A stretch of DNA of 64,000 nucleotides from a candidate division FCPU426 bacterium (GTDB lineage Bacteria; Oederibacteriota; Muellerivitia; Muellerivitales; Muellerivitaceae): positions 288,001-352,000 of the forward strand of contig CAVRAL010000001.1 of NCBI GenBank assembly GCA_963719085.1, in the 5' to 3' direction. Positions within the stretch are counted from its first letter, which is position 1, and every line of letters begins with the position of its first letter. The translations under genes were made by a program, and so were the position numbers. Below the pieces are notes generated by a model, which saw nothing but the letters and a program-made list of their open reading frames with translations, was not told the DNA's origin and did not search any database. Below, one piece after another: positions 1 to 64,000 of the stretch.

Positions 1-1
1 A

Positions 2-1105
2 GCGATTCTCAACAGTTCCTCGGATTGGAACTTGGCCCGGGAAGCGGTGCTGTCAACCGACTTGAATCCTAAAACTCCCGCTTACAACGTCCAGCGGGCT
101 TGCGGGACTGGCTTAGAGAATATCTGGCAAATTGCTTTGAAGGCCCACACGGGCGCCATTGATCTGGGAATAGCCGGAGGAGTGGATACCAACAGCGACC
201 TTCCGATCGAAGTTTCCGACAAACTCCAAAAAGTATTATTGAATCTCAACAAGGCCCGCACCTTGGGGCAAAGGTTGAAGGCTTTATCGGGCTTGTCCTT
301 AAGCGCGTTGAAACCCAAGACCCCCACGATTAATGAGCCGCGAACCCTGCTTTCCATGGGCCAACATACGGAGCTCATGGTGAAGGAATGGAAAATCCCG
401 CGAGAAGAACAAGATGCTCTGGCGCTGAAGAGCCATCAAAATGGCGCGAAGGCTTATGACAAAGGTTTTTATGATGATCTCGTTGTTCCTTTTAATGGAT
501 TAAAACGAGACGGAATCCTTCGGGGCGACACCTCTCTGGAAAAATTGGCCAAGTTAAAACCCGCTTTTGATCCTAAAAACGGCACTTTGACGGCGGGCAA
601 TAGCTCGCCCCTTACGGATGGTTCGGCTTGCGTGTTGGTGGGGAACCAAAAGGGCGCGGATCAAGTGGGGCTAAAGCCTTTAGCGAAGATCGTGGATGTC
701 CAAGTGGCGGCGGTGGATTTTGTCCATGGCGCGGGGCTTTTGATGGCGCCGACCCTGGCGATCGCCCGGCTTCTCACCCGAAACAAGCTGACGCCCAAAG
801 ATTTTGATTATTTTGAGATCCATGAAGCTTTCGCGGGCCAGGTGCTTTGCAACTTGAAGGCCTTGGAGACTGAAAAGTATTGTAAAGAAGTTTTGGGTTT
901 AAGCGGCGCTTTGGAACCTTTGAATCGGGACAGGATCAACGTGGTCGGGAGCAGTATTGCGCTCGGCCATCCCTTCGCCGCCACCGGCGCCCGCATCGCC
1001 GGAACCTTGGCTAAACTTCTCAATTCCGGCGGACAAAAGCGGGGACTTATTTCCATCTGTACCGCGGGCGGCATGGGCGTGGCGGCCATTTTGGAAACGG
1101 CATAA
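2..1105 (+). CDS. Acetyl-CoA C-acyltransferase (thiolase, FadI-like), 5'-truncated by window edge
   Basis: Thiolase motifs RACGTG (catalytic Cys), EIHEAFA, GHPFAATG, CTAGGMG; frame is open from position 2. Confidence 0.92.
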   Translation, partial: AILNSSSDWNLAREAVLSTDLNPKTPAYNVQRACGTGLENIWQIALKAHTGAIDLGIAGGVDTNSDLPIEVSDKLQKVLLNLNKARTLGQRLKALSGLSLSALKPKTPTINEPRTLLSMGQHTELMVKEWKIPREEQDALALKSHQNGAKAYDKGFYDDLVVPFNGLKRDGILRGDTSLEKLAKLKPAFDPKNGTLTAGNSSPLTDGSACVLVGNQKGADQVGLKPLAKIVDVQVAAVDFVHGAGLLMAPTLAIARLLTRNKLTPKDFDYFEIHEAFAGQVLCNLKALETEKYCKEVLGLSGALEPLNRDRINVVGSSIALGHPFAATGARIAGTLAKLLNSGGQKRGLISICTAGGMGVAAILETA

Positions 1106-1178
1106 CAGGGCCGTCTTTACACCCTCTTGGCGAAAGGCTAAAGTATTGCCCAGTTCGCCGTTAGGAAGGGTGGAAGCC

Positions 1179-1529
1179 ATGGCTGAGAAACAATCCTTTT
1201 TAGAGAAACGCTCCCAATTCAGGGTTTCGGTCAAAATTCCGGTGCAATATCAATTAGTGGAAGACCCCCGGGAGTTGGATTTGTTCCATAGCCGCACGGC
1301 CTTGGCCAAAGACTTGAGCTTGGAAGGGATGTATATCAAGACCGATAAGGACGCCACGGTCGGGGATATTTTTCGGTTGGACATTTCCTTGCCGCGGGAT
1401 TCCAAACAATTGTTCGCCTTCGCCGAAGTGGCGTGGGTTCACGAGGGCGGGGCGGGACTCAAGCTGATGCTCATGGCGACCGAGGATATGGCGAATCTCC
1501 AAAAGTACCTGGAACAACCAGAGGCCTAG
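1179..1529 (+). CDS. PilZ domain protein
   Basis: KRSQFR (RxxxR) and DLSLEG (DxSxxG) c-di-GMP-binding motifs; ATG at 1179 after purine-rich RBS. Confidence 0.8.
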   Translation: MAEKQSFLEKRSQFRVSVKIPVQYQLVEDPRELDLFHSRTALAKDLSLEGMYIKTDKDATVGDIFRLDISLPRDSKQLFAFAEVAWVHEGGAGLKLMLMATEDMANLQKYLEQPEA

Positions 1530-1557
1530 CCGGTTTTTCAAAACTCTAAAATGGAAA

Positions 1558-2256
1558 ATGAATATGTCCGCTCCCCTTTGGAACAAGCGACTCAAGTGTC
1601 CCTTCTGCAAATTCGAGTTTGAGACCACCCGTCTGCGCTCCTCAGCGGTCCGCATCAAGGAAACCGAGAGCGATTTCGGCCACGTCTACGAGGGTGAATG
1701 CGCGTACTTTTACGCCATCACGGCATGCCCCCAATGTACCTTCGCCGCCTTGAACAAAGATTTTGAGGGTGTGCGGCCCGAGTACGAGCCCAAAATCATG
1801 GAAGCCAGCCAAAAAATAAAACAATCCACCAAAAAACGACCGGATATTTTCGCCCTTGGCGCCAGCAACGCCGAAACCGGCATCCGCCGCCACGAGCTTT
1901 CCATCGCCTTTTCCAAAATCCGGGTTTATCAGGATTTAAAAAGCCTGGCCGTGCTTTACCTGCATTTGGTTTGGCTTTTTCGTTTGCTCGGCGACCGGGA
2001 AAAAGAACGGGCCGCCATGGCCGAAGCCGCCAAGGCCTATCAGGACTTTCATGAGAAGGGCGGGGACCTGCCCGAGCAATTGGGCGAGCCGGGCGTGCTT
2101 TATCTGATCGGCGAACTCAACCGCCGCCAGGGACTTTTTCGGGAAGCCCGCCGTTATTACGAGAGGGCCTTGGCGAGCAAAGAAATTAAAAGTTTTCCCC
2201 GCATCGCCGAGCTTATCCGGGACATGATGCTGGTGGCCCGGGAAGAGATGGGATGA
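1558..2256 (+). CDS. DUF2225 family protein (Zn-finger plus TPR-like)
   Basis: CPFC...CPQC zinc finger followed by helical repeats with YLIGELNRR. Confidence 0.8.
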   Translation: MNMSAPLWNKRLKCPFCKFEFETTRLRSSAVRIKETESDFGHVYEGECAYFYAITACPQCTFAALNKDFEGVRPEYEPKIMEASQKIKQSTKKRPDIFALGASNAETGIRRHELSIAFSKIRVYQDLKSLAVLYLHLVWLFRLLGDREKERAAMAEAAKAYQDFHEKGGDLPEQLGEPGVLYLIGELNRRQGLFREARRYYERALASKEIKSFPRIAELIRDMMLVAREEMG

Positions 2257-2774
2257 CCATGGACAAAAAACTGGCTTGGACTTGGCTGGCCATTTTGGTT
2301 TTCGAGCTTCTTTTTTTGCTGGGCATCTACAGCCAATTGCCGCCTATCGTGGCGACCCACTTTGACGCGGTGGGAAATCCGAATGGATATCAGACCAAGA
2401 GCGCTTTTGTTTTGTCCTTCCTGGCGGCCATCGGTTTTTCCAACGGGCTTTTGGGACTTTTTTATTTCCTGATGAATAAAATTCCGCCCGAGCGCATGAA
2501 CCTGCCCAATAAGGCTTTCTGGCTGTCCACGCCGGAAAACCGGGCGCTCATCCAGGGGAAATTGCGTTTATCCCTCACCCAAGTCGCCTTATTTATGAAC
2601 GCGGCGCTTTTGTTCGGGGAACAGGTGATTTACCAGCAAAACGTGCCGACAGCCGCGTTCCACGTTTCGATTCTATTGGGGTTGATTGTGATTTTGGTTC
2701 TGGCCGTTTGCATGATGTTCATCTCGTTCTTTAATTTTCGTTCCTTCACGCGTCCGCCCGATTCTCAACCTTAA
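2253..2774 (+). CDS. DUF1648 membrane protein
   Basis: YSQLPPIVATHFDAVGNPNGY motif, 4 hydrophobic segments; ATGA overlap with upstream gene. Confidence 0.75.
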   Translation: MTMDKKLAWTWLAILVFELLFLLGIYSQLPPIVATHFDAVGNPNGYQTKSAFVLSFLAAIGFSNGLLGLFYFLMNKIPPERMNLPNKAFWLSTPENRALIQGKLRLSLTQVALFMNAALLFGEQVIYQQNVPTAAFHVSILLGLIVILVLAVCMMFISFFNFRSFTRPPDSQP

Positions 2775-2902
2775 TTAAACGTGCATTAGCACTTAATTTA
2801 AAAAAGAAAAGGAAGTGGCTTTATTTTTGTTTTGGGGTTCGTTTAAACTAAGCGGGCTTTCCAATGGGGAAGCGGTTGGGATAAATGATTAGGGAGGTTT
2901 TG

Positions 2903-3448
2903 ATGAAGAAGATTACCGCTTTATTGGGAGTTCTGACAGGCCTGTTTTTGGCCTCGGCTTCCTTCGCGATGCAGCTGCAGAGCAACGACATAAAAGACGG
3001 CGCCGTCATCGGCAATGACCAGGTGTTCAACGGCATGGGCTATACGGGGAAGAATATCTCGCCCGAACTGCATTGGACGAAGGGGCCGGAAGGCACCTTG
3101 AGCTATGCTTTGATGGTTTATGACCCGGACGCGCCGACCGGCAGCGGTTGGTGGCATTGGGTGGTTTTCAATATCCCGGCGGATACGACCAGCCTGCCCC
3201 AGGGATTCGGCTCCAAGAGCGCGAAGGATTCCGCGCCGCTGTTACAGTCGCGGACCGATTTTGGCGTTCCCGGCTATGGCGGTCCCGCGCCCCCGCCCGG
3301 CAAGGTGCATCATTACATCTTCACGATTTTCGCCTTAAAGGTGAAGTCGCTTCCCCTGACAGCGGACTCGTCGGCGGCCATGGTGGGTTTCTACGCCAAC
3401 GCCAATAAGCTGGACTCGGCGACTTTGACGGGGTTGTTCGGGAAGTAA
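2903..3448 (+). CDS. YbhB/YbcL (PEBP, Raf kinase inhibitor-like) exported protein
   Basis: Signal peptide; DPDAP...WWHW, GYGGPAPP, HHYIF motifs; GGAGG RBS. Confidence 0.9.
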   Translation: MKKITALLGVLTGLFLASASFAMQLQSNDIKDGAVIGNDQVFNGMGYTGKNISPELHWTKGPEGTLSYALMVYDPDAPTGSGWWHWVVFNIPADTTSLPQGFGSKSAKDSAPLLQSRTDFGVPGYGGPAPPPGKVHHYIFTIFALKVKSLPLTADSSAAMVGFYANANKLDSATLTGLFGK

Positions 3449-3512
3449 AGCGATGGGCCGGCGGTTCTTTTTCGGTCCATAAATGTTTGGGAAATAAATT
3501 TTGTCTAGCTGC

Positions 3513-3546
3513 AAAAGGCTGGACGGGAAACCGTCCGGCCTTTTTT
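3513..3546 (+). terminator. Intrinsic (bidirectional-type) terminator
   Basis: aaaaggctggacgg-gaaa-ccgtccggcc-tttttt hairpin downstream of ybhB-like gene. Confidence 0.8.
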
Positions 3547-3567
3547 GTTTTGGAAAGATTTTGTGTC

Positions 3568-3718
3568 ATTCGTCATTGCGAGGAGTGTTGTTCATTGGTT
3601 TTAGCGACGAAGCAATCTCAGTTTATGGACATCGAAATACGCCTCCGACGTCATACACAAAAACAACCCAAAAACTTGGATTGCCGCGTCACAAAATCCG
3701 TTCCTCGCAATGACGAAT
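3568..3718. repeat. Palindromic REP/RPE-like element (GTCATTGCGAGG type)
   Basis: Perfect 17-bp terminal inverted repeats attcgtcattgcgagga / tcctcgcaatgacgaat; inner arms gacgaagcaatc / gattgccgcgtc. Confidence 0.75.
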
Positions 3719-3835
3719 AATCGGGTATTTCAGGTCCCGAACCCCTCCGGGATTTACGCCCTCCGGGAGTGCGTCCGGGACTAACATTTGATCCTCAACT
3801 GTTTAGAGACGGTATCAATTTTTTCAGGTCTAGGG

Positions 3836-6283
3836 TTAGACCGGAGTCTCAGGCCACTGGTGCCGGGGATACCGTCTCGACAGTTCCTTGCGGGCTTGGG
3901 GATAGTGCCTTTCCCAGAAACCGGCCAGGTCACTCGTAATCTGAACCGGTTTTTTGCCGGGGGTGAGCAGGTGCAATACTACCGGCACCTTGCCGTTGGC
4001 AATCGAGGGTCCTTGCTTCATCCCGAAGAAATCCTGAATTCTAGATTCGGCCCAAGGCGGTTTTCCCGTCTCGTAATAAATAGGGGCTCGGCGGCCGCCG
4101 GCCAGCGCGATGGAGCTGGGCGCCAGCTTTTCTAAGAGGGATTGGCCTGAGGGGGCGAGCTTGGTCCTTAAAGCCGGGACTAGGCCGGCTTCTTTTAAAT
4201 CCGCCAGGCTTCGACAGCCCTCGCTGAGTTCCCGCAGGGTTTCCTCGATTTTCTCGGGCGTGAAGGCGCTGATTTCGTCCGTATGTTGGGCCGCGAAGGC
4301 TACTCGATTCAGGAATTGGGAAAGCTCGTTGGCATCGGTATAGGCCTGGGGGCCCGCGGCCAGAGCTTCTTTCACCAACAGGTTCCGGGCTTCGGGCCCA
4401 AACTCTCGGGCTGACAGGACTTTTTCATCCAAAATGAGCTGGCCGTAAAGCAAGCGTTGGGACACATTCACTCTTTGAGCCTTGTCATCCCATTCCACTG
4501 ATTGTTCTTCCTTCACGTCCGCCATGAATAGATCCAACAACCAATCGGCCTCAATGGGGGCCAGTGAACGGGCTTTTACCAAGGTCTTGCCGGCCTGCTG
4601 GGTTTCCTGGGCTTCCACCACCACAAAATACTCATGGGCCCGGGTGAGGGCGCTGTCGGACGCTTGGGCGCTGCCTCCCGAGGACAAGACCAGTTCCTTC
4701 TTACCCGCTTGGTGGCGGCTTAAGGAAGACTCGCCCGCCCTAATTTTGCCGACCCGGTCGGGGAAAGCCGTCAGCAGACATTTGGCCAAGGCCTGGTCCG
4801 AGGAGTCGGTGGGCTTCGCGGGTTTCGAGCTAGTCCCAAGTTCTAAAAGTCCCGCCAGTTGATCTTCTAATCGCTTGGCTTCATATCCGGGTTGGTATTT
4901 GCGTAGTTCTTCCAGCAAGTCCTCGCCGCCCGCGCGCTCTTCACTAATCAGGGCGGCCAAGCGGCAGGCTTGCCGGGGGACCAATGGATCGGAAGAGGCC
5001 TTCGCCTCCAACAGTAATTTGGAAAGCCGGGGGACCAAGGGAAAAGCCGCCATGCGCCGGCCCATTTCACTCAGGCGGTTTTGATGGTCCAAGGCGCCCA
5101 GGCGCCGCAAAAGATCCAGGGCGGCGGCGAGGGAAGCGTCGGAGGGTTTTAGGAACCAAGGAAAAGCGTCCAAATCCTCCACGCCCAGCTTTTTTAAATC
5201 CAATAGACTTTTAGAGAGGTCCGTCCGTAAAAGTTCCGGCAGGTCAAAAGCCGCGCGATGCTCGAAATCAAACTTGGTATAAAGCCTGACGCAATGGCCT
5301 TCTTGAAGCCGTCCCGCTCGGCCCGCCCTTTGGGTGGCCGAGGCTTGGCTGGCCGATAGGGTGACGAGGCTTGGCAGGCCGGACCATCCCGAGACCCGGG
5401 CTTGACGGGTGAGGCCCGAATCCACCACCGAGGTGACGTCCGGAACGGTCAGGGAAGTTTCGGCCACATTGGTGGACAGGATGACCTTGCGCCCGGGCGA
5501 GGGCCTCAAGACCGCCTGTTGTTCTTCCACGGGAAGGTCGCCGTAAAGGGCGTGGACCTCGCCGAAATCTTTCAAGGAGCCCTGGCATCGGCGGATTTCC
5601 CCCAGGCCCGGCAAAAATACCAAGGTGGTTCCCGTGATGCCCTTGCCGGCCAAATGACGCAGGGCGCCTTTCACCTTCAGGCTTAAGTCCGGATGTTCGG
5701 GCTGGGGCAGGTATTCCACGCCGACGGGGAAGACACGGCCTTTGCTGGCGAAAACCGGAGCGCCGCCCAGATATTCGGACAGGGCGGAAGCGTCCAGGGT
5801 GGCGCTCATCACGAGAAGACGAAGGTCCGGTCTTTTTTCCAGTTGAAGGCGCCGCAGCCAAGCCACGCCCAATTCCAGCGCCAGGCTTCTTTCATGGAAC
5901 TCGTCCAGGATGACGGCGGCGACCTTGGATAACACGGGATCGCCCTGGGCCAGGGGAAGCAGCATCCCGTCGGTCATGAATTTTAAACGGGTTTGGGGGC
6001 CGGTTTTATTCTCAAAGCGAAATTGATAGCCGACTTGGCGGGGCCCGTCTTCGCCCATTTCTTCCGCCACCCTTAAGGAAGCCATCTTGGCGGCCAGCCG
6101 CCGGGGCTGGAGCACCCAGATTTCTTTGTCCTTAGCGAAGCCCGCGCCCAGCAGAGCCGGGGGAACCCGGGTAGTTTTACCGGCGCCGGGTTCGGCGGTG
6201 ATGACGGCGGCGTTTTTTTGTTCCAGGGACGCGATCAGTTCCGGGATGAGGCTGTCAATGGGAAGCGGCGATAGGGTTTTCAT
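3836..6283 (-). CDS. hrpB: ATP-dependent RNA helicase HrpB
   Basis: GAGKTT, DEFHER, MSAT, QRAGRAGR motifs and HrpB C-terminal ELSRRYPRHQWP. Confidence 0.95.
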   Translation of the reverse strand: MKTLSPLPIDSLIPELIASLEQKNAAVITAEPGAGKTTRVPPALLGAGFAKDKEIWVLQPRRLAAKMASLRVAEEMGEDGPRQVGYQFRFENKTGPQTRLKFMTDGMLLPLAQGDPVLSKVAAVILDEFHERSLALELGVAWLRRLQLEKRPDLRLLVMSATLDASALSEYLGGAPVFASKGRVFPVGVEYLPQPEHPDLSLKVKGALRHLAGKGITGTTLVFLPGLGEIRRCQGSLKDFGEVHALYGDLPVEEQQAVLRPSPGRKVILSTNVAETSLTVPDVTSVVDSGLTRQARVSGWSGLPSLVTLSASQASATQRAGRAGRLQEGHCVRLYTKFDFEHRAAFDLPELLRTDLSKSLLDLKKLGVEDLDAFPWFLKPSDASLAAALDLLRRLGALDHQNRLSEMGRRMAAFPLVPRLSKLLLEAKASSDPLVPRQACRLAALISEERAGGEDLLEELRKYQPGYEAKRLEDQLAGLLELGTSSKPAKPTDSSDQALAKCLLTAFPDRVGKIRAGESSLSRHQAGKKELVLSSGGSAQASDSALTRAHEYFVVVEAQETQQAGKTLVKARSLAPIEADWLLDLFMADVKEEQSVEWDDKAQRVNVSQRLLYGQLILDEKVLSAREFGPEARNLLVKEALAAGPQAYTDANELSQFLNRVAFAAQHTDEISAFTPEKIEETLRELSEGCRSLADLKEAGLVPALRTKLAPSGQSLLEKLAPSSIALAGGRRAPIYYETGKPPWAESRIQDFFGMKQGPSIANGKVPVVLHLLTPGKKPVQITSDLAGFWERHYPQARKELSRRYPRHQWPETPV

Positions 6284-6328
6284 GGCCGGTTATTTTTACA
6301 TATTTTAGGGGGAATAGGGCCGAAGCTT

Positions 6329-7348
6329 TTAAAAGCGATTTTTTAACCCGAAGGCCTCCGCCAAAAGCTCATAGGATTTGCGGCGGTCCTGATGGTCATG
6401 GACAAGGGTGAGAACCATGATTTCGTCCGCCGCTGTTTTTTCGGCCAGATCCATCAGTTGGGCGTGAACTTTTTTCACCGAGCCCACGAACATCCTTTCC
6501 CGGTTGGTCTTGATGATCTGGGAATCCAGGGGCGTATAGGCGTAATTCTTAGCTTCTTCCAGGCTGGGATAGACGGGCTTGGCGCCCTGTTGCATGCGCA
6601 GGCGCATTAAATCGACCGGTTTGGCCAACTCCTCGGCCCTTTCATCCGTTTCAGCGGCGATTACCATGACGCCCAGGATGGCCTTGGGCTCGAGGGCCGC
6701 GGCCATGCCTTGGTAATTTTCCCGGTACAGCCGCATCGCCTCAACCGCCGGTTGGGCGTTGATGTGATGGGCGAAGGCGTAGCCCAAGCCCAATTGGGCG
6801 GCTAACTGGGCGGTGGCTCCGCTGGAACTTAGGAGCCAAATTTCCGGGGTCGAGGCGTCCACCGGAATGGCGGTGATCCGGCGGTAGGGATGGTGGTCGG
6901 GAAAGGCGCCGGCGAAGAAGCAAAGCAGGTCCCCCAATTGTTCCGGGAAACGGTCCTCGGTGACGGCGTCCCGTTCCCGGCGCAGGGCCAGGGCGGTCAA
7001 GGCGTCGGTTCCGGGCGCGCGGCCCAATCCCAAATCGATCCGGCCGGGATAAAGCGCTTCCAAAAGCCGGAAGTTCTCAGCCACCTTCAGGGGCGTGTGA
7101 TTGGGAAGCATGATGCCCCCCGAGCCCACCCGCATGGCTTTGGTCACGGCGGCCACCTGGCCGATCATGATTTCAGGGGCCGAACTGGCCAGCCCTGGAA
7201 AATTATGATGCTCGGCCAGCCAATAGCGGGTATAGCCTAATTGCTCGGTGAGACGGGCCAGGTCCAAGGTGTTTTGAAGCGCCTGGGTGCTGGTGGAACC
7301 GGCGGGAATGGGGCAAAGGTCGAGGACCGAAAGGGCGATGGGTTTCAT
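6329..7348 (-). CDS. Luciferase-like (LLM class) flavin-dependent oxidoreductase
   Basis: [30 protein letters not shown] motifs. Confidence 0.92.
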
Positions 7349-7378
7349 GGACTTATTAATGGGGAAGCGCGGAGGTTT

Positions 7379-8008
7379 TTACAAGGTCCATTTGGCTAAA
7401 AACTTTGGCGCCAAGGCGTAGTTCAGCTGAACCAAAAGGATAAAAGCGATGCTCCAGTTGTTATGAATGAGGCAAAGCGCGGCGCCGAAAGCGTAAAGGG
7501 TTTGGGCGCGCAAAACGCGGTGAATGACGGCCCGATAAATTTTTTCCGTGACCCTTTTTTTCATGATGTTGGCTTTACAGGCGTAAATCCAGCTGGCCAA
7601 AAGCAATAAGCCCAGAACCAGGATGTTGAGCCAATAAATGAGGAGCGCGGTTCGGTAGCCGTCGTATTGAATTAAAAGTTCCGTGGAAAAGGGGATGGCC
7701 GTGACCGAGGCCAGAAAGGTGATATGGAGCCAGGTAAAGTGGTGGTTGGAATATTTTAACTGGCTCATCTGGGTTTGCTGGCCGACCCAGTAGATGCCCA
7801 GGGTGAGTAAACTCATGATCCAAGGAAAAATTTTAGGGGCCAATGTCGCCAGGGCTTGGACCAACTCGGTTTCATTGTGGACGGTCTCGGGGGCCGGGAT
7901 ATGGATGTCCAGCACCAAGAGTGTCATGGCGAAGGCGAAAATGCCGTCGCTGAGTCCTTCCAGGCGCGCCAGGTTCTTTCCGGCGACTTCGTTATAAATC
8001 AGGTTCAT
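7379..8008 (-). CDS. TMEM175/DUF1211 family potassium channel-like protein
   Basis: RLEGLSDGIFAFAMTLL signature; multiple TM helices; start chosen at ATG 8008. Confidence 0.85.
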   Translation of the reverse strand: MNLIYNEVAGKNLARLEGLSDGIFAFAMTLLVLDIHIPAPETVHNETELVQALATLAPKIFPWIMSLLTLGIYWVGQQTQMSQLKYSNHHFTWLHITFLASVTAIPFSTELLIQYDGYRTALLIYWLNILVLGLLLLASWIYACKANIMKKRVTEKIYRAVIHRVLRAQTLYAFGAALCLIHNNWSIAFILLVQLNYALAPKFLAKWTL

Positions 8009-8107
8009 GGGCGCTGAGTATATCAGGGTCTTTTCCATGGAAAAAGCGCGGCCGCACGATGGCATCTTGTTTTTTTGAAAGCTTAGGATGAGCCAGTTGC
8101 CTTCAAC

Positions 8108-8143
8108 AAAGAAAAGGCCCTTCCGAATTCCCGGAAGGGCCTT
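8108..8143 (-). terminator. Intrinsic terminator
   Basis: aaggcccttccg / cggaagggcctt stem with U-rich tail on the minus strand. Confidence 0.7.
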
Positions 8144-8172
8144 AGGGCAGTCATTCTTAAAGCTTTTCCATC

Positions 8173-9078
8173 TTATAAATGAAGCGTCAAGGACAGGTCA
8201 GCATTAAAGCCTGTATAGTCCAGGTCCGTGTCTTGAACGCCTGGGGGCAGGGAGGTCGCGCTTGTCGGGACAGGCAGTACTTCCGTATAAGGAGAGCTAA
8301 TGGTGCTGGTCACGAGGATGAAAGGCCCTCCAGAAGTATGAGGCGTTCCATTCGCGGTCACCGAATTGGCGACAAGTTTGCCGAAATCGGCGGCCCGGAA
8401 ACGGGCCGACAGGCCCAAGTCCAGCGATCCGCCCAAATCCAATTTTTCCGAAACCCCCAGCGTGCCACCGATGCCATCCTGGCCGAAATCACCCACAAGG
8501 GTTGTGCCGCCGGAGATGTCGCTTTGATAGTGGACAGCGCCGTGATAAAAGCCGCCGCCCAGTGTCAGGGAAGTCTTGCTTCCCCCGCCCTGCGCGATTA
8601 CCAGCGAATAGTTCAGGGAAACGCCCAAGAGGCTTGGATCGAACTTTTCATAAGTTCCGGCGGCGCCGCCTGTGGTGATGTTGAGCCCTGATTGGGAAGT
8701 CCAGGTGTTTTCCAAGCTGAGGGACAGGGAATTGCGTTTGTCGAAGTCATAGCCTACCGCCACCCCGCCTAGAATGCCGCTTCCGCCCGTTCCGTCGGAC
8801 GAGCTGTCGCCTAACGAAGAGGCGTAATCAATAAGACTCTTTTCGGCGGTGCCCAGAGATCCCAGGTTCGCGAAGTCGTAACCGGCGTAGAGGCTGACCC
8901 AAACACCCGATCCAGAGTCCATCTTGGCCGCCATCAAGGACGATGCCTTCGGTGCCTTCGCGGAGGTGGCCTTGGCAAATTCAACCCCTTCCAAAGAAAA
9001 GCTATCATCGGCGGCTTGAGAAACGCCGAAAGTCAATAGAACTATTCCGACCGCAAGTAATCCAACGAACTTCTTCAT
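8173..9078 (-). CDS. Exported outer-membrane beta-barrel-like protein
   Basis: Signal peptide; Gly/aromatic alternating beta-strands; C-terminal strand DLSLTLHL; GGAGG RBS. Confidence 0.6.
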   Translation of the reverse strand: MKKFVGLLAVGIVLLTFGVSQAADDSFSLEGVEFAKATSAKAPKASSLMAAKMDSGSGVWVSLYAGYDFANLGSLGTAEKSLIDYASSLGDSSSDGTGGSGILGGVAVGYDFDKRNSLSLSLENTWTSQSGLNITTGGAAGTYEKFDPSLLGVSLNYSLVIAQGGGSKTSLTLGGGFYHGAVHYQSDISGGTTLVGDFGQDGIGGTLGVSEKLDLGGSLDLGLSARFRAADFGKLVANSVTANGTPHTSGGPFILVTSTISSPYTEVLPVPTSATSLPPGVQDTDLDYTGFNADLSLTLHL

Positions 9079-9371
9079 AGACCCTCCAAACTTTATTGTG
9101 TAACGCAGGCTAAAAGTACGGGCGAATTCTAAACTAGGGAAACTGAGAATTAAAGGAAATTGTGCCCAAGCTATGAGCCGTTTCAGGGGTGGATACGTTT
9201 CAGCCGGGTCATTTTTCTAAATGGTTCCAGGAACTAGGCAGTTTTTTTCCGCGCGCTCTTTTTAAAAAAACAAAAAGATTTCATCTTGCCACACAATGGA
9301 ATACTTATGTATACTTTCTTCTTGGGCGGATTTTAATCGGGAAACATTCAGCCCAAGGGAAAGGGCGGCCT

Positions 9372-9662
9372 GTGCAAAGACCCGAAATCGAAATCTTATT
9401 CAGTCCGGAAGCCCAAGGGGAATTCGATTACATCCAACGGACGGCCCGGTCCCTGGAACGGGATTGGGCGCGGCGTTATTTAGCCGATCTTTTGGATTTT
9501 CCACCAGAAGCCTGGCTGGACCTTCGCAGCCGAATCCTGGGGGTTTATTTTAAATCCGATTCCCATATTCCCTTTGATATCCAGGGACGGGTTTATGAAG
9601 AGCCGGCCGGGGGGCCACAGCGGGTGGTGGTGACGCGGTTTCGGCTGCGGAAAGGAACTTGA
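9372..9662 (+). CDS. Small hypothetical protein, possibly RelE/ParE-fold
   Basis: GTG start after GGGAAAGGG; 96 aa; N-terminal EIEILFSPEAQGEF resembles the RelE/ParE beta1-alpha1 pattern. Confidence 0.45.
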   Translation: MQRPEIEILFSPEAQGEFDYIQRTARSLERDWARRYLADLLDFPPEAWLDLRSRILGVYFKSDSHIPFDIQGRVYEEPAGGPQRVVVTRFRLRKGT

Positions 9663-9687
9663 AAAAAGCATACATGAAGCATACAAT
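9659..9687 (+). promoter_or_regulatory. Sigma70-type promoter overlapped by a direct repeat
   Basis: TTGAAA-17bp-TACAAT; AAGCATACA occurs twice (9666-9674, 9677-9685). Confidence 0.5.
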
Positions 9688-9744
9688 TGGGGCGGATGGT
9701 CAATATCCATTCCCGGACTTTCGCGACGGGATCAGGAGGCTTTC

Positions 9745-10071
9745 ATGGAAGGCGTCATCAGCTACCGGCCCCGCATGGGGAAGCGCAAACTGGAAAGTCT
9801 GGTTAAAAATAAGCTTCATTACCGAACCCTGAATCAATTTATCGATCACGCCGTGGCCCGTGCGCTCCAGGAAGAATTCGGCTCCCATCCCCTGGCCAAA
9901 AAAATCGCCGATATGGTTTACCAAATGGTGGTGGATCAGGCGGAGCTTCGATTGACCAAGCCCACGCCTGAGGAAGCCCGTGAGATCGAGGAAATCGCCC
10001 AACGGGCGGTCATGGGTCGTTCGCTCGTCCCGGGCAAAGAGCTTTTGAAGCGCCATTCCCCTAAATCTTGA
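9745..10071 (+). CDS. Ribbon-helix-helix-like protein (antitoxin-like)
   Basis: AGGAGG RBS; VISYRP strand then YRTLNQFIDHAVARAL helix; antitoxin-like C-terminal GRSLVPGKELLKR. Confidence 0.55.
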   Translation: MEGVISYRPRMGKRKLESLVKNKLHYRTLNQFIDHAVARALQEEFGSHPLAKKIADMVYQMVVDQAELRLTKPTPEEAREIEEIAQRAVMGRSLVPGKELLKRHSPKS

Positions 10072-10085
10072 GCTTTTCCTTTCCG

Positions 10086-11561
10086 ATGGCGCGCCACGCC
10101 CTCAAAACACTTATTCTCGCCTTTATTCTTTTGGCCCGGCAAGTCCATGCCCAAAATGGGGAAAAGACTTGGCAAGGCTTTTTGGATGTGGGCCCTGTCG
10201 CCTTTCGCGTGGCCTTGACCCTTGAAGTTGACGCCTCCGGCGCGGTGACAGCGGGAAGTTTCAACAATATTGACGATGGAATTTATGACGCGCCGCTTCG
10301 GCATCTGGTGGAGAAATCGGGCCGGGTTTACGCCGATTTGGACAGCGGCGAAAAGCTCATGTTTGAATTGAAAAAGGGTGAAATCCAAGGAAGCTACACT
10401 CAAGCGTCCGGGTCCTTTCAAAACGCGGGAGCCGTCAGTTCTTTCCGCTTGAAACGGGGCGGCGATTTTTTAGTTCCCCGGTTGTCGGCAGGTGGAAGTC
10501 CTGAAACCATTTACGCCTACCATCGGCCCCAAACCTTGGGAGATGGATGGGCGTCGGGGGATTGGCAAAAAGCCGGGCTCGATTTGAAGCCGCTCCAGGA
10601 GGGGCTTCAAAAGATTGTCGATGGAACCTATCCCCATATCCATAGCGTGCAGGTGGCTTACCGGGGACGATTGGTGCTGGATGAGTATTTTTATGGATAC
10701 GGCCCCGCGGATTTTCATCCCCTGCAGTCGGAAACCAAATCGGTTTTTTCCATTTTAGTCGGGATCGCCAACGACCAAAGACGGTTGGGGTTGGAGGAGA
10801 AGCTATACGATTTTTTCCCGGAATTCAGGAATCAGCCCGGTTGGACGGACAATAAAAACCGGATCACCGTCCGCGATCTTTTAACCATGACCTCCGGATT
10901 CGCCTGTAACGATTGGACCGCGTCGTTGGCCTGTTCCTGGGCCATGGTCCATTCTTCGGATTGGCTGTCTTTTATCCTGGGGGAACCGGTAGACGCCGAG
11001 CCGGGAAGCCGGTTTCGTTATTGCGGCGCCTGTCTTTTGCCCCTGTCCGCGATTCTTGAAAAAAGAAGCGGGTTGAGTGTTCCTGATTTCGCCCAACAGT
11101 ATCTATGGGATCCCTTAGGGATTAAGCGGGTGAAGTGGTTTTCGGGGCCTCAGGGAGTGATCCCGGTTTCGTTTGGCCTGCAAATGCGCCCCCGGGATTT
11201 TTTGAAGCTGGGAGTTCTTTATCTCGATCAAGGCCTTTGGAAAGGGAAGCGGGTCCTCTCGGAAGACTGGATCGCCCAATCCACCGGCCCTCAAATTCCG
11301 AAGTCCCAAACCAACGGGAAGAATGACTACGGTTATTTATGGTGGGAAAGGGACGTTCCCGTATCCGGTGGATCCGTGAGGGTGTTTTTCGCTTGGGGGG
11401 TGGGCGGCCAATATCTGTTTGTGGCGCCCTCGCTTCAGATGGTTTGCCTGGTAACCGGGGGGAACTATAAAGATAGCCGGTTAGGCGCCAATTCATTTAA
11501 GCTTTTCCAGGAAAACCTGTTGGCGGCCGCGTGGGGGCCGAACCATCCCGATCAAAAATAG
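10086..11561 (+). CDS. Serine hydrolase, beta-lactamase class C family, exported
   Basis: SETK (SxxK), LLTMTSG, FRYC, YGYLWW, AWGVGGQ motifs; signal peptide. Confidence 0.9.
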   Translation: MARHALKTLILAFILLARQVHAQNGEKTWQGFLDVGPVAFRVALTLEVDASGAVTAGSFNNIDDGIYDAPLRHLVEKSGRVYADLDSGEKLMFELKKGEIQGSYTQASGSFQNAGAVSSFRLKRGGDFLVPRLSAGGSPETIYAYHRPQTLGDGWASGDWQKAGLDLKPLQEGLQKIVDGTYPHIHSVQVAYRGRLVLDEYFYGYGPADFHPLQSETKSVFSILVGIANDQRRLGLEEKLYDFFPEFRNQPGWTDNKNRITVRDLLTMTSGFACNDWTASLACSWAMVHSSDWLSFILGEPVDAEPGSRFRYCGACLLPLSAILEKRSGLSVPDFAQQYLWDPLGIKRVKWFSGPQGVIPVSFGLQMRPRDFLKLGVLYLDQGLWKGKRVLSEDWIAQSTGPQIPKSQTNGKNDYGYLWWERDVPVSGGSVRVFFAWGVGGQYLFVAPSLQMVCLVTGGNYKDSRLGANSFKLFQENLLAAAWGPNHPDQK

Positions 11562-11574
11562 GCGGTTCAAAGCG

Positions 11575-12723
11575 ATGAAGCGAAAAATCGACTCGCCGAT
11601 CCAGGCCATTGATTTGGCCCGCGCCTTTTGTATTTACCTGGTGGTTCAAAAGCATTTGATTTTGTCCAGCCTGGTTTTGAAGCCCGCGGCGCCCTGGGCG
11701 GCTTGGTTTTTCCTCAAGCTTTGTGAGAACGGGATTTACGGCGTCTTCCTGTTTTTCGTCATTTCGGGATTTTTAATCACCCGTTTGGCCGACCGGATGC
11801 CGGGCGGATTGTTTCAACTTAGTTTAGGCGCTTTCTATGTTCGGCGCGTGGCCCGAATCGCGCCCTTGTTTGTTTTGGCCGTCGCTTTAGGCTTTTTATT
11901 TTGGTCTTTCGCGCCGGCGGGACAACCCGCCTCCGTTTTTTGCTTCAATATGCCGGCGGTCCATGACCCGGTTTTTTGGATCTCGCTTTTAACCTTTTCG
12001 TTTAATTGGTATTGCGTGGCGCACCCGGCCTTTTATTTTTCCCAAGGCTTCCACTGGATTCTGCTGTGGTCGCTTTCGGTGGAGGAGCAGTTTTACCTTT
12101 TGTATCCCTTGTTTTTGTTGAGGGTCAAAAAGCTTCGAACCTTGGAATGGACCCTGGGAATCCTTGTCGGCCTGGGCCCGATTTCGCGCTGGGCCTGCGA
12201 ACGGATTTGGCCCGGCGAAACCCTTTTGACTTCCATCGGCACAATCGGAATTTTTGACTGTATCGCGGCGGGCGCCTTGTTTTATTTGCTGTCTAAAAGG
12301 ACTAAGCCTTTTTTGGATAAAAGCCCGGGGATTTCGGCCGCTTTGTGCGCGGGAGGGGGCTTTCTACTGGCGGGGACGCTTTTAGGCACCGGGGCGGACG
12401 ATCCGGGGGATCAAATCTTCACGCCGACTTTACTGGCCTTGGGATTGGGGGCTTTTTTATCGGGCGCGTTTTCGTTAAGGGGTTTTGAGAATAAGGTTTT
12501 GGGTATCCTGGGACTTCCAGGAAAATGGAGTTACGGCATTTACCTTTTTCACGTGGTGGTTTTATTCGGCTTGTGGCCATGGTTAAAGGGGCGTGGCCTA
12601 TTGGAATGCGGGCTTGTTTACGGGGCGGCCCTGCTGGGAACCGCTTTCGTTTCTTTTCATTTTTTTGAAGTTCCCCTCAATCTTTGGATCCGCGCGCGGG
12701 GGGCGGCGGGTCAGGGCCGATAA
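11575..12723 (+). CDS. Acyltransferase 3 family (OafA/YrhL-like) membrane protein
   Basis: FFVISGFLI, FYVRRVARIAP, LWSLSVEEQFY, SYGIYLFH motifs. Confidence 0.92.
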   Translation: MKRKIDSPIQAIDLARAFCIYLVVQKHLILSSLVLKPAAPWAAWFFLKLCENGIYGVFLFFVISGFLITRLADRMPGGLFQLSLGAFYVRRVARIAPLFVLAVALGFLFWSFAPAGQPASVFCFNMPAVHDPVFWISLLTFSFNWYCVAHPAFYFSQGFHWILLWSLSVEEQFYLLYPLFLLRVKKLRTLEWTLGILVGLGPISRWACERIWPGETLLTSIGTIGIFDCIAAGALFYLLSKRTKPFLDKSPGISAALCAGGGFLLAGTLLGTGADDPGDQIFTPTLLALGLGAFLSGAFSLRGFENKVLGILGLPGKWSYGIYLFHVVVLFGLWPWLKGRGLLECGLVYGAALLGTAFVSFHFFEVPLNLWIRARGAAGQGR

Positions 12724-13028
12724 ACCCCTATTCGAAGTGGGCGGGCCGCCGAAAGTAAAAGGTTAAATCGGTTTGATTTTCTTCCTTTTTGTTTACTCGC
12801 ACTTTAATGTCCTACAAAATTGTCGTTCCCGTTTTAAAAGCGTTAAAAAAGACAGCTTGCCGGGTTTTCCTTTATGAAAATCCCGGGGGACTGCCTAAAA
12901 TACGAATCCAGTCGCGAAACTCCACACCTTTCAACACACTCCCGCCGTCCGTTTCGCGCCCGTTTTTGGTTGGTGACTTAGGTTCGTTGTTTGAAAATTG
13001 GCCATAAGAAAATAAAGGAGCAAAGTTC

Positions 13029-15197
13029 ATGACGACACCACGTAAAAAGATCGCCTTGTCCATCGGCGGGGAAGTTTCGCCCTTGGAAAATTATAAATCC
13101 GAGCCGGGACACGAAATTTTCGGTTCCCTGGTTTTCAATGATACGGCCCAAAAGAAGTTCCTGTCGAAAGACGTCTATAAGAAGCTCCGGGCGACCACCC
13201 TCCGGGGAGAGCCTTTGGATCATTCTATCGCCGATCAAGTCGCCCAAGGCATGAAAGAATGGGCCTTGTCCCATGGCGCCACCCATTACACCCATTGGTT
13301 CGTTCCTTTGACGGGTTTGAGCGCTGAAAAGCACGACAGCTTCCTGGAGCCGACGGTGGAAGGCGGCGCGATCGCCGAGTTTGAGGGAAAGACCCTCATC
13401 AAGGGCGAGCCGGACGCCTCGTCGTTCCCCTCGGGCGGATCCCGCTCGACCTTCGAAGCCCGCGGCTACACGGCTTGGGACCCGACCTCCCCGGCTTTCA
13501 TTCAACAAGAAGTGAACGGCGCCACCTTGACGATCCCGACGGCTTTCGTGAGCTACACGGAAGAAGCCTTGGACCACAAGACGCCCTTGCTTCGCTCGGT
13601 GGAAAGCCTTTCCACCCAGGCGATCCGCTTGCTGCGCTTATTCGGGAACAAGACCGCCAAACGCGCCTACACCAACATGGGGCCCGAGCAGGAATATTTC
13701 CTGATCGACCGCAAGTACTACGAGCAGAGGCCTGACCTCATCGCCGGCGGCCGCAGCCTCTTTGGCGCGCCTCCTTACCGGGGACAGGAATTGGAAGACC
13801 ACTACTTTGGCGCCATCAAAGAGCGCATCCTGGCTTATATGATGGATTTGGACCGGGAATTGTGGCGTTACGGCATTCCCTCCAAGACCCGCCATAATGA
13901 GGTGGCTCCCGCGCAGTTTGAAATGGCCCCGCTTTTCGAGAAGTCCTCGGTGGCGGCCGACCATAACATGATCGTGATGGAACTTTTGCGCAAGGTTGCC
14001 TTGCGCCACGGCTTGGTTTGCCTGCTCCATGAGAAGCCCTTCGCGGGAATCAATGGAAACGGAAAACACAACAACTGGTCCATCGCCACCGACGAGGGCG
14101 AGAACCTTTTGGATCCGGGCAAGACGCCGCACGCCAACGCGCAGTTCCTGGCCTTCTTGGTGGCCACGATCTCAGCGGTCGACAAGTACGCTGAGCTTTT
14201 ACGCGTGGGCATCAGCGGCCCGGGCAACGACCACCGTTTGGGCGCCAACGAGGCCCCGCCGGCCATCATCTCGATCTTCCTGGGAGAACAGCTCCAGGAC
14301 ATCGTGAATCAGCTTGAGAAGGGGCCGGCCACGTCCAGCAAGTCGGGGGGAACCATGGAATTAGGGGTTTCGATCCTTCCGCCCCTGCCGAAAGACGCCA
14401 CCGACCGCAACCGTACCTCGCCGTTTGCCTTCACGGGCAATAAGTTCGAGTTCCGCGCGGTAGGTTCCACGGCCGCTATTTACTGGCCCAACACCATCTT
14501 GAACACGATCGTGGCCGAGTCGATCGACCGCATCGCCACCAAGCTGGAAAAGGGCGGGGACTTCAACAAGACCCTGGCCGCCGTCCTGCAAGAAGAGATC
14601 AAGGAACACAAGAAGGTGCTCTTCAACGGAAACGGCTACAGCGCGGATTGGCACGCCGAGGCTCAAAAGCGTGGATTGCCGAACCTGAAAACCACGGTGG
14701 ACGCCTTGAAGGCCATGCCGAAAAAGGAATACAAAGAACTGTTCGCCAAGTACAAGGTTCTGAATGAGAAGGAATACGACAGCCGCGAGGAAATTATGTG
14801 GGAGCGGTATGTCAAGGTGGTCAACATCGAGGCCAACGCCACGGTGGACATCGCCAAGAACCAAATTTTGCCGGCGGTCCTCAAGTACCAAAGCAAGCTG
14901 GCCCAGACCATCCAGGCCACCTCGGCCGTGGTGAAAGCCGGTCAGAAGGGCCAAACGGCCCTTTTAGAGGAAGTCGCCAAGGGCGCCAGCGAATTGTACG
15001 AGTCGGTGGAAGCCTTGGACGCTTTGATCGAGAGCGCCAATGGCGGCTCGAGCCTGCATCAGATGGCCGCTTCCTTCAAGGATTCGGTGATTCCGGGCAT
15101 GTTGAAGGTCCGGGAAATCGCCGACTGGTTGGAAGGGATCGTGGATGACGATCTCTGGCCTTTGCCGAAATACCGGGAGATGTTGTTCCAGTATTAA
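13029..15197 (+). CDS. glnN: Glutamine synthetase type III
   Basis: 722 aa; EPDASSFP, HNEVAPAQFE, HRLGANEAPP, DRNRTSPFAFTGNKFEFR, WPLPKY motifs. Confidence 0.96.
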   Translation: MTTPRKKIALSIGGEVSPLENYKSEPGHEIFGSLVFNDTAQKKFLSKDVYKKLRATTLRGEPLDHSIADQVAQGMKEWALSHGATHYTHWFVPLTGLSAEKHDSFLEPTVEGGAIAEFEGKTLIKGEPDASSFPSGGSRSTFEARGYTAWDPTSPAFIQQEVNGATLTIPTAFVSYTEEALDHKTPLLRSVESLSTQAIRLLRLFGNKTAKRAYTNMGPEQEYFLIDRKYYEQRPDLIAGGRSLFGAPPYRGQELEDHYFGAIKERILAYMMDLDRELWRYGIPSKTRHNEVAPAQFEMAPLFEKSSVAADHNMIVMELLRKVALRHGLVCLLHEKPFAGINGNGKHNNWSIATDEGENLLDPGKTPHANAQFLAFLVATISAVDKYAELLRVGISGPGNDHRLGANEAPPAIISIFLGEQLQDIVNQLEKGPATSSKSGGTMELGVSILPPLPKDATDRNRTSPFAFTGNKFEFRAVGSTAAIYWPNTILNTIVAESIDRIATKLEKGGDFNKTLAAVLQEEIKEHKKVLFNGNGYSADWHAEAQKRGLPNLKTTVDALKAMPKKEYKELFAKYKVLNEKEYDSREEIMWERYVKVVNIEANATVDIAKNQILPAVLKYQSKLAQTIQATSAVVKAGQKGQTALLEEVAKGASELYESVEALDALIESANGGSSLHQMAASFKDSVIPGMLKVREIADWLEGIVDDDLWPLPKYREMLFQY

Positions 15198-15213
15198 TTT
15201 GGAAGGTTGTTTT

Positions 15214-15252
15214 AAAAGCCGTCCCCCGCGCAGCGCGGGGGACGGCTTTTTT
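15214..15252. terminator. Bidirectional intrinsic terminator
   Basis: aaaagccgtcccccgcg / cgcgggggacggctttttt between convergent genes. Confidence 0.85.
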
Positions 15253-15283
15253 ATTGCCGTTTTGAATCCATCATAAGAACCTA

Positions 15284-15315
15284 TTTCACTGCCAAAGACG
15301 CTAAGTCCGCCAAGG
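15284..15315 (+). repeat. Solo arm of REP-like family R1
   Basis: tttcactgccaaagacgctaagtccgccaagg resembles arms at 40044, 54785 and 60884. Confidence 0.6.
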
Positions 15316-15346
15316 TGGTAAAAACAACGATGATTTTTAGAGGCGC

Positions 15347-18085
15347 TTAGTATTGTGAGTCGCCTAAAAGGTCGTGGACGGCTTTCAATAACTCCTGGGC
15401 CTCGAAGGGTTTTTCCAAACGGGGATTATCCACCTGTTTGAGGAATTCCTTGGAGGCGTCGGTGAAGGCCCCGCCCGTGATGAAAATGGTTTTCTTGGCC
15501 AAGTCCGGGAATTTTTCCAGGACATATTTGTGCAGCTCCATGCCGCTCACGTCCGGCATATTGAGGTCGGTGACGATGATATCGAACTCGGCGCCTTTGG
15601 CGCTCAGCAGCCGCATGGCTTCCCGCCCGCCGAGCGCGGTTTCGGCTTGGTGGGTCTTTTCCACCATCCGTTTAAATACTTTTAAGTTGGTGGGCTCGTC
15701 ATCCACGATGAGCAGCTTGGCCGACCGGGTGGGGCGGGGTTCTTCCAAACGGGTTTCCCGGGACGGCTTCGCCTCGCGGATGGGCAGGCAAATTGAGAAG
15801 GTCGTTCCTTTTCCCACCTCGCTTTCCACGCGGATTTCCCCCCCATGGCTGCGGATGATTTCATGGCAAATGGAAAGGCCTAAACCGGTTCCGGAGCCCA
15901 CGGGTTTGGTGGTGAAAAAGGGATTGAAAATTTTAGGGAGGACGTCCTTCGGGATGCCCGATCCGGTATCCGAAATGTGGATCCAGACCGCCTCGCCTTC
16001 TTTTTGGGTCGTGACGCTGATGGTGTTTTGGTTGACCTTGCCGGGCTCGATGGCCTGGGAAGCGTTGACCAAAAGATTGACGAATACCTGCTGCAATTTT
16101 CCGGTATTGAGGCTTAGGGAAGGAATGAGAGGGTCATATTTCTTTTCCAGGTTCGCCCGGTATTTGATCTCGTGGGAGGTCATGCTGATGGCCGCGTCGA
16201 TCAACTCGTCCAGCCGCACCGGGTGCATTTCCTCGTCGTCGAACCGGGCGAAGCTTTTGAGCCCTAAGACGATGTCCCGGATCCTTTGGGAACCCTCGAT
16301 CGATTGGGTGATCTCCTCCTCGACCTCGAACAAAATTCTCGGGATATGGGGGGAGGCCACGAATTTTTCCAGCTTTTCCAGCTTGTTCTCCCGGCTGGGC
16401 TCGGTGGCGATGGAGCGCAGGCTGGCCGAGATGGATTGAAGCATCTCCAGGTTGCCCTTGAGGAAGCCCAAATTGGCCAAGACATAAGACATGGGGTTGT
16501 TGATTTCGTGGGCGATGCCCGCGGCCAGGGTGCCGACCGTGGCCAATTTGTCGTTCAAAAAGGCTTGCCGCTCCATCCGGCTCCTTTCGGTGACGTCGCG
16601 AAAGACGGCCAGATGCCGTCCGGGAAGGATATGGCCGCGGGCGGTGAACTCGGCGTCCAATGTTTCGGCGTTGTTTTTCCGCAAGCGGACCTTTCCGCTG
16701 AAAAGGCCCGTGGTCATAAAGGACTTTTGGGCCCATTGGAAGTCGAAAGTGGACTCGAAAAAAGCGTCCACGCGGTGCTTCAGCATTTCCTCTTTGGTGA
16801 ATTCCAGCAGGGTGCAGGCGGATTTGTTGGCGTCCAAGATATTGCCGCTGTCGTCAATGATGAGCATGGCTTCCAAGGCCCCGTCGAAAACCGCGCGGAA
16901 CTGGTTTTCGCTGTGGCGTAAAGCCTGTTCGGCGATTTTGCGCTCCGTAATGTCCTGTACCACGCCCACCATTTTTAAGGGTTGGCCGGACTTGTCCCGG
17001 ATGATCTCGGCTTGCTCGTTGACCCAGCGTACGGAGCCGTTGGAAAGGATGATGCGGTGATCCTGGACGTAGGGGACGTTTTTTTCAAGCGCGTCATCCA
17101 TGGCGGTTTGGAGGGCTTTCGCGTCCTCGGGATGGACCAACTCGAAAAAATCCCGGACCTTCAGGGGCGTTCCGGGCGGGACGCCAAAAATGCGGTAAAC
17201 TTCCTTGGACCAGGTTAAATTTCCCTCCGGGCCGATTTCCGAGATCCAGCTTCCCAAATGGGCGGCTTCTTGGGCTTTTTCCAGGAAGAAATGGCTTTCT
17301 TTTAACGCTTCTTCCGCCCTTTTTTTCTCGGAAATATCCCGCAAAATCGCAGTAATGGCTCGCTTGCCCTCAAAAATAATGGAGAGCCCTTCGGCCTCCA
17401 CGTAAGCCGGCTCGCCGTCTTTTCGAAGAAAAATGATCTCCGCCGGGGGATTATATTGCTGGCCTTCGCCCGCGTTGACCATGTCGACGCGTTTTAACGC
17501 GAAGGAACGATAGTCCGGGTGTATCAACTCCATGGGGGAGCGGCCGATCAATTGATCGGGGCTCGTATAGCCCAGCAGGCGTACCAGATTGGGATTCACG
17601 TAGAGGATTTTATTGTCCCGGTGGACCATCAGGCCCTCGGGGAGCAGCTCGATCAAGCTTCGAAAGTTTTCCTCGGAGCGCTTGAGTTCCTTGGCGGCGC
17701 GGGAACGTTCCAAGGCGTAACGGATGGTCCTTTCCAAAAGGAAGGAGTCCAAGCGGCTTTTGGAGACAAAATCGGCGGCTCCGGCCCGCATGGTCCTCAA
17801 ATCCGTGTCGAAGTCGTCGAGTCCGGTCAGGAAAACCACGGGAGCGGTCGAATGGCGGCGGTCCGCCTCCTCCAGAAACTCAAGGCCCGTGTGGGGTCCC
17901 AACCGGAAGTCCAGAAGCACCAGATGGAAGCGGGAAGAGGAGAGCTTTTCCAGCCCGGTGGAATAGCTGGGGGCCCAGGTGAAATCGTAATTTGAGTTTT
18001 TGATCTGGGAGATGTATTTTCGGATCAGCTCATAATCGTCCGGATCGTCCTCAACCAGAAGCACCCGAATCGTTTCAGTTTCCAT
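15347..18085 (-). CDS. Hybrid sensor histidine kinase (REC-PAS-PAS-PAS-HisKA-HATPase-REC)
   Basis: N- and C-terminal REC domains, AHEINNP H-box, PFFTTK, GTGLGL. Confidence 0.93.
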   Translation of the reverse strand: METETIRVLLVEDDPDDYELIRKYISQIKNSNYDFTWAPSYSTGLEKLSSSRFHLVLLDFRLGPHTGLEFLEEADRRHSTAPVVFLTGLDDFDTDLRTMRAGAADFVSKSRLDSFLLERTIRYALERSRAAKELKRSEENFRSLIELLPEGLMVHRDNKILYVNPNLVRLLGYTSPDQLIGRSPMELIHPDYRSFALKRVDMVNAGEGQQYNPPAEIIFLRKDGEPAYVEAEGLSIIFEGKRAITAILRDISEKKRAEEALKESHFFLEKAQEAAHLGSWISEIGPEGNLTWSKEVYRIFGVPPGTPLKVRDFFELVHPEDAKALQTAMDDALEKNVPYVQDHRIILSNGSVRWVNEQAEIIRDKSGQPLKMVGVVQDITERKIAEQALRHSENQFRAVFDGALEAMLIIDDSGNILDANKSACTLLEFTKEEMLKHRVDAFFESTFDFQWAQKSFMTTGLFSGKVRLRKNNAETLDAEFTARGHILPGRHLAVFRDVTERSRMERQAFLNDKLATVGTLAAGIAHEINNPMSYVLANLGFLKGNLEMLQSISASLRSIATEPSRENKLEKLEKFVASPHIPRILFEVEEEITQSIEGSQRIRDIVLGLKSFARFDDEEMHPVRLDELIDAAISMTSHEIKYRANLEKKYDPLIPSLSLNTGKLQQVFVNLLVNASQAIEPGKVNQNTISVTTQKEGEAVWIHISDTGSGIPKDVLPKIFNPFFTTKPVGSGTGLGLSICHEIIRSHGGEIRVESEVGKGTTFSICLPIREAKPSRETRLEEPRPTRSAKLLIVDDEPTNLKVFKRMVEKTHQAETALGGREAMRLLSAKGAEFDIIVTDLNMPDVSGMELHKYVLEKFPDLAKKTIFITGGAFTDASKEFLKQVDNPRLEKPFEAQELLKAVHDLLGDSQY

Positions 18086-18114
18086 TATTTCTCCCTTGAA
18101 GCCTGTGGAAGCGT

Positions 18115-18762
18115 TTAAAAAGGTTTATTGCATTGGCCGCAGACCAGGCGGGAGGCGAACCAATGGCCGTCGGCCCTGGCGTAATCGGGGAAAAACTCGA
18201 TCTCCAGGGCCGAGGCGCATTCCGGGCATTGAAACCCGTTGGCCAATCCCAAATCTTCCTGGAGGCTTACGGCGTTGGGTCCGTCCTTTTCGATGCGGAT
18301 CCGGTAAGAATTGACGCCCGAGTTCGACCCCGTATGGCTGATGAGGTTTTTGATCTTGCTCAGGATCTGCCGGGGGGTGTAAAAACCCTTCACCGTATAG
18401 TCGTTGGCGCCCATATCGAGGGCTTTTTTGACGTCTTTGGGCTCGCCGAGCACGGAAAAAATAATGACGGGGATGTCCTTGGTTTGGTTGCTGCGGCGGA
18501 TTTTTTCAAGGACTTGGAAGCCATCAAGGACCGGAATACCCAGATCCAAAAGGATCAGGCTGGGGGAGTTGGCGATGATCATTTCCCAGCCTTCCTCGCC
18601 GTTGGTGGCCTCCAAAACGTCGTAACCGTCATCGATCAGGACGTCGCGGTAAACTTTCCGGAATCCCCTTTGATCCTCGATGATTAAAATCGTCCCTTTT
18701 TTAATCGAGGTCGAGGGCTTGGGGTCCTGGGCTCCGTCTGAGATATTGGCGGGTGTTTCCAT
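18115..18762 (-). CDS. Response regulator with C-terminal zinc-ribbon
   Basis: REC (IIED, LLDLG) plus CPEC...CGQC. Confidence 0.85.
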   Translation of the reverse strand: METPANISDGAQDPKPSTSIKKGTILIIEDQRGFRKVYRDVLIDDGYDVLEATNGEEGWEMIIANSPSLILLDLGIPVLDGFQVLEKIRRSNQTKDIPVIIFSVLGEPKDVKKALDMGANDYTVKGFYTPRQILSKIKNLISHTGSNSGVNSYRIRIEKDGPNAVSLQEDLGLANGFQCPECASALEIEFFPDYARADGHWFASRLVCGQCNKPF

Positions 18763-18796
18763 AATAGTTTCTCCTAGCTTTTCATGATTTTACGGC

Positions 18797-19384
18797 TCAG
18801 TAAGTGAGTCCGCACTTGGGGCACATCAAATGGGCGGTGAACCAGTGTCCTTGGCCGCGCATGAAGTCGGGGAACAACTCCAAAACCAGCTCGGTTTGGC
18901 ATTGGGAGCAGTGGTAGTTGGCCAAGCCGATGTCATCGCGCATTTTCCCGAAATCCTCCGTGTTTTCCCGCAAGCGCACTTTATAAGAGGGGGAGGCGGG
19001 TTTGGCGTCCACCTGGGAAATCAGGGCCTTGATCTTGCTGAGGATTTGACGCGGGGTATAAAAGCCCTTGACCGTATAGTCGTTGGCGCCCAATTCCAGC
19101 CCGCGGTTGACGTCTTTTTGCTCGCCTAGAACGGAAAAAATAATCACCGGGATCGTCTTCGTCTCCTCGCTGGCCCGGATTCTTTTGAGGACCTCGAAGC
19201 CGTCGATTTTGGGGAGCCCTAAGTCCAAAAGGATGAGATTGGGCTTTTTTTCCTTGGCGGCGGTCCAACCGGCCTCCCCGTCCTCGGCTTCCAAAACCTG
19301 ATAGCCGTCGTTTTCAAGCACGTCCCGATAAATACGCCGGAAACCCTGCTGGTCCTCCACGATTAAGATGGTTCCTTTGCTCAT
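18797..19384 (-). CDS. Response regulator with C-terminal zinc-ribbon (paralog of 18115-18762)
   Basis: REC plus CSQC...CPKC; near-identical GANDYTVKGFYTPRQILSKIK segment. Confidence 0.85.
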   Translation of the reverse strand: MSKGTILIVEDQQGFRRIYRDVLENDGYQVLEAEDGEAGWTAAKEKKPNLILLDLGLPKIDGFEVLKRIRASEETKTIPVIIFSVLGEQKDVNRGLELGANDYTVKGFYTPRQILSKIKALISQVDAKPASPSYKVRLRENTEDFGKMRDDIGLANYHCSQCQTELVLELFPDFMRGQGHWFTAHLMCPKCGLTY

Positions 19385-22300
19385 TCGATCGGCTCCTTTT
19401 CGATTCTGGGGATTTTAAGACAAAACGAGCTTCCTTTTTCAACGACCGACTCAACCGAAATATCGCCTTTTTGCAATTCCATGAAGCTCTTGGCGATATA
19501 AAGGCCGAGTCCCGCCCCGGCCCGGGAAGCTTCCGCGCCTAAAATCCGGTCTTTCTTGAAGAGGCGGTTGAGCACGGCCTCATTCATCCCGATCCCCGTG
19601 TCCTTGACCTTGATCCACCCAAACCCGTTCTCGGCCCCGGTTTGGATGGTGATACCGCCTTTATCCGTGCATTTTAGAGCATTGTTGATGATGTTGCGCA
19701 GGGTTTCAACCGTCTTATCCCGGTCCGCCAGGACTTGGATTTCTTGGGGGGCGTTCTCCAGGATGAGGTCAAGGCCTTTGCGCTGGATCATGGCCGTGTA
19801 GTCGCGGATGGAAAGTTCCACCAAGTGGTTCAAACTGACGGGCTGCAGATCCACACTGATGATACCACGCTCAATTTTGGACAAGCTCAGTAGGTCAGAA
19901 ATGAGGCGGTAATTTTCCATGCCGATTTCCCGCATATCCGCCAGATATTCCCGCTGCTTGGGCGCCAGCGGCCCCGCCAGGCCCTCCAGCAGGTTTTCCA
20001 CATAGCCGTTGATCTCGGCCACCGGCGTTTTTAATTGGTGGGAAACCACCGAAATCAGGTCCCGTTTCATGTCATCGACCTGTTTGCGCTCGGTGATATC
20101 GGTAAAACTCACCACCGCGCCCACCACGACGCCGGATTGTTTCATCGGGTAGGAATGGTATTCCACGGGAAAGGCCGTTCCATTGGCGCGCGTAAAAACC
20201 TCGTCCGTGATGTGGCATCCTTTTCCCGCCCCAAAAGACTTGAAAATGGGGCAATCCTTGAGGGGATAGGGGGAGCCGTCGGGCCTTTGGGAATGCGCCA
20301 GATAGTGCATGTTTTTCCCCAGCACGTCCGAAAGTTTTTGGTAACCCAGTAGTTCAAGCGCCGCCGGATTACAGAAGGTGCAATGGCCTTCGGGATCAAT
20401 GCCGTAAATGCCCTCGCCCGCGGAGTCCAGGATAAGGCGCATTTGTTCCTGGCTTTCCTTGAGGGCGAACTCGGTTTCCCGGCGGGCCGTGATGTCTTCG
20501 GCCATGGTGATGATGTGAAGGGGATGCCCCTTGCTGTCTTGCACGATCAGGCTGGTTAAGCTCGCCCAAATGATCTTTTTGTTCTTGCCGATGTAGCGTT
20601 TTTCGAAGCGAAATTTGGTTTGGCCGCCGGGAGTGGGGTTTAAAAGGGGATTGGTCATCGCGGCGTCATCCGGGTGGGTAATGTCAATAAAGGACATGTT
20701 CAATAGTTCTTCCCGGCTGTATCCGAGCATTTGGCAGTAGGCTTGGTTGACATCCGTGATTCGGTTTTCGAATGACGCGAAAACCATTCCGATGGCGCTT
20801 TGTTCGAAAATCCTTCGGAAACGCTTCTCGCTTTCTTTCAAGGCCAGCTCCGCTTCCTTTTGCTCCGTGATGTTCTCGATCATGGCCAGGCGGAAAAGGG
20901 GCGTGTCGTTCATGTCGCGGATCAGCGACGCCGAGACCTTGCACCAGATCACGCGTTTGTCCTTGGTGTAGTAGCGTTTTTCGATTTGGTATTTGGGGAT
21001 GATTTTTTGGAAAAGTTTTTTGGCGAGCGCCTGGTCGATCTCGAAGTCGTCCGGATGGGCGCATTCTTTCGGGTCCATCTCCATCAATTCCTTTTTGGAG
21101 TAACCCAGCAAGTCGCAAAGGGCTTGGTTGACGTTGAGCATCCGCCAGTCGTTGAAAACCAGGGTCATGCCGATGGGGCTCTCCTCGAACAACGTCCTGA
21201 AAAACTCTTCCCGTTCCTGCAGGGCCTTCATGCTTTGCTTGCGCTCGGTGATATCCAGGAACACGCCCACGCCGTATTTGACGCGCGAAGCCTCATCCAG
21301 GATCGGCACACCCCAAACCTGGACGGGGATCACTTTGTCCGGGCGCCGGATTTCCATATCGTCCACAATCGTGCGGTCGCCGGACAAGGCCCGCACCATG
21401 GGCATTCTTTCGGCGGGGTAAAGCTGCTCGCTGTCCGACAGATAGGCTTGGTAGATTTCGGATAATTGTTCCAAGGAAGCGCGGGGGTCCAAGGGTTTTC
21501 CCAATAGGGTTTTCGCCGCCTGATTGGCGTAATAAGGTTTTCCAATATGGTCGGTCACGAAAATGCCGATGGGGATGGCCTCCAAAAACTGAAAAAGACG
21601 GTGCTCGTTTTTAAGGAGCATTTTGGTGAAAAATTTCCGCTCCGTGATGTCCCGCGCGAAAACGGTGTGAAAATTCCCGTCCCGGGTATGCCAGGAGGCG
21701 AGGGAAACTTCCACCGGAAACTCGCTTTCATCCTTGCGCTTGGCGAAAAGCTCCACCGAGCGAGTTCCCAGGGACGGGTTGGTGACCTTCAAAAAAGCCT
21801 GGAAGGCGTTGCCGCCGTGTTCTTCCATGAAGCGCTTGGGGAAGGTGGCTGTCAAAGGTTTGCCGACCAGTTCTTGCGGAGTGAAACCGAAAAGCGCCTC
21901 ACAAGCGGGATTCGCCCCGACGATGGTTCCCGTCTCATTCACCGTGATAAAGGCGTCGTTCGCCGCTTCCGCCAGGCCCCGGAATCTTTCTTCGCTGGAT
22001 TCCAGCAATTGAGCGGCTTGGTTGCGCTGGCGCATCTGACGGTTGATGAAAAAAGCCGCGAAAAAGCAAAAAAGGGAAGTCAGCAGGCCGCCGCCGAAGA
22101 TCATAAAATAAGCGTTTCGAAGCCCGATAGATTCGGCGGCCTTGCGTTGTTGGAGCAATTGGTGCTCGGTGATGACCATTTCGGTGATGGAATTATCGAT
22201 GTTCTCGTTCAAGTTTTTGGCGTGGGTCACTTGGATGAAGCGCACCAGGGCCTGGTCATTGGCGGTGCGGGTGAGGCGGGAACCGGCGTCCACTTCGGCG

Positions 22301-22668
22301 AGCTTCTCACTAATGAGATATTTTAAACCGCTTAAATAGGATTGTTGGATAATGTCGTCCGACGTCAATTTTTGGATTTCGTTGAAATCATTGGGGATTA
22401 GTTTTTTCTCGGTCTCGAAAAGAACGAAATAAGAACGGTTGTGGGTGAGAAAATATTCCTGCAGGGGCCGGTCCAAATTCCGGATATCGGAGCGCAGTTC
22501 CTCGAGCGAGTCCAAGACCTGATAGGTATGCTCGACCCAATTGGTTTGGCTTTCCACGTGGCGCAAGGAAACAAAGGAGATGAAGGCGATTCCCAAAAGC
22601 GCCGCGATGGCCAAGCCGAAACTGAGGCCCACGATGGTTGAGTTTTGTTTTTTTAACAGCCGGATCAT
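19381..22668 (-). CDS. CHASE3/5xPAS sensor histidine kinase
   Basis: TM-WVEHTYQV (CHASE3)-TM, five PAS/PAC repeats, SHQLKTP H-box, GAGLGL. Confidence 0.92.
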   Translation of the reverse strand: MIRLLKKQNSTIVGLSFGLAIAALLGIAFISFVSLRHVESQTNWVEHTYQVLDSLEELRSDIRNLDRPLQEYFLTHNRSYFVLFETEKKLIPNDFNEIQKLTSDDIIQQSYLSGLKYLISEKLAEVDAGSRLTRTANDQALVRFIQVTHAKNLNENIDNSITEMVITEHQLLQQRKAAESIGLRNAYFMIFGGGLLTSLFCFFAAFFINRQMRQRNQAAQLLESSEERFRGLAEAANDAFITVNETGTIVGANPACEALFGFTPQELVGKPLTATFPKRFMEEHGGNAFQAFLKVTNPSLGTRSVELFAKRKDESEFPVEVSLASWHTRDGNFHTVFARDITERKFFTKMLLKNEHRLFQFLEAIPIGIFVTDHIGKPYYANQAAKTLLGKPLDPRASLEQLSEIYQAYLSDSEQLYPAERMPMVRALSGDRTIVDDMEIRRPDKVIPVQVWGVPILDEASRVKYGVGVFLDITERKQSMKALQEREEFFRTLFEESPIGMTLVFNDWRMLNVNQALCDLLGYSKKELMEMDPKECAHPDDFEIDQALAKKLFQKIIPKYQIEKRYYTKDKRVIWCKVSASLIRDMNDTPLFRLAMIENITEQKEAELALKESEKRFRRIFEQSAIGMVFASFENRITDVNQAYCQMLGYSREELLNMSFIDITHPDDAAMTNPLLNPTPGGQTKFRFEKRYIGKNKKIIWASLTSLIVQDSKGHPLHIITMAEDITARRETEFALKESQEQMRLILDSAGEGIYGIDPEGHCTFCNPAALELLGYQKLSDVLGKNMHYLAHSQRPDGSPYPLKDCPIFKSFGAGKGCHITDEVFTRANGTAFPVEYHSYPMKQSGVVVGAVVSFTDITERKQVDDMKRDLISVVSHQLKTPVAEINGYVENLLEGLAGPLAPKQREYLADMREIGMENYRLISDLLSLSKIERGIISVDLQPVSLNHLVELSIRDYTAMIQRKGLDLILENAPQEIQVLADRDKTVETLRNIINNALKCTDKGGITIQTGAENGFGWIKVKDTGIGMNEAVLNRLFKKDRILGAEASRAGAGLGLYIAKSFMELQKGDISVESVVEKGSSFCLKIPRIEKEPIE

Positions 22669-22794
22669 CCGACACCCTTGTTCATGAGCGAATGGAAGGC
22701 CCGGTTATTTTCTCAAAAAAGAGGGCTGGTTAGGGCCGAAAATAAAAAAACAAAAGGGGCGGTGGGTAATTTTGACACAGTTTGGGCGATTTGC

Positions 22795-23973
22795 TCAGGC
22801 GGAGGGTTTTAAGACTCGCGGCGGGTCCATTTTGAGGCCCGTTTCGGTTTTTCGGGAGGCCCGAACCAGTATTTCGCATTCCTTGATCAAATTTCCGTTG
22901 ATGACCTGCCATTCATAGGCCTTCGCGCTTTTAAGCGCCCCCGCCTTGAGCCGGCGGACGAGGACCGGATTGTCCAACAGCTTCTGGGTTTGGCGGGCGA
23001 AATCGGCCCAGTCCTTGGGACGGGCGAGAAATCCGTTGACGCCGGGCTTCACCAGATCCGAGGATCCCCCCTTATCGGCCCCGATCACGGGAAGCCCGGA
23101 GGCGAAAGCTTCCAAGACAACGTTTCCAAAGGTTTCCGTGGTGGAGGGGAACACGAATAGGTCGGCGGAGGCGTAAAGCTCGGCCAGCGGTTTGCCTTGG
23201 ATAAAACCGAAAAAATGATCTTTCGGGAACCGGGCCTGAAGCGGCGCGCGCATTGGTCCGTCCCCCGCGAAGGCCAGGTGAAAGCGGTAGTCTTTTTTCC
23301 TTAACTCAAGCGCGGCCTGGGCCAAGTCCTCCAAATCTTTTTCCCCCACCATCCGGCCTACGAAGAGCAGCAGCGGTTTTTTCCCGATTCCCAGTTCGCG
23401 GCGCAAGGCTTGGCTTCGAAACTCGGGGGAGAATTTTTTACTGTCGATGCCCCGGGGCCAGAGTCGCACATTTTGGAAGCCCCGGCGGGTTAGTTCCGCG
23501 GCGGTTCCGGGCGCGGGCGCGTAGGTGGCCAGGCTCCGGTTGTAAAACCAACGCATATAATTCCAGCCCCAGGAGGTCACGGACCCAAACCCGTAATAGG
23601 GAAAGTAATCCACGAAATGGGTGTGGTAGCTGGCCACCGTGGGGATGCCACGGCGTTTGGCGTAATCTTGGGCGTAAAAGCAAAGCGGCGTGGGCGCGGC
23701 CACTTGGATCAAGTCGGGTTTGAAATCATCCAAGGACCGGGTCAGGCCCTGGATATAGGGAATGCTGACGCGGTAATAGTCGTACAGTGGAAAAGGAAAA
23801 GAGGGAAGGCGGTGGGCGCGGCCGCGCCAAGGCTCTTGTTCCCCGGGTTTGACGGGGGCGAAAAAACGAAAGTCGATCTTTTGAAGGTTCAGGGTTTCCG
23901 CCAGGCGGGTGTAGGTGCGGGCCACTCCATCGGTCAAGGGCGGAAGGCTTTCCGTGAAATAAGCGATGCGCAA
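22795..23973 (-). CDS. Glycosyltransferase GT4 (MgtA/PimB-like)
   Basis: RIAYFTES, SYHTHF, ETFGNVVLEAFASG; probable TTG start after GGGGAG. Confidence 0.9.
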   Translation of the reverse strand: MRIAYFTESLPPLTDGVARTYTRLAETLNLQKIDFRFFAPVKPGEQEPWRGRAHRLPSFPFPLYDYYRVSIPYIQGLTRSLDDFKPDLIQVAAPTPLCFYAQDYAKRRGIPTVASYHTHFVDYFPYYGFGSVTSWGWNYMRWFYNRSLATYAPAPGTAAELTRRGFQNVRLWPRGIDSKKFSPEFRSQALRRELGIGKKPLLLFVGRMVGEKDLEDLAQAALELRKKDYRFHLAFAGDGPMRAPLQARFPKDHFFGFIQGKPLAELYASADLFVFPSTTETFGNVVLEAFASGLPVIGADKGGSSDLVKPGVNGFLARPKDWADFARQTQKLLDNPVLVRRLKAGALKSAKAYEWQVINGNLIKECEILVRASRKTETGLKMDPPRVLKPSA

Positions 23974-24141
23974 AAAAAACTCCCCGTTCAAGGATGGGCG
24001 TTAGCCTAGGGGCCGGCGGTAGGGGCCGAGTCAATTTTCAGTTAAGTTTGGGTAACATTTAAATGAACGCGCGCCGGTTGCTTTTACCCGCCCGCGAGGG
24101 TTTTAATAAAACCTCAAAATTCGGATCGGCGAGGTGCGCGC

Positions 24142-25122
24142 GTGAAAAAAGTGGCTTTAGGCAAACAAGGCTTAACGGTTTCCCGTTTGGGATTGGGCTG
24201 CATGGGAATGTCGGAGTTTTACGGCGGGAGGGATGAGGCCGAATCGATCGCCACCCTTCATCAGGCGTTGGACCTGGGCGTCGACTTTTTTGACACGGCC
24301 GATATGTATGGGCCCTTTACCAATGAGGAACTTATCGGGAAGGCCTTTGAGGGAAAAAGAAACCAGCTGATTTTGGCCACCAAATTCGGGAATCAAAGAA
24401 GCCCGGAAGGAAAATATTTAGGCGTGAACGGCCGTCCCGAATACGTGGTTCAATGCTGCGACAACTCCCTGCGCCGCTTGAGGACCGACCACATCGACCT
24501 TTATTATCAGCACCGGGTCGACCCTAACACGCCGATCGAGGAAACTGTGGGAGCCATGGCGGGTTTGGTGAAACAAGGGAAGGTTCGTTACTTGGGGCTT
24601 TCGGAGGCGGCTCCCGCCACGATCCGCAAGGCCCATGCGGTTCATCCCATCACGGCGCTCCAGACGGAATACTCGCTCTGGTCCCGGGATCCGGAAACCG
24701 AGCTGTTAAAGACGGTCCGGGGACTGGGCATCGGATTCGTGCCTTATAGCCCCTTGGGTCGAGGGTTCTTGACGGGTTCCTTCAAAAGTTTGGCCGATCT
24801 GCCCGAAGGGGATTGGCGCAAGCACAACCCTAGGTTTTCTGAAGCCAATTTTGAAAGTAATTTGAAACTGACCGAGACGGTGAGGGCGATGGCGACCGCG
24901 AAGAACATCACTTCGGCCCAACTGGCGCTGGCGTGGGTTTTGGCCCAGGGCGAGGATATTGTTCCGATTCCTGGAACCAAGAAAAGAAACCGGCTGGTGG
25001 AAAACGCCGGGGCGGTCGAGGTTCAATTGACGCCCGCGGAGCTTAAAAAACTGGACGAGGCTTTCCCGTTGGGGGCCGCGGCGGGACAGCGCTATCCGGA
25101 TATGAGTTCGGTGAACCGCTAA
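24142..25122 (+). CDS. Aldo/keto reductase
   Basis: [28 protein letters not shown] motifs. Confidence 0.95.
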
Positions 25123-25541
25123 ATGGAGTTAAACTCCACGGTCCATTCGATTCCATACTTGTCCCTGAACATCGCGAAATAAGTGCCCCAAGGACTATCG
25201 GCGATCGGCATTTCCACTGTTCCGCCCGCTGAAAGCCCGTTGAATAATTTATCCGCTTCTTCTTTGCTTCCCGCGCTGACCGCGATTTTGGACCTATTCT
25301 CGTTTTCGCTCACCCGTCCCATGCTTTCGGGGACGTCATTGGCGATTAAGGTGTTCGGGCCGATGGGCAAGGCGATATGCATTATTTTATTCGCGTCCTT
25401 TTCAGACACTTTGAATCCGGGGAAGGATAGGTCTTTGAAACGGATGATTTTGGAGAATTCTCCGCCAAAGACTGATTTGTAAAAGGTGAAGGCTTCTTCG
25501 GCGTTTCCGTTGAAGTTAATGTAAGGATTGATGGTTGGCAT
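25119..25541 (-). CDS. VOC/PhnB family protein
   Basis: [24 protein letters not shown]...WG...DKYGIEW. Confidence 0.9.
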
Positions 25542-25674
25542 CATTATTTCCTTTGATGAAACGAATTCTGTAACGGTTATTTTTCTCATGAAGGGGACTA
25601 TGAGGTCAAGCCGTGACTAAGGATAAAGATGGGCCGGGTTGTAAGCCCGGCCCAGGTTAGTTCCTGAGTGGGTG

Positions 25675-26577
25675 TTAAAAACGAACTCCCGTCAATTCCT
25701 CAGACTTCTTCCAAAGTTCTTGGCGGAGTGTTTTATCCATCGCTTCTTTAGGCAATTTCACGAAGCCGGAGGGGCCGCTCATTTCCACGAAGCAGGTGGG
25801 GCCGATATAGGATTCTTTGGTCGCGCGGTCGGTCGAAATGGCAAAAAGGATAGGTTCGGACACCCGGTCGATCGGCTGGCCGATCGTATTTTGGATGAAA
25901 TCACCGAGGCGTTTTGTTGGGCCTCCGAGGTTTCGATTAATACCGGTGCTCGCCGTTCCTGGATGCACCGGAATACTCAAGATGCCTGAACCTGGGGCTT
26001 TTTCATTCAATTCGACGCCGAAAAGCACGTTGGCTAATTTCGATTTGCCATAGGCATCCATAGGCGAATAAGAATGTTCCCTTTGAAGGTCGGAAAGATC
26101 CAAGTGGGCCCAACGGCCGGCTTGAGAACTAACCGTGATCACCCGGGCATGGGCGCTTTTCTTAAGCGCGGGCATGAGGCGGCCTGTCAGGGCGAAATGG
26201 CCCAAATGGTTGGTGCCCATATGCATCTCAAATCCGTTTTCGGTCACTTCCCTTTGGGGAACGGCCATGACCCCGGCACAATTCACCAAAATATCCAGGG
26301 GCCTATTCAGGTTCAATATCTTTTCGGAAAAGGTTTGGATTGAACTAAGGCTCGCTAAGTTTAAAAGCTCATAACTTATTTTCGCTAGAGGGGAAGAGGA
26401 CAAGATATCGGCGACAGCTTGTTTTCCTTTTGGGTCATCGCGGACACCTAAAATGACTTCGGCGCCTTTAGATACCAACGCCTTCGCGACTTGATAGGCA
26501 ATACCGGTGCCCCCGGTAATGACGACCCATTTGCCGGTTTGATCCGGCATTTGATCTACCGTCCATCTCTTTTTCAT
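25675..26577 (-). CDS. SDR oxidoreductase (retinol-dehydrogenase-like)
   Basis: TGG glycine motif, NCAGVM, NHLGHF, YGKSK. Confidence 0.92.
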   Translation of the reverse strand: MKKRWTVDQMPDQTGKWVVITGGTGIAYQVAKALVSKGAEVILGVRDDPKGKQAVADILSSSPLAKISYELLNLASLSSIQTFSEKILNLNRPLDILVNCAGVMAVPQREVTENGFEMHMGTNHLGHFALTGRLMPALKKSAHARVITVSSQAGRWAHLDLSDLQREHSYSPMDAYGKSKLANVLFGVELNEKAPGSGILSIPVHPGTASTGINRNLGGPTKRLGDFIQNTIGQPIDRVSEPILFAISTDRATKESYIGPTCFVEMSGPSGFVKLPKEAMDKTLRQELWKKSEELTGVRF

Positions 26578-26635
26578 AATATCCTCCCTAAAAACTTGAT
26601 TTTAACTTCGGGTCGGCCATGCTGGGATCGATCCG

Positions 26636-26683
26636 TCTATTACATATTGACAATTAAATTAAAAAATGTCAATATGTAATAGA
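26636..26683. promoter_or_regulatory. Inverted-repeat operator / divergent promoters for SDR and TetR genes
   Basis: Perfect 17-bp IR tctattacatattgaca-N14-tgtcaatatgtaataga, with TTGACA on both strands. Confidence 0.75.
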
Positions 26684-26720
26684 AGCGGCGATGGGATTTG
26701 AGATTCGGGAGGTTTCAAAG

Positions 26721-27263
26721 ATGGATTCCGTTAAAAAGACAACACCCGCCAATGACGAGGCGCGGCGGACCCTTATTCTGGGCGCGGCCTTGGAATGTTT
26801 CCTCAAATTCGGCTATTCCAAAACTTCTTTGGACGACATCGCCAAAGAGGCGAGACTTTCCCGGCCCCTTTTGTATTTGAAATATAAAAATAAGGAAGAA
26901 ATTTTTAGGGGTGTTTTTGGTTTTGTCATCGGAGATGGGTATGAAGCGGCCAAGAGGGCCGTAGACAGTTCGAGCGAAAAAAGGAAAAAACTGTTCGCGG
27001 TCTATGAGGCGCTTTTATTAAAGCCGTGGGAAAAAGTAATGGGTAAGCCCATGTCGAAAGAGTTTTATGATACCTGTACCTATCTTTTTCCCGACCTGAG
27101 CCTGAACCACAAAAAGATGATCTCGAGGTATACCGTGGCCATCCTTGAAGACAAGAAATTGGCCGAGGTTTTTGCTTTGGCCGCGGAAGGTTTACAAAAT
27201 GATTTGCCGGATGGTGAAGCTTTGAGGGAACGCTTTCATATTTTATTACAGCAATTTTTTTGA
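26721..27263 (+). CDS. TetR/AcrR family regulator
   Basis: ILGAALECFLKFGYSKTSLDDIAKEARLSRPLLYLKYKNKEEIF HTH; GGAGG RBS. Confidence 0.92.
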   Translation: MDSVKKTTPANDEARRTLILGAALECFLKFGYSKTSLDDIAKEARLSRPLLYLKYKNKEEIFRGVFGFVIGDGYEAAKRAVDSSSEKRKKLFAVYEALLLKPWEKVMGKPMSKEFYDTCTYLFPDLSLNHKKMISRYTVAILEDKKLAEVFALAAEGLQNDLPDGEALRERFHILLQQFF

Positions 27264-27315
27264 GGGGGCTTGCCGTTCAAATAAAACGCGGATGCAAAAG
27301 ACGTGACGTCATTCG

Positions 27316-27474
27316 TTAACTCTTCCAGACGCTTCGGTCCAAATTTTGGTATTGGATGGCTTCCACGATATAGGACGATTGATATTTTCCTCGTTGTCCA
27401 GGTCCGCGATGGTGCGGGCGACCTTCAAGATGCGGTCAAAGGCCCGGGCGGACAATCCAAACCGATCCACGGCG
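27316..27474 (-). pseudogene. comM: Duplicated 3' fragment of comM (att-like direct repeat)
   Basis: Matches 30362-30521 with about 12 substitutions and a 1-bp deletion by manual alignment; encodes [24 protein letters not shown]. Confidence 0.9.
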
Positions 27475-27720
27475 GATTCAATAAATCCGCAGGGCAGTGG
27501 AAGCCATGTCATTATCTAGGCAATTAAATATCTCGTAAATAGAGGTTCTTCCAAAAAGAGGGCGATTTTTTATGAGTCAATGAGTTCGAAGAGACTCGCC
27601 GAAGTTTTTGGGTTACAGGGTTTATTTTTGAAAAAGCCTGTTTTCCAGCATTGTTTTTTTTGTATAGTGCCACAAGGGCAGGCCGTTTTAATAATTTCCA
27701 CGAATTAATAAAGGAGAAGT

Positions 27721-30177
27721 ATGCAGAACTACTCCCGCTATTTCGGTTCCCGTTGGACTCCCGGATTTTTATTCCCTGTAGGTTGTTTCTTCCTGTTGTC
27801 GGGTCTTTCCCTGCCGGTTTTTTCTCAGACCTCCGATTCTGCACTTGTTTCCGCGATTGTCAGCGGAAAATCCGCATCGACAACGCAGGCGGCTGCCATT
27901 GAAAAACTTTCCTTGGATTCCGCCAAGAAGCTGAATGCCCGGGTGGTCTATTTCCAACAACCGGCTTTCAAGGCCCGAACCCTCTTACTGAAAATCCCCA
28001 AAACCCTGACGGCCCAGCAGATTAAGCTTTCCGACCAAGCCGCCCTAGAACATCTCAGCGGCTTGGTGAAGGGCAACCCTGTCGTGCTGCGCCAAACCCT
28101 GGGCATCCTTTCCAACTACACGAACACGTACACTGGAGTAGCCCGAAATAATCGACCCTTCGGCAACCGACCCGTGACCCTGAATTTTCCCGTGACCTTG
28201 AATCCTTCCTTAATTTGCGCGATGTCCGGGGCCGCCAGCCAGTTTGGCGCGCCTGCGACCTCCTATGCGCCCGCGGTACCCAATGAATCTCTGCCGGTCA
28301 TCGCCAGCGGAGGAGATGGGGCCATTTCCACGCCCATGAGCATCACCGGAAACGTTTCTACCCAGCCGGGATGGTTTGGATTCATGAACGGAACCTATAA
28401 TTATCCTAATAGCTCCCCCAGCCTGCAGGCGCCGATGTCGCAGATCGGCATTACCCTCACGGGAGGCTGTATAGTGCCAAGCACGACGGGTATCGTCCAA
28501 ACGGTTTGTCTCTTCAAAGATTCGGGAAAATTGAATGAAACTATTCAGGGAACCGAAGTCCTTTACGGCGGGAATCATGGCCACTATGAGATGAAACTGC
28601 AGGTCTTGAAGATGAACGCCCAAGGAATTCCCCAGTTTAACGCCCAGGGCCAGCCGGATTTTGAGGACGCTGGACCTGTGGGTACTTTAGATCTTTATGG
28701 GCCGGGGTCCAATCAGCCCGGTGCCGCCGGCGTAAGCCAAATGGTCATAGGCATGCTGTCGGCCTCGGCCACTTTCGGTCAGATCGCCAATGTGGCGCGG
28801 GTGGCGGTGCGCTGTTACCTCGGGGATACCCGCGTGGGAAGCCAATCCTATGATGTGGGCGCCGGGTTCGTGAACAACAATGGAGGCCACGCTACCCCGG
28901 GTTACCAAGACACCTTTCCGGAGGCTTATTACTCTCCCACGTCTTCGAATGCCTTCGCGCCGGCCTGGAATTACGAGGCCCCCTTTGAAGTGGATGTGGT
29001 CCCCACGGAAATGTTCCAGGTCAAGTATATGCCCCTGGCCATTGTCTATGCGCCGCCGGGCGACGGGTCCAGCGCCAACTATAAAATTTCAAACACCTAC
29101 ACCAGCAAGTTCACTCTGCAGGACGCCTGGGCCAACAAGTACACCAACAGCAACCTGACGGTCTCTACTTTCGCCTTGAACCTGGGAGCCAATTTTCCGG
29201 TCTACAATGTCAGCGGGGGATATAACACCGAGTGGGACGTCAACACGACCGCGGTGACCAACACCACCAATACAGTGCAGAACGCCTGGTCCATGTCCTC
29301 CTCGAACAGCATTCAGGTCGGCGCTCAGATGGGCGGATTACCTCCCAATGACTCCGAGCCATTCAACGCTCAGCCCTTTTGGGCGGACCAGTACATCCTG
29401 ATTCCCCACGCGCAGTTCGCGGTTTGGAACTACCAGCCCTCCAACGGTGGGGACGGGCCGGCCTTGAACATCATGCAGTTGGTTGGAATTCCAATCGCCG
29501 AATATCCCGCATCGGTCGGACAGCTAGCCGACTGCGCCCTTTCCGGATTCTGCTCCAGTCAATGTTCACTCAACACGATACTCACGGGAGCGGGGTATGA
29601 CGCCTTGTCCCCCTACGAGGCTTCCTGCCTGCTGTCGCTAGATCCCTTCTACACGGCCCAGTGGCAGGGTTGGCCGGGATTGACCGGATCATCGACGCCT
29701 GTGGCCAATACCGACACGGGGGGGAGGGGAGCCTTGGTGGTGAAAACCGCTTTTGGAGCGGAGCCTAGTTCCTCGGGTAATGCGAACGCCGGTTCGAAAG
29801 ACCTGACCGTTATTCAGGACAGCATTACTCAGACGACCGACACAACCCTGACCAAGCAGATCGCCTACGCTTCCAGCGTGGAAACCGACTTTAAGCAAAC
29901 AACAACCATGGGAGGCGGGGCCAATTTCAGCCCGGTTTCCATGGTGTCGGGGAGCTTGGGATTATCGTCCTCAAGCAGTAGCACAGCTAAGACCATCACT
30001 GAATTGGACTTCACTCCGCAAACCAGCAATGAGACGACTGTGGCCAACCAAGTGCAGGTCACGGGTAACTTGGGCAACTCTGGTTCGGAGATTTCAGTGA
30101 ATGTATACGAAGATCTGCTTTACGGCGGACTCATGTTCCAAGATGTGGGAGAGCCCCAGCCGCCGGTTCAACCGTAA
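27721..30177 (+). CDS. Secreted hypothetical protein, Ser/Thr-rich beta-strand C-terminal domain
   Basis: AAGGAG RBS; signal peptide; 818 aa; followed by terminator. Confidence 0.8.
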   Translation: MQNYSRYFGSRWTPGFLFPVGCFFLLSGLSLPVFSQTSDSALVSAIVSGKSASTTQAAAIEKLSLDSAKKLNARVVYFQQPAFKARTLLLKIPKTLTAQQIKLSDQAALEHLSGLVKGNPVVLRQTLGILSNYTNTYTGVARNNRPFGNRPVTLNFPVTLNPSLICAMSGAASQFGAPATSYAPAVPNESLPVIASGGDGAISTPMSITGNVSTQPGWFGFMNGTYNYPNSSPSLQAPMSQIGITLTGGCIVPSTTGIVQTVCLFKDSGKLNETIQGTEVLYGGNHGHYEMKLQVLKMNAQGIPQFNAQGQPDFEDAGPVGTLDLYGPGSNQPGAAGVSQMVIGMLSASATFGQIANVARVAVRCYLGDTRVGSQSYDVGAGFVNNNGGHATPGYQDTFPEAYYSPTSSNAFAPAWNYEAPFEVDVVPTEMFQVKYMPLAIVYAPPGDGSSANYKISNTYTSKFTLQDAWANKYTNSNLTVSTFALNLGANFPVYNVSGGYNTEWDVNTTAVTNTTNTVQNAWSMSSSNSIQVGAQMGGLPPNDSEPFNAQPFWADQYILIPHAQFAVWNYQPSNGGDGPALNIMQLVGIPIAEYPASVGQLADCALSGFCSSQCSLNTILTGAGYDALSPYEASCLLSLDPFYTAQWQGWPGLTGSSTPVANTDTGGRGALVVKTAFGAEPSSSGNANAGSKDLTVIQDSITQTTDTTLTKQIAYASSVETDFKQTTTMGGGANFSPVSMVSGSLGLSSSSSSTAKTITELDFTPQTSNETTVANQVQVTGNLGNSGSEISVNVYEDLLYGGLMFQDVGEPQPPVQP

Positions 30178-30196
30178 AACCGTAAGTGTAAAAAGG

Positions 30197-30228
30197 AAAG
30201 CCGGGCGGGAATTCCGCTCGGCTTTTTT
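30197..30228 (+). terminator. Intrinsic terminator
   Basis: aaagccgggcgg / ccgctcggctttttt. Confidence 0.75.
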
Positions 30229-30361
30229 ATTATTCCTATAGTCCAACTTCGGGTCTGCCAGCGGACGACGGCGATGGATCCTTTCATATTTAACCATGCG
30301 CTTTATTGGGTTTTCTTGATTAATTCCATGGGTGGACTCTGCCCGCTGGAGAACTAATGGA

Positions 30362-31897
30362 CTAACTTTTCCAGACGCTCCGGTCCAAATTCCGGTATTG
30401 GATGGCCTCGGCGATATAGGACGATTTGATGTTTTCCTCGTTGTCCAGGTCCGCGATGGTGCGGGCGACCTTCAAGATGCGGTCAAAGGCCCGGGCGGAT
30501 AATCCAAACCGGTCCATGGCGACTTTTAAGAGGGCCAAGGACGGTTCGTCCAAAGCCGCGTGTTTTTTCATCAAGGCCGGCGTCATCTGGGAATTGCAAT
30601 GGATGCCTTCGCCTTCATAGCGCTTAATTTGTATGGCCCTGGCCCGCGCCACCCTTTCCCGGATCGCGGCGGAAGGTTCGGCGGGCTCGTCTCCCGCGAT
30701 TTCTTTCCACTTGAGGGCGGGGACCTCAATATGAAGGTCGATGCGGTCCAAAAGGGGCCCTGAGATGCGGCTTAAATATTTTTGGATTTGATGGGGCGCG
30801 CAGATGCATTTGCGGGATGGGTCGGTGAAGTAGCCGCAGGGGCAGGGGTTCATGGCCGCCGCCAGCATGAATTGGGCGGGGAAGGTGAGCGAGGATTGGA
30901 CCCTGGCGATGGTGACCGAGCCGTCTTCCAAGGGTTGGCGCAAGACTTCCAAGACGTTTTTATTAAATTCCGGAAACTCATCCAAAAATAAAACCCCGTT
31001 ATGGGACAAACTCACTTCGCCGGGCTTGGGAATGGTGCCGCCGCCGATAAGCCCGGCGTCCGAAACCGTGTGATGGGGCGAGCGAAAGGCCCGGGTGGCC
31101 ACCAGGGCTTTGCGCCGCCCCAGGGTTCCGGCGATGGAATGGATCTTGGTGGTCTGGATCGCTTCTTCCAACGACAGCGGCGGCAGGATAGTCGGAAGTC
31201 TTTTGGTCAGCATGGTTTTGCCCGAGCCCGGCGGGCCCACCAACAAAATGTTGTGGCCGCCGGCCGCGCCGATTTCCAGCGCCCGCTTGGCGTGCTCCTG
31301 GCCCTTGACGTCGGAAAAATCAAATTTGTAGGTGGAGTGCTGCTTGAACTCCTCCTCAACGTTGACCTCGATGGGCCGGAGCGTTTTTGTCCCCAGTAAG
31401 AACTCGTAAATTTCCCGCAAGGTTTTGACGGCGTAAATCGGGATTTCCCGGACCACGCCGGCTTCCTTCGCGTTGTCCACGGGAACCAACAATCCTTTGA
31501 CTTTGGATTCGCGGGCCGCCAAGGCGATGGAAAGGGCGCCCCGGATGGGCCTGATTTTTCCATCGAGGGAAAGCTCCCCGACCATCCAGTAGCCTTCCAA
31601 CGCTTTGGCGGGGATCACGCCTGAGGCGGCCAAGATTCCCACCGCGATCGGCAGGTCGAAGGACGGGCCTTCTTTTTTAGTATCGGCGGGGGCGAGATTG
31701 ACCGTGATGCGCTGGATGGGGAAAGCGAATTGGGAATTGGTGACGGCGCTTTTCACCCGGTCTTTGGACTCCTTGACGGCGGCGTCCGGCAGTCCTACGG
31801 TTTGAAAGGTGGGAAGGCCCGGGCTGATGTCGACCTCCACATCCACCGGGTAGGCATCGATCCCTAAGAGGGCGGCGCTTTTAATGTTGGAAAGCAT
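30362..31897 (-). CDS. comM: YifB/ComM Mg-chelatase-like AAA+ ATPase
   Basis: VGLPDAAVKES, GPPGSGKT, FRSPHH, LFLDE, NPCPCG, SGPLLDRID. Confidence 0.95.
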   Translation of the reverse strand: MLSNIKSAALLGIDAYPVDVEVDISPGLPTFQTVGLPDAAVKESKDRVKSAVTNSQFAFPIQRITVNLAPADTKKEGPSFDLPIAVGILAASGVIPAKALEGYWMVGELSLDGKIRPIRGALSIALAARESKVKGLLVPVDNAKEAGVVREIPIYAVKTLREIYEFLLGTKTLRPIEVNVEEEFKQHSTYKFDFSDVKGQEHAKRALEIGAAGGHNILLVGPPGSGKTMLTKRLPTILPPLSLEEAIQTTKIHSIAGTLGRRKALVATRAFRSPHHTVSDAGLIGGGTIPKPGEVSLSHNGVLFLDEFPEFNKNVLEVLRQPLEDGSVTIARVQSSLTFPAQFMLAAAMNPCPCGYFTDPSRKCICAPHQIQKYLSRISGPLLDRIDLHIEVPALKWKEIAGDEPAEPSAAIRERVARARAIQIKRYEGEGIHCNSQMTPALMKKHAALDEPSLALLKVAMDRFGLSARAFDRILKVARTIADLDNEENIKSSYIAEAIQYRNLDRSVWKS

Positions 31898-32093
31898 GAA
31901 TTTTCCATGAAATCTGAAGAGGTTAAAAAAACGAAAACGTATAAGTTTCATAACAATTCATGGATAATAAATCAAGGTAAAATGTTGCATAAATAGTACT
32001 ATTTTAAAGCGGGGCCCGCCGTCACACTTGAAAAGGCTTTGGGAGGCGGTTAAGATACGGCTCCCGTTTTACCAATTAAATCAAGAGGAATTC

Positions 32094-32381
32094 ATGGCCA
32101 ACAATTCGGAAAAAGTAAATGTCACCATCCACGAAAAAGATTTTGAGGTGGAGTTGTTCGAGAAGCAAGGCAAGGTTTTCGCCAAGGCCCACATCAATAA
32201 TTTCGGTGAGGTCAGTGTTCCGGATTTCGGCGGCGGAAAAGACCGGGCGATCCAAAATATCCAAGCCAGGATCGGGAACATCCTGATCGCTTTGGAATCG
32301 GATGAGGCGCGGGAAACCCGCCGCAAACAACGGGAAGAAGAGCTGCAGGCCAAGCGCCAGCAGGCCAATAACAATAACTAA
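32094..32381 (+). CDS. Hypothetical protein with coiled-coil tail
   Basis: GAGG RBS, 95 aa, followed by terminator. Confidence 0.65.
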   Translation: MANNSEKVNVTIHEKDFEVELFEKQGKVFAKAHINNFGEVSVPDFGGGKDRAIQNIQARIGNILIALESDEARETRRKQREEELQAKRQQANNNN

Positions 32382-32442
32382 AGTCGATGGATGACAGTGT
32401 CCCCGCTTCGCGGCGGGGCACCGAGGGGATCCCCCCCTCTTG

Positions 32443-32474
32443 AAGCCTCGGAACCCCATCCGAGGCTTTTTTTT
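32443..32474 (+). terminator. Intrinsic terminator
   Basis: aagcctcgga / tccgaggctttttttt. Confidence 0.8.
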
Positions 32475-32503
32475 GCCCAAAAATAGCCGGGACCGAAGAC
32501 ATC

Positions 32504-32576
32504 TTTGCATTGATGAAGGCTGATGAAGACGGATGGAAAATACCCATCAATCTTTATCATTGTTTATCAATGCAAA
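32504..32576. repeat. REP-like palindrome, family R2 (uninterrupted copy)
   Basis: tttgcattgat / atcaatgcaaa terminal IR with internal ~10-mer GAANNCNGAT repeats. Confidence 0.6.
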
Positions 32577-32593
32577 ACTATTGTTTTGGGGAG

Positions 32594-33049
32594 TTATTCA
32601 ATCCAGAAGCTGATGACTTCCAGGTTTTTATTGGATTGCCGCAGGCGGTTGGAAAGAACCTTAATGATGATGTCCATCAGCTTCAAAGCCGTGTGGGGCT
32701 TCTCCGCGCGCAATTGCTTGTAGCCTTCCAACGTGATCACGAGGACATCGGAGTCCGCCGTGGCCTTGACCGCGGCCGAGCGCGGAAGTCCGTCCAAAAG
32801 GGCCATTTCCCCGAAAAATTCGCCGGGATTCAGGACCGCGATGGTGTTTTCTTGGTTTTTGACCTTCTTTAAAATTTTAACGGCGCCGGATTTCAGGATG
32901 TACATGCTGTCGCCCTTGGAATCCTCGTCGAAAATCAGGTCTTCTTTTTTATAGACCTTTTCTTGCCCGATCGAACCGAGCGCTTCCAGGTCCGCCGCGT
33001 CAAAGCTTTTAAAAGGGGCGTATTTCGAAAGATAGCTGACGTCCGGCAT
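32594..33049 (-). CDS. Stand-alone cyclic-nucleotide-binding domain protein
   Basis: GEFFGEMALLDGLPRSA phosphate-binding cassette; no HTH. Confidence 0.9.
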   Translation of the reverse strand: MPDVSYLSKYAPFKSFDAADLEALGSIGQEKVYKKEDLIFDEDSKGDSMYILKSGAVKILKKVKNQENTIAVLNPGEFFGEMALLDGLPRSAAVKATADSDVLVITLEGYKQLRAEKPHTALKLMDIIIKVLSNRLRQSNKNLEVISFWIE

Positions 33050-33123
33050 GGGAATTCTCCTTGGGGTTTGAGTCGGCGTTCATTTTGAAAGATTTCATTT
33101 TAAGAAGCAACAGTAAAAAAGCC

Positions 33124-34971
33124 TCAACCGTGGGTGGGCGAAGAGGGCATGGGCGGCGCCTCGGTTTCCTCAATCAGTTCATCCGTAGGCAGGTGGGTCA
33201 TGGGAGCGATCACTTCCATGGCTTCCAACACCTGGGCTTCCTGCTCGATGTTATCCACATTGACATTGGCGATGGCGTTCAAAACCGACTGGCCTTCCGA
33301 GGGCAGGTCGTCAAACACATAGCCGTCCAAAGCCGAAACCGGCAGAGGAAGATCGGGGTTGTAAAGGGGGATATCCCCCAGCGGGCCTTCGGGCAAGATC
33401 ATGGGCCGGGCGACAACGGGCGCCGGGGGTTCGTAGGCGGGCGCTTCGACGGGTTCATGAACCGGGGCGGCTTCTTCCGCCACAGGCTCAACTTCAACCG
33501 GTGCCGCTTCGACAACGGGTTCAGGCGCGGGTGGAACCGGCGCGGGCGGCGGAGTGGCGGCTTTGGGTATCGGGGGGACGGGCGCCGCTGAAATGACGGG
33601 CGCGGCAGGAGCTTTAGGAATCGGCGGCATAGTCCCCATAGGGGGGGCGGAGGCGGCCACCGGGGGCGCCGCGGGGGCTGGTGCCACGGGGATTGGGGGA
33701 GCGACGGGAGCCGCCGGCGCGGGCGCGCCAGGATTTTTAGCGGCCCTGGCCTTGGCCAAAACCTGTTTCAAATGTTCCTTCGGATCCAATAATTTCACGC
33801 CGCCTGGATCACCCGGAGACGCCGGCGAAGCGGGGGCGGACGAGGCGGATTCCGTTGGCGCGGCCGCTGAAGCGGAAGCTTCGGCCGGCGCGGCGGCGGG
33901 CGCTGGTTCGGCCGCCGAACCGGCGGGCGCGTCCTGGCGCTTGATGTCGAGCAGTTCGTCGACTTGGGCCAGGTCAATGTTCTTCAGTTTGGCGAGCCGG
34001 GTCTTGGCCTCGTCCACCATGGCGCCGGTGTCATGGATGCGGATGAATTTTTCATACTCGGCCACGGCCTTTTCCGTGATGCCCTTGTTCTCGTAAACCT
34101 GCCCCAAAATGAAATGGGCGTTGGCGTAGCTGGGCTCCAGCTTGATGGCCACGCGGTACTCGTTGATGGCTTGCTTATAAAGGCGCAGCTTGTCGTAAAT
34201 CAGTCCCAGGGTATTGTGGGCCTTGGCGCTTTGGGGATTGAGCGTGACCACGGACACGAATGATTCCACCGCCTTTTGGAAATCGCCTTTGCGCTCATAG
34301 GCGAAACCCATGGCCATGAAGGAAGACTCAAAACGGGGATCCAGGCGGCAGGCTTCCTGGAACGACTTGACGGCCTTGTCCAAAAATTGCTGTTTGGCGT
34401 AAAGCACGCCCATGTCGTAGGCGATCTTGGCTTTGTTTTTTCCGCTCTTGGCCGCTTCCTCTAATTTTTTAAGGGCGGTTTCCATATTGCCCGCGGTGTC
34501 TTTGTCGATGCCCAGGCGGTGGTAGGATTCGGTGTAGGAGGGATCCAATTCCATCGCCACTTGGAATTCTTTCATGGCCTTGGCGTATTGACCCAATTCG
34601 TAATAGACGTTGCCCAAGTTGTTGAAGTAAGTGGCGATTTTGGGATTGCGGTAGATCGCGTCCTCGAACACTTTGATGGCGTCGTTGTAGCGCTCGGTGC
34701 GGGCGTAGGCCAGGCCTAAATTGTTCCAGGCTTCGGGGGCGGCGTTTTCGACCGTGGTGGCTTTTTTGAAGGCCATGATGGCCTCGTCGTTTTGGCCCAG
34801 GTCGGAATAAATGAAACCCGTGGCCGTATAGGCTTCCATATAGTTGGGATCAATATCGAGGGCTTTTTGGATTTCCTTCAGGGCCTTGGCGCTATCGCCT
34901 TGTTCCGCCAGTTTCTGGGCGGACTCAACGAGTTCTTTCTTTTTGTCGTCTTTGCTTCCGAATAGGGCCAT
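33124..34971 (-). CDS. TPR protein with Pro/Ala-rich linker and acidic tail
   Basis: Multiple TPRs (AWNNLGLAY, YFNNLGNVY, AHNTLG) followed by low-complexity region. Confidence 0.85.
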   Translation of the reverse strand: MALFGSKDDKKKELVESAQKLAEQGDSAKALKEIQKALDIDPNYMEAYTATGFIYSDLGQNDEAIMAFKKATTVENAAPEAWNNLGLAYARTERYNDAIKVFEDAIYRNPKIATYFNNLGNVYYELGQYAKAMKEFQVAMELDPSYTESYHRLGIDKDTAGNMETALKKLEEAAKSGKNKAKIAYDMGVLYAKQQFLDKAVKSFQEACRLDPRFESSFMAMGFAYERKGDFQKAVESFVSVVTLNPQSAKAHNTLGLIYDKLRLYKQAINEYRVAIKLEPSYANAHFILGQVYENKGITEKAVAEYEKFIRIHDTGAMVDEAKTRLAKLKNIDLAQVDELLDIKRQDAPAGSAAEPAPAAAPAEASASAAAPTESASSAPASPASPGDPGGVKLLDPKEHLKQVLAKARAAKNPGAPAPAAPVAPPIPVAPAPAAPPVAASAPPMGTMPPIPKAPAAPVISAAPVPPIPKAATPPPAPVPPAPEPVVEAAPVEVEPVAEEAAPVHEPVEAPAYEPPAPVVARPMILPEGPLGDIPLYNPDLPLPVSALDGYVFDDLPSEGQSVLNAIANVNVDNIEQEAQVLEAMEVIAPMTHLPTDELIEETEAPPMPSSPTHG

Positions 34972-35072
34972 GAGTGTTACCGTTTAACTTAGTTGAAATG
35001 TCAGCAGGACGCACATTGTAGCCCCGAGGCTTTTTAAAGGTCAATGCGGGAAAAAGGCCAAATCAGCGGGGA

Positions 35073-36482
35073 TTAGAGACGGGGGAAACCCGGCGGCATG
35101 CCGCCGAGTCCGGGAGGCGCTCCACCCGGGAATCCGCCCGGCGGCATACCCATTCCGCCTCCCATTTGTTGCATTTTTTGGAGCAGTCCGGGTTTTTTCA
35201 TAACTTTGCGCATCATGTCATATTGTTTCAAAAGGCTGTTCACCTCATCGGCGCGGGTCCCGCTGCCCTGGGCGATGCGTCGGCGGCGCGAGCCGTCCAG
35301 CACTTGGGGGAATTGGCGTTCCTTAGGCGTCATGGAAAGCAGGATGGCTTCCATGCGTTTGAGCTTCTTTTCATCAGGCGCCCCGGCGGTCATTTGTTTT
35401 TTAGCCGCCGCGCCGCCTGGCATCATGGAGATCAGGTCGGTCATGGAACCCATTTTTTGGATTTGGCGCAGTTGATCAAGCAGGTGGTCCAAATTAAAGT
35501 CGGAAGCCTTGGAAAGCTTTTGTCTCTCGAAAGCCGTGTCCTTGGCGATGGCCTCGGCTTTCTCAATGAGGGTCAACATGTCGCCCATGCCCAAAATACG
35601 CGAGGCCATACGGTCGGGATAAAAGGGATCCAAGCCGTCCATCTTTTCGCTCACGCCCACGAATTGGATCGGTACGCCGGTGACGGAGGTGATGGAAAAA
35701 ATCGCCCCGCCCCGGGAATCACCGTCCGCCTTGGTGAGCACCAATCCGGTCAAGGGCAATTTGGCGTGGAAGGCCTGCGCCACTTGGACGGCGTTTTGTC
35801 CCGTCATGGCGTCCACCACCAAAAGGATGTTCGAGGGTTTTAGTTTTTGCTGGATTTGGGCGATCTCATTCATCATCGCCTCGTCGATTTGCAAACGTCC
35901 CGCCGTATCCAAGATGAGCAGGTTGCAGTTGTTCGCCAGGGCGGTCTTGACCGCGCGGACGCAAACGTCCAAAGCGGTTTCACCGTTCTCGGGCTTGAAG
36001 AAGGGGACGTCAACTTCCTTCGCCAAGGTTTCCAATTGGTCCATGGCGGCGGGGCGCACTAAGTCGGCGGCCACCAGCCCGGGTTTGCGTCCGTCTTTTT
36101 TGAGGAACGCGGCCAGCTTGGCGGCGGTGGTGGTTTTTCCGGTTCCCTGTAAGCCCGCTAAAAGAATCAAGGTCGGCGGAGCCGGGGCGAAACGCAATTT
36201 AACGGCGTTGCGGTCTTTGGGGGTGAGCAGGGAAGTGAGTTCCTCGTTCACGATCTTGATCAAGACTTGGCCGGGGGTCAGGCTTAGGGCCACGTCCCGT
36301 CCCAGGGCCTTGGCTTTGACCCGGTCGAGGAAAAGCTTGGCGGTATCCAAGTGAACGTCGGCTTCCAACAGCGCGGCCCGAACCTGTCCCAGGGCCTGCT
36401 CAATATTCTCATCGGTCAGTTTTCCCTGGCCGCGGAGGTTTTTGAAAACCTTTTGGATGTTTTCCGTCAGTTGGTCGAACAT
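35073..36482 (-). CDS. ffh: Signal recognition particle protein Ffh
   Basis: GLQGTGKTT, DTAGR, TKADGDSRGG, M-domain SMTPKER...SRRRRIAQGSG. Confidence 0.97.
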   Translation of the reverse strand: MFDQLTENIQKVFKNLRGQGKLTDENIEQALGQVRAALLEADVHLDTAKLFLDRVKAKALGRDVALSLTPGQVLIKIVNEELTSLLTPKDRNAVKLRFAPAPPTLILLAGLQGTGKTTTAAKLAAFLKKDGRKPGLVAADLVRPAAMDQLETLAKEVDVPFFKPENGETALDVCVRAVKTALANNCNLLILDTAGRLQIDEAMMNEIAQIQQKLKPSNILLVVDAMTGQNAVQVAQAFHAKLPLTGLVLTKADGDSRGGAIFSITSVTGVPIQFVGVSEKMDGLDPFYPDRMASRILGMGDMLTLIEKAEAIAKDTAFERQKLSKASDFNLDHLLDQLRQIQKMGSMTDLISMMPGGAAAKKQMTAGAPDEKKLKRMEAILLSMTPKERQFPQVLDGSRRRRIAQGSGTRADEVNSLLKQYDMMRKVMKKPGLLQKMQQMGGGMGMPPGGFPGGAPPGLGGMPPGFPRL

Positions 36483-36673
36483 GATTTCCTCAAATTGGGT
36501 GAATCACCAGGAGGCTTGCCCGGGGGAAGTCGAAAGGCTTGTCCGGCGTAGCCCTTTGGGCGAAGACGGAAGCAATTGTATGGATATTCCGGCTGATTAC
36601 CAGTCCCCCGAAGGGCCCCCGGGCCGTTCAAATAGCTATAAAACCCCTGTCTTTCTTCATACACTAGCGCCTT

Positions 36674-37570
36674 ATGAAATTGTCCCTCAGGGTTCTTTGC
36701 CTATTAGTACTGACGACGGTCACGGGCTTTTGCCAGGCTACGCCGACAGTCCCAACCACGGATCATTTCTTCACGGCCAGCGATGGCGTCACGCTTCATT
36801 ATCTGGAAGCGGGACAGGGGCCGACGCTGGTCTTTATCCCGGGTTGGACTATGCCGGCCGATATTTGGGCCGCGCAGACCGCCTTTTTTTCCACCCGCTA
36901 TCAGGTGGTGGTGCTGGACCCCCGCTGCCAGGGAAAATCCCAGATCATCACCCAAGGGCTTACCGTTTTGAGAAGGGCGCGGGATATTCAAGAGCTTTTA
37001 ACCCAACTGAAGGCCTCCAAACCGGTTTTGATCGGCTGGTCCATGGGAGGGAGCGAAGCGCTGGCTTATTTGGGCCAGTATGGCTGCGCCGGGCTCACGG
37101 GAGTTGTTTTGGTCGACGCGCCCCCGGGGTCGGACCCGACGAAGGTCCAGCAATTGAAAAGGCGGGAGCTGATTCAACGGCTTCAAGACGACCGCGGCAA
37201 AGAAACGAATTCTTTCGTGCGCTGGATGTTTCATAAGCCCCAATCGGAGAACTATTTAACGGGCCTCATGATGGAAGCCTTAAAAACCCCCACGCCCGAG
37301 GCGGTGGCCTTGCTCCAAGACCTTTATACGGTTTCAAATTGGCGTCCGGATTATTCCAAGATCGACCTTCCGGTGCTGGGTTTCGCTTCTGAAAGTTATG
37401 CCGCCGAGGAACAGTGGCTTCAAACCAAAATAAAAGGGATGAAAGTGGAGATGGAGCCCGGTGCCGGCCACGCGCTTTTCGTGGATGAAGCCGGTCATTT
37501 CAACAAGCAAACCCAAAAATTCCTGAATCATATCGGCTATCCGGGAAACCCGAAGGGCTCCAAGTCATGA
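36674..37570 (+). CDS. Exported alpha/beta hydrolase
   Basis: Signal peptide; FIPGW, GWSMGG nucleophile elbow, AGHALF. Confidence 0.9.
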   Translation: MKLSLRVLCLLVLTTVTGFCQATPTVPTTDHFFTASDGVTLHYLEAGQGPTLVFIPGWTMPADIWAAQTAFFSTRYQVVVLDPRCQGKSQIITQGLTVLRRARDIQELLTQLKASKPVLIGWSMGGSEALAYLGQYGCAGLTGVVLVDAPPGSDPTKVQQLKRRELIQRLQDDRGKETNSFVRWMFHKPQSENYLTGLMMEALKTPTPEAVALLQDLYTVSNWRPDYSKIDLPVLGFASESYAAEEQWLQTKIKGMKVEMEPGAGHALFVDEAGHFNKQTQKFLNHIGYPGNPKGSKS

Positions 37571-40008
37571 ACTTATTCAAATCCCCGCTTTGGCCTTTGT
37601 TCCTGGTTTCAGCAGCCTCGGTCGGGTTCGAGGTCGAGCTGACGCGCTATTTCGCCATCGCCAGTTGGTCCGAGTATGGCTATTGGGTCATCTCCATCGT
37701 GATGGTGGGTTTCGCGGCGGGTGGGGTTTTGTTGAGCCTGTTGAAAGATTTTTTTGAGGAGTGGGCTCCGCGATTTTTATTTTGGATTCCGATTTTACTC
37801 ATGGCGGCGGGGGCCCTGGGTTTTTACGCGGCCACGCTGGTTCCGTTCAACCCCTTGGGATTCCAAAATCCGGATTTATGGTTCGATCAGTTGGTGAATG
37901 TCTGGAAATACTACGCGGTGCTTTTTCCGTTTTTCTTTTTGACTGGAATCTACATCGGCCTTTCGTTCCTTCGTTTTGCCGACCGTATCCCCTCGGTTTA
38001 CGCGGCGGACCTGATGGGCGCGGGGGCGGGTTCGCTCCTTCTGATGGGTCTGCTTTACCTGATTCACCCTTTCCATCTTTTAACGGCTTTGATTCCATTG
38101 CTATTTTTTGCTTCGTTACTGGGCCTCAAGAATCTTCCGGCTCGAAAAGCTCTTTGGGCTTTGGTGATCGTGGTTGTTTTTCTATTCAGCGAAGCGGCCT
38201 CGGTCTTTCTGAATCAGGCCGATTACTGCGAATACAAAGCCGTTTATCCGCCCCTGCATGTGGCGGGGAACAAGATCGTGGGCCAAATTCTGTCGCCCCG
38301 GGGCCAGTATCTGGCGCTGGATAATTTTACCGAGCGCGTGGATGTGGACCTTTCCAACAACTACAGTCTGCTCAAGGTGAATGGACCGCCACTGGCCTTT
38401 GGCATTTATCTGGATGGCAACCGGATTACCGAACTTCCAAAGTCACTTCCCGTGGACCTGTCTTATTCCAAGGCTTCGCTGGATGTGCTTCCTTATTATT
38501 TGCGGCAGGGGTCGCGCTGTTTATTGGTGGGAACCCGGGGCGGCTTCAAGATTCGCGAGGTTTTGACCCATGAGGCCCGTCAGGTCGACGCTTTGGAACC
38601 GGACCCGAACCTATATGCCTTTGTGACGCGGGAACACCTGGAACTGGAAGAGGGGCCAAAATCGCATGTTCAGCTTTTCGCTGAAACGCCCTCGGGATTC
38701 CTTCGAAACCACGCGGGGCCTTACGACATCATCGACCTCTCGGCCGAGTTTTTAAACCAAGGGGACGCCAACAAATTCGCGTTCACCCAGGAGACCCTGC
38801 GCCAATATTTTAACGCGCTGTCGCCCGGGGGAATCATCTCTATCCCGTCCTCTATTCGGGAATTCACCGTTTATGCCCTGAAGGAAGAAGAAAGCGCGCT
38901 TGTGCTTCTTCATTCAGAGGGTGTGGCTGATCCCGAAAAGCATTTGATCCTGTACCGCTCGGCCTGGAGCACCCAGCTTTTGATCTTTAAAAGCGAGGTT
39001 CGGCCGGCGGACCTGGTGATGCTTAAAAAATTCTGCTCCCGCCGTTCCTTTGACACGTCTTATTTCCCCGGGATTGAGCCGAAAAAGCTGGAAATCTGGA
39101 ATGACCTTCCACCCATCAGTTTTGATCAGAACGCGGCTTATGACCGCTCGGACAAGGCGGCGGATTCTTTAATGGATGACAGCTTGAAGCTTTTGTCCAA
39201 GGACCATGACGCCTTCGTGAAGGGTTATTTCTTCAACTTAACGCCGTCCACACAAGATCGGCCCTTCTTTTATTCCATCCTGCGGCTCTCGAACCTCGGG
39301 CAGATTCTTTCCAACATTACGCTGATTCCCCGGGAAGAAATCGGTTATCTCATTAATCTCGCTGTGTTGGCCCAGTCGATTCTATTGGCCTTGGTAGTTT
39401 TGATTTTGCCTTTGATTTTTAAAAGACAAACCCATTTTCACGGCATGACCAGCGTGGCCTTTTACTTCGCCGGATTGGGTTTGGGTTTTTTATTCATTGA
39501 GATATTTTTAATTGAAAAGGCTTCTTACTTTTTAGGCGACCGGGCGATGGCCTTTACCCTGGTGCTTTGCGGAATGCTTTTCTTTTCCGGGCTCGGCAGT
39601 TGGGCGGCGGGCCGCCTGTTTTGGATTGAAAGGGGACTGGCCTTGGCCCTGGGCGGCGTGGGGATTTGGCTCATCCTCTGTTTCTTCGGACTCAACGGCT
39701 TTTTAAGCGCTTTTCTTTCCAGCCCTGTGCTTTTAAAATGCGCTCTTTTACTGGTGGTCTTGGCGCCGGTTTCTTTCGCGCTCGGCATGCCATTCTCGCT
39801 GGGCTTAAGCCGATTAAAATCGGAAGGCGGAATGGTGCCTTGGGCCTGGGCTTTGAACGGGGCCTTTTCGGTGGTGGCCACGCCCTTAGCGAATCTTTTG
39901 GCCAACAGCACGGGCTATAGCCTTTTACTTTGGCTCAGCTTTGGCCTTTATTTGATCGTGTATTTGTTTTTCTCAAAACTAGGAACTTCCCGGGGAGCGA
40001 TGAAATGA
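37567..40008 (+). CDS. Polytopic membrane protein with spermidine-synthase-like SAM-binding domain
   Basis: About 7 TM + soluble domain (LLVGTRGG, VDALEPDP, YDIIDL, TQDRPFF) + about 7 TM; VYAADLMGAG and WAWALNG motifs. Confidence 0.8.
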   Translation: MNLFKSPLWPLFLVSAASVGFEVELTRYFAIASWSEYGYWVISIVMVGFAAGGVLLSLLKDFFEEWAPRFLFWIPILLMAAGALGFYAATLVPFNPLGFQNPDLWFDQLVNVWKYYAVLFPFFFLTGIYIGLSFLRFADRIPSVYAADLMGAGAGSLLLMGLLYLIHPFHLLTALIPLLFFASLLGLKNLPARKALWALVIVVVFLFSEAASVFLNQADYCEYKAVYPPLHVAGNKIVGQILSPRGQYLALDNFTERVDVDLSNNYSLLKVNGPPLAFGIYLDGNRITELPKSLPVDLSYSKASLDVLPYYLRQGSRCLLVGTRGGFKIREVLTHEARQVDALEPDPNLYAFVTREHLELEEGPKSHVQLFAETPSGFLRNHAGPYDIIDLSAEFLNQGDANKFAFTQETLRQYFNALSPGGIISIPSSIREFTVYALKEEESALVLLHSEGVADPEKHLILYRSAWSTQLLIFKSEVRPADLVMLKKFCSRRSFDTSYFPGIEPKKLEIWNDLPPISFDQNAAYDRSDKAADSLMDDSLKLLSKDHDAFVKGYFFNLTPSTQDRPFFYSILRLSNLGQILSNITLIPREEIGYLINLAVLAQSILLALVVLILPLIFKRQTHFHGMTSVAFYFAGLGLGFLFIEIFLIEKASYFLGDRAMAFTLVLCGMLFFSGLGSWAAGRLFWIERGLALALGGVGIWLILCFFGLNGFLSAFLSSPVLLKCALLLVVLAPVSFALGMPFSLGLSRLKSEGGMVPWAWALNGAFSVVATPLANLLANSTGYSLLLWLSFGLYLIVYLFFSKLGTSRGAMK

Positions 40009-41084
40009 TGGAGTTATTAAACCAAGGCAACGGCCAACACAATTTTCACCGCCAAGACGCCAAGCTCGCCAAGAAAATCAAGAAACAATCGAGTTTTGAA
40101 AAACATTCATTTTTTAGCCTTACTTGGCGCACTTGGCGGCCACTCTTCCATAAAACAGTTAATGAGGGTGGCGCTGTCCCGCTTGTTTGGCCCAAGAGTG
40201 GGCCAGCGGGACGTCTTGGCGGTGAAAGGGTATTCAGTGTTTTGGCTTTGTTTGTTTGTCTTATGACAGTACCTTTGGCGGCCGTGGCGCAAACGCCCGT
40301 GCCGACCCCTTCGGCCAATACCTGGGACTATGCCGCTTTCCAAGCCGCCTTTAAGGCCAGCGGCCGCACGACGACCTTAACCCAGGAAAAGTTTGACGCG
40401 GTTCAGGTTCAAAAGAAGAAAGCCTATGACTATTTGAAGACCTATCTGGATGGCAAGTTCGGTAAGGCCAATCCCGCGGTCTTGGCCGGTTTCCAAGCTC
40501 TGCCGCGCGAGTATTACCACTACAACTACCAGAAGGGCAAAGATTTCTGCTCTTTGGCCTATGACATTCCCGGCAAGCCCTGGGCCATCGGTTATGGCTC
40601 CGCCTTGAGCGATTACCCCGGCCAGGCCTATATGATTCAGTTGGCCAGGCCGAAGCCCACGGATGTGGCTTTAGAAATTGGGACGGGAAGCGGTTACAAC
40701 ATTTCACTGCTCTCAAAAACAGTGAAGGAAGCCTACTCAATTGAGATCATCCAGCCTTTGGGTGAGGCGGTCTCCAACATTTTCGCGCCGCTTCATTTGA
40801 CCAACATCCATACCCGGGTCGGGGACGGCTTTTTCGGTTGGCCGGAGGTGAAGGGCGGGTTCAATTTGATCGTGGTTACCTGCGCCGCCCAATATGTGCC
40901 GCCCCAGCTTTTAGAACAGCTCAAGCCCAACGGCCGCATGATCATCCCCATCGGCCAGCCCTTCCGCGGCCATCAGGTGCTTTATGTCTATATGAAGGAC
41001 GCCGACGGCAAGGTTCATTCGAAGAAGGATATGGGCGTGTTCTTTATCCCGATGACGGGGCAGATGCAGAAGGGGAAGACGTAG
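40005..41084 (+). CDS. pcm: Protein-L-isoaspartate O-methyltransferase-like protein with signal-peptide-like N-terminus
   Basis: LEIGTGSGY, YSIEII, GDGFFGWPE, QLKPNGRMIIPIG, FIPMTG; ATGA overlap with upstream gene. Confidence 0.85.
   Translation: MMELLNQGNGQHNFHRQDAKLAKKIKKQSSFEKHSFFSLTWRTWRPLFHKTVNEGGAVPLVWPKSGPAGRLGGERVFSVLALFVCLMTVPLAAVAQTPVPTPSANTWDYAAFQAAFKASGRTTTLTQEKFDAVQVQKKKAYDYLKTYLDGKFGKANPAVLAGFQALPREYYHYNYQKGKDFCSLAYDIPGKPWAIGYGSALSDYPGQAYMIQLARPKPTDVALEIGTGSGYNISLLSKTVKEAYSIEIIQPLGEAVSNIFAPLHLTNIHTRVGDGFFGWPEVKGGFNLIVVTCAAQYVPPQLLEQLKPNGRMIIPIGQPFRGHQVLYVYMKDADGKVHSKKDMGVFFIPMTGQMQKGKT
40044..40227. repeat. REP-like palindrome R1 inside the pcm 5' coding region
   Basis: Left arm tttcaccgccaagacgccaagctcgccaag; right arm cttggcgcacttggcg[insert]cgtcttggcggtgaaa. 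Confidence 0.85.
40139..40211 (-). mobile_element. 73-nt two-hairpin mini-element (copy C)
   Basis: Interrupts the R1 arm; flanked by a CG duplication. Confidence 0.75.
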
Positions 41085-41166
41085 AGGTTAACAGAATTTT
41101 GAACAAGTATTAATCAAAACGGCTTTAGCTCATCGTTTAAACCGCAAAGTTACTCTCAAAAGCCAT

Positions 41167-41343
41167 TCAATAACCATTGAAGGGCGGTTCAAAACCCTTA
41201 TTTCCTAATGTTTTGAGAAATGCTGTCCCAGCTTCGGCAAAATTACCACCAAGCCACCCAATGAAAAAAAGAGAAATGAAAATCGATAAACGGGCGTTAT
41301 TGAATGATTTAGCCCTAATTTCTTGATTTATTTCTTTTTTCAT
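41167..41343 (-). CDS. Small AT-rich hypothetical membrane peptide or gene remnant
   Basis: AAGGAG upstream; one hydrophobic stretch; low-GC context. Confidence 0.3.
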   Translation of the reverse strand: MKKEINQEIRAKSFNNARLSIFISLFFIGWLGGNFAEAGTAFLKTLGNKGFEPPFNGY

Positions 41344-41544
41344 TTTAACACGAATCTCCTTGATTAGAATTTTGGATTCTACAAAAACTAAAATAAAATG
41401 GTAAACATCCTCACAATAACCATTATGAGGATGTTTACCCGTACAGCTCATCGGTGATTTCTGAAATACCGTTGAAACAAGCTATGAAAAAACGGTAAAT
41501 CACAAACCTAGCTTTTGCCCCGCCTGCTTCCTAAGATAACCGCC

Positions 41545-43377
41545 ATGCCCAATCCCCACGATCCACCTGACGGCCTGCCCAAAACCTGGAAAGAGCGATT
41601 CAACTCCCTCAAAAACCTGGGGCCTTTGCTCAAGATGGTTTGGGAAACCAGCCCTTGGCTGACCGTCTCGACCCTTCTTTTAAGACTCATCGCCGCCTTT
41701 ATCCCGATCTCGACCCTTTGGATTTCCAAGCTCATCATCAATATGGTCGTTCAGGTCATCCGCCATGAGACCATCAACCAGACCCGGTTTTGGGAATTGG
41801 TGGCCTTGGATATCGTATTGGCGGTCGGGTCCGATGTGCTTTCTCGGCTCACCACGCTGGTGGATAGCCTGCTCGGGGACCGCTTTTCCAATTCCATCGA
41901 CCTAAAGCTGATGAAGCATGCGGTCTCGCTTGACCTGTCATCCTTTGAAGACCCGGCCTTTTACGACAAGATGGAACGGGCGCGGCGGCAGGGAGCCATT
42001 CGCATGGGGCTGCTGGCGTCTTTGGCGGGCATGGCCAAGCAGTTGCTCACCCTGATTACCCTGATGTCGGCGGTCATTTTGTTCTCGCCTTGGCTGCTAC
42101 TTCTTCTGGCCGCGGCCACGCTTCCGGTCTTTTTAGGCGAAACCCAGTTTGCGCTTCTGAATTACTCCATCCTTTACCAGCAAACGCCCGCCCGGCGTGA
42201 ACTGGATTACCTGCGGTTCATCGGCGCCAGTAACCACAGCGCCAAAGAAGTGAAGATATTCGGCCTGGGAAACTACCTGATGGACCGGCTGAAGGGTCTT
42301 TTCCAACGCTTCTATAACGAGAACAAAGGGCTGGCGGTTAAAAGGGCGGTGCGGGGATCGTTACTCAACCTCATCTCAACCGCCGCCTATTACACGGCTT
42401 ACGTGCTGATCCTGATCCGGGCTTTGGCCGGGCTTTTGTCGGTGGGGGATTTGACCTTGCTGACGAGCGCCTTCTCGAGGTCCCGGGACATCATGGAAAG
42501 CCTGGTTCAACAATTGGTTGATGTTTCCGAGCAAGCTCTATATGTGAAAGACCTTTTTGACTACTTCGATACCAAGCCTTCCATCATCTCCAAGCCTAAC
42601 GCTTTGCCCGTTCCCAAACCCATTCGGACTGGCTTTGAATTCCAGAACGTCCATTTCACCTATCCGGGCGCCAAGGAAGAAGTCTTCAAGGGTGTTAGCT
42701 TCAAGCTCAAGCCGGGGGAGCGCATCGCGCTGGTGGGCGAGAATGGCGCCGGTAAAACCACGCTGGTGAAGCTATTGGCCCGTCTTTATGACCCAACCGA
42801 AGGCCGCATATTGCTGGATGGCGTGGATCTTCGGGATTACAGCGCCGAAGAATTAAGGCGGGAGATCGGTGTTTTGTTCCAGGATTACGTGCGCTACGAC
42901 ATGACCGCCGGGGAAAATATCGGGTTTGGGCGTATTGAGGAACTGGGGAATCAACCGAAGATCGAGCAAGCGGCGGTCAAAAGCCTGGCCGCGCCGGTCA
43001 TTGAGAAGCTTCAAAACCGCTATCAGCAAATGTTGGGCTGGCGTTTTGACGGCGGCGCGGAGCTTTCGACCGGCCAATGGCAAAAAATCGCGCTGGGGCG
43101 GGCTTATATGCGTGACGCTCAGATCCTGATCCTGGATGAACCCACGGCGAGCCTGGACGCGAGGGCGGAGTTTGAGGTGTATCAGCGGTTTTTGGACCTC
43201 ACGGGCGGCAAAACAGCGGTTCTCATCTCGCACCGCTTCTCAACGGTACGCATGGCCGACCGGATCTTGTTTTTGGAGCAGGGAAAGCTGATTGAGGAGG
43301 GCACCCATCAGGAACTGGTAGCCCTTCGCGGCAAGTACGCCGAGCTTTTCGAGCTTCAGGCCAAGGGCTACCGCTAA
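41545..43377 (+). CDS. ABC transporter fused permease/ATPase
   Basis: TM domain plus GENGAGKTT, LSTGQWQK, ILDEPT, ISHRFST. Confidence 0.93.
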   Translation: MPNPHDPPDGLPKTWKERFNSLKNLGPLLKMVWETSPWLTVSTLLLRLIAAFIPISTLWISKLIINMVVQVIRHETINQTRFWELVALDIVLAVGSDVLSRLTTLVDSLLGDRFSNSIDLKLMKHAVSLDLSSFEDPAFYDKMERARRQGAIRMGLLASLAGMAKQLLTLITLMSAVILFSPWLLLLLAAATLPVFLGETQFALLNYSILYQQTPARRELDYLRFIGASNHSAKEVKIFGLGNYLMDRLKGLFQRFYNENKGLAVKRAVRGSLLNLISTAAYYTAYVLILIRALAGLLSVGDLTLLTSAFSRSRDIMESLVQQLVDVSEQALYVKDLFDYFDTKPSIISKPNALPVPKPIRTGFEFQNVHFTYPGAKEEVFKGVSFKLKPGERIALVGENGAGKTTLVKLLARLYDPTEGRILLDGVDLRDYSAEELRREIGVLFQDYVRYDMTAGENIGFGRIEELGNQPKIEQAAVKSLAAPVIEKLQNRYQQMLGWRFDGGAELSTGQWQKIALGRAYMRDAQILILDEPTASLDARAEFEVYQRFLDLTGGKTAVLISHRFSTVRMADRILFLEQGKLIEEGTHQELVALRGKYAELFELQAKGYR

Positions 43378-43448
43378 CCTTTTTGACTTTTGGTATTCCT
43401 GACCGGATAATGGCGTTTTCCAGGTCTTTTATAGGGGTCATTTTCGAT

Positions 43449-44417
43449 ATGAGAAAACTTCTTCTTTTAACCGCTTGGCTTACCGCTGGGTTACTCACTT
43501 GGGCATGCCAAAAAAACTACAGCCTCACCCCGGTTTCCCCGGGTGGTTCCTCGGGCACCTGCTTGGGAACCCATCTATTCATCAGCCTATGGGGCCAGAC
43601 GGGTTCGGCGAATGGGCAGTTTTCCTTTCCCGCCGAGCTCGTGATCAACGGATCCGGAAACCTGTTGGTGGCGGACTTCAACAACTCCCGAATCCAGGAA
43701 TTTTCCCCCGCGGGAACCTATTTAACCCAATGGGGCGGCGCGGGAAGCGGCAATGGCCAGTTCAACGGGTCGCCGGCGGTGGCCGTGGACAACAGCGGCA
43801 ATGTCTATGTGGCGGATTATGGGAATGACCGGATTGAGAAGTTTAACAGCGGCGGAACCTACCTCACCCAATGGGGCACCGCGGGCACGGGAAACGGCCA
43901 ACTCCTAAGCCCGGATGGGCTCGCCACGGATTCCAGTGGAAACGTTTATGTCGCCGAATCGGGCAACAGCCGGGTCCAAGAATTCACTTCCGCCGGGGCC
44001 TATGTCAATCAAATGGGAAGCTACGGGACCGGCAACGGCCAATTGGAGAACCCGGCGTTCCTGGTGTTGGATTCGGGCGGAAATATCTACGTGACGGATT
44101 ACAACAATAACCGGGTGGAAGTATTTACGAACGCGGGGGCTTACAAAACGCAGTGGGGGACGCTTGGGGCGAACAACGGCCAGTTTTCAGGGCCCGGCGG
44201 TATCGCGTTTGACCATTGCGGGAACCTTTATGTGTCCGATACCGGTAACGCCCGGGTGCAGGAATTTACTTCCCAGGGGGTTTACGTGAGCCAATGGGGG
44301 ACTTCGGGAACGGGCAACGGGCAATTCACCTATCCGGCCGGGATCGCCGCGGATTCCAGCAACAATCTTTACATCTCGGACGGCCACAACAACACCATTC
44401 AAAAATTCGGGTCCTAA
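43449..44417 (+). CDS. NHL-repeat six-bladed beta-propeller lipoprotein
   Basis: Lipobox-like TWAC; six repeats of WG..G.GNGQF..P.G.A.D..GNVYVAD..N.RIQ.F. Confidence 0.9.
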   Translation: MRKLLLLTAWLTAGLLTWACQKNYSLTPVSPGGSSGTCLGTHLFISLWGQTGSANGQFSFPAELVINGSGNLLVADFNNSRIQEFSPAGTYLTQWGGAGSGNGQFNGSPAVAVDNSGNVYVADYGNDRIEKFNSGGTYLTQWGTAGTGNGQLLSPDGLATDSSGNVYVAESGNSRVQEFTSAGAYVNQMGSYGTGNGQLENPAFLVLDSGGNIYVTDYNNNRVEVFTNAGAYKTQWGTLGANNGQFSGPGGIAFDHCGNLYVSDTGNARVQEFTSQGVYVSQWGTSGTGNGQFTYPAGIAADSSNNLYISDGHNNTIQKFGS

Positions 44418-45010
44418 ACCCCGGCCAGGGCCAACAGGCTTGGCGCCGATTTGGACGGCGAATTCCGGTCTTAGTTCCCCCGTGTTTTTAACCCCAGGCA
44501 CCTAAGTTGTTATTTATCAGACGCACCCAAGGCGCGCGAAAAAGCGGTTACTTCATCTTGGTCGAAGGCTTGACCTAAGGGAGCGAAAGCTTCTTGTTCG
44601 CGCGCGGTCTTGAAAAAAACACGTCGATTTCGCCGTTTTTGCATTTAAACCACTTTTTTTTAAATGATTTTTAGGGGTCACGACCCGGAAGACCTTCCTC
44701 GATTTTGCTAAAACACGTCTAAAATGAAAATTTTCTGGTCCGGATCAAAGCTGAAATTTTCGGTTCCGAGTGGTCGGAAAGTCGGTTGGCGGCGGTTTTG
44801 AACCGGCTCAGCGGCTTGGAATGAAGGCCCGCAGGGGCGTAAGCTGGCTTGGGGGCGGGGTTTCGCCGGTGATCCGGGAGGCGGCTTTTGAAAGACCAAT
44901 CATTTAAAGGCTTTCCCATAATTGGAACACCGAATCGGGATAGGTTGAAAAGGTCCGGAAGAATTACTTTAACCCTTCAAGCGGGTGGATTTTAAAGGCA
45001 AAGGCGGCGA

Positions 45011-45760
45011 ATGAATCCGATCGGCTCTTTAGCTTGGGCTTACCAGAACGGCGGGCGTCTAACGCTCCGGGAGCGGTTCCTTTTTATGGGTTCGGCGCTC
45101 CAAGCTGCCGTTGCCCGGCGTTGGCGCAAGCGGCTGGTCCTTTCCCCGGCGGATGACGCCCGATTGGACTTGGAAAGGCTCTCGTTTCCGGACAGCCGGC
45201 TGGTGACCGAGGTTTTCGCCCTTTGCGAAGAGGCCTATGAGCCTTGGCTTTTGAACCATTGCCTGCGTTCGTACCTGTGGGGCGGCTTGGTCAGCCAGTT
45301 GGAAGGGGTGAAGTTTGACCGGGAAGCGCAATTGGTCATCGCCCTGCTTCATGATCTGGCCTTGACCCGCGCCTACCCGGCCGAAAACCCGAAAGATTGT
45401 TTCGCGGTCCGGGGCGCGCGATTGGCGCGAAAAACCCTCGCCGATCTGGGGCATCCCGATTTAGCCTTGAGCGCCGCCGAAAGCATCGCCCTGCATTTGA
45501 ATGTTTCGGTTTCCCGCCAGGAACCTTCCGCCAGTTACCTGCTGCATCAGGGGGCGGTCATCGATGTGGTGGGCTGGGGAAGCCGCAAGGTCCGCCCCCG
45601 CAAGGACTTGGTGTTGGAAAAGCATCCCCGGTTGGGCTTCAAGAACCGCTTTACGGATGTGATCACGGAAGAAGCCCGGGGCCAAGCCCATACCCGCCTG
45701 GCTTGGTTGATCCGGTTTGGCTTTAAGGGCATGATCCAAAAAGCCCCTTACCTGGAATAA
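45011..45760 (+). CDS. HD-domain protein
   Basis: NHCLRSY...LLHDL...IALH...D motifs. Confidence 0.8.
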   Translation: MNPIGSLAWAYQNGGRLTLRERFLFMGSALQAAVARRWRKRLVLSPADDARLDLERLSFPDSRLVTEVFALCEEAYEPWLLNHCLRSYLWGGLVSQLEGVKFDREAQLVIALLHDLALTRAYPAENPKDCFAVRGARLARKTLADLGHPDLALSAAESIALHLNVSVSRQEPSASYLLHQGAVIDVVGWGSRKVRPRKDLVLEKHPRLGFKNRFTDVITEEARGQAHTRLAWLIRFGFKGMIQKAPYLE

Positions 45761-45761
45761 A

Positions 45762-45793
45762 AACAGGCCGGCGGGGAATCCCGCCGGCCTGTT
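45762..45793. terminator. Hairpin terminator between convergent genes
   Basis: aacaggccggcggg / cccgccggcctgtt. Confidence 0.7.
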
Positions 45794-45883
45794 AGAAGCG
45801 AAGATGAGTCTCCAAAAACCTCGACCCGGTTGTTCCAGCTGTCGCGGACATAACATCGCCCGAATCAAAAGCGATAGCGGACC

Positions 45884-46291
45884 CTACAAACTATAATTCA
45901 GCTCAATCGAGCAGGTTTTGGGGGTCGCCTGGGATTTGGCGTCGCCCCGGATGCTTTTCAACTCGCCGGTTCCCGAACCGGTGATGATCGTGGATACGGA
46001 ATGGGCCTTTCCGGCCTCGTAGGCCCCTTGATCCTCCATCACGAAACTGCCCGTCCTGCCGTCGAGCTTGCCCTCGAACCGGATCAACCCCATGTATTTG
46101 GCAACAGCTTTATGAGGGTCTTTGTCGTCAAAGTCCGAATAGTACATCAGCCATTCCACGGACGCTTTTCCCTCCATAGGACCGGTAAATACGAACTCCA
46201 CTGAGGCTTTGGTCATTTTTTGATTTCCGGAAATGGACAAATAAGGTTTTTCATCCCATTTGGCGGGGGTGTAATTGGCGATGGCTCGCAT
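45884..46291 (-). CDS. DUF3224 family protein
   Basis: WDEKPY...FTGPMEG...G.LDGRTGSFV...GSGTGEL. Confidence 0.85.
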   Translation of the reverse strand: MRAIANYTPAKWDEKPYLSISGNQKMTKASVEFVFTGPMEGKASVEWLMYYSDFDDKDPHKAVAKYMGLIRFEGKLDGRTGSFVMEDQGAYEAGKAHSVSTIITGSGTGELKSIRGDAKSQATPKTCSIELNYSL

Positions 46292-46310
46292 AAGGCCTCC
46301 GGATTATTTT

Positions 46311-47267
46311 TTAAACCGTCTCGGCGCTGGCCTGGCTCAACTTCTCAATCGTGGCCGGGTCCAAATCCATCTGCACCCCTTCGGCCAGGTCCTTCACCTG
46401 GTCCAGGTTGGTGGCGCTGGCGATGGGGGCCGTGATGCCGGGCCGGGCCACGAGCCAGGCCAAGGCGATTTGGGCGGGGGTGGCGCTTAAGTTTTTGGCC
46501 GCCTCATCCAGGGCCTTCAAGATTCTAAATCCCCGCTCGTTCAGGTATTTTTTGATCCCTTGCCCCCGCTGGCTCTTGCCCAGGTCCGCTTCCGACCGGT
46601 ATTTGCCCGTCAAAAATCCCGAGGCCAGCGAGAAATAGGGAATGACCCCCAGGTTTCTATCCCAGCACAAGGGTTCCAGGTTCTTTTCGTAGTCGGCCCT
46701 TTCATAGAGGTTGTAGTGCGGCTGCAGGGTTTGATAGACCGGATAGTTTTTCTTCGCGCTGACCTTCAGGGCGTCCCCCAGCCGGTCGGCTTTGTAGTTC
46801 GAGGCGCCGATGATCCGCACCTTTCCTTGTTTGACGAGTTCGGAATAGGCTTCCAGGGTCTCGTCCAAACGGGTGTCCAGGTCATCTTGATGGGACTGGT
46901 AAAGGTCGATCCTGTCGGTTTGCAGGCGCTTGAGGGAGTCTTCCACGGCTTTGAGGATATAAGTCCTCGAGAGGCCTTTTTTACCGTCCCCCATGTCCAT
47001 GCCGACCTTGGTGGCCAGGATGACCTTGTCCCTTTTGCCGCTTTGCTTGAGCCAATTGCCGATGATGGTTTCGGACTCGCCCCCCTGGTGGCCCGGAATC
47101 CATCGGGAATAGACATCGGCCGTGTCGATCAGGTTGAATCCGGCGTCCACGAAGGAGTCCAAGATTTTGAAAGAAGTGGGTTCGTCGATGGTCCAGCCGA
47201 AAACATTGCCGCCAAAGGCCCAGGGCGCCACCTCAATCCCTGAATTTCCCAGTTTGCGCATTTCCAT
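46311..47267 (-). CDS. Aldo/keto reductase
   Basis: FGGNVFGW, DTADVYS, IDLYQSH, APIASAT. Confidence 0.95.
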   Translation of the reverse strand: MEMRKLGNSGIEVAPWAFGGNVFGWTIDEPTSFKILDSFVDAGFNLIDTADVYSRWIPGHQGGESETIIGNWLKQSGKRDKVILATKVGMDMGDGKKGLSRTYILKAVEDSLKRLQTDRIDLYQSHQDDLDTRLDETLEAYSELVKQGKVRIIGASNYKADRLGDALKVSAKKNYPVYQTLQPHYNLYERADYEKNLEPLCWDRNLGVIPYFSLASGFLTGKYRSEADLGKSQRGQGIKKYLNERGFRILKALDEAAKNLSATPAQIALAWLVARPGITAPIASATNLDQVKDLAEGVQMDLDPATIEKLSQASAETV

Positions 47268-47398
47268 GGAAGGTCTCCTTCAACTTGTTCTTCCGTGAAT
47301 TTTGAGCCTTGAGCCGGCCCAATCGCAAGAGCGGGCGGAAAAAAATCCGCCGGTCTTTGAGGATTAAGACCTTCTAACAAAGTTAAAAGGCAATTGAG

Positions 47399-47563
47399 CA
47401 ATGATGCCCCGGGACCCCATTGAAGGAGTCAAGGAGGCCCGGGACAATACCGCTCTCTCTTGACTCCTTTATGGAAGAGCGGCGCGGACGCAGATAAACG
47501 CCGATTTATGATAAACATGGGATTAGGCAGCTTTTTATCGGCGTTCATCCGCATTTATCATTG
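47399..47563. repeat. REP-like palindrome R2 containing mini-element copy A (47408-47483)
   Basis: caatgat..ggacgcagataaacgccgat / atcggcgttcatccgcatttatcattg arms. Confidence 0.75.
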
Positions 47564-47587
47564 TTAAATTGGTTTTTGTTAGAGGCT

Positions 47588-48334
47588 CTAAGGCTGCGCG
47601 GCGAGGGGAGCGGTCGCCAAGCTGAGCAGGGACAGGGTCAGCACCAGGAAAACATATTGGAAAAGGCCCACATTGTCGGCCTCGTCCGGGACTTGCCGGC
47701 GAAAGGCCTGGAAGAGGGCAAAGCCCAACAGCGCTAAAAGCAGATATTCCCGGGTCAAGGTCAGCGCCAAGCCGATGCCGGCGACGGCAAGCCAGCGTTG
47801 GGGCCGGTTGAGCGAATGAAAGCCCCGTCCGCCGTCCAACTGCCAAAAGGGAATGAGGTTGAACAGATTGATCCAGGCCCCGGTATGGGCGATGGCGGAC
47901 CAGATGCCGTATTGGGTAAAAAGATAAGCCGCCCAGGCGGCGACAGCGGCCCCTAATCCCCAAAAGGGACCGGCGAGCCCGACTCGGGCGTCTTGGATGG
48001 GATTGGAAAAGGATTGCTGGACCCGGATGAAGGCGCCGACGAAAGGAATAAAAAGGGGGGCGGTGGCCTCGATGCCGTAGCTTCGCAGTTTGGCCACGTG
48101 GCCCATCTCATGGATATAAATGGAAAGCACGAAACCCAAGGCGAAAGGCCAGCCCCATTGGTGCCAATAAACGCCGAAAAACAAAAGCATGGATAAAAGT
48201 GTTTTGATTTTAAGAAGGCCCAGCAACAAAAACTTAAATTTGGCGAAGAGCAGGGCCAAGACCGCCAGGATGCTCCATCGGCCTGAGGTGTTTTTCGGTT
48301 TTTGGGAGGGAGTCAGGTCAAATTCGTCGCTCAT
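47588..48334 (-). CDS. Site-2 protease (M50) family metallopeptidase
   Basis: HEMGH, LAGP, NLIPFWQLDGGR. Confidence 0.9.
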   Translation of the reverse strand: MSDEFDLTPSQKPKNTSGRWSILAVLALLFAKFKFLLLGLLKIKTLLSMLLFFGVYWHQWGWPFALGFVLSIYIHEMGHVAKLRSYGIEATAPLFIPFVGAFIRVQQSFSNPIQDARVGLAGPFWGLGAAVAAWAAYLFTQYGIWSAIAHTGAWINLFNLIPFWQLDGGRGFHSLNRPQRWLAVAGIGLALTLTREYLLLALLGFALFQAFRRQVPDEADNVGLFQYVFLVLTLSLLSLATAPLAAQP

Positions 48335-48354
48335 GCGATTCCTTTTGAAATCAG

Positions 48355-49230
48355 TTAGGGTTTTGGCGGGAAGGGAACCAGTTCCCGGCCGCAGTCCCCG
48401 CACCGGCCTTCGGCGATGACATATTCTATATCACATCTTTGGCAATAGCTCAGGTGGGCGGGCGCGGAAGGCGCGGGCGGCTTCAAAAGATCGGCCGTGT
48501 CCATGCTTAAGTCTTTCAACCACTGGGCCAGCGCTTTTGCCTCGCCGATGGCCGTCGATTCGAGCCATAGGGATTCTTCCGGCCCGCGCGCGGCGGGATA
48601 GCGCAAACGAAGCATCCAGCCGCGGGCCAATCCCCCAAAGGCGGCCTCGTCCAAAAATAATTTCGCCGCGACCAGGGGATGAAAAGCTTTGAGCAGATCA
48701 TCCCCCAAAAGGTCGGCCGACCGGGAAGACTGCCAAGGCGATACCAGGCAGAGGATCGTTCTTTTGATTCGGATCTTTTTTTCGCCGGGGTAGAGCGCGC
48801 GGTGCGCCCGCCCAAAGGCGGCCGTGACGGCCAAGTGAAGCGCCAGAAAAACGCAAAGCAGGACCGCCCAAGCCAAAGGAAAACCCCGCCGGATAAAATA
48901 AAGGGTCAAGGCGGCGAGAACGACGAGCAGCAGGCCCCGGGTGAGCCAGTTTAAAATCCGGGTCTCTTGGTTAAAGGCGTCCCATCGGTTTTGGGCGTCC
49001 TGAACCGAAAGGCTGGCGGGCCCGGGGCTGGGCGCCCCCGGAACGGGGGCGGGGAAGCGGCCGGTGAAGCCCAGGGGCCAGGGATTGCGGAACCTTAACG
49101 CCGGACCTTGGATGAAAGAAAAACGCCGGAACCAAGATAGAAAGAGAATCTCCCCGGGCTTGGCCCATAAACCGCATTCGGCCAGGTAAAGTCCCAAGCC
49201 GAAAAGCAGGAACAGGTCAAGCCGGCTCAA
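48355..49230 (-). CDS. Hypothetical membrane protein with C-terminal Zn-ribbon
   Basis: TM segments; CQRC...CGDC. Confidence 0.7.
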   Translation of the reverse strand: MSRLDLFLLFGLGLYLAECGLWAKPGEILFLSWFRRFSFIQGPALRFRNPWPLGFTGRFPAPVPGAPSPGPASLSVQDAQNRWDAFNQETRILNWLTRGLLLVVLAALTLYFIRRGFPLAWAVLLCVFLALHLAVTAAFGRAHRALYPGEKKIRIKRTILCLVSPWQSSRSADLLGDDLLKAFHPLVAAKLFLDEAAFGGLARGWMLRLRYPAARGPEESLWLESTAIGEAKALAQWLKDLSMDTADLLKPPAPSAPAHLSYCQRCDIEYVIAEGRCGDCGRELVPFPPKP

Positions 49231-49251
49231 GGCAGGCTCCCGGTGGGATGA

Positions 49252-50130
49252 TTATTTCACCACGGAGCTTGGCGGATCCCCGTCGTCCTTTTTTCCGCCG
49301 CCGAAGAGCTTTTTGAAAAAGCCGCCGATGACCACGAAAATCACCGCGATGATTTTAAAACCCTTGGCCACCAGAAGCGCAATCAGGCCCCACAGTTTGC
49401 CGAGCAAACCGGTTTTCGCGGCCAAGGCGCCGGCCCCGCCCACCACCAGGGCGGCCAGGCCGATGTCCGCCACCTTATCGCCCGTGGTCCATTCGGCGTA
49501 TTTGTTTCCCTGGGTAAAGGTGAAATCGTTCAAGGTCTTTTCGAAGCCGGGAAGCACGGCCTCAAGGCTTCCATTGGGGTTGAGCACGACATTCATCACG
49601 CCCCGCCGCCCCAGAACGCGGGTGTTGTAGTTCACGAACTCATTACGGTCGTCCTTGATCTGGACGGCCCACTCCAACTTTTGGGTTTGGCTGTTGTACT
49701 TGGGTTTTTCGACCCATTGGACCAACTGCCATTGGGTCCATCCGTTTTCCTTGCGCTTATCGTTGGCTTTTTCATTGTTGGACTGCATGGTGCTCCACAT
49801 CTGGTCCGCGTCCAGCTTTTCGTCGGCCGCGTCCTTGATATAGCCGATGTCGTCGAAGCTGAAGAGCACCAGGTAGCCATGGCCTTTGTCCGGATTGTCC
49901 AAAACACCCAGCTCCGCGTCGGAATAAAGGTTGTGGGTCTTTTCCATGAATTCCTTCATATCATCCTTGCCGAAAAACACGCAGCCCGCGGGAATTTGGA
50001 TCTGGGCGATGTCGCCCAACTGTCCCACCGCGGGGCCCTTGATGGGATGAAGTTCGGCGCGGAGCGGAAGCGGCGCGAGGGCTAAAAACCAAAGGCAAGA
50101 TAAAACCGCGGATAAAAATTTAAAGCGCAT
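49252..50130 (-). CDS. DUF2167 membrane-anchored protein
   Basis: GYIKD, NYNTRVLGRRGV, GDKVADIGLAALV motifs. Confidence 0.88.
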   Translation of the reverse strand: MRFKFLSAVLSCLWFLALAPLPLRAELHPIKGPAVGQLGDIAQIQIPAGCVFFGKDDMKEFMEKTHNLYSDAELGVLDNPDKGHGYLVLFSFDDIGYIKDAADEKLDADQMWSTMQSNNEKANDKRKENGWTQWQLVQWVEKPKYNSQTQKLEWAVQIKDDRNEFVNYNTRVLGRRGVMNVVLNPNGSLEAVLPGFEKTLNDFTFTQGNKYAEWTTGDKVADIGLAALVVGGAGALAAKTGLLGKLWGLIALLVAKGFKIIAVIFVVIGGFFKKLFGGGKKDDGDPPSSVVK

Positions 50131-50209
50131 AGGTCCTCCGAAAATTAAGGTGCGAACGGGGGCTAGTATAAATGGAAAAAGACGTTTGGAAAACCGCGGC
50201 TTGCAGGGA

Positions 50210-52768
50210 TTACCGCAGGATCAGCAGTTTGCCGACCGCGTGGCCCTGGCGGGTGGTGACGAGGATGTAATAGACCCCATTGGCCAACGGCGCGCCTTTC
50301 GCGTCGGTGACCGGCAGGGGCAGGGTCACTAAGCCCGCGGGAATGTTGGGGTAGGATGCCTGGTTTATTTTTCGAAAGGCCGTGGTGAAGGTTTTCAGTT
50401 CCACCTCGGCGGCGGCGGTCTGCATTAAAAATTGGATGCTCACCGGGCCTGAACTGGTGGGTGGGTTAGGGAAAATCACCGGCGGGCCGATGGGCGGCCC
50501 GGCGATCAAGGTAGGGGTAATCGTTGGCGACAAGGTTTGCGTGGGGGTTTGGGTCGGCGTCGCGGTTGGGGTCGGGGTCGGCAGAGGCGTGTGGGTGCGC
50601 GTGGGAGTCGGCGTTGGGGTGATGGTCATGGTCTCCGTAAAGGTTGCCGTAGGGGTAATGGAGGGCGTTAAGGTCACTGTGCTGGTTTCCGTCGGCGTCT
50701 GAGTTTGAGTCGGGGTTTGTGTCACGGTCGGGGTTGGAGTGAGAGTGGGCGTGGCCGTGAGTGTGGCCGTCAAGGTAACGGTGGGCGTCAGCGTGATCGT
50801 CGGCGTAGGGGTAATCGTGGGAGTCAGGGTCACGGTGGCGGTAGGGGTAACGGAGGCGGTCCAGGTGGGGGTTCCGGTGATGGTCGGGGTCGAGGTAATG
50901 GTCGGCGATGAAGTCCAAGTCTTCGTCAAGGTCACGGTCGCCGTGGGAGTAACCGTGGCGGTCAGGGTGGGGGTCGGTGTTTGCGAGGGGGTGGAAGTTG
51001 GGGTCGGGGTTTTGGTCACGGTCGCCGTCGGGGTCACGGTCGGCGTGCGGGTGGGTGTCGGCGTGTATTGGGTCAGGGTGATCTCATATAAGGTGGCCGA
51101 ACGGAAGGGCAGGGTGTCGGAAAAGGTATTGGCGGTAAAGGTGGGCGCTGCCGCGGGCGTGTAGAGGTTATAGGTGGTGGAATCGAACCGAAAGACCCGC
51201 ATGGAGACAATTTGCTGTCCCGCGGTGAGGTTGCTCAGCGTGACGCTGGCTTGGTTGTTGTTGGTGTAATCCTTGTTTAAAAGAATCACGTTGAGGCGCC
51301 CGGGGTGGCTGGTGTCGGTGGCCGCGTAAGCGGAAGTCAGGGACACCGAGCTGGTATTGGCCAAGACCGCCGTGGTCCCGAATTTGGCGTTGGCGCCGTC
51401 ATAGTTCAAATACATCTTGTAGGCGGCTTTCACGTAAGTGTCACTGGTGCCGTCATCCCACCGGCAAGCATAGACCCCGTATTTCCCCAAAATGCCCAGC
51501 GCGTCGGCCTCCGCCACGCCGCCGGAGACGTCCTCGCCCGAACCGTATTGATATTCGGAAAAAGAAAGCTTGGTGCCCGGATAATACTGGCTGACCGCCG
51601 CTTGAAGCCGGGGAATCAGGGTGATGGGTTTGTTGCCGATCGAGGAAGTGATCCAACTGGTCTCAGTGTAGGTCGGGTCCCAAAGCGACCTCGGAGCTTC
51701 CATGCGGGCAATAGCGACACCCTGGGTAATATTATCGTTCGTAATGCGCACTTGGCTCACGCCGTTGCTTCCGGTAGCTTCCGGATACCAATGCAGGTCC
51801 AGGTAATGCAATAGGCGCCGACCCGCCGTGGTGGAGGCTGTCTTCATGCCGGCCAAGTAGTAGTTGAGATATTGGACGCTGTTTCCGTTGGTATAGGGCG
51901 TTAGCAGGCTGTCATCGGACGCGCCTTGGTTGTTCACGTACTCGGCCCAGCCATAGCAAACCGGGCCTAAGACCTGGGCGTTGGGATCCATGGAGGTGAT
52001 GACGGTGGAAAGGCTCACGCCTTTTCCTAAAACTTCCGCGCAGGTGGGCTGGGCGGGATGGATATAAGGATGGGTGCTGTTCCAAAGCGCCGGCTCGTTA
52101 TCCAAATCATAAAACTTAGCCCCGCCGGTTCCGGCCATCCCCACGGTGTTAAAAAGATAGTTGAGGGATTCATCCATATAAACATTGTTGTCGGTGGTCA
52201 CGGGCGCGGTGGTAAAAGCGGAGCCTTTCACATTGACGACTTGTTTCCAATAGACGCCGGCGGTGTCGGCGGCGCCGGTGATGGACACGCTGCAATCGCA
52301 ATTGCCGTTGGCGGACACATAACCGGCCATGGGCAGGGTGATGAGGGAGTCCGCGTTTCGGGCGTTGTTGTTTTCGATGAATTGGGTCATCACGGTGGCG
52401 GGCAGTTGGTTGGCGTTTTGGGGCGGCGCGGGGTTCATGACGGACAGCAGGTACCAATCCTCTTCGTTGATGTAATCAGTCCCGGCGTTGGAAGAATTGT
52501 TTTCCCAGTTATAGCCCGTCATGCGGTTCCCGCCTTGGCGGTAGTAGGGAATTTGGGTGACTCCGATATCCTGGTTGGTCCCGTAGCTATGGATGTCAAT
52601 GGCGCTGTTATTTTGGGTCGGATCAATGGTGAAATTAACCGTAACGGCCCAGGCGGAACCCGCCCCAGCCAAAAACGTTATGAGTGAAACGGTTAAAAAT
52701 TTTCTGGAGAAAATAGGAAAAATGAAACGCCGCCTTGGCTTTAGTGAAAGATTTGAAAAGTTTACCAC
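50210..52768 (-). CDS. GH44 endoglucanase/xyloglucanase with Thr/Pro linker and C-terminal sorting-like domain
   Basis: [33 protein letters not shown] motifs; about 180-aa TP repeat; C-terminal FPNP...NGVYY...KLLILR. Confidence 0.9.
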
Positions 52769-52814
52769 GGGAAAAGGGCTTCGGGCTCCCTGAAAATGTG
52801 TCTGTTTTTACCGC

Positions 52815-54923
52815 TTACAGCGGTTGATGGGTCGGTAGCGCTTTGAAAGGCGATCGGTCCTGGGTCAGGGCCGCTTGGTAGAAATCGTAAAGTTGTTTGT
52901 ACTCATCGCCCGGCAAAATCGTCCGTTTTTTCAGGCCCATATAACGCTCATAACTTAAGGTCCCGAATTGGATCTTCGAGTCGGCGATGAACTCCGCCAC
53001 GTTGTTGGAAATGGCCCCATCCTTGGGCAGGTCGCCGACTTTGTAACCCGGCGGCAACTTCACCACGACCCGGGTGACCGAGTTAAAGCTTTGGGGAACC
53101 ACGATAGGGGTTTTCCGGGTTTCACGCAAAGTCGCGAGGAAATCTTCCACGTCCTCAAAAATGACCGGGTAAAAGTTAAAGCCGCCCTTGGGCTGGAACT
53201 CGGCGTAGCCGGGAATGGTGAAGGAATATTTCACGTGCAGGGGCTGGGTGGTATCGCGGTAATCGCCGTAGGAATAATCCGTGAGGACGGCGCCCGGAAA
53301 ACGCTTGTTCAAACCCCTCAGGACCAAGTCCTTGCGTTTGTCATCCGTGGTGGCCCTAAAAAATTGGCGCAAGGCCAGGTCCGCCGACCCGAAGGCCTGC
53401 AAGTCCACGGTGCAGTTCAAGTCGCCGTTCGGGGAAAAGGTCATCAGGATGTCCCGTTCTTTGCGGTGGTCCTTGGCGCTGAAAGAAGGCGTGGATTGCC
53501 ATTGAAGCGGCGGCAAAACCGCCAGCGCGGAAAGCCCCAGCGCCTGCAGGGGCAAGGTGCCGGGGGCGGCCAGGGGCTCGGTGGGGTCCAGCCAGATAAA
53601 GTCCTTGCCCTGGGGAACGCCGATTAAGACCCCGTCCAACTGGGAAAGGGCCGGAAGGTCGCCGATCAACTCACCGCTGCCGGCTTGGCGGTAAAGAAAA
53701 AGCTGGGGATTAAGTTTAATGGCCTGGAGCGCGGCCATTAAAAGAAGCGCCATGTCGTGGGACGAGCCCTTGCCGCTGGCGATGATTTCCGCGAAGGGGC
53801 GGTCGGGATTCAAATAAACCGGAAGTCCCGTATCAACCCAGTCGACTTTTTCGTGGACGGTGTTTTTGAGTTTGGTGATCCGGTCGATCAGCGCGTCCGC
53901 CGTATTATCGCCGGCCTCGGCGACCAGCGCGTTGATGGCGGTCGGGTCCTGGGCCAGGGCGTTCTTGACCCTTTGGCGGTAGGGCAGGACAGCTTCTTCC
54001 CAGCTTTTATAAGTGGTGAAGGCGGTCAAGGGAGCCAAGTCTTGGATGGGCGGTTGGAAACTTTCGGAGGGGACCGGCGTGATGGAGGGGTTCATCGCCA
54101 AGTGGATGACGCGGTCTTTGGACCCGGTTTCGGAGATGGCCAGGTTCGCGGGCTGGCGCAGGCGGATGGCGTAAAGGGGCATTTGGGTGGATAGGCTCAG
54201 GGTCAATTCCCGGTTGAGGGAAGCGACATAATCATTCCACCGGAAAGCGAAACTGGGCTCGGCGGCCACCGGATGCTGTTTGGTGGGAGTTTTTAAAAGA
54301 TCGCTGGTGTGGTTGGTCAGGGTATAGGTCACGTCCAGGGCTTCGCCGGCTTGAAGGTCCGGCAGGCTATAAGACGCGATTTTGGAAAGCGCGGGCGGAA
54401 GGTTGGGTTGGGGCGGCTGGGACGTGATGGAAACGCCGGCCATGGATTCTTTCGTGAACCCACCGTCCGTTTCCAATTTGTATTTTTGGATTTGATTGAC
54501 GCTCAGGTCTTGGGATTCCAGGTTCAGGGTGGCCAGCGGGGGCAGGGGACGGTCGGGTTTGACCCGGGCGGCCCACATTTGATGGACGGTGACTTTCATA
54601 CTGCGGTCCAGGTTCCATTCCACCTGGGCCTCGTCCAACAGGTTCAACTGATTGGGAGCGTCGGGCTGGGCGAATTGGCTGGCGGCTTGGGAAAGGGATT
54701 GGGAGACCACGGGATCGTCCTGGGGGGTGATCTGGACCGGATTGGTGGCGCAACCGCTCAAGAAAAAAAGGAAAAACCCAAATCCACCGCAAAGACGCCA
54801 AGACGCCAAGGCAGGCAAGTCGCCGCCGAAATCTCGATTTTGATTTTTAAAAATTAGTTTGATATTCCGGAAAGAGGGGGGTTGCGACTTCCTTGGCGGT
54901 TTGGCGTCTTTGCGGTGAAACAT
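52815..54923 (-). CDS. DUF3857/transglutaminase-like/DUF3858-type lipoprotein
   Basis: LSGC lipobox; WLDPT; C-terminal LPPGYKVGDLP...EYKQLYDFY; ATG 2 nt after the rpe stop. Confidence 0.75.
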   Translation of the reverse strand: MFHRKDAKPPRKSQPPSFRNIKLIFKNQNRDFGGDLPALASWRLCGGFGFFLFFLSGCATNPVQITPQDDPVVSQSLSQAASQFAQPDAPNQLNLLDEAQVEWNLDRSMKVTVHQMWAARVKPDRPLPPLATLNLESQDLSVNQIQKYKLETDGGFTKESMAGVSITSQPPQPNLPPALSKIASYSLPDLQAGEALDVTYTLTNHTSDLLKTPTKQHPVAAEPSFAFRWNDYVASLNRELTLSLSTQMPLYAIRLRQPANLAISETGSKDRVIHLAMNPSITPVPSESFQPPIQDLAPLTAFTTYKSWEEAVLPYRQRVKNALAQDPTAINALVAEAGDNTADALIDRITKLKNTVHEKVDWVDTGLPVYLNPDRPFAEIIASGKGSSHDMALLLMAALQAIKLNPQLFLYRQAGSGELIGDLPALSQLDGVLIGVPQGKDFIWLDPTEPLAAPGTLPLQALGLSALAVLPPLQWQSTPSFSAKDHRKERDILMTFSPNGDLNCTVDLQAFGSADLALRQFFRATTDDKRKDLVLRGLNKRFPGAVLTDYSYGDYRDTTQPLHVKYSFTIPGYAEFQPKGGFNFYPVIFEDVEDFLATLRETRKTPIVVPQSFNSVTRVVVKLPPGYKVGDLPKDGAISNNVAEFIADSKIQFGTLSYERYMGLKKRTILPGDEYKQLYDFYQAALTQDRSPFKALPTHQPL
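54785..54917. repeat. REP-like palindrome R1 in the 5' coding region of the lipoprotein
   Basis: caccgcaaagacgccaagacgccaagg / ccttggcggtttggcgtctttgcggtg (25 of 27 complementary). Confidence 0.85.
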
Positions 54924-54925
54924 GT

Positions 54926-55588
54926 TTAATTTTTGCCGGCGTTCTTCAGGGCCCGCACGGCTTCTTTCATGTCCGGCGCTTTGAAGATGGCGGTCGCGGC
55001 CACCAGCAGGTTGGCGCCCGCTTCCACCACCGCGGGGGCGGTTTGGGGGTTCATGCCGCCGTCCACGGCGATGATGGGGGAAAGCCCCTCGGCGGAGCAC
55101 CATTTGGAAAATCCGGCGATGTTGGGAACCACATGGGGGATGAAGGATTGGCCTGAGAAGCCGGGCCAGACCGACATGAAAAGGACGTAATCCAAATCCT
55201 TGGCGAAGGGTTTGAGGACCTCGTGGGAAGTGTCGGGGTTTAAGACCATGCCGGGTTTACAGTTCAACTTTTTGATTTGGGTGATTATCGCGCCCGGGTC
55301 CAAAACCGCCTCGGCGTGGAAAAGGATATAGGTGGAACCGGCCCTGGCGAAGTCGGGGACGTATTTTTCCACGTTCTCAATCATCAAGTGGGTATCGAAG
55401 GGGACATTCACTTTGCCCTTGAGCCCGGCGATGACGGGCGCGCCAAAGCTGATATTGGGCACGAAATGCCCGTCCATCACGTCCATGTGCAGCATGTCCA
55501 CGCCGGCCGCGATGGCTTCCTCGGAATTTTTTAAAAGATGGGCGAAATCGGCCGAGAGGATGGAGGCGGAAACTTGTAGGGGCTTCAT
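54926..55588 (-). CDS. rpe: Ribulose-phosphate 3-epimerase
   Basis: SILSADF, HMDVMDGHFVPN, DTHLM, VDGG. Confidence 0.96.
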   Translation of the reverse strand: MKPLQVSASILSADFAHLLKNSEEAIAAGVDMLHMDVMDGHFVPNISFGAPVIAGLKGKVNVPFDTHLMIENVEKYVPDFARAGSTYILFHAEAVLDPGAIITQIKKLNCKPGMVLNPDTSHEVLKPFAKDLDYVLFMSVWPGFSGQSFIPHVVPNIAGFSKWCSAEGLSPIIAVDGGMNPQTAPAVVEAGANLLVAATAIFKAPDMKEAVRALKNAGKN

Positions 55589-55805
55589 GGGATTCCTTTA
55601 AAGCGGCAAAAGGTTGTTTTAAAAGCCGTTTTGGGGGCCGCCGGGGTCCTTGAAAACTTTGGACGGCCCCCCGGTTGATGCCGTTATACTATCAAAATCA
55701 GCTTCAATATCCTAGGCGCCGGGTTTTTGGGTTTGGTTGTGGTTTTTGCCCCGACCGCCGCGACTCTTATGTCACTGAACTTTTGAACTTATAAAGAAGC
55801 GCCCT

Positions 55806-58800
55806 ATGAAACCTAAAAAATCCGCCGCTTCCGTTCCCGCGCCTCCCTCCTTGGAGGCCTTTCTCCAGCCATTCCTCGAGAACAGCCCCATCATTTTTTG
55901 GTTCATGAACCCGGAAGGCATCGTCGAGTTTTCCTTTGGCCGGGGTTTGGAATCGCTGGGGGTGACGCCCCAGGAGCGGGTGGGAAAATCCGTTTTCGAT
56001 ATTTATCGGGACCATCCGAAGGTTTTGGAGTGCCTGCGCCGCGCGATCCAAGGGGAATCCTTCTCGGAGGTTGTTCCGGTCGGGGATATTTTTTTCGAGA
56101 CGAAATTCATCCCGCGGTTGGACGGCCAAGGCCGGTTGACCGGTTCCATCGGGATCGCCACCGATGTCACGAGCCGTAAAAAAAACGAGGAGTTGATGGA
56201 CCGAAGGGAACAGCATTACCGGTCCTTGATCGAGAACTCCCATGACGTCATTTATATCCTCGACGACAAGGGACACCGCACCTACGAAAGCCCCTCGGTG
56301 GAGAAGGTGCTGGGCTACAAGCCCGGCGAGCGCGCCGGCAGAAGCGTGTATGACTATATCCATTCCGAAGACCACTCGAACGTGCGCGAGATCTTCGACA
56401 AGCTGGCCCACGTGCCGGGCGTCACTTACCGGGTGGAACTGCGCGCCCGGCACAAGGCCGGCGGATGGCGGAATGTGGAGGTGGCCATCACCAATTTGTT
56501 GGAAGACCCGGCGGTGCGGGGCTGGGTCGTTAATTTTTGGGACATCACGGAGCTCAAACGCGCCGGCGAGATCGTGGAAAAGCAGGAGCAGTATTACCGC
56601 GCCTTGACCGAAAATACCCACGAACTGGTCGTGCTTTTGGACCGGGAAGCGGTCATCCGATTCGCCACGCCGTCGATCCAGAAAATTCTGGGCCACCCCC
56701 TCTCGGACCGGATCGGAAAAAACTTTTTGGAATGGGTCCATCCGGAGGATATTTACCGCACCAAGGAAGTTTTCACCCAAACCTATCTCTCGACGGGGCG
56801 GACCATGACGGTGGATTTCCGCGCCAGGCACCGGGACGGCTCCTGGCGTTTTTTGGAAGCGGCGGTCACCAACCTTTTCAACCACCCGGCGGTGGAAGGA
56901 ATGATTTTAAACGCGCGGGATGTCACCGAACGCAAAAAAACCGACGAGGCTTTGCGGGACCGGGAACGCTACTTCAGGGCCCTGACCGAAAACGCCTATG
57001 ACGTGGTTTATGTCATCGACCGGGACGGACGGCGGTTTTACGAAAGTCCTTCCACCGAGCGGGTGCTGGGATTTCGGCCCGGCGACCGGGATCCCGAAAG
57101 CACCTTTTCCTATCTTCATCCGGAGGACCAGGCGGCGGGGAAGGCGGCTTTCCAAAAATCCCTTCAAAATCCCGGGGTGCCGGTGGCGGCGGAACTGCGC
57201 ACCCGGCATAAGGACGGCCGGTGGATCCATATGGAAGTGGTGGCCACCAACCTGCTTGACGTGGCCGCGGTCCGGGGCGTGGTGGTCAATTGCCGTGAGA
57301 TCACCGAGCGCAAAAAAGCCGAGGAGGACCTGCGCCATTCGGAGGAGCGGTTCCGCAACCTGATTGAGAGCTCCCACGACGTGGTGAATCTTTTTGACGG
57401 GACCGGAAAAATTCAATATGTCAGCCCGTCGGTGAAAAGGGTTTTGGGTTATGAGACCGCCGAATTGATCGGCCAAACCAGCTGGGAATGGATCCATCCG
57501 GAGGACCTGGCCAAAGCGAGTCCGGTTTTTGAGCAGGTCATGCGGGCCCCGGGGCAGTCCCGGTCCATTGAAATCCGCTTGAGGCATAAGGATGGAACCC
57601 ACAAAAATATCGACCTCACCATGACCAACCTTTTGGACAATCCCGCGGTGCGGGGTATTGTGGCCAATTACCGCGACGTGACCGAGCGGGTCCGCACCGA
57701 GGAAAAATTCAGGAACTTGATCGAGAACTCCCGGGATGTGATCGCCGTGGTGGACATGCAAGGGCGCTCCTTTTATGTCAGCCCCTCGATCCGCAAGGTG
57801 ATGGGTTACGAGCCGGAGGATTGGATGGACCGCAATTTCCTGGAGCTCATCCATCCGGACGAGCGGGAAGCCGCCCGGCAGGGATTTGAACAGCTCATGA
57901 CCAGCCCCGGCGGCTCCATTTCGGCCCAAGTCCGGGCCCTGCATAAAAACGGCTCCTGGCGGCTGGTGGACGTGACCTGCACCAACCTTTTGCAGGACCC
58001 GACGGTGCAGGGGATTATTTTCAATTACCGGGACATCACTGAAAAGTATATGGCGGAAGAAGCGGTGAAGGTTTCCGAAGAAAGATTCCGGAACCTGATC
58101 GAGAATTCCAATGACGTGATCTCGCTCGTCAACGCCCAGGGGACGAACCTCTATATCAGCCCCTCCATCCGGAAGGTCATGGGCTATGATCCGGACGAAA
58201 GGATGGGCCGGAACTTTTTTGAGATCATCCACCCGGAGGACTTGGGATGGATTAAGAATGAATATGAGGATTTTTTGAGGCAGAAGAACAGCGTGCGCAC
58301 GATCCAGGCGCGGGCCCGGCACCGGGACGGGACCTGGCGCACCGTGGAAGTGACGGCCACCAATCTGCTCGACCACCCCTCCGTGGCCGGCGTTATTTTC
58401 AATTACCGGGACGTCACCGAGCGCCGCAAGGCCGAAGCGGCCTTGAAAAAGTCCGAGGAGAATTTTAGGTCGCTCATTGAGAAATCGCCCGACGCCATGA
58501 TCGTCCATACCGAGGAGAAGATTTATTACGTCAATGAGGCCTTATTGAAGCTTTTGGGTTATGACCTGCCCGACGATCTGGTGGGCAAGTCGCCCTTGAG
58601 CATGCTCCATCCGGACGACCATGAGAGGGTTTTGATACGGATCCGAAGGCTCAAACCCTTTGAGGGATTCAACCCGCCCCAAGAAAAAAGGTTTTTGCGC
58701 AAGGACGGGGGTTATATCGAGGTGGAAACGGTGAGCTTCTCCATTCTTTTTGAGGGGTCGCCCATGGTGGTGGCCATCGCCCGCGACTTGACCGACCGCA

Positions 58801-59513
58801 AGACCACCGAACAGGCCCTTCTGAAGTACGAGCGCTTGGGCGCCATCGGGGAAATGGCCGCCGGCATGGCCCATGAGATCCGCAATCCCTTATCCGGCGT
58901 CCAATTGTCGGCGGAATACCTGCTGAAAAAATTCGGTCAAACCCCCGAGGCGGCGGACCAGATTAAAAATATATTGGAACAGGCCGGGCGTTTGCGCCAG
59001 CTGGTGGACGATACTTTGGATTATTCCAAGGATAAGTCGGTGAAGGAATTTCAATTGATGGACGTGATGACCTTGTTCCGCACTTCCTTGCGGCTGGCCC
59101 AGGTGCAGTACGGGCCCAATCACAGCCGTTTTAAGGTCCAATGGAAATTGGATTGGAACCTTTATTTTTTGAGGGTGAACCCTTACCGTGTCCAGCAGGT
59201 GCTGGTGAACCTCATCCTCAACGCCTTCCAGGCCATGGGGTCGGAGGGCGTCTTGACCTTGGGATGCGAAAAAGTGGGGGCGATGTTCCGGCTCTCGGTG
59301 GCGGATGACGGGCCGGGAATGCAGGACAAGGAGCTGGCCCGGATGTTCGAGCCTTTTTTCACGACGAAGAGCAGCGGGTCGGGCCTGGGGTTGTCGGTCA
59401 GCCAAAAGATCGCCGAATCCCACGGGGGAAAAATAAGCGTGGAACGCCTCCAACCCCGGGGAACGGTTTTTATCCTGGAACTACCCGCCGCCGCGGGAAA
59501 TGAGAATTCATGA
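55806..59513 (+). CDS. Cytoplasmic histidine kinase with eight tandem PAS domains
   Basis: Eight (L/F)xENS.D-type PAS/PAC repeats; AHEIRNPL; PFFTTK; no TM helix. Confidence 0.93.
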   Translation: MKPKKSAASVPAPPSLEAFLQPFLENSPIIFWFMNPEGIVEFSFGRGLESLGVTPQERVGKSVFDIYRDHPKVLECLRRAIQGESFSEVVPVGDIFFETKFIPRLDGQGRLTGSIGIATDVTSRKKNEELMDRREQHYRSLIENSHDVIYILDDKGHRTYESPSVEKVLGYKPGERAGRSVYDYIHSEDHSNVREIFDKLAHVPGVTYRVELRARHKAGGWRNVEVAITNLLEDPAVRGWVVNFWDITELKRAGEIVEKQEQYYRALTENTHELVVLLDREAVIRFATPSIQKILGHPLSDRIGKNFLEWVHPEDIYRTKEVFTQTYLSTGRTMTVDFRARHRDGSWRFLEAAVTNLFNHPAVEGMILNARDVTERKKTDEALRDRERYFRALTENAYDVVYVIDRDGRRFYESPSTERVLGFRPGDRDPESTFSYLHPEDQAAGKAAFQKSLQNPGVPVAAELRTRHKDGRWIHMEVVATNLLDVAAVRGVVVNCREITERKKAEEDLRHSEERFRNLIESSHDVVNLFDGTGKIQYVSPSVKRVLGYETAELIGQTSWEWIHPEDLAKASPVFEQVMRAPGQSRSIEIRLRHKDGTHKNIDLTMTNLLDNPAVRGIVANYRDVTERVRTEEKFRNLIENSRDVIAVVDMQGRSFYVSPSIRKVMGYEPEDWMDRNFLELIHPDEREAARQGFEQLMTSPGGSISAQVRALHKNGSWRLVDVTCTNLLQDPTVQGIIFNYRDITEKYMAEEAVKVSEERFRNLIENSNDVISLVNAQGTNLYISPSIRKVMGYDPDERMGRNFFEIIHPEDLGWIKNEYEDFLRQKNSVRTIQARARHRDGTWRTVEVTATNLLDHPSVAGVIFNYRDVTERRKAEAALKKSEENFRSLIEKSPDAMIVHTEEKIYYVNEALLKLLGYDLPDDLVGKSPLSMLHPDDHERVLIRIRRLKPFEGFNPPQEKRFLRKDGGYIEVETVSFSILFEGSPMVVAIARDLTDRKTTEQALLKYERLGAIGEMAAGMAHEIRNPLSGVQLSAEYLLKKFGQTPEAADQIKNILEQAGRLRQLVDDTLDYSKDKSVKEFQLMDVMTLFRTSLRLAQVQYGPNHSRFKVQWKLDWNLYFLRVNPYRVQQVLVNLILNAFQAMGSEGVLTLGCEKVGAMFRLSVADDGPGMQDKELARMFEPFFTTKSSGSGLGLSVSQKIAESHGGKISVERLQPRGTVFILELPAAAGNENS

Positions 59514-60862
59514 AAATTCTTGTCATCGACGACGAAAAGTCCATGCATGTGGCCTTGATTCCTTTTTTAAAGGAATTAGGCCATGAGGCCGAATCGGCCT
59601 TCACGGGCACCGAGGGGCGGCAGAAGGCGGCGGCCTTCAAGCCCGATTTGATCCTTTTGGACCTGTACCTGCCGGATGTCACGGGTTTGGAACTTTTAAG
59701 CGGGTTTCAAATGGAGTCGCCCGCGACCGGGGTCATCATTATGACGGCGGCCGCCGCCGTGAAGACCGCGGTGGAAGCCATGAAAAAGGGCGCGGAGGAT
59801 TATCTTCAAAAGCCGCTGAGCCTGGACGACATGGAGCTGGTGCTGGCCCGCTTTTTCAAGACCCAAAATTTGCGCCAGGACGTGGCGGCGCTCAAAGGCA
59901 GGCTGCGGGATGAGCTGGCGAGGGAATTCCTGATTCTTCCCGATCCGGCCATGCAGCCGCTTTACGCCCAAATTGAGCGGGTGGCCGAACAGGACAAGGT
60001 CACGGCTTTGGTCCTGGGTGAGACGGGGACGGGGAAGGAGCATGTGGCCAAGCTCATCCACACCCTGTCGGCGCGGTCGGCCAAGCCTTTCGTGGAACTT
60101 CACTGCGGGGCCCTGCCCGAGACCTTGATGGAATCCGAGCTTTTCGGCTATGAGGCGGGGGCCTTCACGGACGCCCGAAAACAAAAGCAGGGGCTTTTCG
60201 AGGCGGCCCAGGGAGGGAGCCTTTTTTTGGATGAGGTGGGCGAGATGCCTTTGGCCACCCAAACCAAATTATTGAAGGTCCTGGAAGACCGGAAACTGCG
60301 GCGCTTGGGCGGCATTAAGGAAATTGTTTTGGACGTGCGGGTGATCGCGGCCACCCACCGGGACCTGGAAGTGGAAGTGAAAGAAGGCCGTTTCCGGGCC
60401 GACCTTTATTACCGGCTCAACGTGATTCCTTTGAAACTTCCGCCCTTGCGCCAAAGGCCCGAGGATATCGCGGCCTTGGCGGTGTTTTTTTGGGAAGAAG
60501 CGGCCCGGGATTTCGGGCGCAAAATGGAGCCGCTTCCGGAGCCCGTCATGGAAAAATTAATGGCTTACCCCTGGCCGGGCAACGTGCGGGAACTTAAAAA
60601 CGCGGTCAACCGCATGGTGATCGGATCCCAGGGCGGCCGGGTGGGCTGGGGCGACCTGCCGGATGAGATCGCGGCCTTTGAGCCTTCGCTCCCGGAAAAC
60701 GCGGGCGAGGAATCGTTGGTTTTGGAAAAGGGCTCCAGCGAAAAAGATATGGTGGAAAAAGCCCTTCAACAGTCCCGGTGGAATAAATCCAAGGCCGCGG
60801 AGCTTTTGGGGGTCACCCGCAAGACGCTCTTCAACAAGATGAAAAAATACGACATCCACTAA
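59510..60862 (+). CDS. Sigma54-dependent response regulator (NtrC/AtoC family)
   Basis: REC, GETGTGKE, ESELFG, GAFTDA, WPGNVREL, Fis HTH. Confidence 0.95.
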   Translation: MKILVIDDEKSMHVALIPFLKELGHEAESAFTGTEGRQKAAAFKPDLILLDLYLPDVTGLELLSGFQMESPATGVIIMTAAAAVKTAVEAMKKGAEDYLQKPLSLDDMELVLARFFKTQNLRQDVAALKGRLRDELAREFLILPDPAMQPLYAQIERVAEQDKVTALVLGETGTGKEHVAKLIHTLSARSAKPFVELHCGALPETLMESELFGYEAGAFTDARKQKQGLFEAAQGGSLFLDEVGEMPLATQTKLLKVLEDRKLRRLGGIKEIVLDVRVIAATHRDLEVEVKEGRFRADLYYRLNVIPLKLPPLRQRPEDIAALAVFFWEEAARDFGRKMEPLPEPVMEKLMAYPWPGNVRELKNAVNRMVIGSQGGRVGWGDLPDEIAAFEPSLPENAGEESLVLEKGSSEKDMVEKALQQSRWNKSKAAELLGVTRKTLFNKMKKYDIH

Positions 60863-60883
60863 GAACTTCTAACAAAAACCTAA

Positions 60884-61061
60884 TTCACCGCCCCGCCCGG
60901 CCTAGTTAGGCCGAACCAGGCGGGACATACCACCCTCAATATCATTTTATATATGGATGGTGGTGCCAAGACGCTCCCGGCGGCCGTAGTTCAGGCCAAT
61001 CGGCCGGGACATATCGCCTTCTTAATTATTTTTGTCAGGAGGGCGATGCAAGCTCGCCAAG
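60884..61061 (+). repeat. R1 arm interrupted by two 73-nt mini-elements (D 60892-60964, E 60975-61047)
   Basis: Removing both inserts and one copy of each GC duplication restores ttcaccgccaagacgcaagctcgccaag. Confidence 0.8.
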
Positions 61062-61072
61062 AAAAAAGGCCG

Positions 61073-61150
61073 CATCCGTGTTCATCTGCGCGCGCGCCGC
61101 TCCACCCTCTATGAGCAAAGGGAGAGCGGCGTTGTCCCGGGCATCTGTGG
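61073..61150 (-). repeat. R2-type arm with truncated mini-element F (61096-61141)
   Basis: Minus strand: cacagatg-cccgggacaac-gccgctctc...ggagcggc-gcgcgcgcagatgaacacggat. Confidence 0.65.
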
Positions 61151-61297
61151 CAAAACCTGTTTTGGCGTTGTTTTTTTCCTCTTTAAAGACTTACCCAATT
61201 TGCGCTTTCGGATTACCCCTTTTGGGTAATTTTGAGAAGTGGTTTCCCCTCCCAGGCTTTTTACCCTTTTATTTTATCGTTTTTCCTTGGTTTTTTT

Positions 61298-61312
61298 TGG
61301 CACAAGGATTGC
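61298..61312 (+). promoter_or_regulatory. Sigma54 (-24/-12) promoter
   Basis: TGGCAC-aagga-TTGC exact consensus, 58 nt upstream of the ATG at 61371. Confidence 0.8.
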
Positions 61313-61370
61313 CTTTTATTTGTCCATGGCGATCGCGAATCCAACCATTCCAACTTCCAGGAGAAAACCG

Positions 61371-61856
61371 ATGTCCTCCGATCCGTTTCAATCCTTTTCT
61401 TCCATCACCGGACGGGACCTTTTCGGAATTTTTCAAAAGGTCCTGTCGGAGACGGCGGATTTAGCCTGTGAATCCATCGGGGAACCGGTGGAGGGGCCTT
61501 CGGTCATGTCGCTGGAAAGAAGCGTTAAGTTGGAGGGGCCGATCCGCGCGCTGGTGGTCCTGCGGGCCCACCGCAAATTGGGCGGCATGCTTTTGGAAAA
61601 ATCCAGCAACGGCAACGGACACTCGGACTCCCGGGAAGCGTCTTTTGATTACCTGGTCCGGCTTTATTGCGAGCGCTTGGTCCAGGCTTATGGGTCCTTG
61701 CGGGACTTCGCGCCCCTGACCACCCGGATCAGCGGTCCCCAGCTTTGGGCGGCCCGCGAGCCCTTGGCGGGCTGCGCCTTGTTGGTGGAGATGTATCCGG
61801 TGGAGATAAGATTTTGGATGGAGGGTGAATTAATCGGCAAGGGGGAAAATTTTTGA
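61371..61856 (+). CDS. CheX-like protein lacking the ExxN motif
   Basis: AGGAG RBS; SVKLEGPIRALVVL strand pattern of the CheX/CheC fold; motif position reads DYLVRL. Confidence 0.55.
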   Translation: MSSDPFQSFSSITGRDLFGIFQKVLSETADLACESIGEPVEGPSVMSLERSVKLEGPIRALVVLRAHRKLGGMLLEKSSNGNGHSDSREASFDYLVRLYCERLVQAYGSLRDFAPLTTRISGPQLWAAREPLAGCALLVEMYPVEIRFWMEGELIGKGENF

Positions 61857-62191
61857 GCGAGGAATTGGAGTCTCTTAAAAAGGATTTAAACCGGGAATTG
61901 GCGGGGCTTGCGGGCCGCCTGACACTGGCCGGCGCCAGGGAGACCCGGGAAGTTTTGAACTGCGGGTTGGAATTGGAAAGCTGGTTGTCCCGGGCCCAGG
62001 CCCTGGGCGGCGCCTGGCAATCGGAGACGGTTTCCCGGGTGATCGCGGTCAACGCGGGAATCAGCGCCGGGCACTCGCTGGTCAACGCCACGGACCGGTT
62101 GATGCGCCTGATCATCCGGGCTTCCGAGCATTTGAATCAATTCGCCGAGAATGGGGAAGCGCTTTTGAGCGAGTGCGCGGCCAACTCCTGA
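61853..62191 (+). CDS. Hypothetical helical protein
   Basis: TTGA overlap with upstream gene; 112 aa. Confidence 0.55.
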   Translation: MSEELESLKKDLNRELAGLAGRLTLAGARETREVLNCGLELESWLSRAQALGGAWQSETVSRVIAVNAGISAGHSLVNATDRLMRLIIRASEHLNQFAENGEALLSECAANS

Positions 62192-62198
62192 GGAAAAA

Positions 62199-62975
62199 AT
62201 GATGGAACCCAAAACCCTGAAGGCGCTCATCGTGGATGTCCGGCCTCAAACCCGGCGCCAGACCGCGGATAAACTGCGGGAGCTGGGTTTTGACGTGGTG
62301 GAAACCGAATCGGCGGGATCCCTCCCCGGGATTTTAGCCAGCCACCGGCCGGATTTGGTGATCACGGCTTGGGACATTCCCGGGTTGAAGGGTTTGAAAC
62401 TTTTGGACCAATTGGGGCCCCGGGAGCGGGATGTTTATCTCTTTACGGAAGAGCCGCTGGAAGATTACCGGGATTTATTGCATCGCACCAGTGTGAAAGC
62501 CTGGTTTCACATGACTGAGAGGGTGGAACTTATGGAGAACGTCAAAGAAATGATGGGAAGCCAACAAGACAGCCGGAGGGGCGCGGGCCCTTTCGGGAGA
62601 AAAATAGTTTTACTGATTGAGCCCTTCGTCGACTTGCGCGATTTTTTAAAATTGACGCTGCTTCGGGCTTTGCCCCAAGCTTTCGTGCGCGAAGCCGTGG
62701 AGGGAAGCCAGGTGCTTTCGGAGCTCACCCACAACCCCATCGACCTTATTTTTCTGGACCTGGACACGCCGACCCTGGATGGGCGGGCTTTTTTAAAGAT
62801 GGTGCACGGCGATCCGCGCCTTTCGCGAAAACCCATCGTGGTCCTGGCCGGCCGGATCACCCCGGAGCTTTTAAAGGAGTTCCAGCAAGACCGGGCGATT
62901 TGGTTTATCGAGAAGCCGGCGCAAGCCGAGGAAATCAGCGAAGTCATCGGGCGTTTTTTGAGAAGGGATTATTAG
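62199..62975 (+). CDS. Tandem REC-REC protein (degenerate)
   Basis: REC1 has Ala at the phosphoacceptor position (DLVITAWDIP); REC2 has DLIFLDLDTP...EKP. Confidence 0.8.
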   Translation: MMEPKTLKALIVDVRPQTRRQTADKLRELGFDVVETESAGSLPGILASHRPDLVITAWDIPGLKGLKLLDQLGPRERDVYLFTEEPLEDYRDLLHRTSVKAWFHMTERVELMENVKEMMGSQQDSRRGAGPFGRKIVLLIEPFVDLRDFLKLTLLRALPQAFVREAVEGSQVLSELTHNPIDLIFLDLDTPTLDGRAFLKMVHGDPRLSRKPIVVLAGRITPELLKEFQQDRAIWFIEKPAQAEEISEVIGRFLRRDY

Positions 62976-62995
62976 ACTTTCAAAAGGCATTTTTA

Positions 62996-63151
62996 CAATG
63001 ATGTCCCGGGTCCCCCTATTGAAGTCAAAGCCGCCCGGGACAATGTCGCTCACCCCTAAACTGTTTTATGCAGAAGCGGCGCGGACGCTGATCAACGCTG
63101 ATAAAAAAACAAGACATTTGGTTCAAACCAATCCGCGTTCATCAATGCGGA
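62996..63151. repeat. REP-like palindrome R2 containing mini-element copy B (63005-63080)
   Basis: caatgat..ggacgctgatcaacgctgat / atccgcgttcatcaatgc arms. Confidence 0.7.
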
Positions 63152-63175
63152 TAGATTTACAGGAATCGCTTAGCC

Positions 63176-64000
63176 TTAATCGACCGGGAGTTCTTTCACG
63201 AATTCCTGGTTCAAGTAAATCTCCGCCGCCGCTTTTCCGCTGACCGTCACTCCCACTTCCACGTGATCTTTCGGCGACTCCATTTTGTTATAAACCGTGC
63301 GGGTTCCCGTGCTGTCAAATACGTCGATTTGCAGGCGGCGGGGATTTCCCTCGGGCATATCGTATTGAAGCGTCACGTAGCGCGCCTTCTGGTCCGCGGC
63401 GTCGCTGCTTTTGGCGCTGACGGTAAAAGTCACCTGGTCCTTTTCCTGGAGCTTGGTCCCCGCGGGGGGCGTTTGAACCAAGACGGTCTCCGAATCCAAG
63501 TCGTCATGCACCTCGCTCTTAATCTTTTGGATGGTGATGCCGGCCGGGCGCAAAAGTTTAAAGGCGTTTTCCAGGGATTTGTTCTTCAGGTCGGGCATGA
63601 CGAAAAAGGCCTGGTTGGGCCCGGCGGACACCAAAAGATTCACGGCGGTGAAAGCTTCCACGTTCGTTCCGGTTTCCGGGGTTTGGGCCAAGACCATGTC
63701 CTTGGCGTCGACCGCGGAATAAAGCAGGGATTCCTTCCCGATGCGCAGGCGGTTGGAGGCGAGTAAAATTTGGGCGTCTTGATACGACAGGCCCAGCACG
63801 GAGGGGATGGCCACTTTCGGGTTGCCCTTGCTTAAAACCGCCTGCACGACCTGGCCGCGGCGCATGTAGGTGTTGGGGGGCGGGGATTGCATCATGAAAA
63901 GTCCCGCGGGCACATGCTCGTCATATTGGGATTTGGTCACGGTCAGTTTGAGGGCTTTGGCCGACAAGGCCCGCCGGGCCTGGTCCGGATCCATGCCGAT
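63176..64000 (-). CDS. PASTA-domain protein, 5'-truncated by window edge
   Basis: Three PASTA repeats (IPSVLGL, MPDLKNK; VLAQTP..G). Confidence 0.88.
   Translation of the reverse strand: MGMDPDQARRALSAKALKLTVTKSQYDEHVPAGLFMMQSPPPNTYMRRGQVVQAVLSKGNPKVAIPSVLGLSYQDAQILLASNRLRIGKESLLYSAVDAKDMVLAQTPETGTNVEAFTAVNLLVSAGPNQAFFVMPDLKNKSLENAFKLLRPAGITIQKIKSEVHDDLDSETVLVQTPPAGTKLQEKDQVTFTVSAKSSDAADQKARYVTLQYDMPEGNPRRLQIDVFDSTGTRTVYNKMESPKDHVEVGVTVSGKAAAEIYLNQEFVKELPVD

Follow-up and report, generated by a model that had tools for sequence, protein, structure and literature searches.

Two-hairpin repeats of about 75 nt in the arms of REP-like palindromes of a candidate division FCPU426 bacterium

The window analysed here, a stretch of 64 000 nucleotides from a candidate division FCPU426 bacterium, contains REP-like palindromes of two types, R1 and R2. 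Some of their arms are interrupted by a short piece that folds as two hairpins, and at one locus two such pieces sit in a single arm. The question raised by this locus is whether the pieces are DNA inserted into palindromes that existed before them, a standing part of a composite repeat, or a structured RNA found there by accident, and, if they were inserted, what kind of enzyme might have moved them.

Six related copies of the piece, with the layout reported by an earlier reading of the DNA (the sequence-only reading), are present in the window (table 1). All six are intergenic and most lie just 3' of a stop codon; copy B, for example, starts 30 nt past the stop of the gene 62199-62975. Five of the six (A-E) are full length. 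The element measures 74-78 bp, is non-coding and carries two unlike hairpins at its extreme ends. Hairpin 1, at the 5' end, is G+C-rich and closed by CCCG/CGGG, with a loop of 20-24 nt that includes an inner stem; in copies C, D and E this inner stem is of the GGCC type and is accompanied by a 5-nt bulge on the 3' side. Hairpin 1 is followed in all copies by an invariant ACA, then by a linker of 1-3 nt and by hairpin 2, which has 5-11 pairs and an A+T-rich loop. The pairing of hairpin 2 is conserved and its sequence is not.

The two hairpins of one unit are unrelated in sequence. The left end of the element is conserved (YCCCG), the right ends differ among the copies, and the two ends (CCCG... 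and ...GGTGGT, GCGAT or GTGGC) do not form an inverted repeat. The sequences of the copies contain neither terminal inverted repeats nor coding capacity; the spurious ORFs that run across copies A and B do not have even 5-residue words in common. Copies C, D and E are strongly diverged, with 33 of about 73 columns invariant.

Table 1. Positions of the element copies and of interrupted and uninterrupted palindrome arms in the window.
Feature	Positions	Strand	Description
Copy A, subfamily 1	47408-47483	+	76 nt, left arm of R2-type palindrome; CCCGGG-closed hairpin 1, linker ACAAT, hairpin 2
Copy B, subfamily 1	63005-63080	+	76 nt, left arm of R2-type palindrome
Copy C, subfamily 2	40137-40213	-	75-nt insert, right arm of R1 palindrome 40045-40226
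Copy D, subfamily 2	60890-60967	+	75-nt insert behind head of R1 arm
Copy E, subfamily 2	60975-61048	+	74-nt insert, R1 arm
Copy F, subfamily 1	61096-61141	-	R2-type right arm; hairpin 2 intact, hairpin 1 reduced to a single CCCGGG
R1-type arm cut into three by D and E	60884-61066	+	
Intact left arm of R1 palindrome (empty reference)	40045-40077	+	
Uninterrupted R1-type palindrome	54785-54917		30-nt arms, 90% complementary
Uninterrupted R2-type palindrome	32504-32576		both arms without insert
Right arm opposite copy A (empty R2 site)	47537-47565	-	corresponding position without insert

The limits of the family in the window were established by two kinds of search. A strict descriptor, which requires CCCG and CGGGACA with two or more additional pairs between them, then 0-4 nt of linker and a perfect stem of 5 bp or longer, finds four copies in the 64 kb window, and one match in the reversed-sequence control of all sequence. 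A covariance model, the check proposed by the sequence-only reading, was trained on copies C, D and E only, and the window was searched with it with all filters switched off. Next in rank to the training sequences come copy A, with 22.4 bits (E = 2.2e-4), and copy B, with 18.8 bits (E = 2.4e-3); copy F obtains only 10.2 bits (E = 0.71). There is one further match with E below 0.1, a 36-nt segment within a TPR gene (34888-34923, E = 0.03), which is taken as chance. The family is therefore real, and the window contains six copies and none beyond.

The novelty of the element was judged against Rfam, plasmid and phage collections, and the literature searched. Rfam 15 gives no match at the gathering score in the window and no match touching any copy at E ≤ 1 in a search of the whole window; at E ≤ 10, only chance-level matches are found in the region of copies D, E and F (60800-61250). 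A match to an Rfam family, named beforehand as an observation that would speak against a new element, is thus not found. By blastn, positions 60860-61150 are unmatched in the plasmid and phage collections and positions 47360-47600 are unmatched in plasmids. ARAGORN predicts no tRNA genes, and a tRNA-like origin is unsupported.

The clearest evidence on the origin of the copies comes from the comparison of filled with empty sites. Excision of 75 nt (D) and 74 nt (E) from 60884-61066 leaves a sequence identical over 33 nt to the intact arm 40045-40077. Copy D can be excised in four equivalent registers (starts 60890-60893), copy E in a single one (60975-61048). Excision of 75 nt at copy C, possible in three equivalent registers (40137-40211, 40138-40212 and 40139-40213), brings the right arm into agreement with the left arm of its own palindrome over 20 nt, as far as the variable spacer. 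The sequence-only reading had claimed that deletion restores the host arm, and had regarded a lack of empty sites as a result that would count against it; the window itself supplies three precise filled-versus-empty comparisons, and the restoration of the arms is stronger than was claimed. The lengths require correction. The first limits gave 76 nt for A and B and exactly 73 nt for C (40139-40211), D (60892-60964) and E (60975-61047), and the lengths inserted at C, D and E are 75, 75 and 74 nt.

In other genomes 164 R1-type arms are uninterrupted according to a word-spacing heuristic, and the uninterrupted arm is therefore the normal state. Because excision of C, D and E restores the arms, it is well supported that the pieces were inserted into pre-existing palindrome arms, and we consider it very probable that they form an inserted repeat family.

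Direct repeats of 2 bp (CG, GC, GC) had been reported at the junctions of C, D and E. The junction repeats found are CG at C (2 nt), GCC at D (3 nt) and none at E (0 nt); a GC repeat at E would require a target with one C fewer than the paralogous arm, and the identity of 2-3 nt at C and D could be chance in G+C-rich flanks (n = 3). Target duplication is inconsistent across the copies.

The six copies had also been treated as independent insertions, which does not hold for three of them. Copies A, B and F agree in their flanks over about 30 nt on either side, and these flanks are diverged as much as the element. As both flanks are in common, A, B and F represent a single composite repeat that was copied as a unit and probably derives from one event, rather than three independent insertions; in this repeat the element has a fixed place within an R2 arm. 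Copy F, described earlier as truncated, retains both flanks: the left one (...CAGATG) and the right one (GCGCGCGCAGATGAAC...) correspond to those of A and B. The deletion affects the loop of hairpin 1 only and lies exactly between two direct CCCGGG repeats; this is the product that slippage would be expected to produce. The clearly independent insertions are C, D and E only, at three different positions of the R1 arm.

The copies are placed in their hosts in a regular manner. All six lie in R1- or R2-type arms, which bears out the claim that the element is always found in these palindromes, and hairpin 1 is turned toward the outer end of the host arm in six of six copies, which corresponds to about four independent cases if A, B and F are one event. 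Each form of the element has its host: the CCCGGG-closed form (A, B and F) is found in R2 and the form with the inner GGCC stem (C, D and E) in R1. With boundaries set as in copy E, the elements start with Y-CCCG and end with YG. In the same register, the left flanks end with YG in five of the six copies (GATG for A, B and F, GACG for C and ACCG for D), and the left flank of E (ACGC) breaks the rule by 1 nt. The YG positions coincide with the junctions between the tandem words of the arms; the rule depends on the register chosen and on few cases.

Every full copy folds as two hairpins on both strands, with similar energies and z-scores. The z-scores of the top strand are -3.34 for A, -1.23 for B, -3.61 for C, -4.44 for D, -4.50 for E and -3.08 for F. 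Copy A is an exception, as its minimum-energy fold is one long hairpin with the two loops paired; this is because loop 1 complements loop 2. The complementarity covers 11 nt (47423-47433 in the hairpin-1 loop, 47458-47468 in the hairpin-2 loop), is perfect, and is absent from the other copies.

Since MAFFT places the 3' strand of hairpin 2 out of register when all copies are aligned, covariation was analysed on a model-based alignment of the five full copies (20 pairs, 88 cells). Standard pairs occupy 90.9 per cent of the 88 cells, against 32.5-52.4 per cent after the 3' partners have been shifted by 1-3 columns. In these five sequences, three of which took part in the training of the model and all of which are aligned by fitting to the structure, compensatory changes on both sides are found in 8 of the 20 pairs, a number reached by 9 of 500 shuffles, and the covariation score is 0.410 compared with 0.173 on average for the shuffles, none of which (0 of 500) attains 0.410. 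The direction of these changes is clear: the stems are maintained and the loops drift, in agreement with the earlier statement that stems covary while loops diverge.

Nothing favours either strand. Folding is equal on both, the stem mismatches read from the sequences (about four G-T and about three C-A) reveal no wobble asymmetry, and relative to the flanking genes copies B, D and E are in sense and copies A, C and F in antisense orientation (3 : 3). The equal folding of both strands would suit a structure acting at the level of DNA. Promoter-like and terminator-like sites at the copies do not exceed the numbers obtained with shuffles: one promoter-like match overlaps the 3' end of D, one weak terminator-like match (47409-47396, minus strand) overlaps the first 2 nt of A, and the terminator scan found fewer matches than its shuffles.

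Two explanations do without mobility of the element. It could be a structured RNA, acting in cis or as a small RNA, present in the palindromes by accident, with covariation reflecting the function of the RNA. The compensatory changes in 8 of 20 pairs, the 90.9 per cent of paired cells, the top-strand z-scores of the full copies (-1.2 to -4.5) and the invariant single-stranded ACA between the helices are consistent with this; however, the reverse strand folds equally well, wobble pairs show no asymmetry between strands, three copies are sense and three antisense to their neighbours, promoter- and terminator-like sites are at chance level, and Rfam yields no match (E ≤ 1 for the whole window, E ≤ 10 locally). 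Moreover, a gene for an RNA leaves the precise insertion in fixed orientation within arms unexplained, and we regard this explanation as improbable. As for the alternative offered by the sequence-only reading, a non-autonomous mobile element or a structured RNA, the part on inserted DNA is well supported, and the evidence speaks neither for nor against a role as RNA. The other explanation is that the element is an old module of a mosaic repeat, which is no longer, or was never, independently mobile and spread with its host repeat only, by composite duplication, recombination or gene conversion between arms, like the BIME-type mosaics; its hairpins would be kept by homogenization of the palindromes or because they stabilize or insulate transcripts. 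The element at the same position in A, B and F with flanks as diverged as itself, the great divergence of the copies and their location just past stop codons, as for REPs, all agree with such a module. Host arms that are identical over 33 nt while their inserts differ also suggest that arms are homogenized or constrained. Against it, C, D and E are found at three different places within the R1 arm, which in-register co-propagation or gene conversion does not yield, the opposite arms of the palindromes of A and C are empty, and the compensatory changes require selection on pairing in each lineage. We consider the mosaic module rather unlikely.

Our main reading, to which we assign a probability of about one half, is that the copies represent a lineage-specific, REP/MITE-like hairpin element, non-autonomous and moved in trans by a structure-recognizing enzyme. 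The mover would most likely recognize folded single-stranded DNA and not a sequence, as expected of an HUH/Y1 transposase, a RAYT or an enzyme of the IS200/IS605 kind. The palindromic arms would expose single-stranded DNA, integration would occur at the word junctions of the arm, and selection for transposition competence would cause the stems to covary and the loops to drift. An HUH-type mechanism is proposed tentatively, because hairpins take the place of inverted repeats, duplication is not consistent, orientation is fixed, the stems covary, and the ends of the element and the target junctions are alike in form. Several observations do not agree with it. The two hairpins are dissimilar and terminal, the distribution of the copies over the strands (four on plus, two on minus) within one replichore does not fit strict insertion on the lagging-strand template, and there are only three clearly independent insertions. 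The window is placed within one replichore because GC skew is positive in 15 of its 15 windows. A Pfam scan of the 50 ORFs of the window detects no transposase, recombinase, HUH (including Y1) or reverse transcriptase family; this agrees with the earlier proposal that the mobilizing enzyme is encoded outside the window. The copies are also far more diverged than those of a recently active MITE.

The sequence-only reading had pointed to IS110-family elements such as IS621, which target REPs with a 2-nt core, and also to HUH transposases, which recognise terminal hairpins. On an IS110/IS1111-type reading the element would be a non-autonomous derivative, mobilized by a DEDD recombinase that uses a guide (bridge) RNA and integrates in a specific orientation into palindromes at a 2-nt core. 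IS110-family elements that target REPs are documented in the portions consulted of PMC1525189 and PMC12288879. Orientation-specific insertion within REP-like arms in six of six copies and the direct repeats of 2-3 nt flanking C and D are compatible with this mechanism. However, the putative cores are unequal (CG at C, GC or GCC at D, none at E, which lacks a junction repeat relative to the intact paralogous arm), and the right ends are not conserved among the copies. One guide RNA could not read right ends that differ. In addition, 75 nt is too short for a guide RNA, and no DEDD gene occurs among the 50 ORFs of the window. Since the junction repeats vary in both length and sequence and the right ends are unconserved, this reading is weaker than the HUH-type one, and we consider it improbable.

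Comparison with known hairpin elements reveals partial likenesses. The ends of IS200/IS605 elements are defined by hairpins, which are similar to each other and subterminal, and not by inverted repeats. These elements insert without target duplication, 3' of one conserved short motif and in an orientation tied to the lagging-strand template, and their transfer as single strands would favour targets that are palindromic and prone to extrusion. The present element is alike in its hairpin-defined ends and its oriented insertion, with a junction identity of 0 (E), 2 (C) or 3 nt (D) in three cases; it differs in that its hairpins are terminal and dissimilar and its copies are divided 4 : 2 between the strands of one replichore. 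At the place of a flanking motif it has, in the chosen register, the left flanks GATG, GACG, ACCG and ACGC. Miniature derivatives of hairpin-ended elements of the IS200/IS605 type, named PATEs, are described in the part consulted of PMC6006769.

The GTAG- and CGTC-tagged superfamilies of the REP/REPIN-RAYT systems are likewise short, dense, intergenic repeats that form hairpins. As far as the sections consulted of PMC3733652 describe them, the CGTC-tagged REPs of Di Nocera et al. (2013) have an 8-9-bp stem that opens with two A-T pairs and encloses a loop of 4-5 nt, and they carry a short CCA-like tail; the tag has the variant TGTC (also CCTC), is unpaired and stands at one end of the palindrome (section 6), and some REPs are nested within other palindromes (section 7). 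In our element TGTC is found directly 5' of the hairpin-1 stem on the reverse strand in six of six copies. The stem and loop are different, as the stem starts with C-G pairs (CCG.../...CGG), the loop of 20-24 nt contains an inner stem, and there is a second hairpin. A REPIN is an inverted doublet of the same REP, whereas here unlike hairpins make up a 75-nt unit, and D and E are in direct orientation. Compensatory changes preserve the hairpins of REPINs as well, according to the part consulted of PMC3116915. RAYT systems have in the same genome a single-copy RAYT (Y1 HUH) gene with the repeats on its flanks, and there is none among the 50 ORFs of the 64 kb window. The element thus has the tag-plus-palindrome idea of REPs, yet it fits no CGTC family, REP doublet or Rfam family.

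REPs are known hot spots for site- and orientation-specific insertion of the insertion sequences ISPpu9, ISPpu10, ISPa11 and ISRm22 (the portion consulted of PMC1525189). REP-like palindromes as targets are common to these and to our element; the insertion sequences are autonomous, longer than 1 kb and contain transposase genes, whereas the element is a non-coding piece of 75 nt. A derivative of an IS110/IS1111 element would have the same 2-nt core and conserved ends, and the cores here are CG, GCC and none; a classical MITE of the DDE type is not recognized either, as there are no terminal inverted repeats and the duplications are inconsistent in length. The very small dispersed repeats (SDR) of cyanobacteria, reportedly presented by Elhai et al. 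in 2008, are said to be tiny non-coding repeats that insert into other repeats with preservation of secondary structure. They are said to be about one-third as long as the present element and confined to cyanobacteria; the likeness is one of description, not of sequence.

The host palindromes have a far wider distribution than the element. The R1 arm is composed of a head, CACCGC, followed by three tandem words of the GCCAAG type. It was searched for in genome contigs with an 18-mer with one degenerate position, and is found near-unchanged in at least 113 loci of other genomes labelled as belonging to more than 10 phyla. Among the loci listed, nearly all from MAGs, are Verrucomicrobiota, Planctomycetota, Acidobacteriota, Chloroflexota and Bacteroidota, and further labels include several proteobacterial classes, Bacillota, Gemmatimonadota, Nitrospirota and others. 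Among the matches listed, a third GCCAAG-type word follows within 14 nt in 68 of 121, and an inverted arm head is present within 400 nt in 51 of 121, at a median distance of 73 nt; the same head occurs in only 178 of 5000 random 400-nt windows of those loci. Arms composed of other words (CACAGAG-type and GAT-type) adjoin the R1 arms in these loci. A search of the literature with the words of the arm sequence did not retrieve a description of the R1 arm.

The element itself was not detected in these loci. The strict descriptor has no match in 1 082 462 nt (the 113 loci of other genomes), and the covariance model, applied to 1.07 Mb (100 of the 113 loci), finds nothing convincing, with two matches at E ≤ 1 (E = 0.13 and 0.42); the loci L101-L113 (about 7.7 kb) were covered by the descriptor search alone. 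A descriptor of hairpin 1 only is not enriched, with 76 matches in the loci of other genomes compared with about 79 in the reversed control. By blastn, the window matches the 113 loci in one diverged gene and in the arms only, so none of those genomes is a close relative. As the R1 arm is found in many phyla and the element in none of these loci, the host is a palindrome family spanning phyla, and the element family is lineage-specific. Such similarity of the arms across phyla is not expected from vertical descent.

Small hairpin inserts in R1 arms are not unique to the lineage of the window. One R1 arm of a betaproteobacterial MAG (L089, 193-317) has a 27-nt insert that includes a hairpin closed by CCCG/CGGG, with no insert in the opposite arm; an insert of this type was seen in 1 of 51 palindromes examined. 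A similar G+C-rich hairpin was noticed by eye in an arm of locus L070 (about 1760-1830). Their homology to the element is no more than putative.

Some palindromes combine arms of different types. The locus 60884-61175 consists of an R1-type left arm and an R2-type right arm (61067-61175, carrying copy F) that are not complementary to each other, and in locus L077 (10001-10070) an R1-type left arm is likewise followed by a right arm of different words. Such non-complementary arms suggest that each arm is a unit in itself and that the hairpin formed between arms is not the conserved feature. Two stretches of about 30 nt located directly behind stop codons (60859-60888 and 47563-47592) are 80 per cent complementary to each other. 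They represent the same leader, running in opposite orientation into the palindromes that host D and A, and the repeat units may therefore extend past the arms.

A more far-reaching view is that the element and its hosts are two products of one undescribed system. A structure-guided enzyme would cut at word junctions, build or maintain the arms of tandem words, and load them with hairpin cargo. The enzyme would hold the element by hairpin 1, and the subfamily-specific sequence would select the type of host. The 3' end of the element would mimic the end of a word, the arm being a head with three tandem words of 8-10 nt. We consider this view hardly probable.

If the main reading is correct and the element is mobile, it would be a very small, purely structural transposable unit, with two unlike hairpins and neither inverted repeats nor target duplication, that picks both position and orientation within another repeat. 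It would offer a compact substrate for finding the recombinase, guided by single strands or by structure, that moves it. The REP-like palindromes of little-studied environmental lineages would then be layered mosaics, as in enterobacteria and cyanobacteria. If the element is only an old mosaic module, it would be ordinary. The host arm, near-unchanged in many phyla, may be a more interesting lead than the element.

Two other repeats were observed in the window. In the intergenic region 3449-3835, two 17-nt sequences (3568-3584/3702-3718) form a perfect inverted repeat across a spacer of 117 nt; this palindromic repeat is of a different sequence type. An intergenic segment of about 158 nt (27317-27474) is 89-96 per cent identical to 30363-30521, and appears to be a partial copy of the 3'-terminal part of gene 30362-31951, which is Mg-chelatase/ComM-like.
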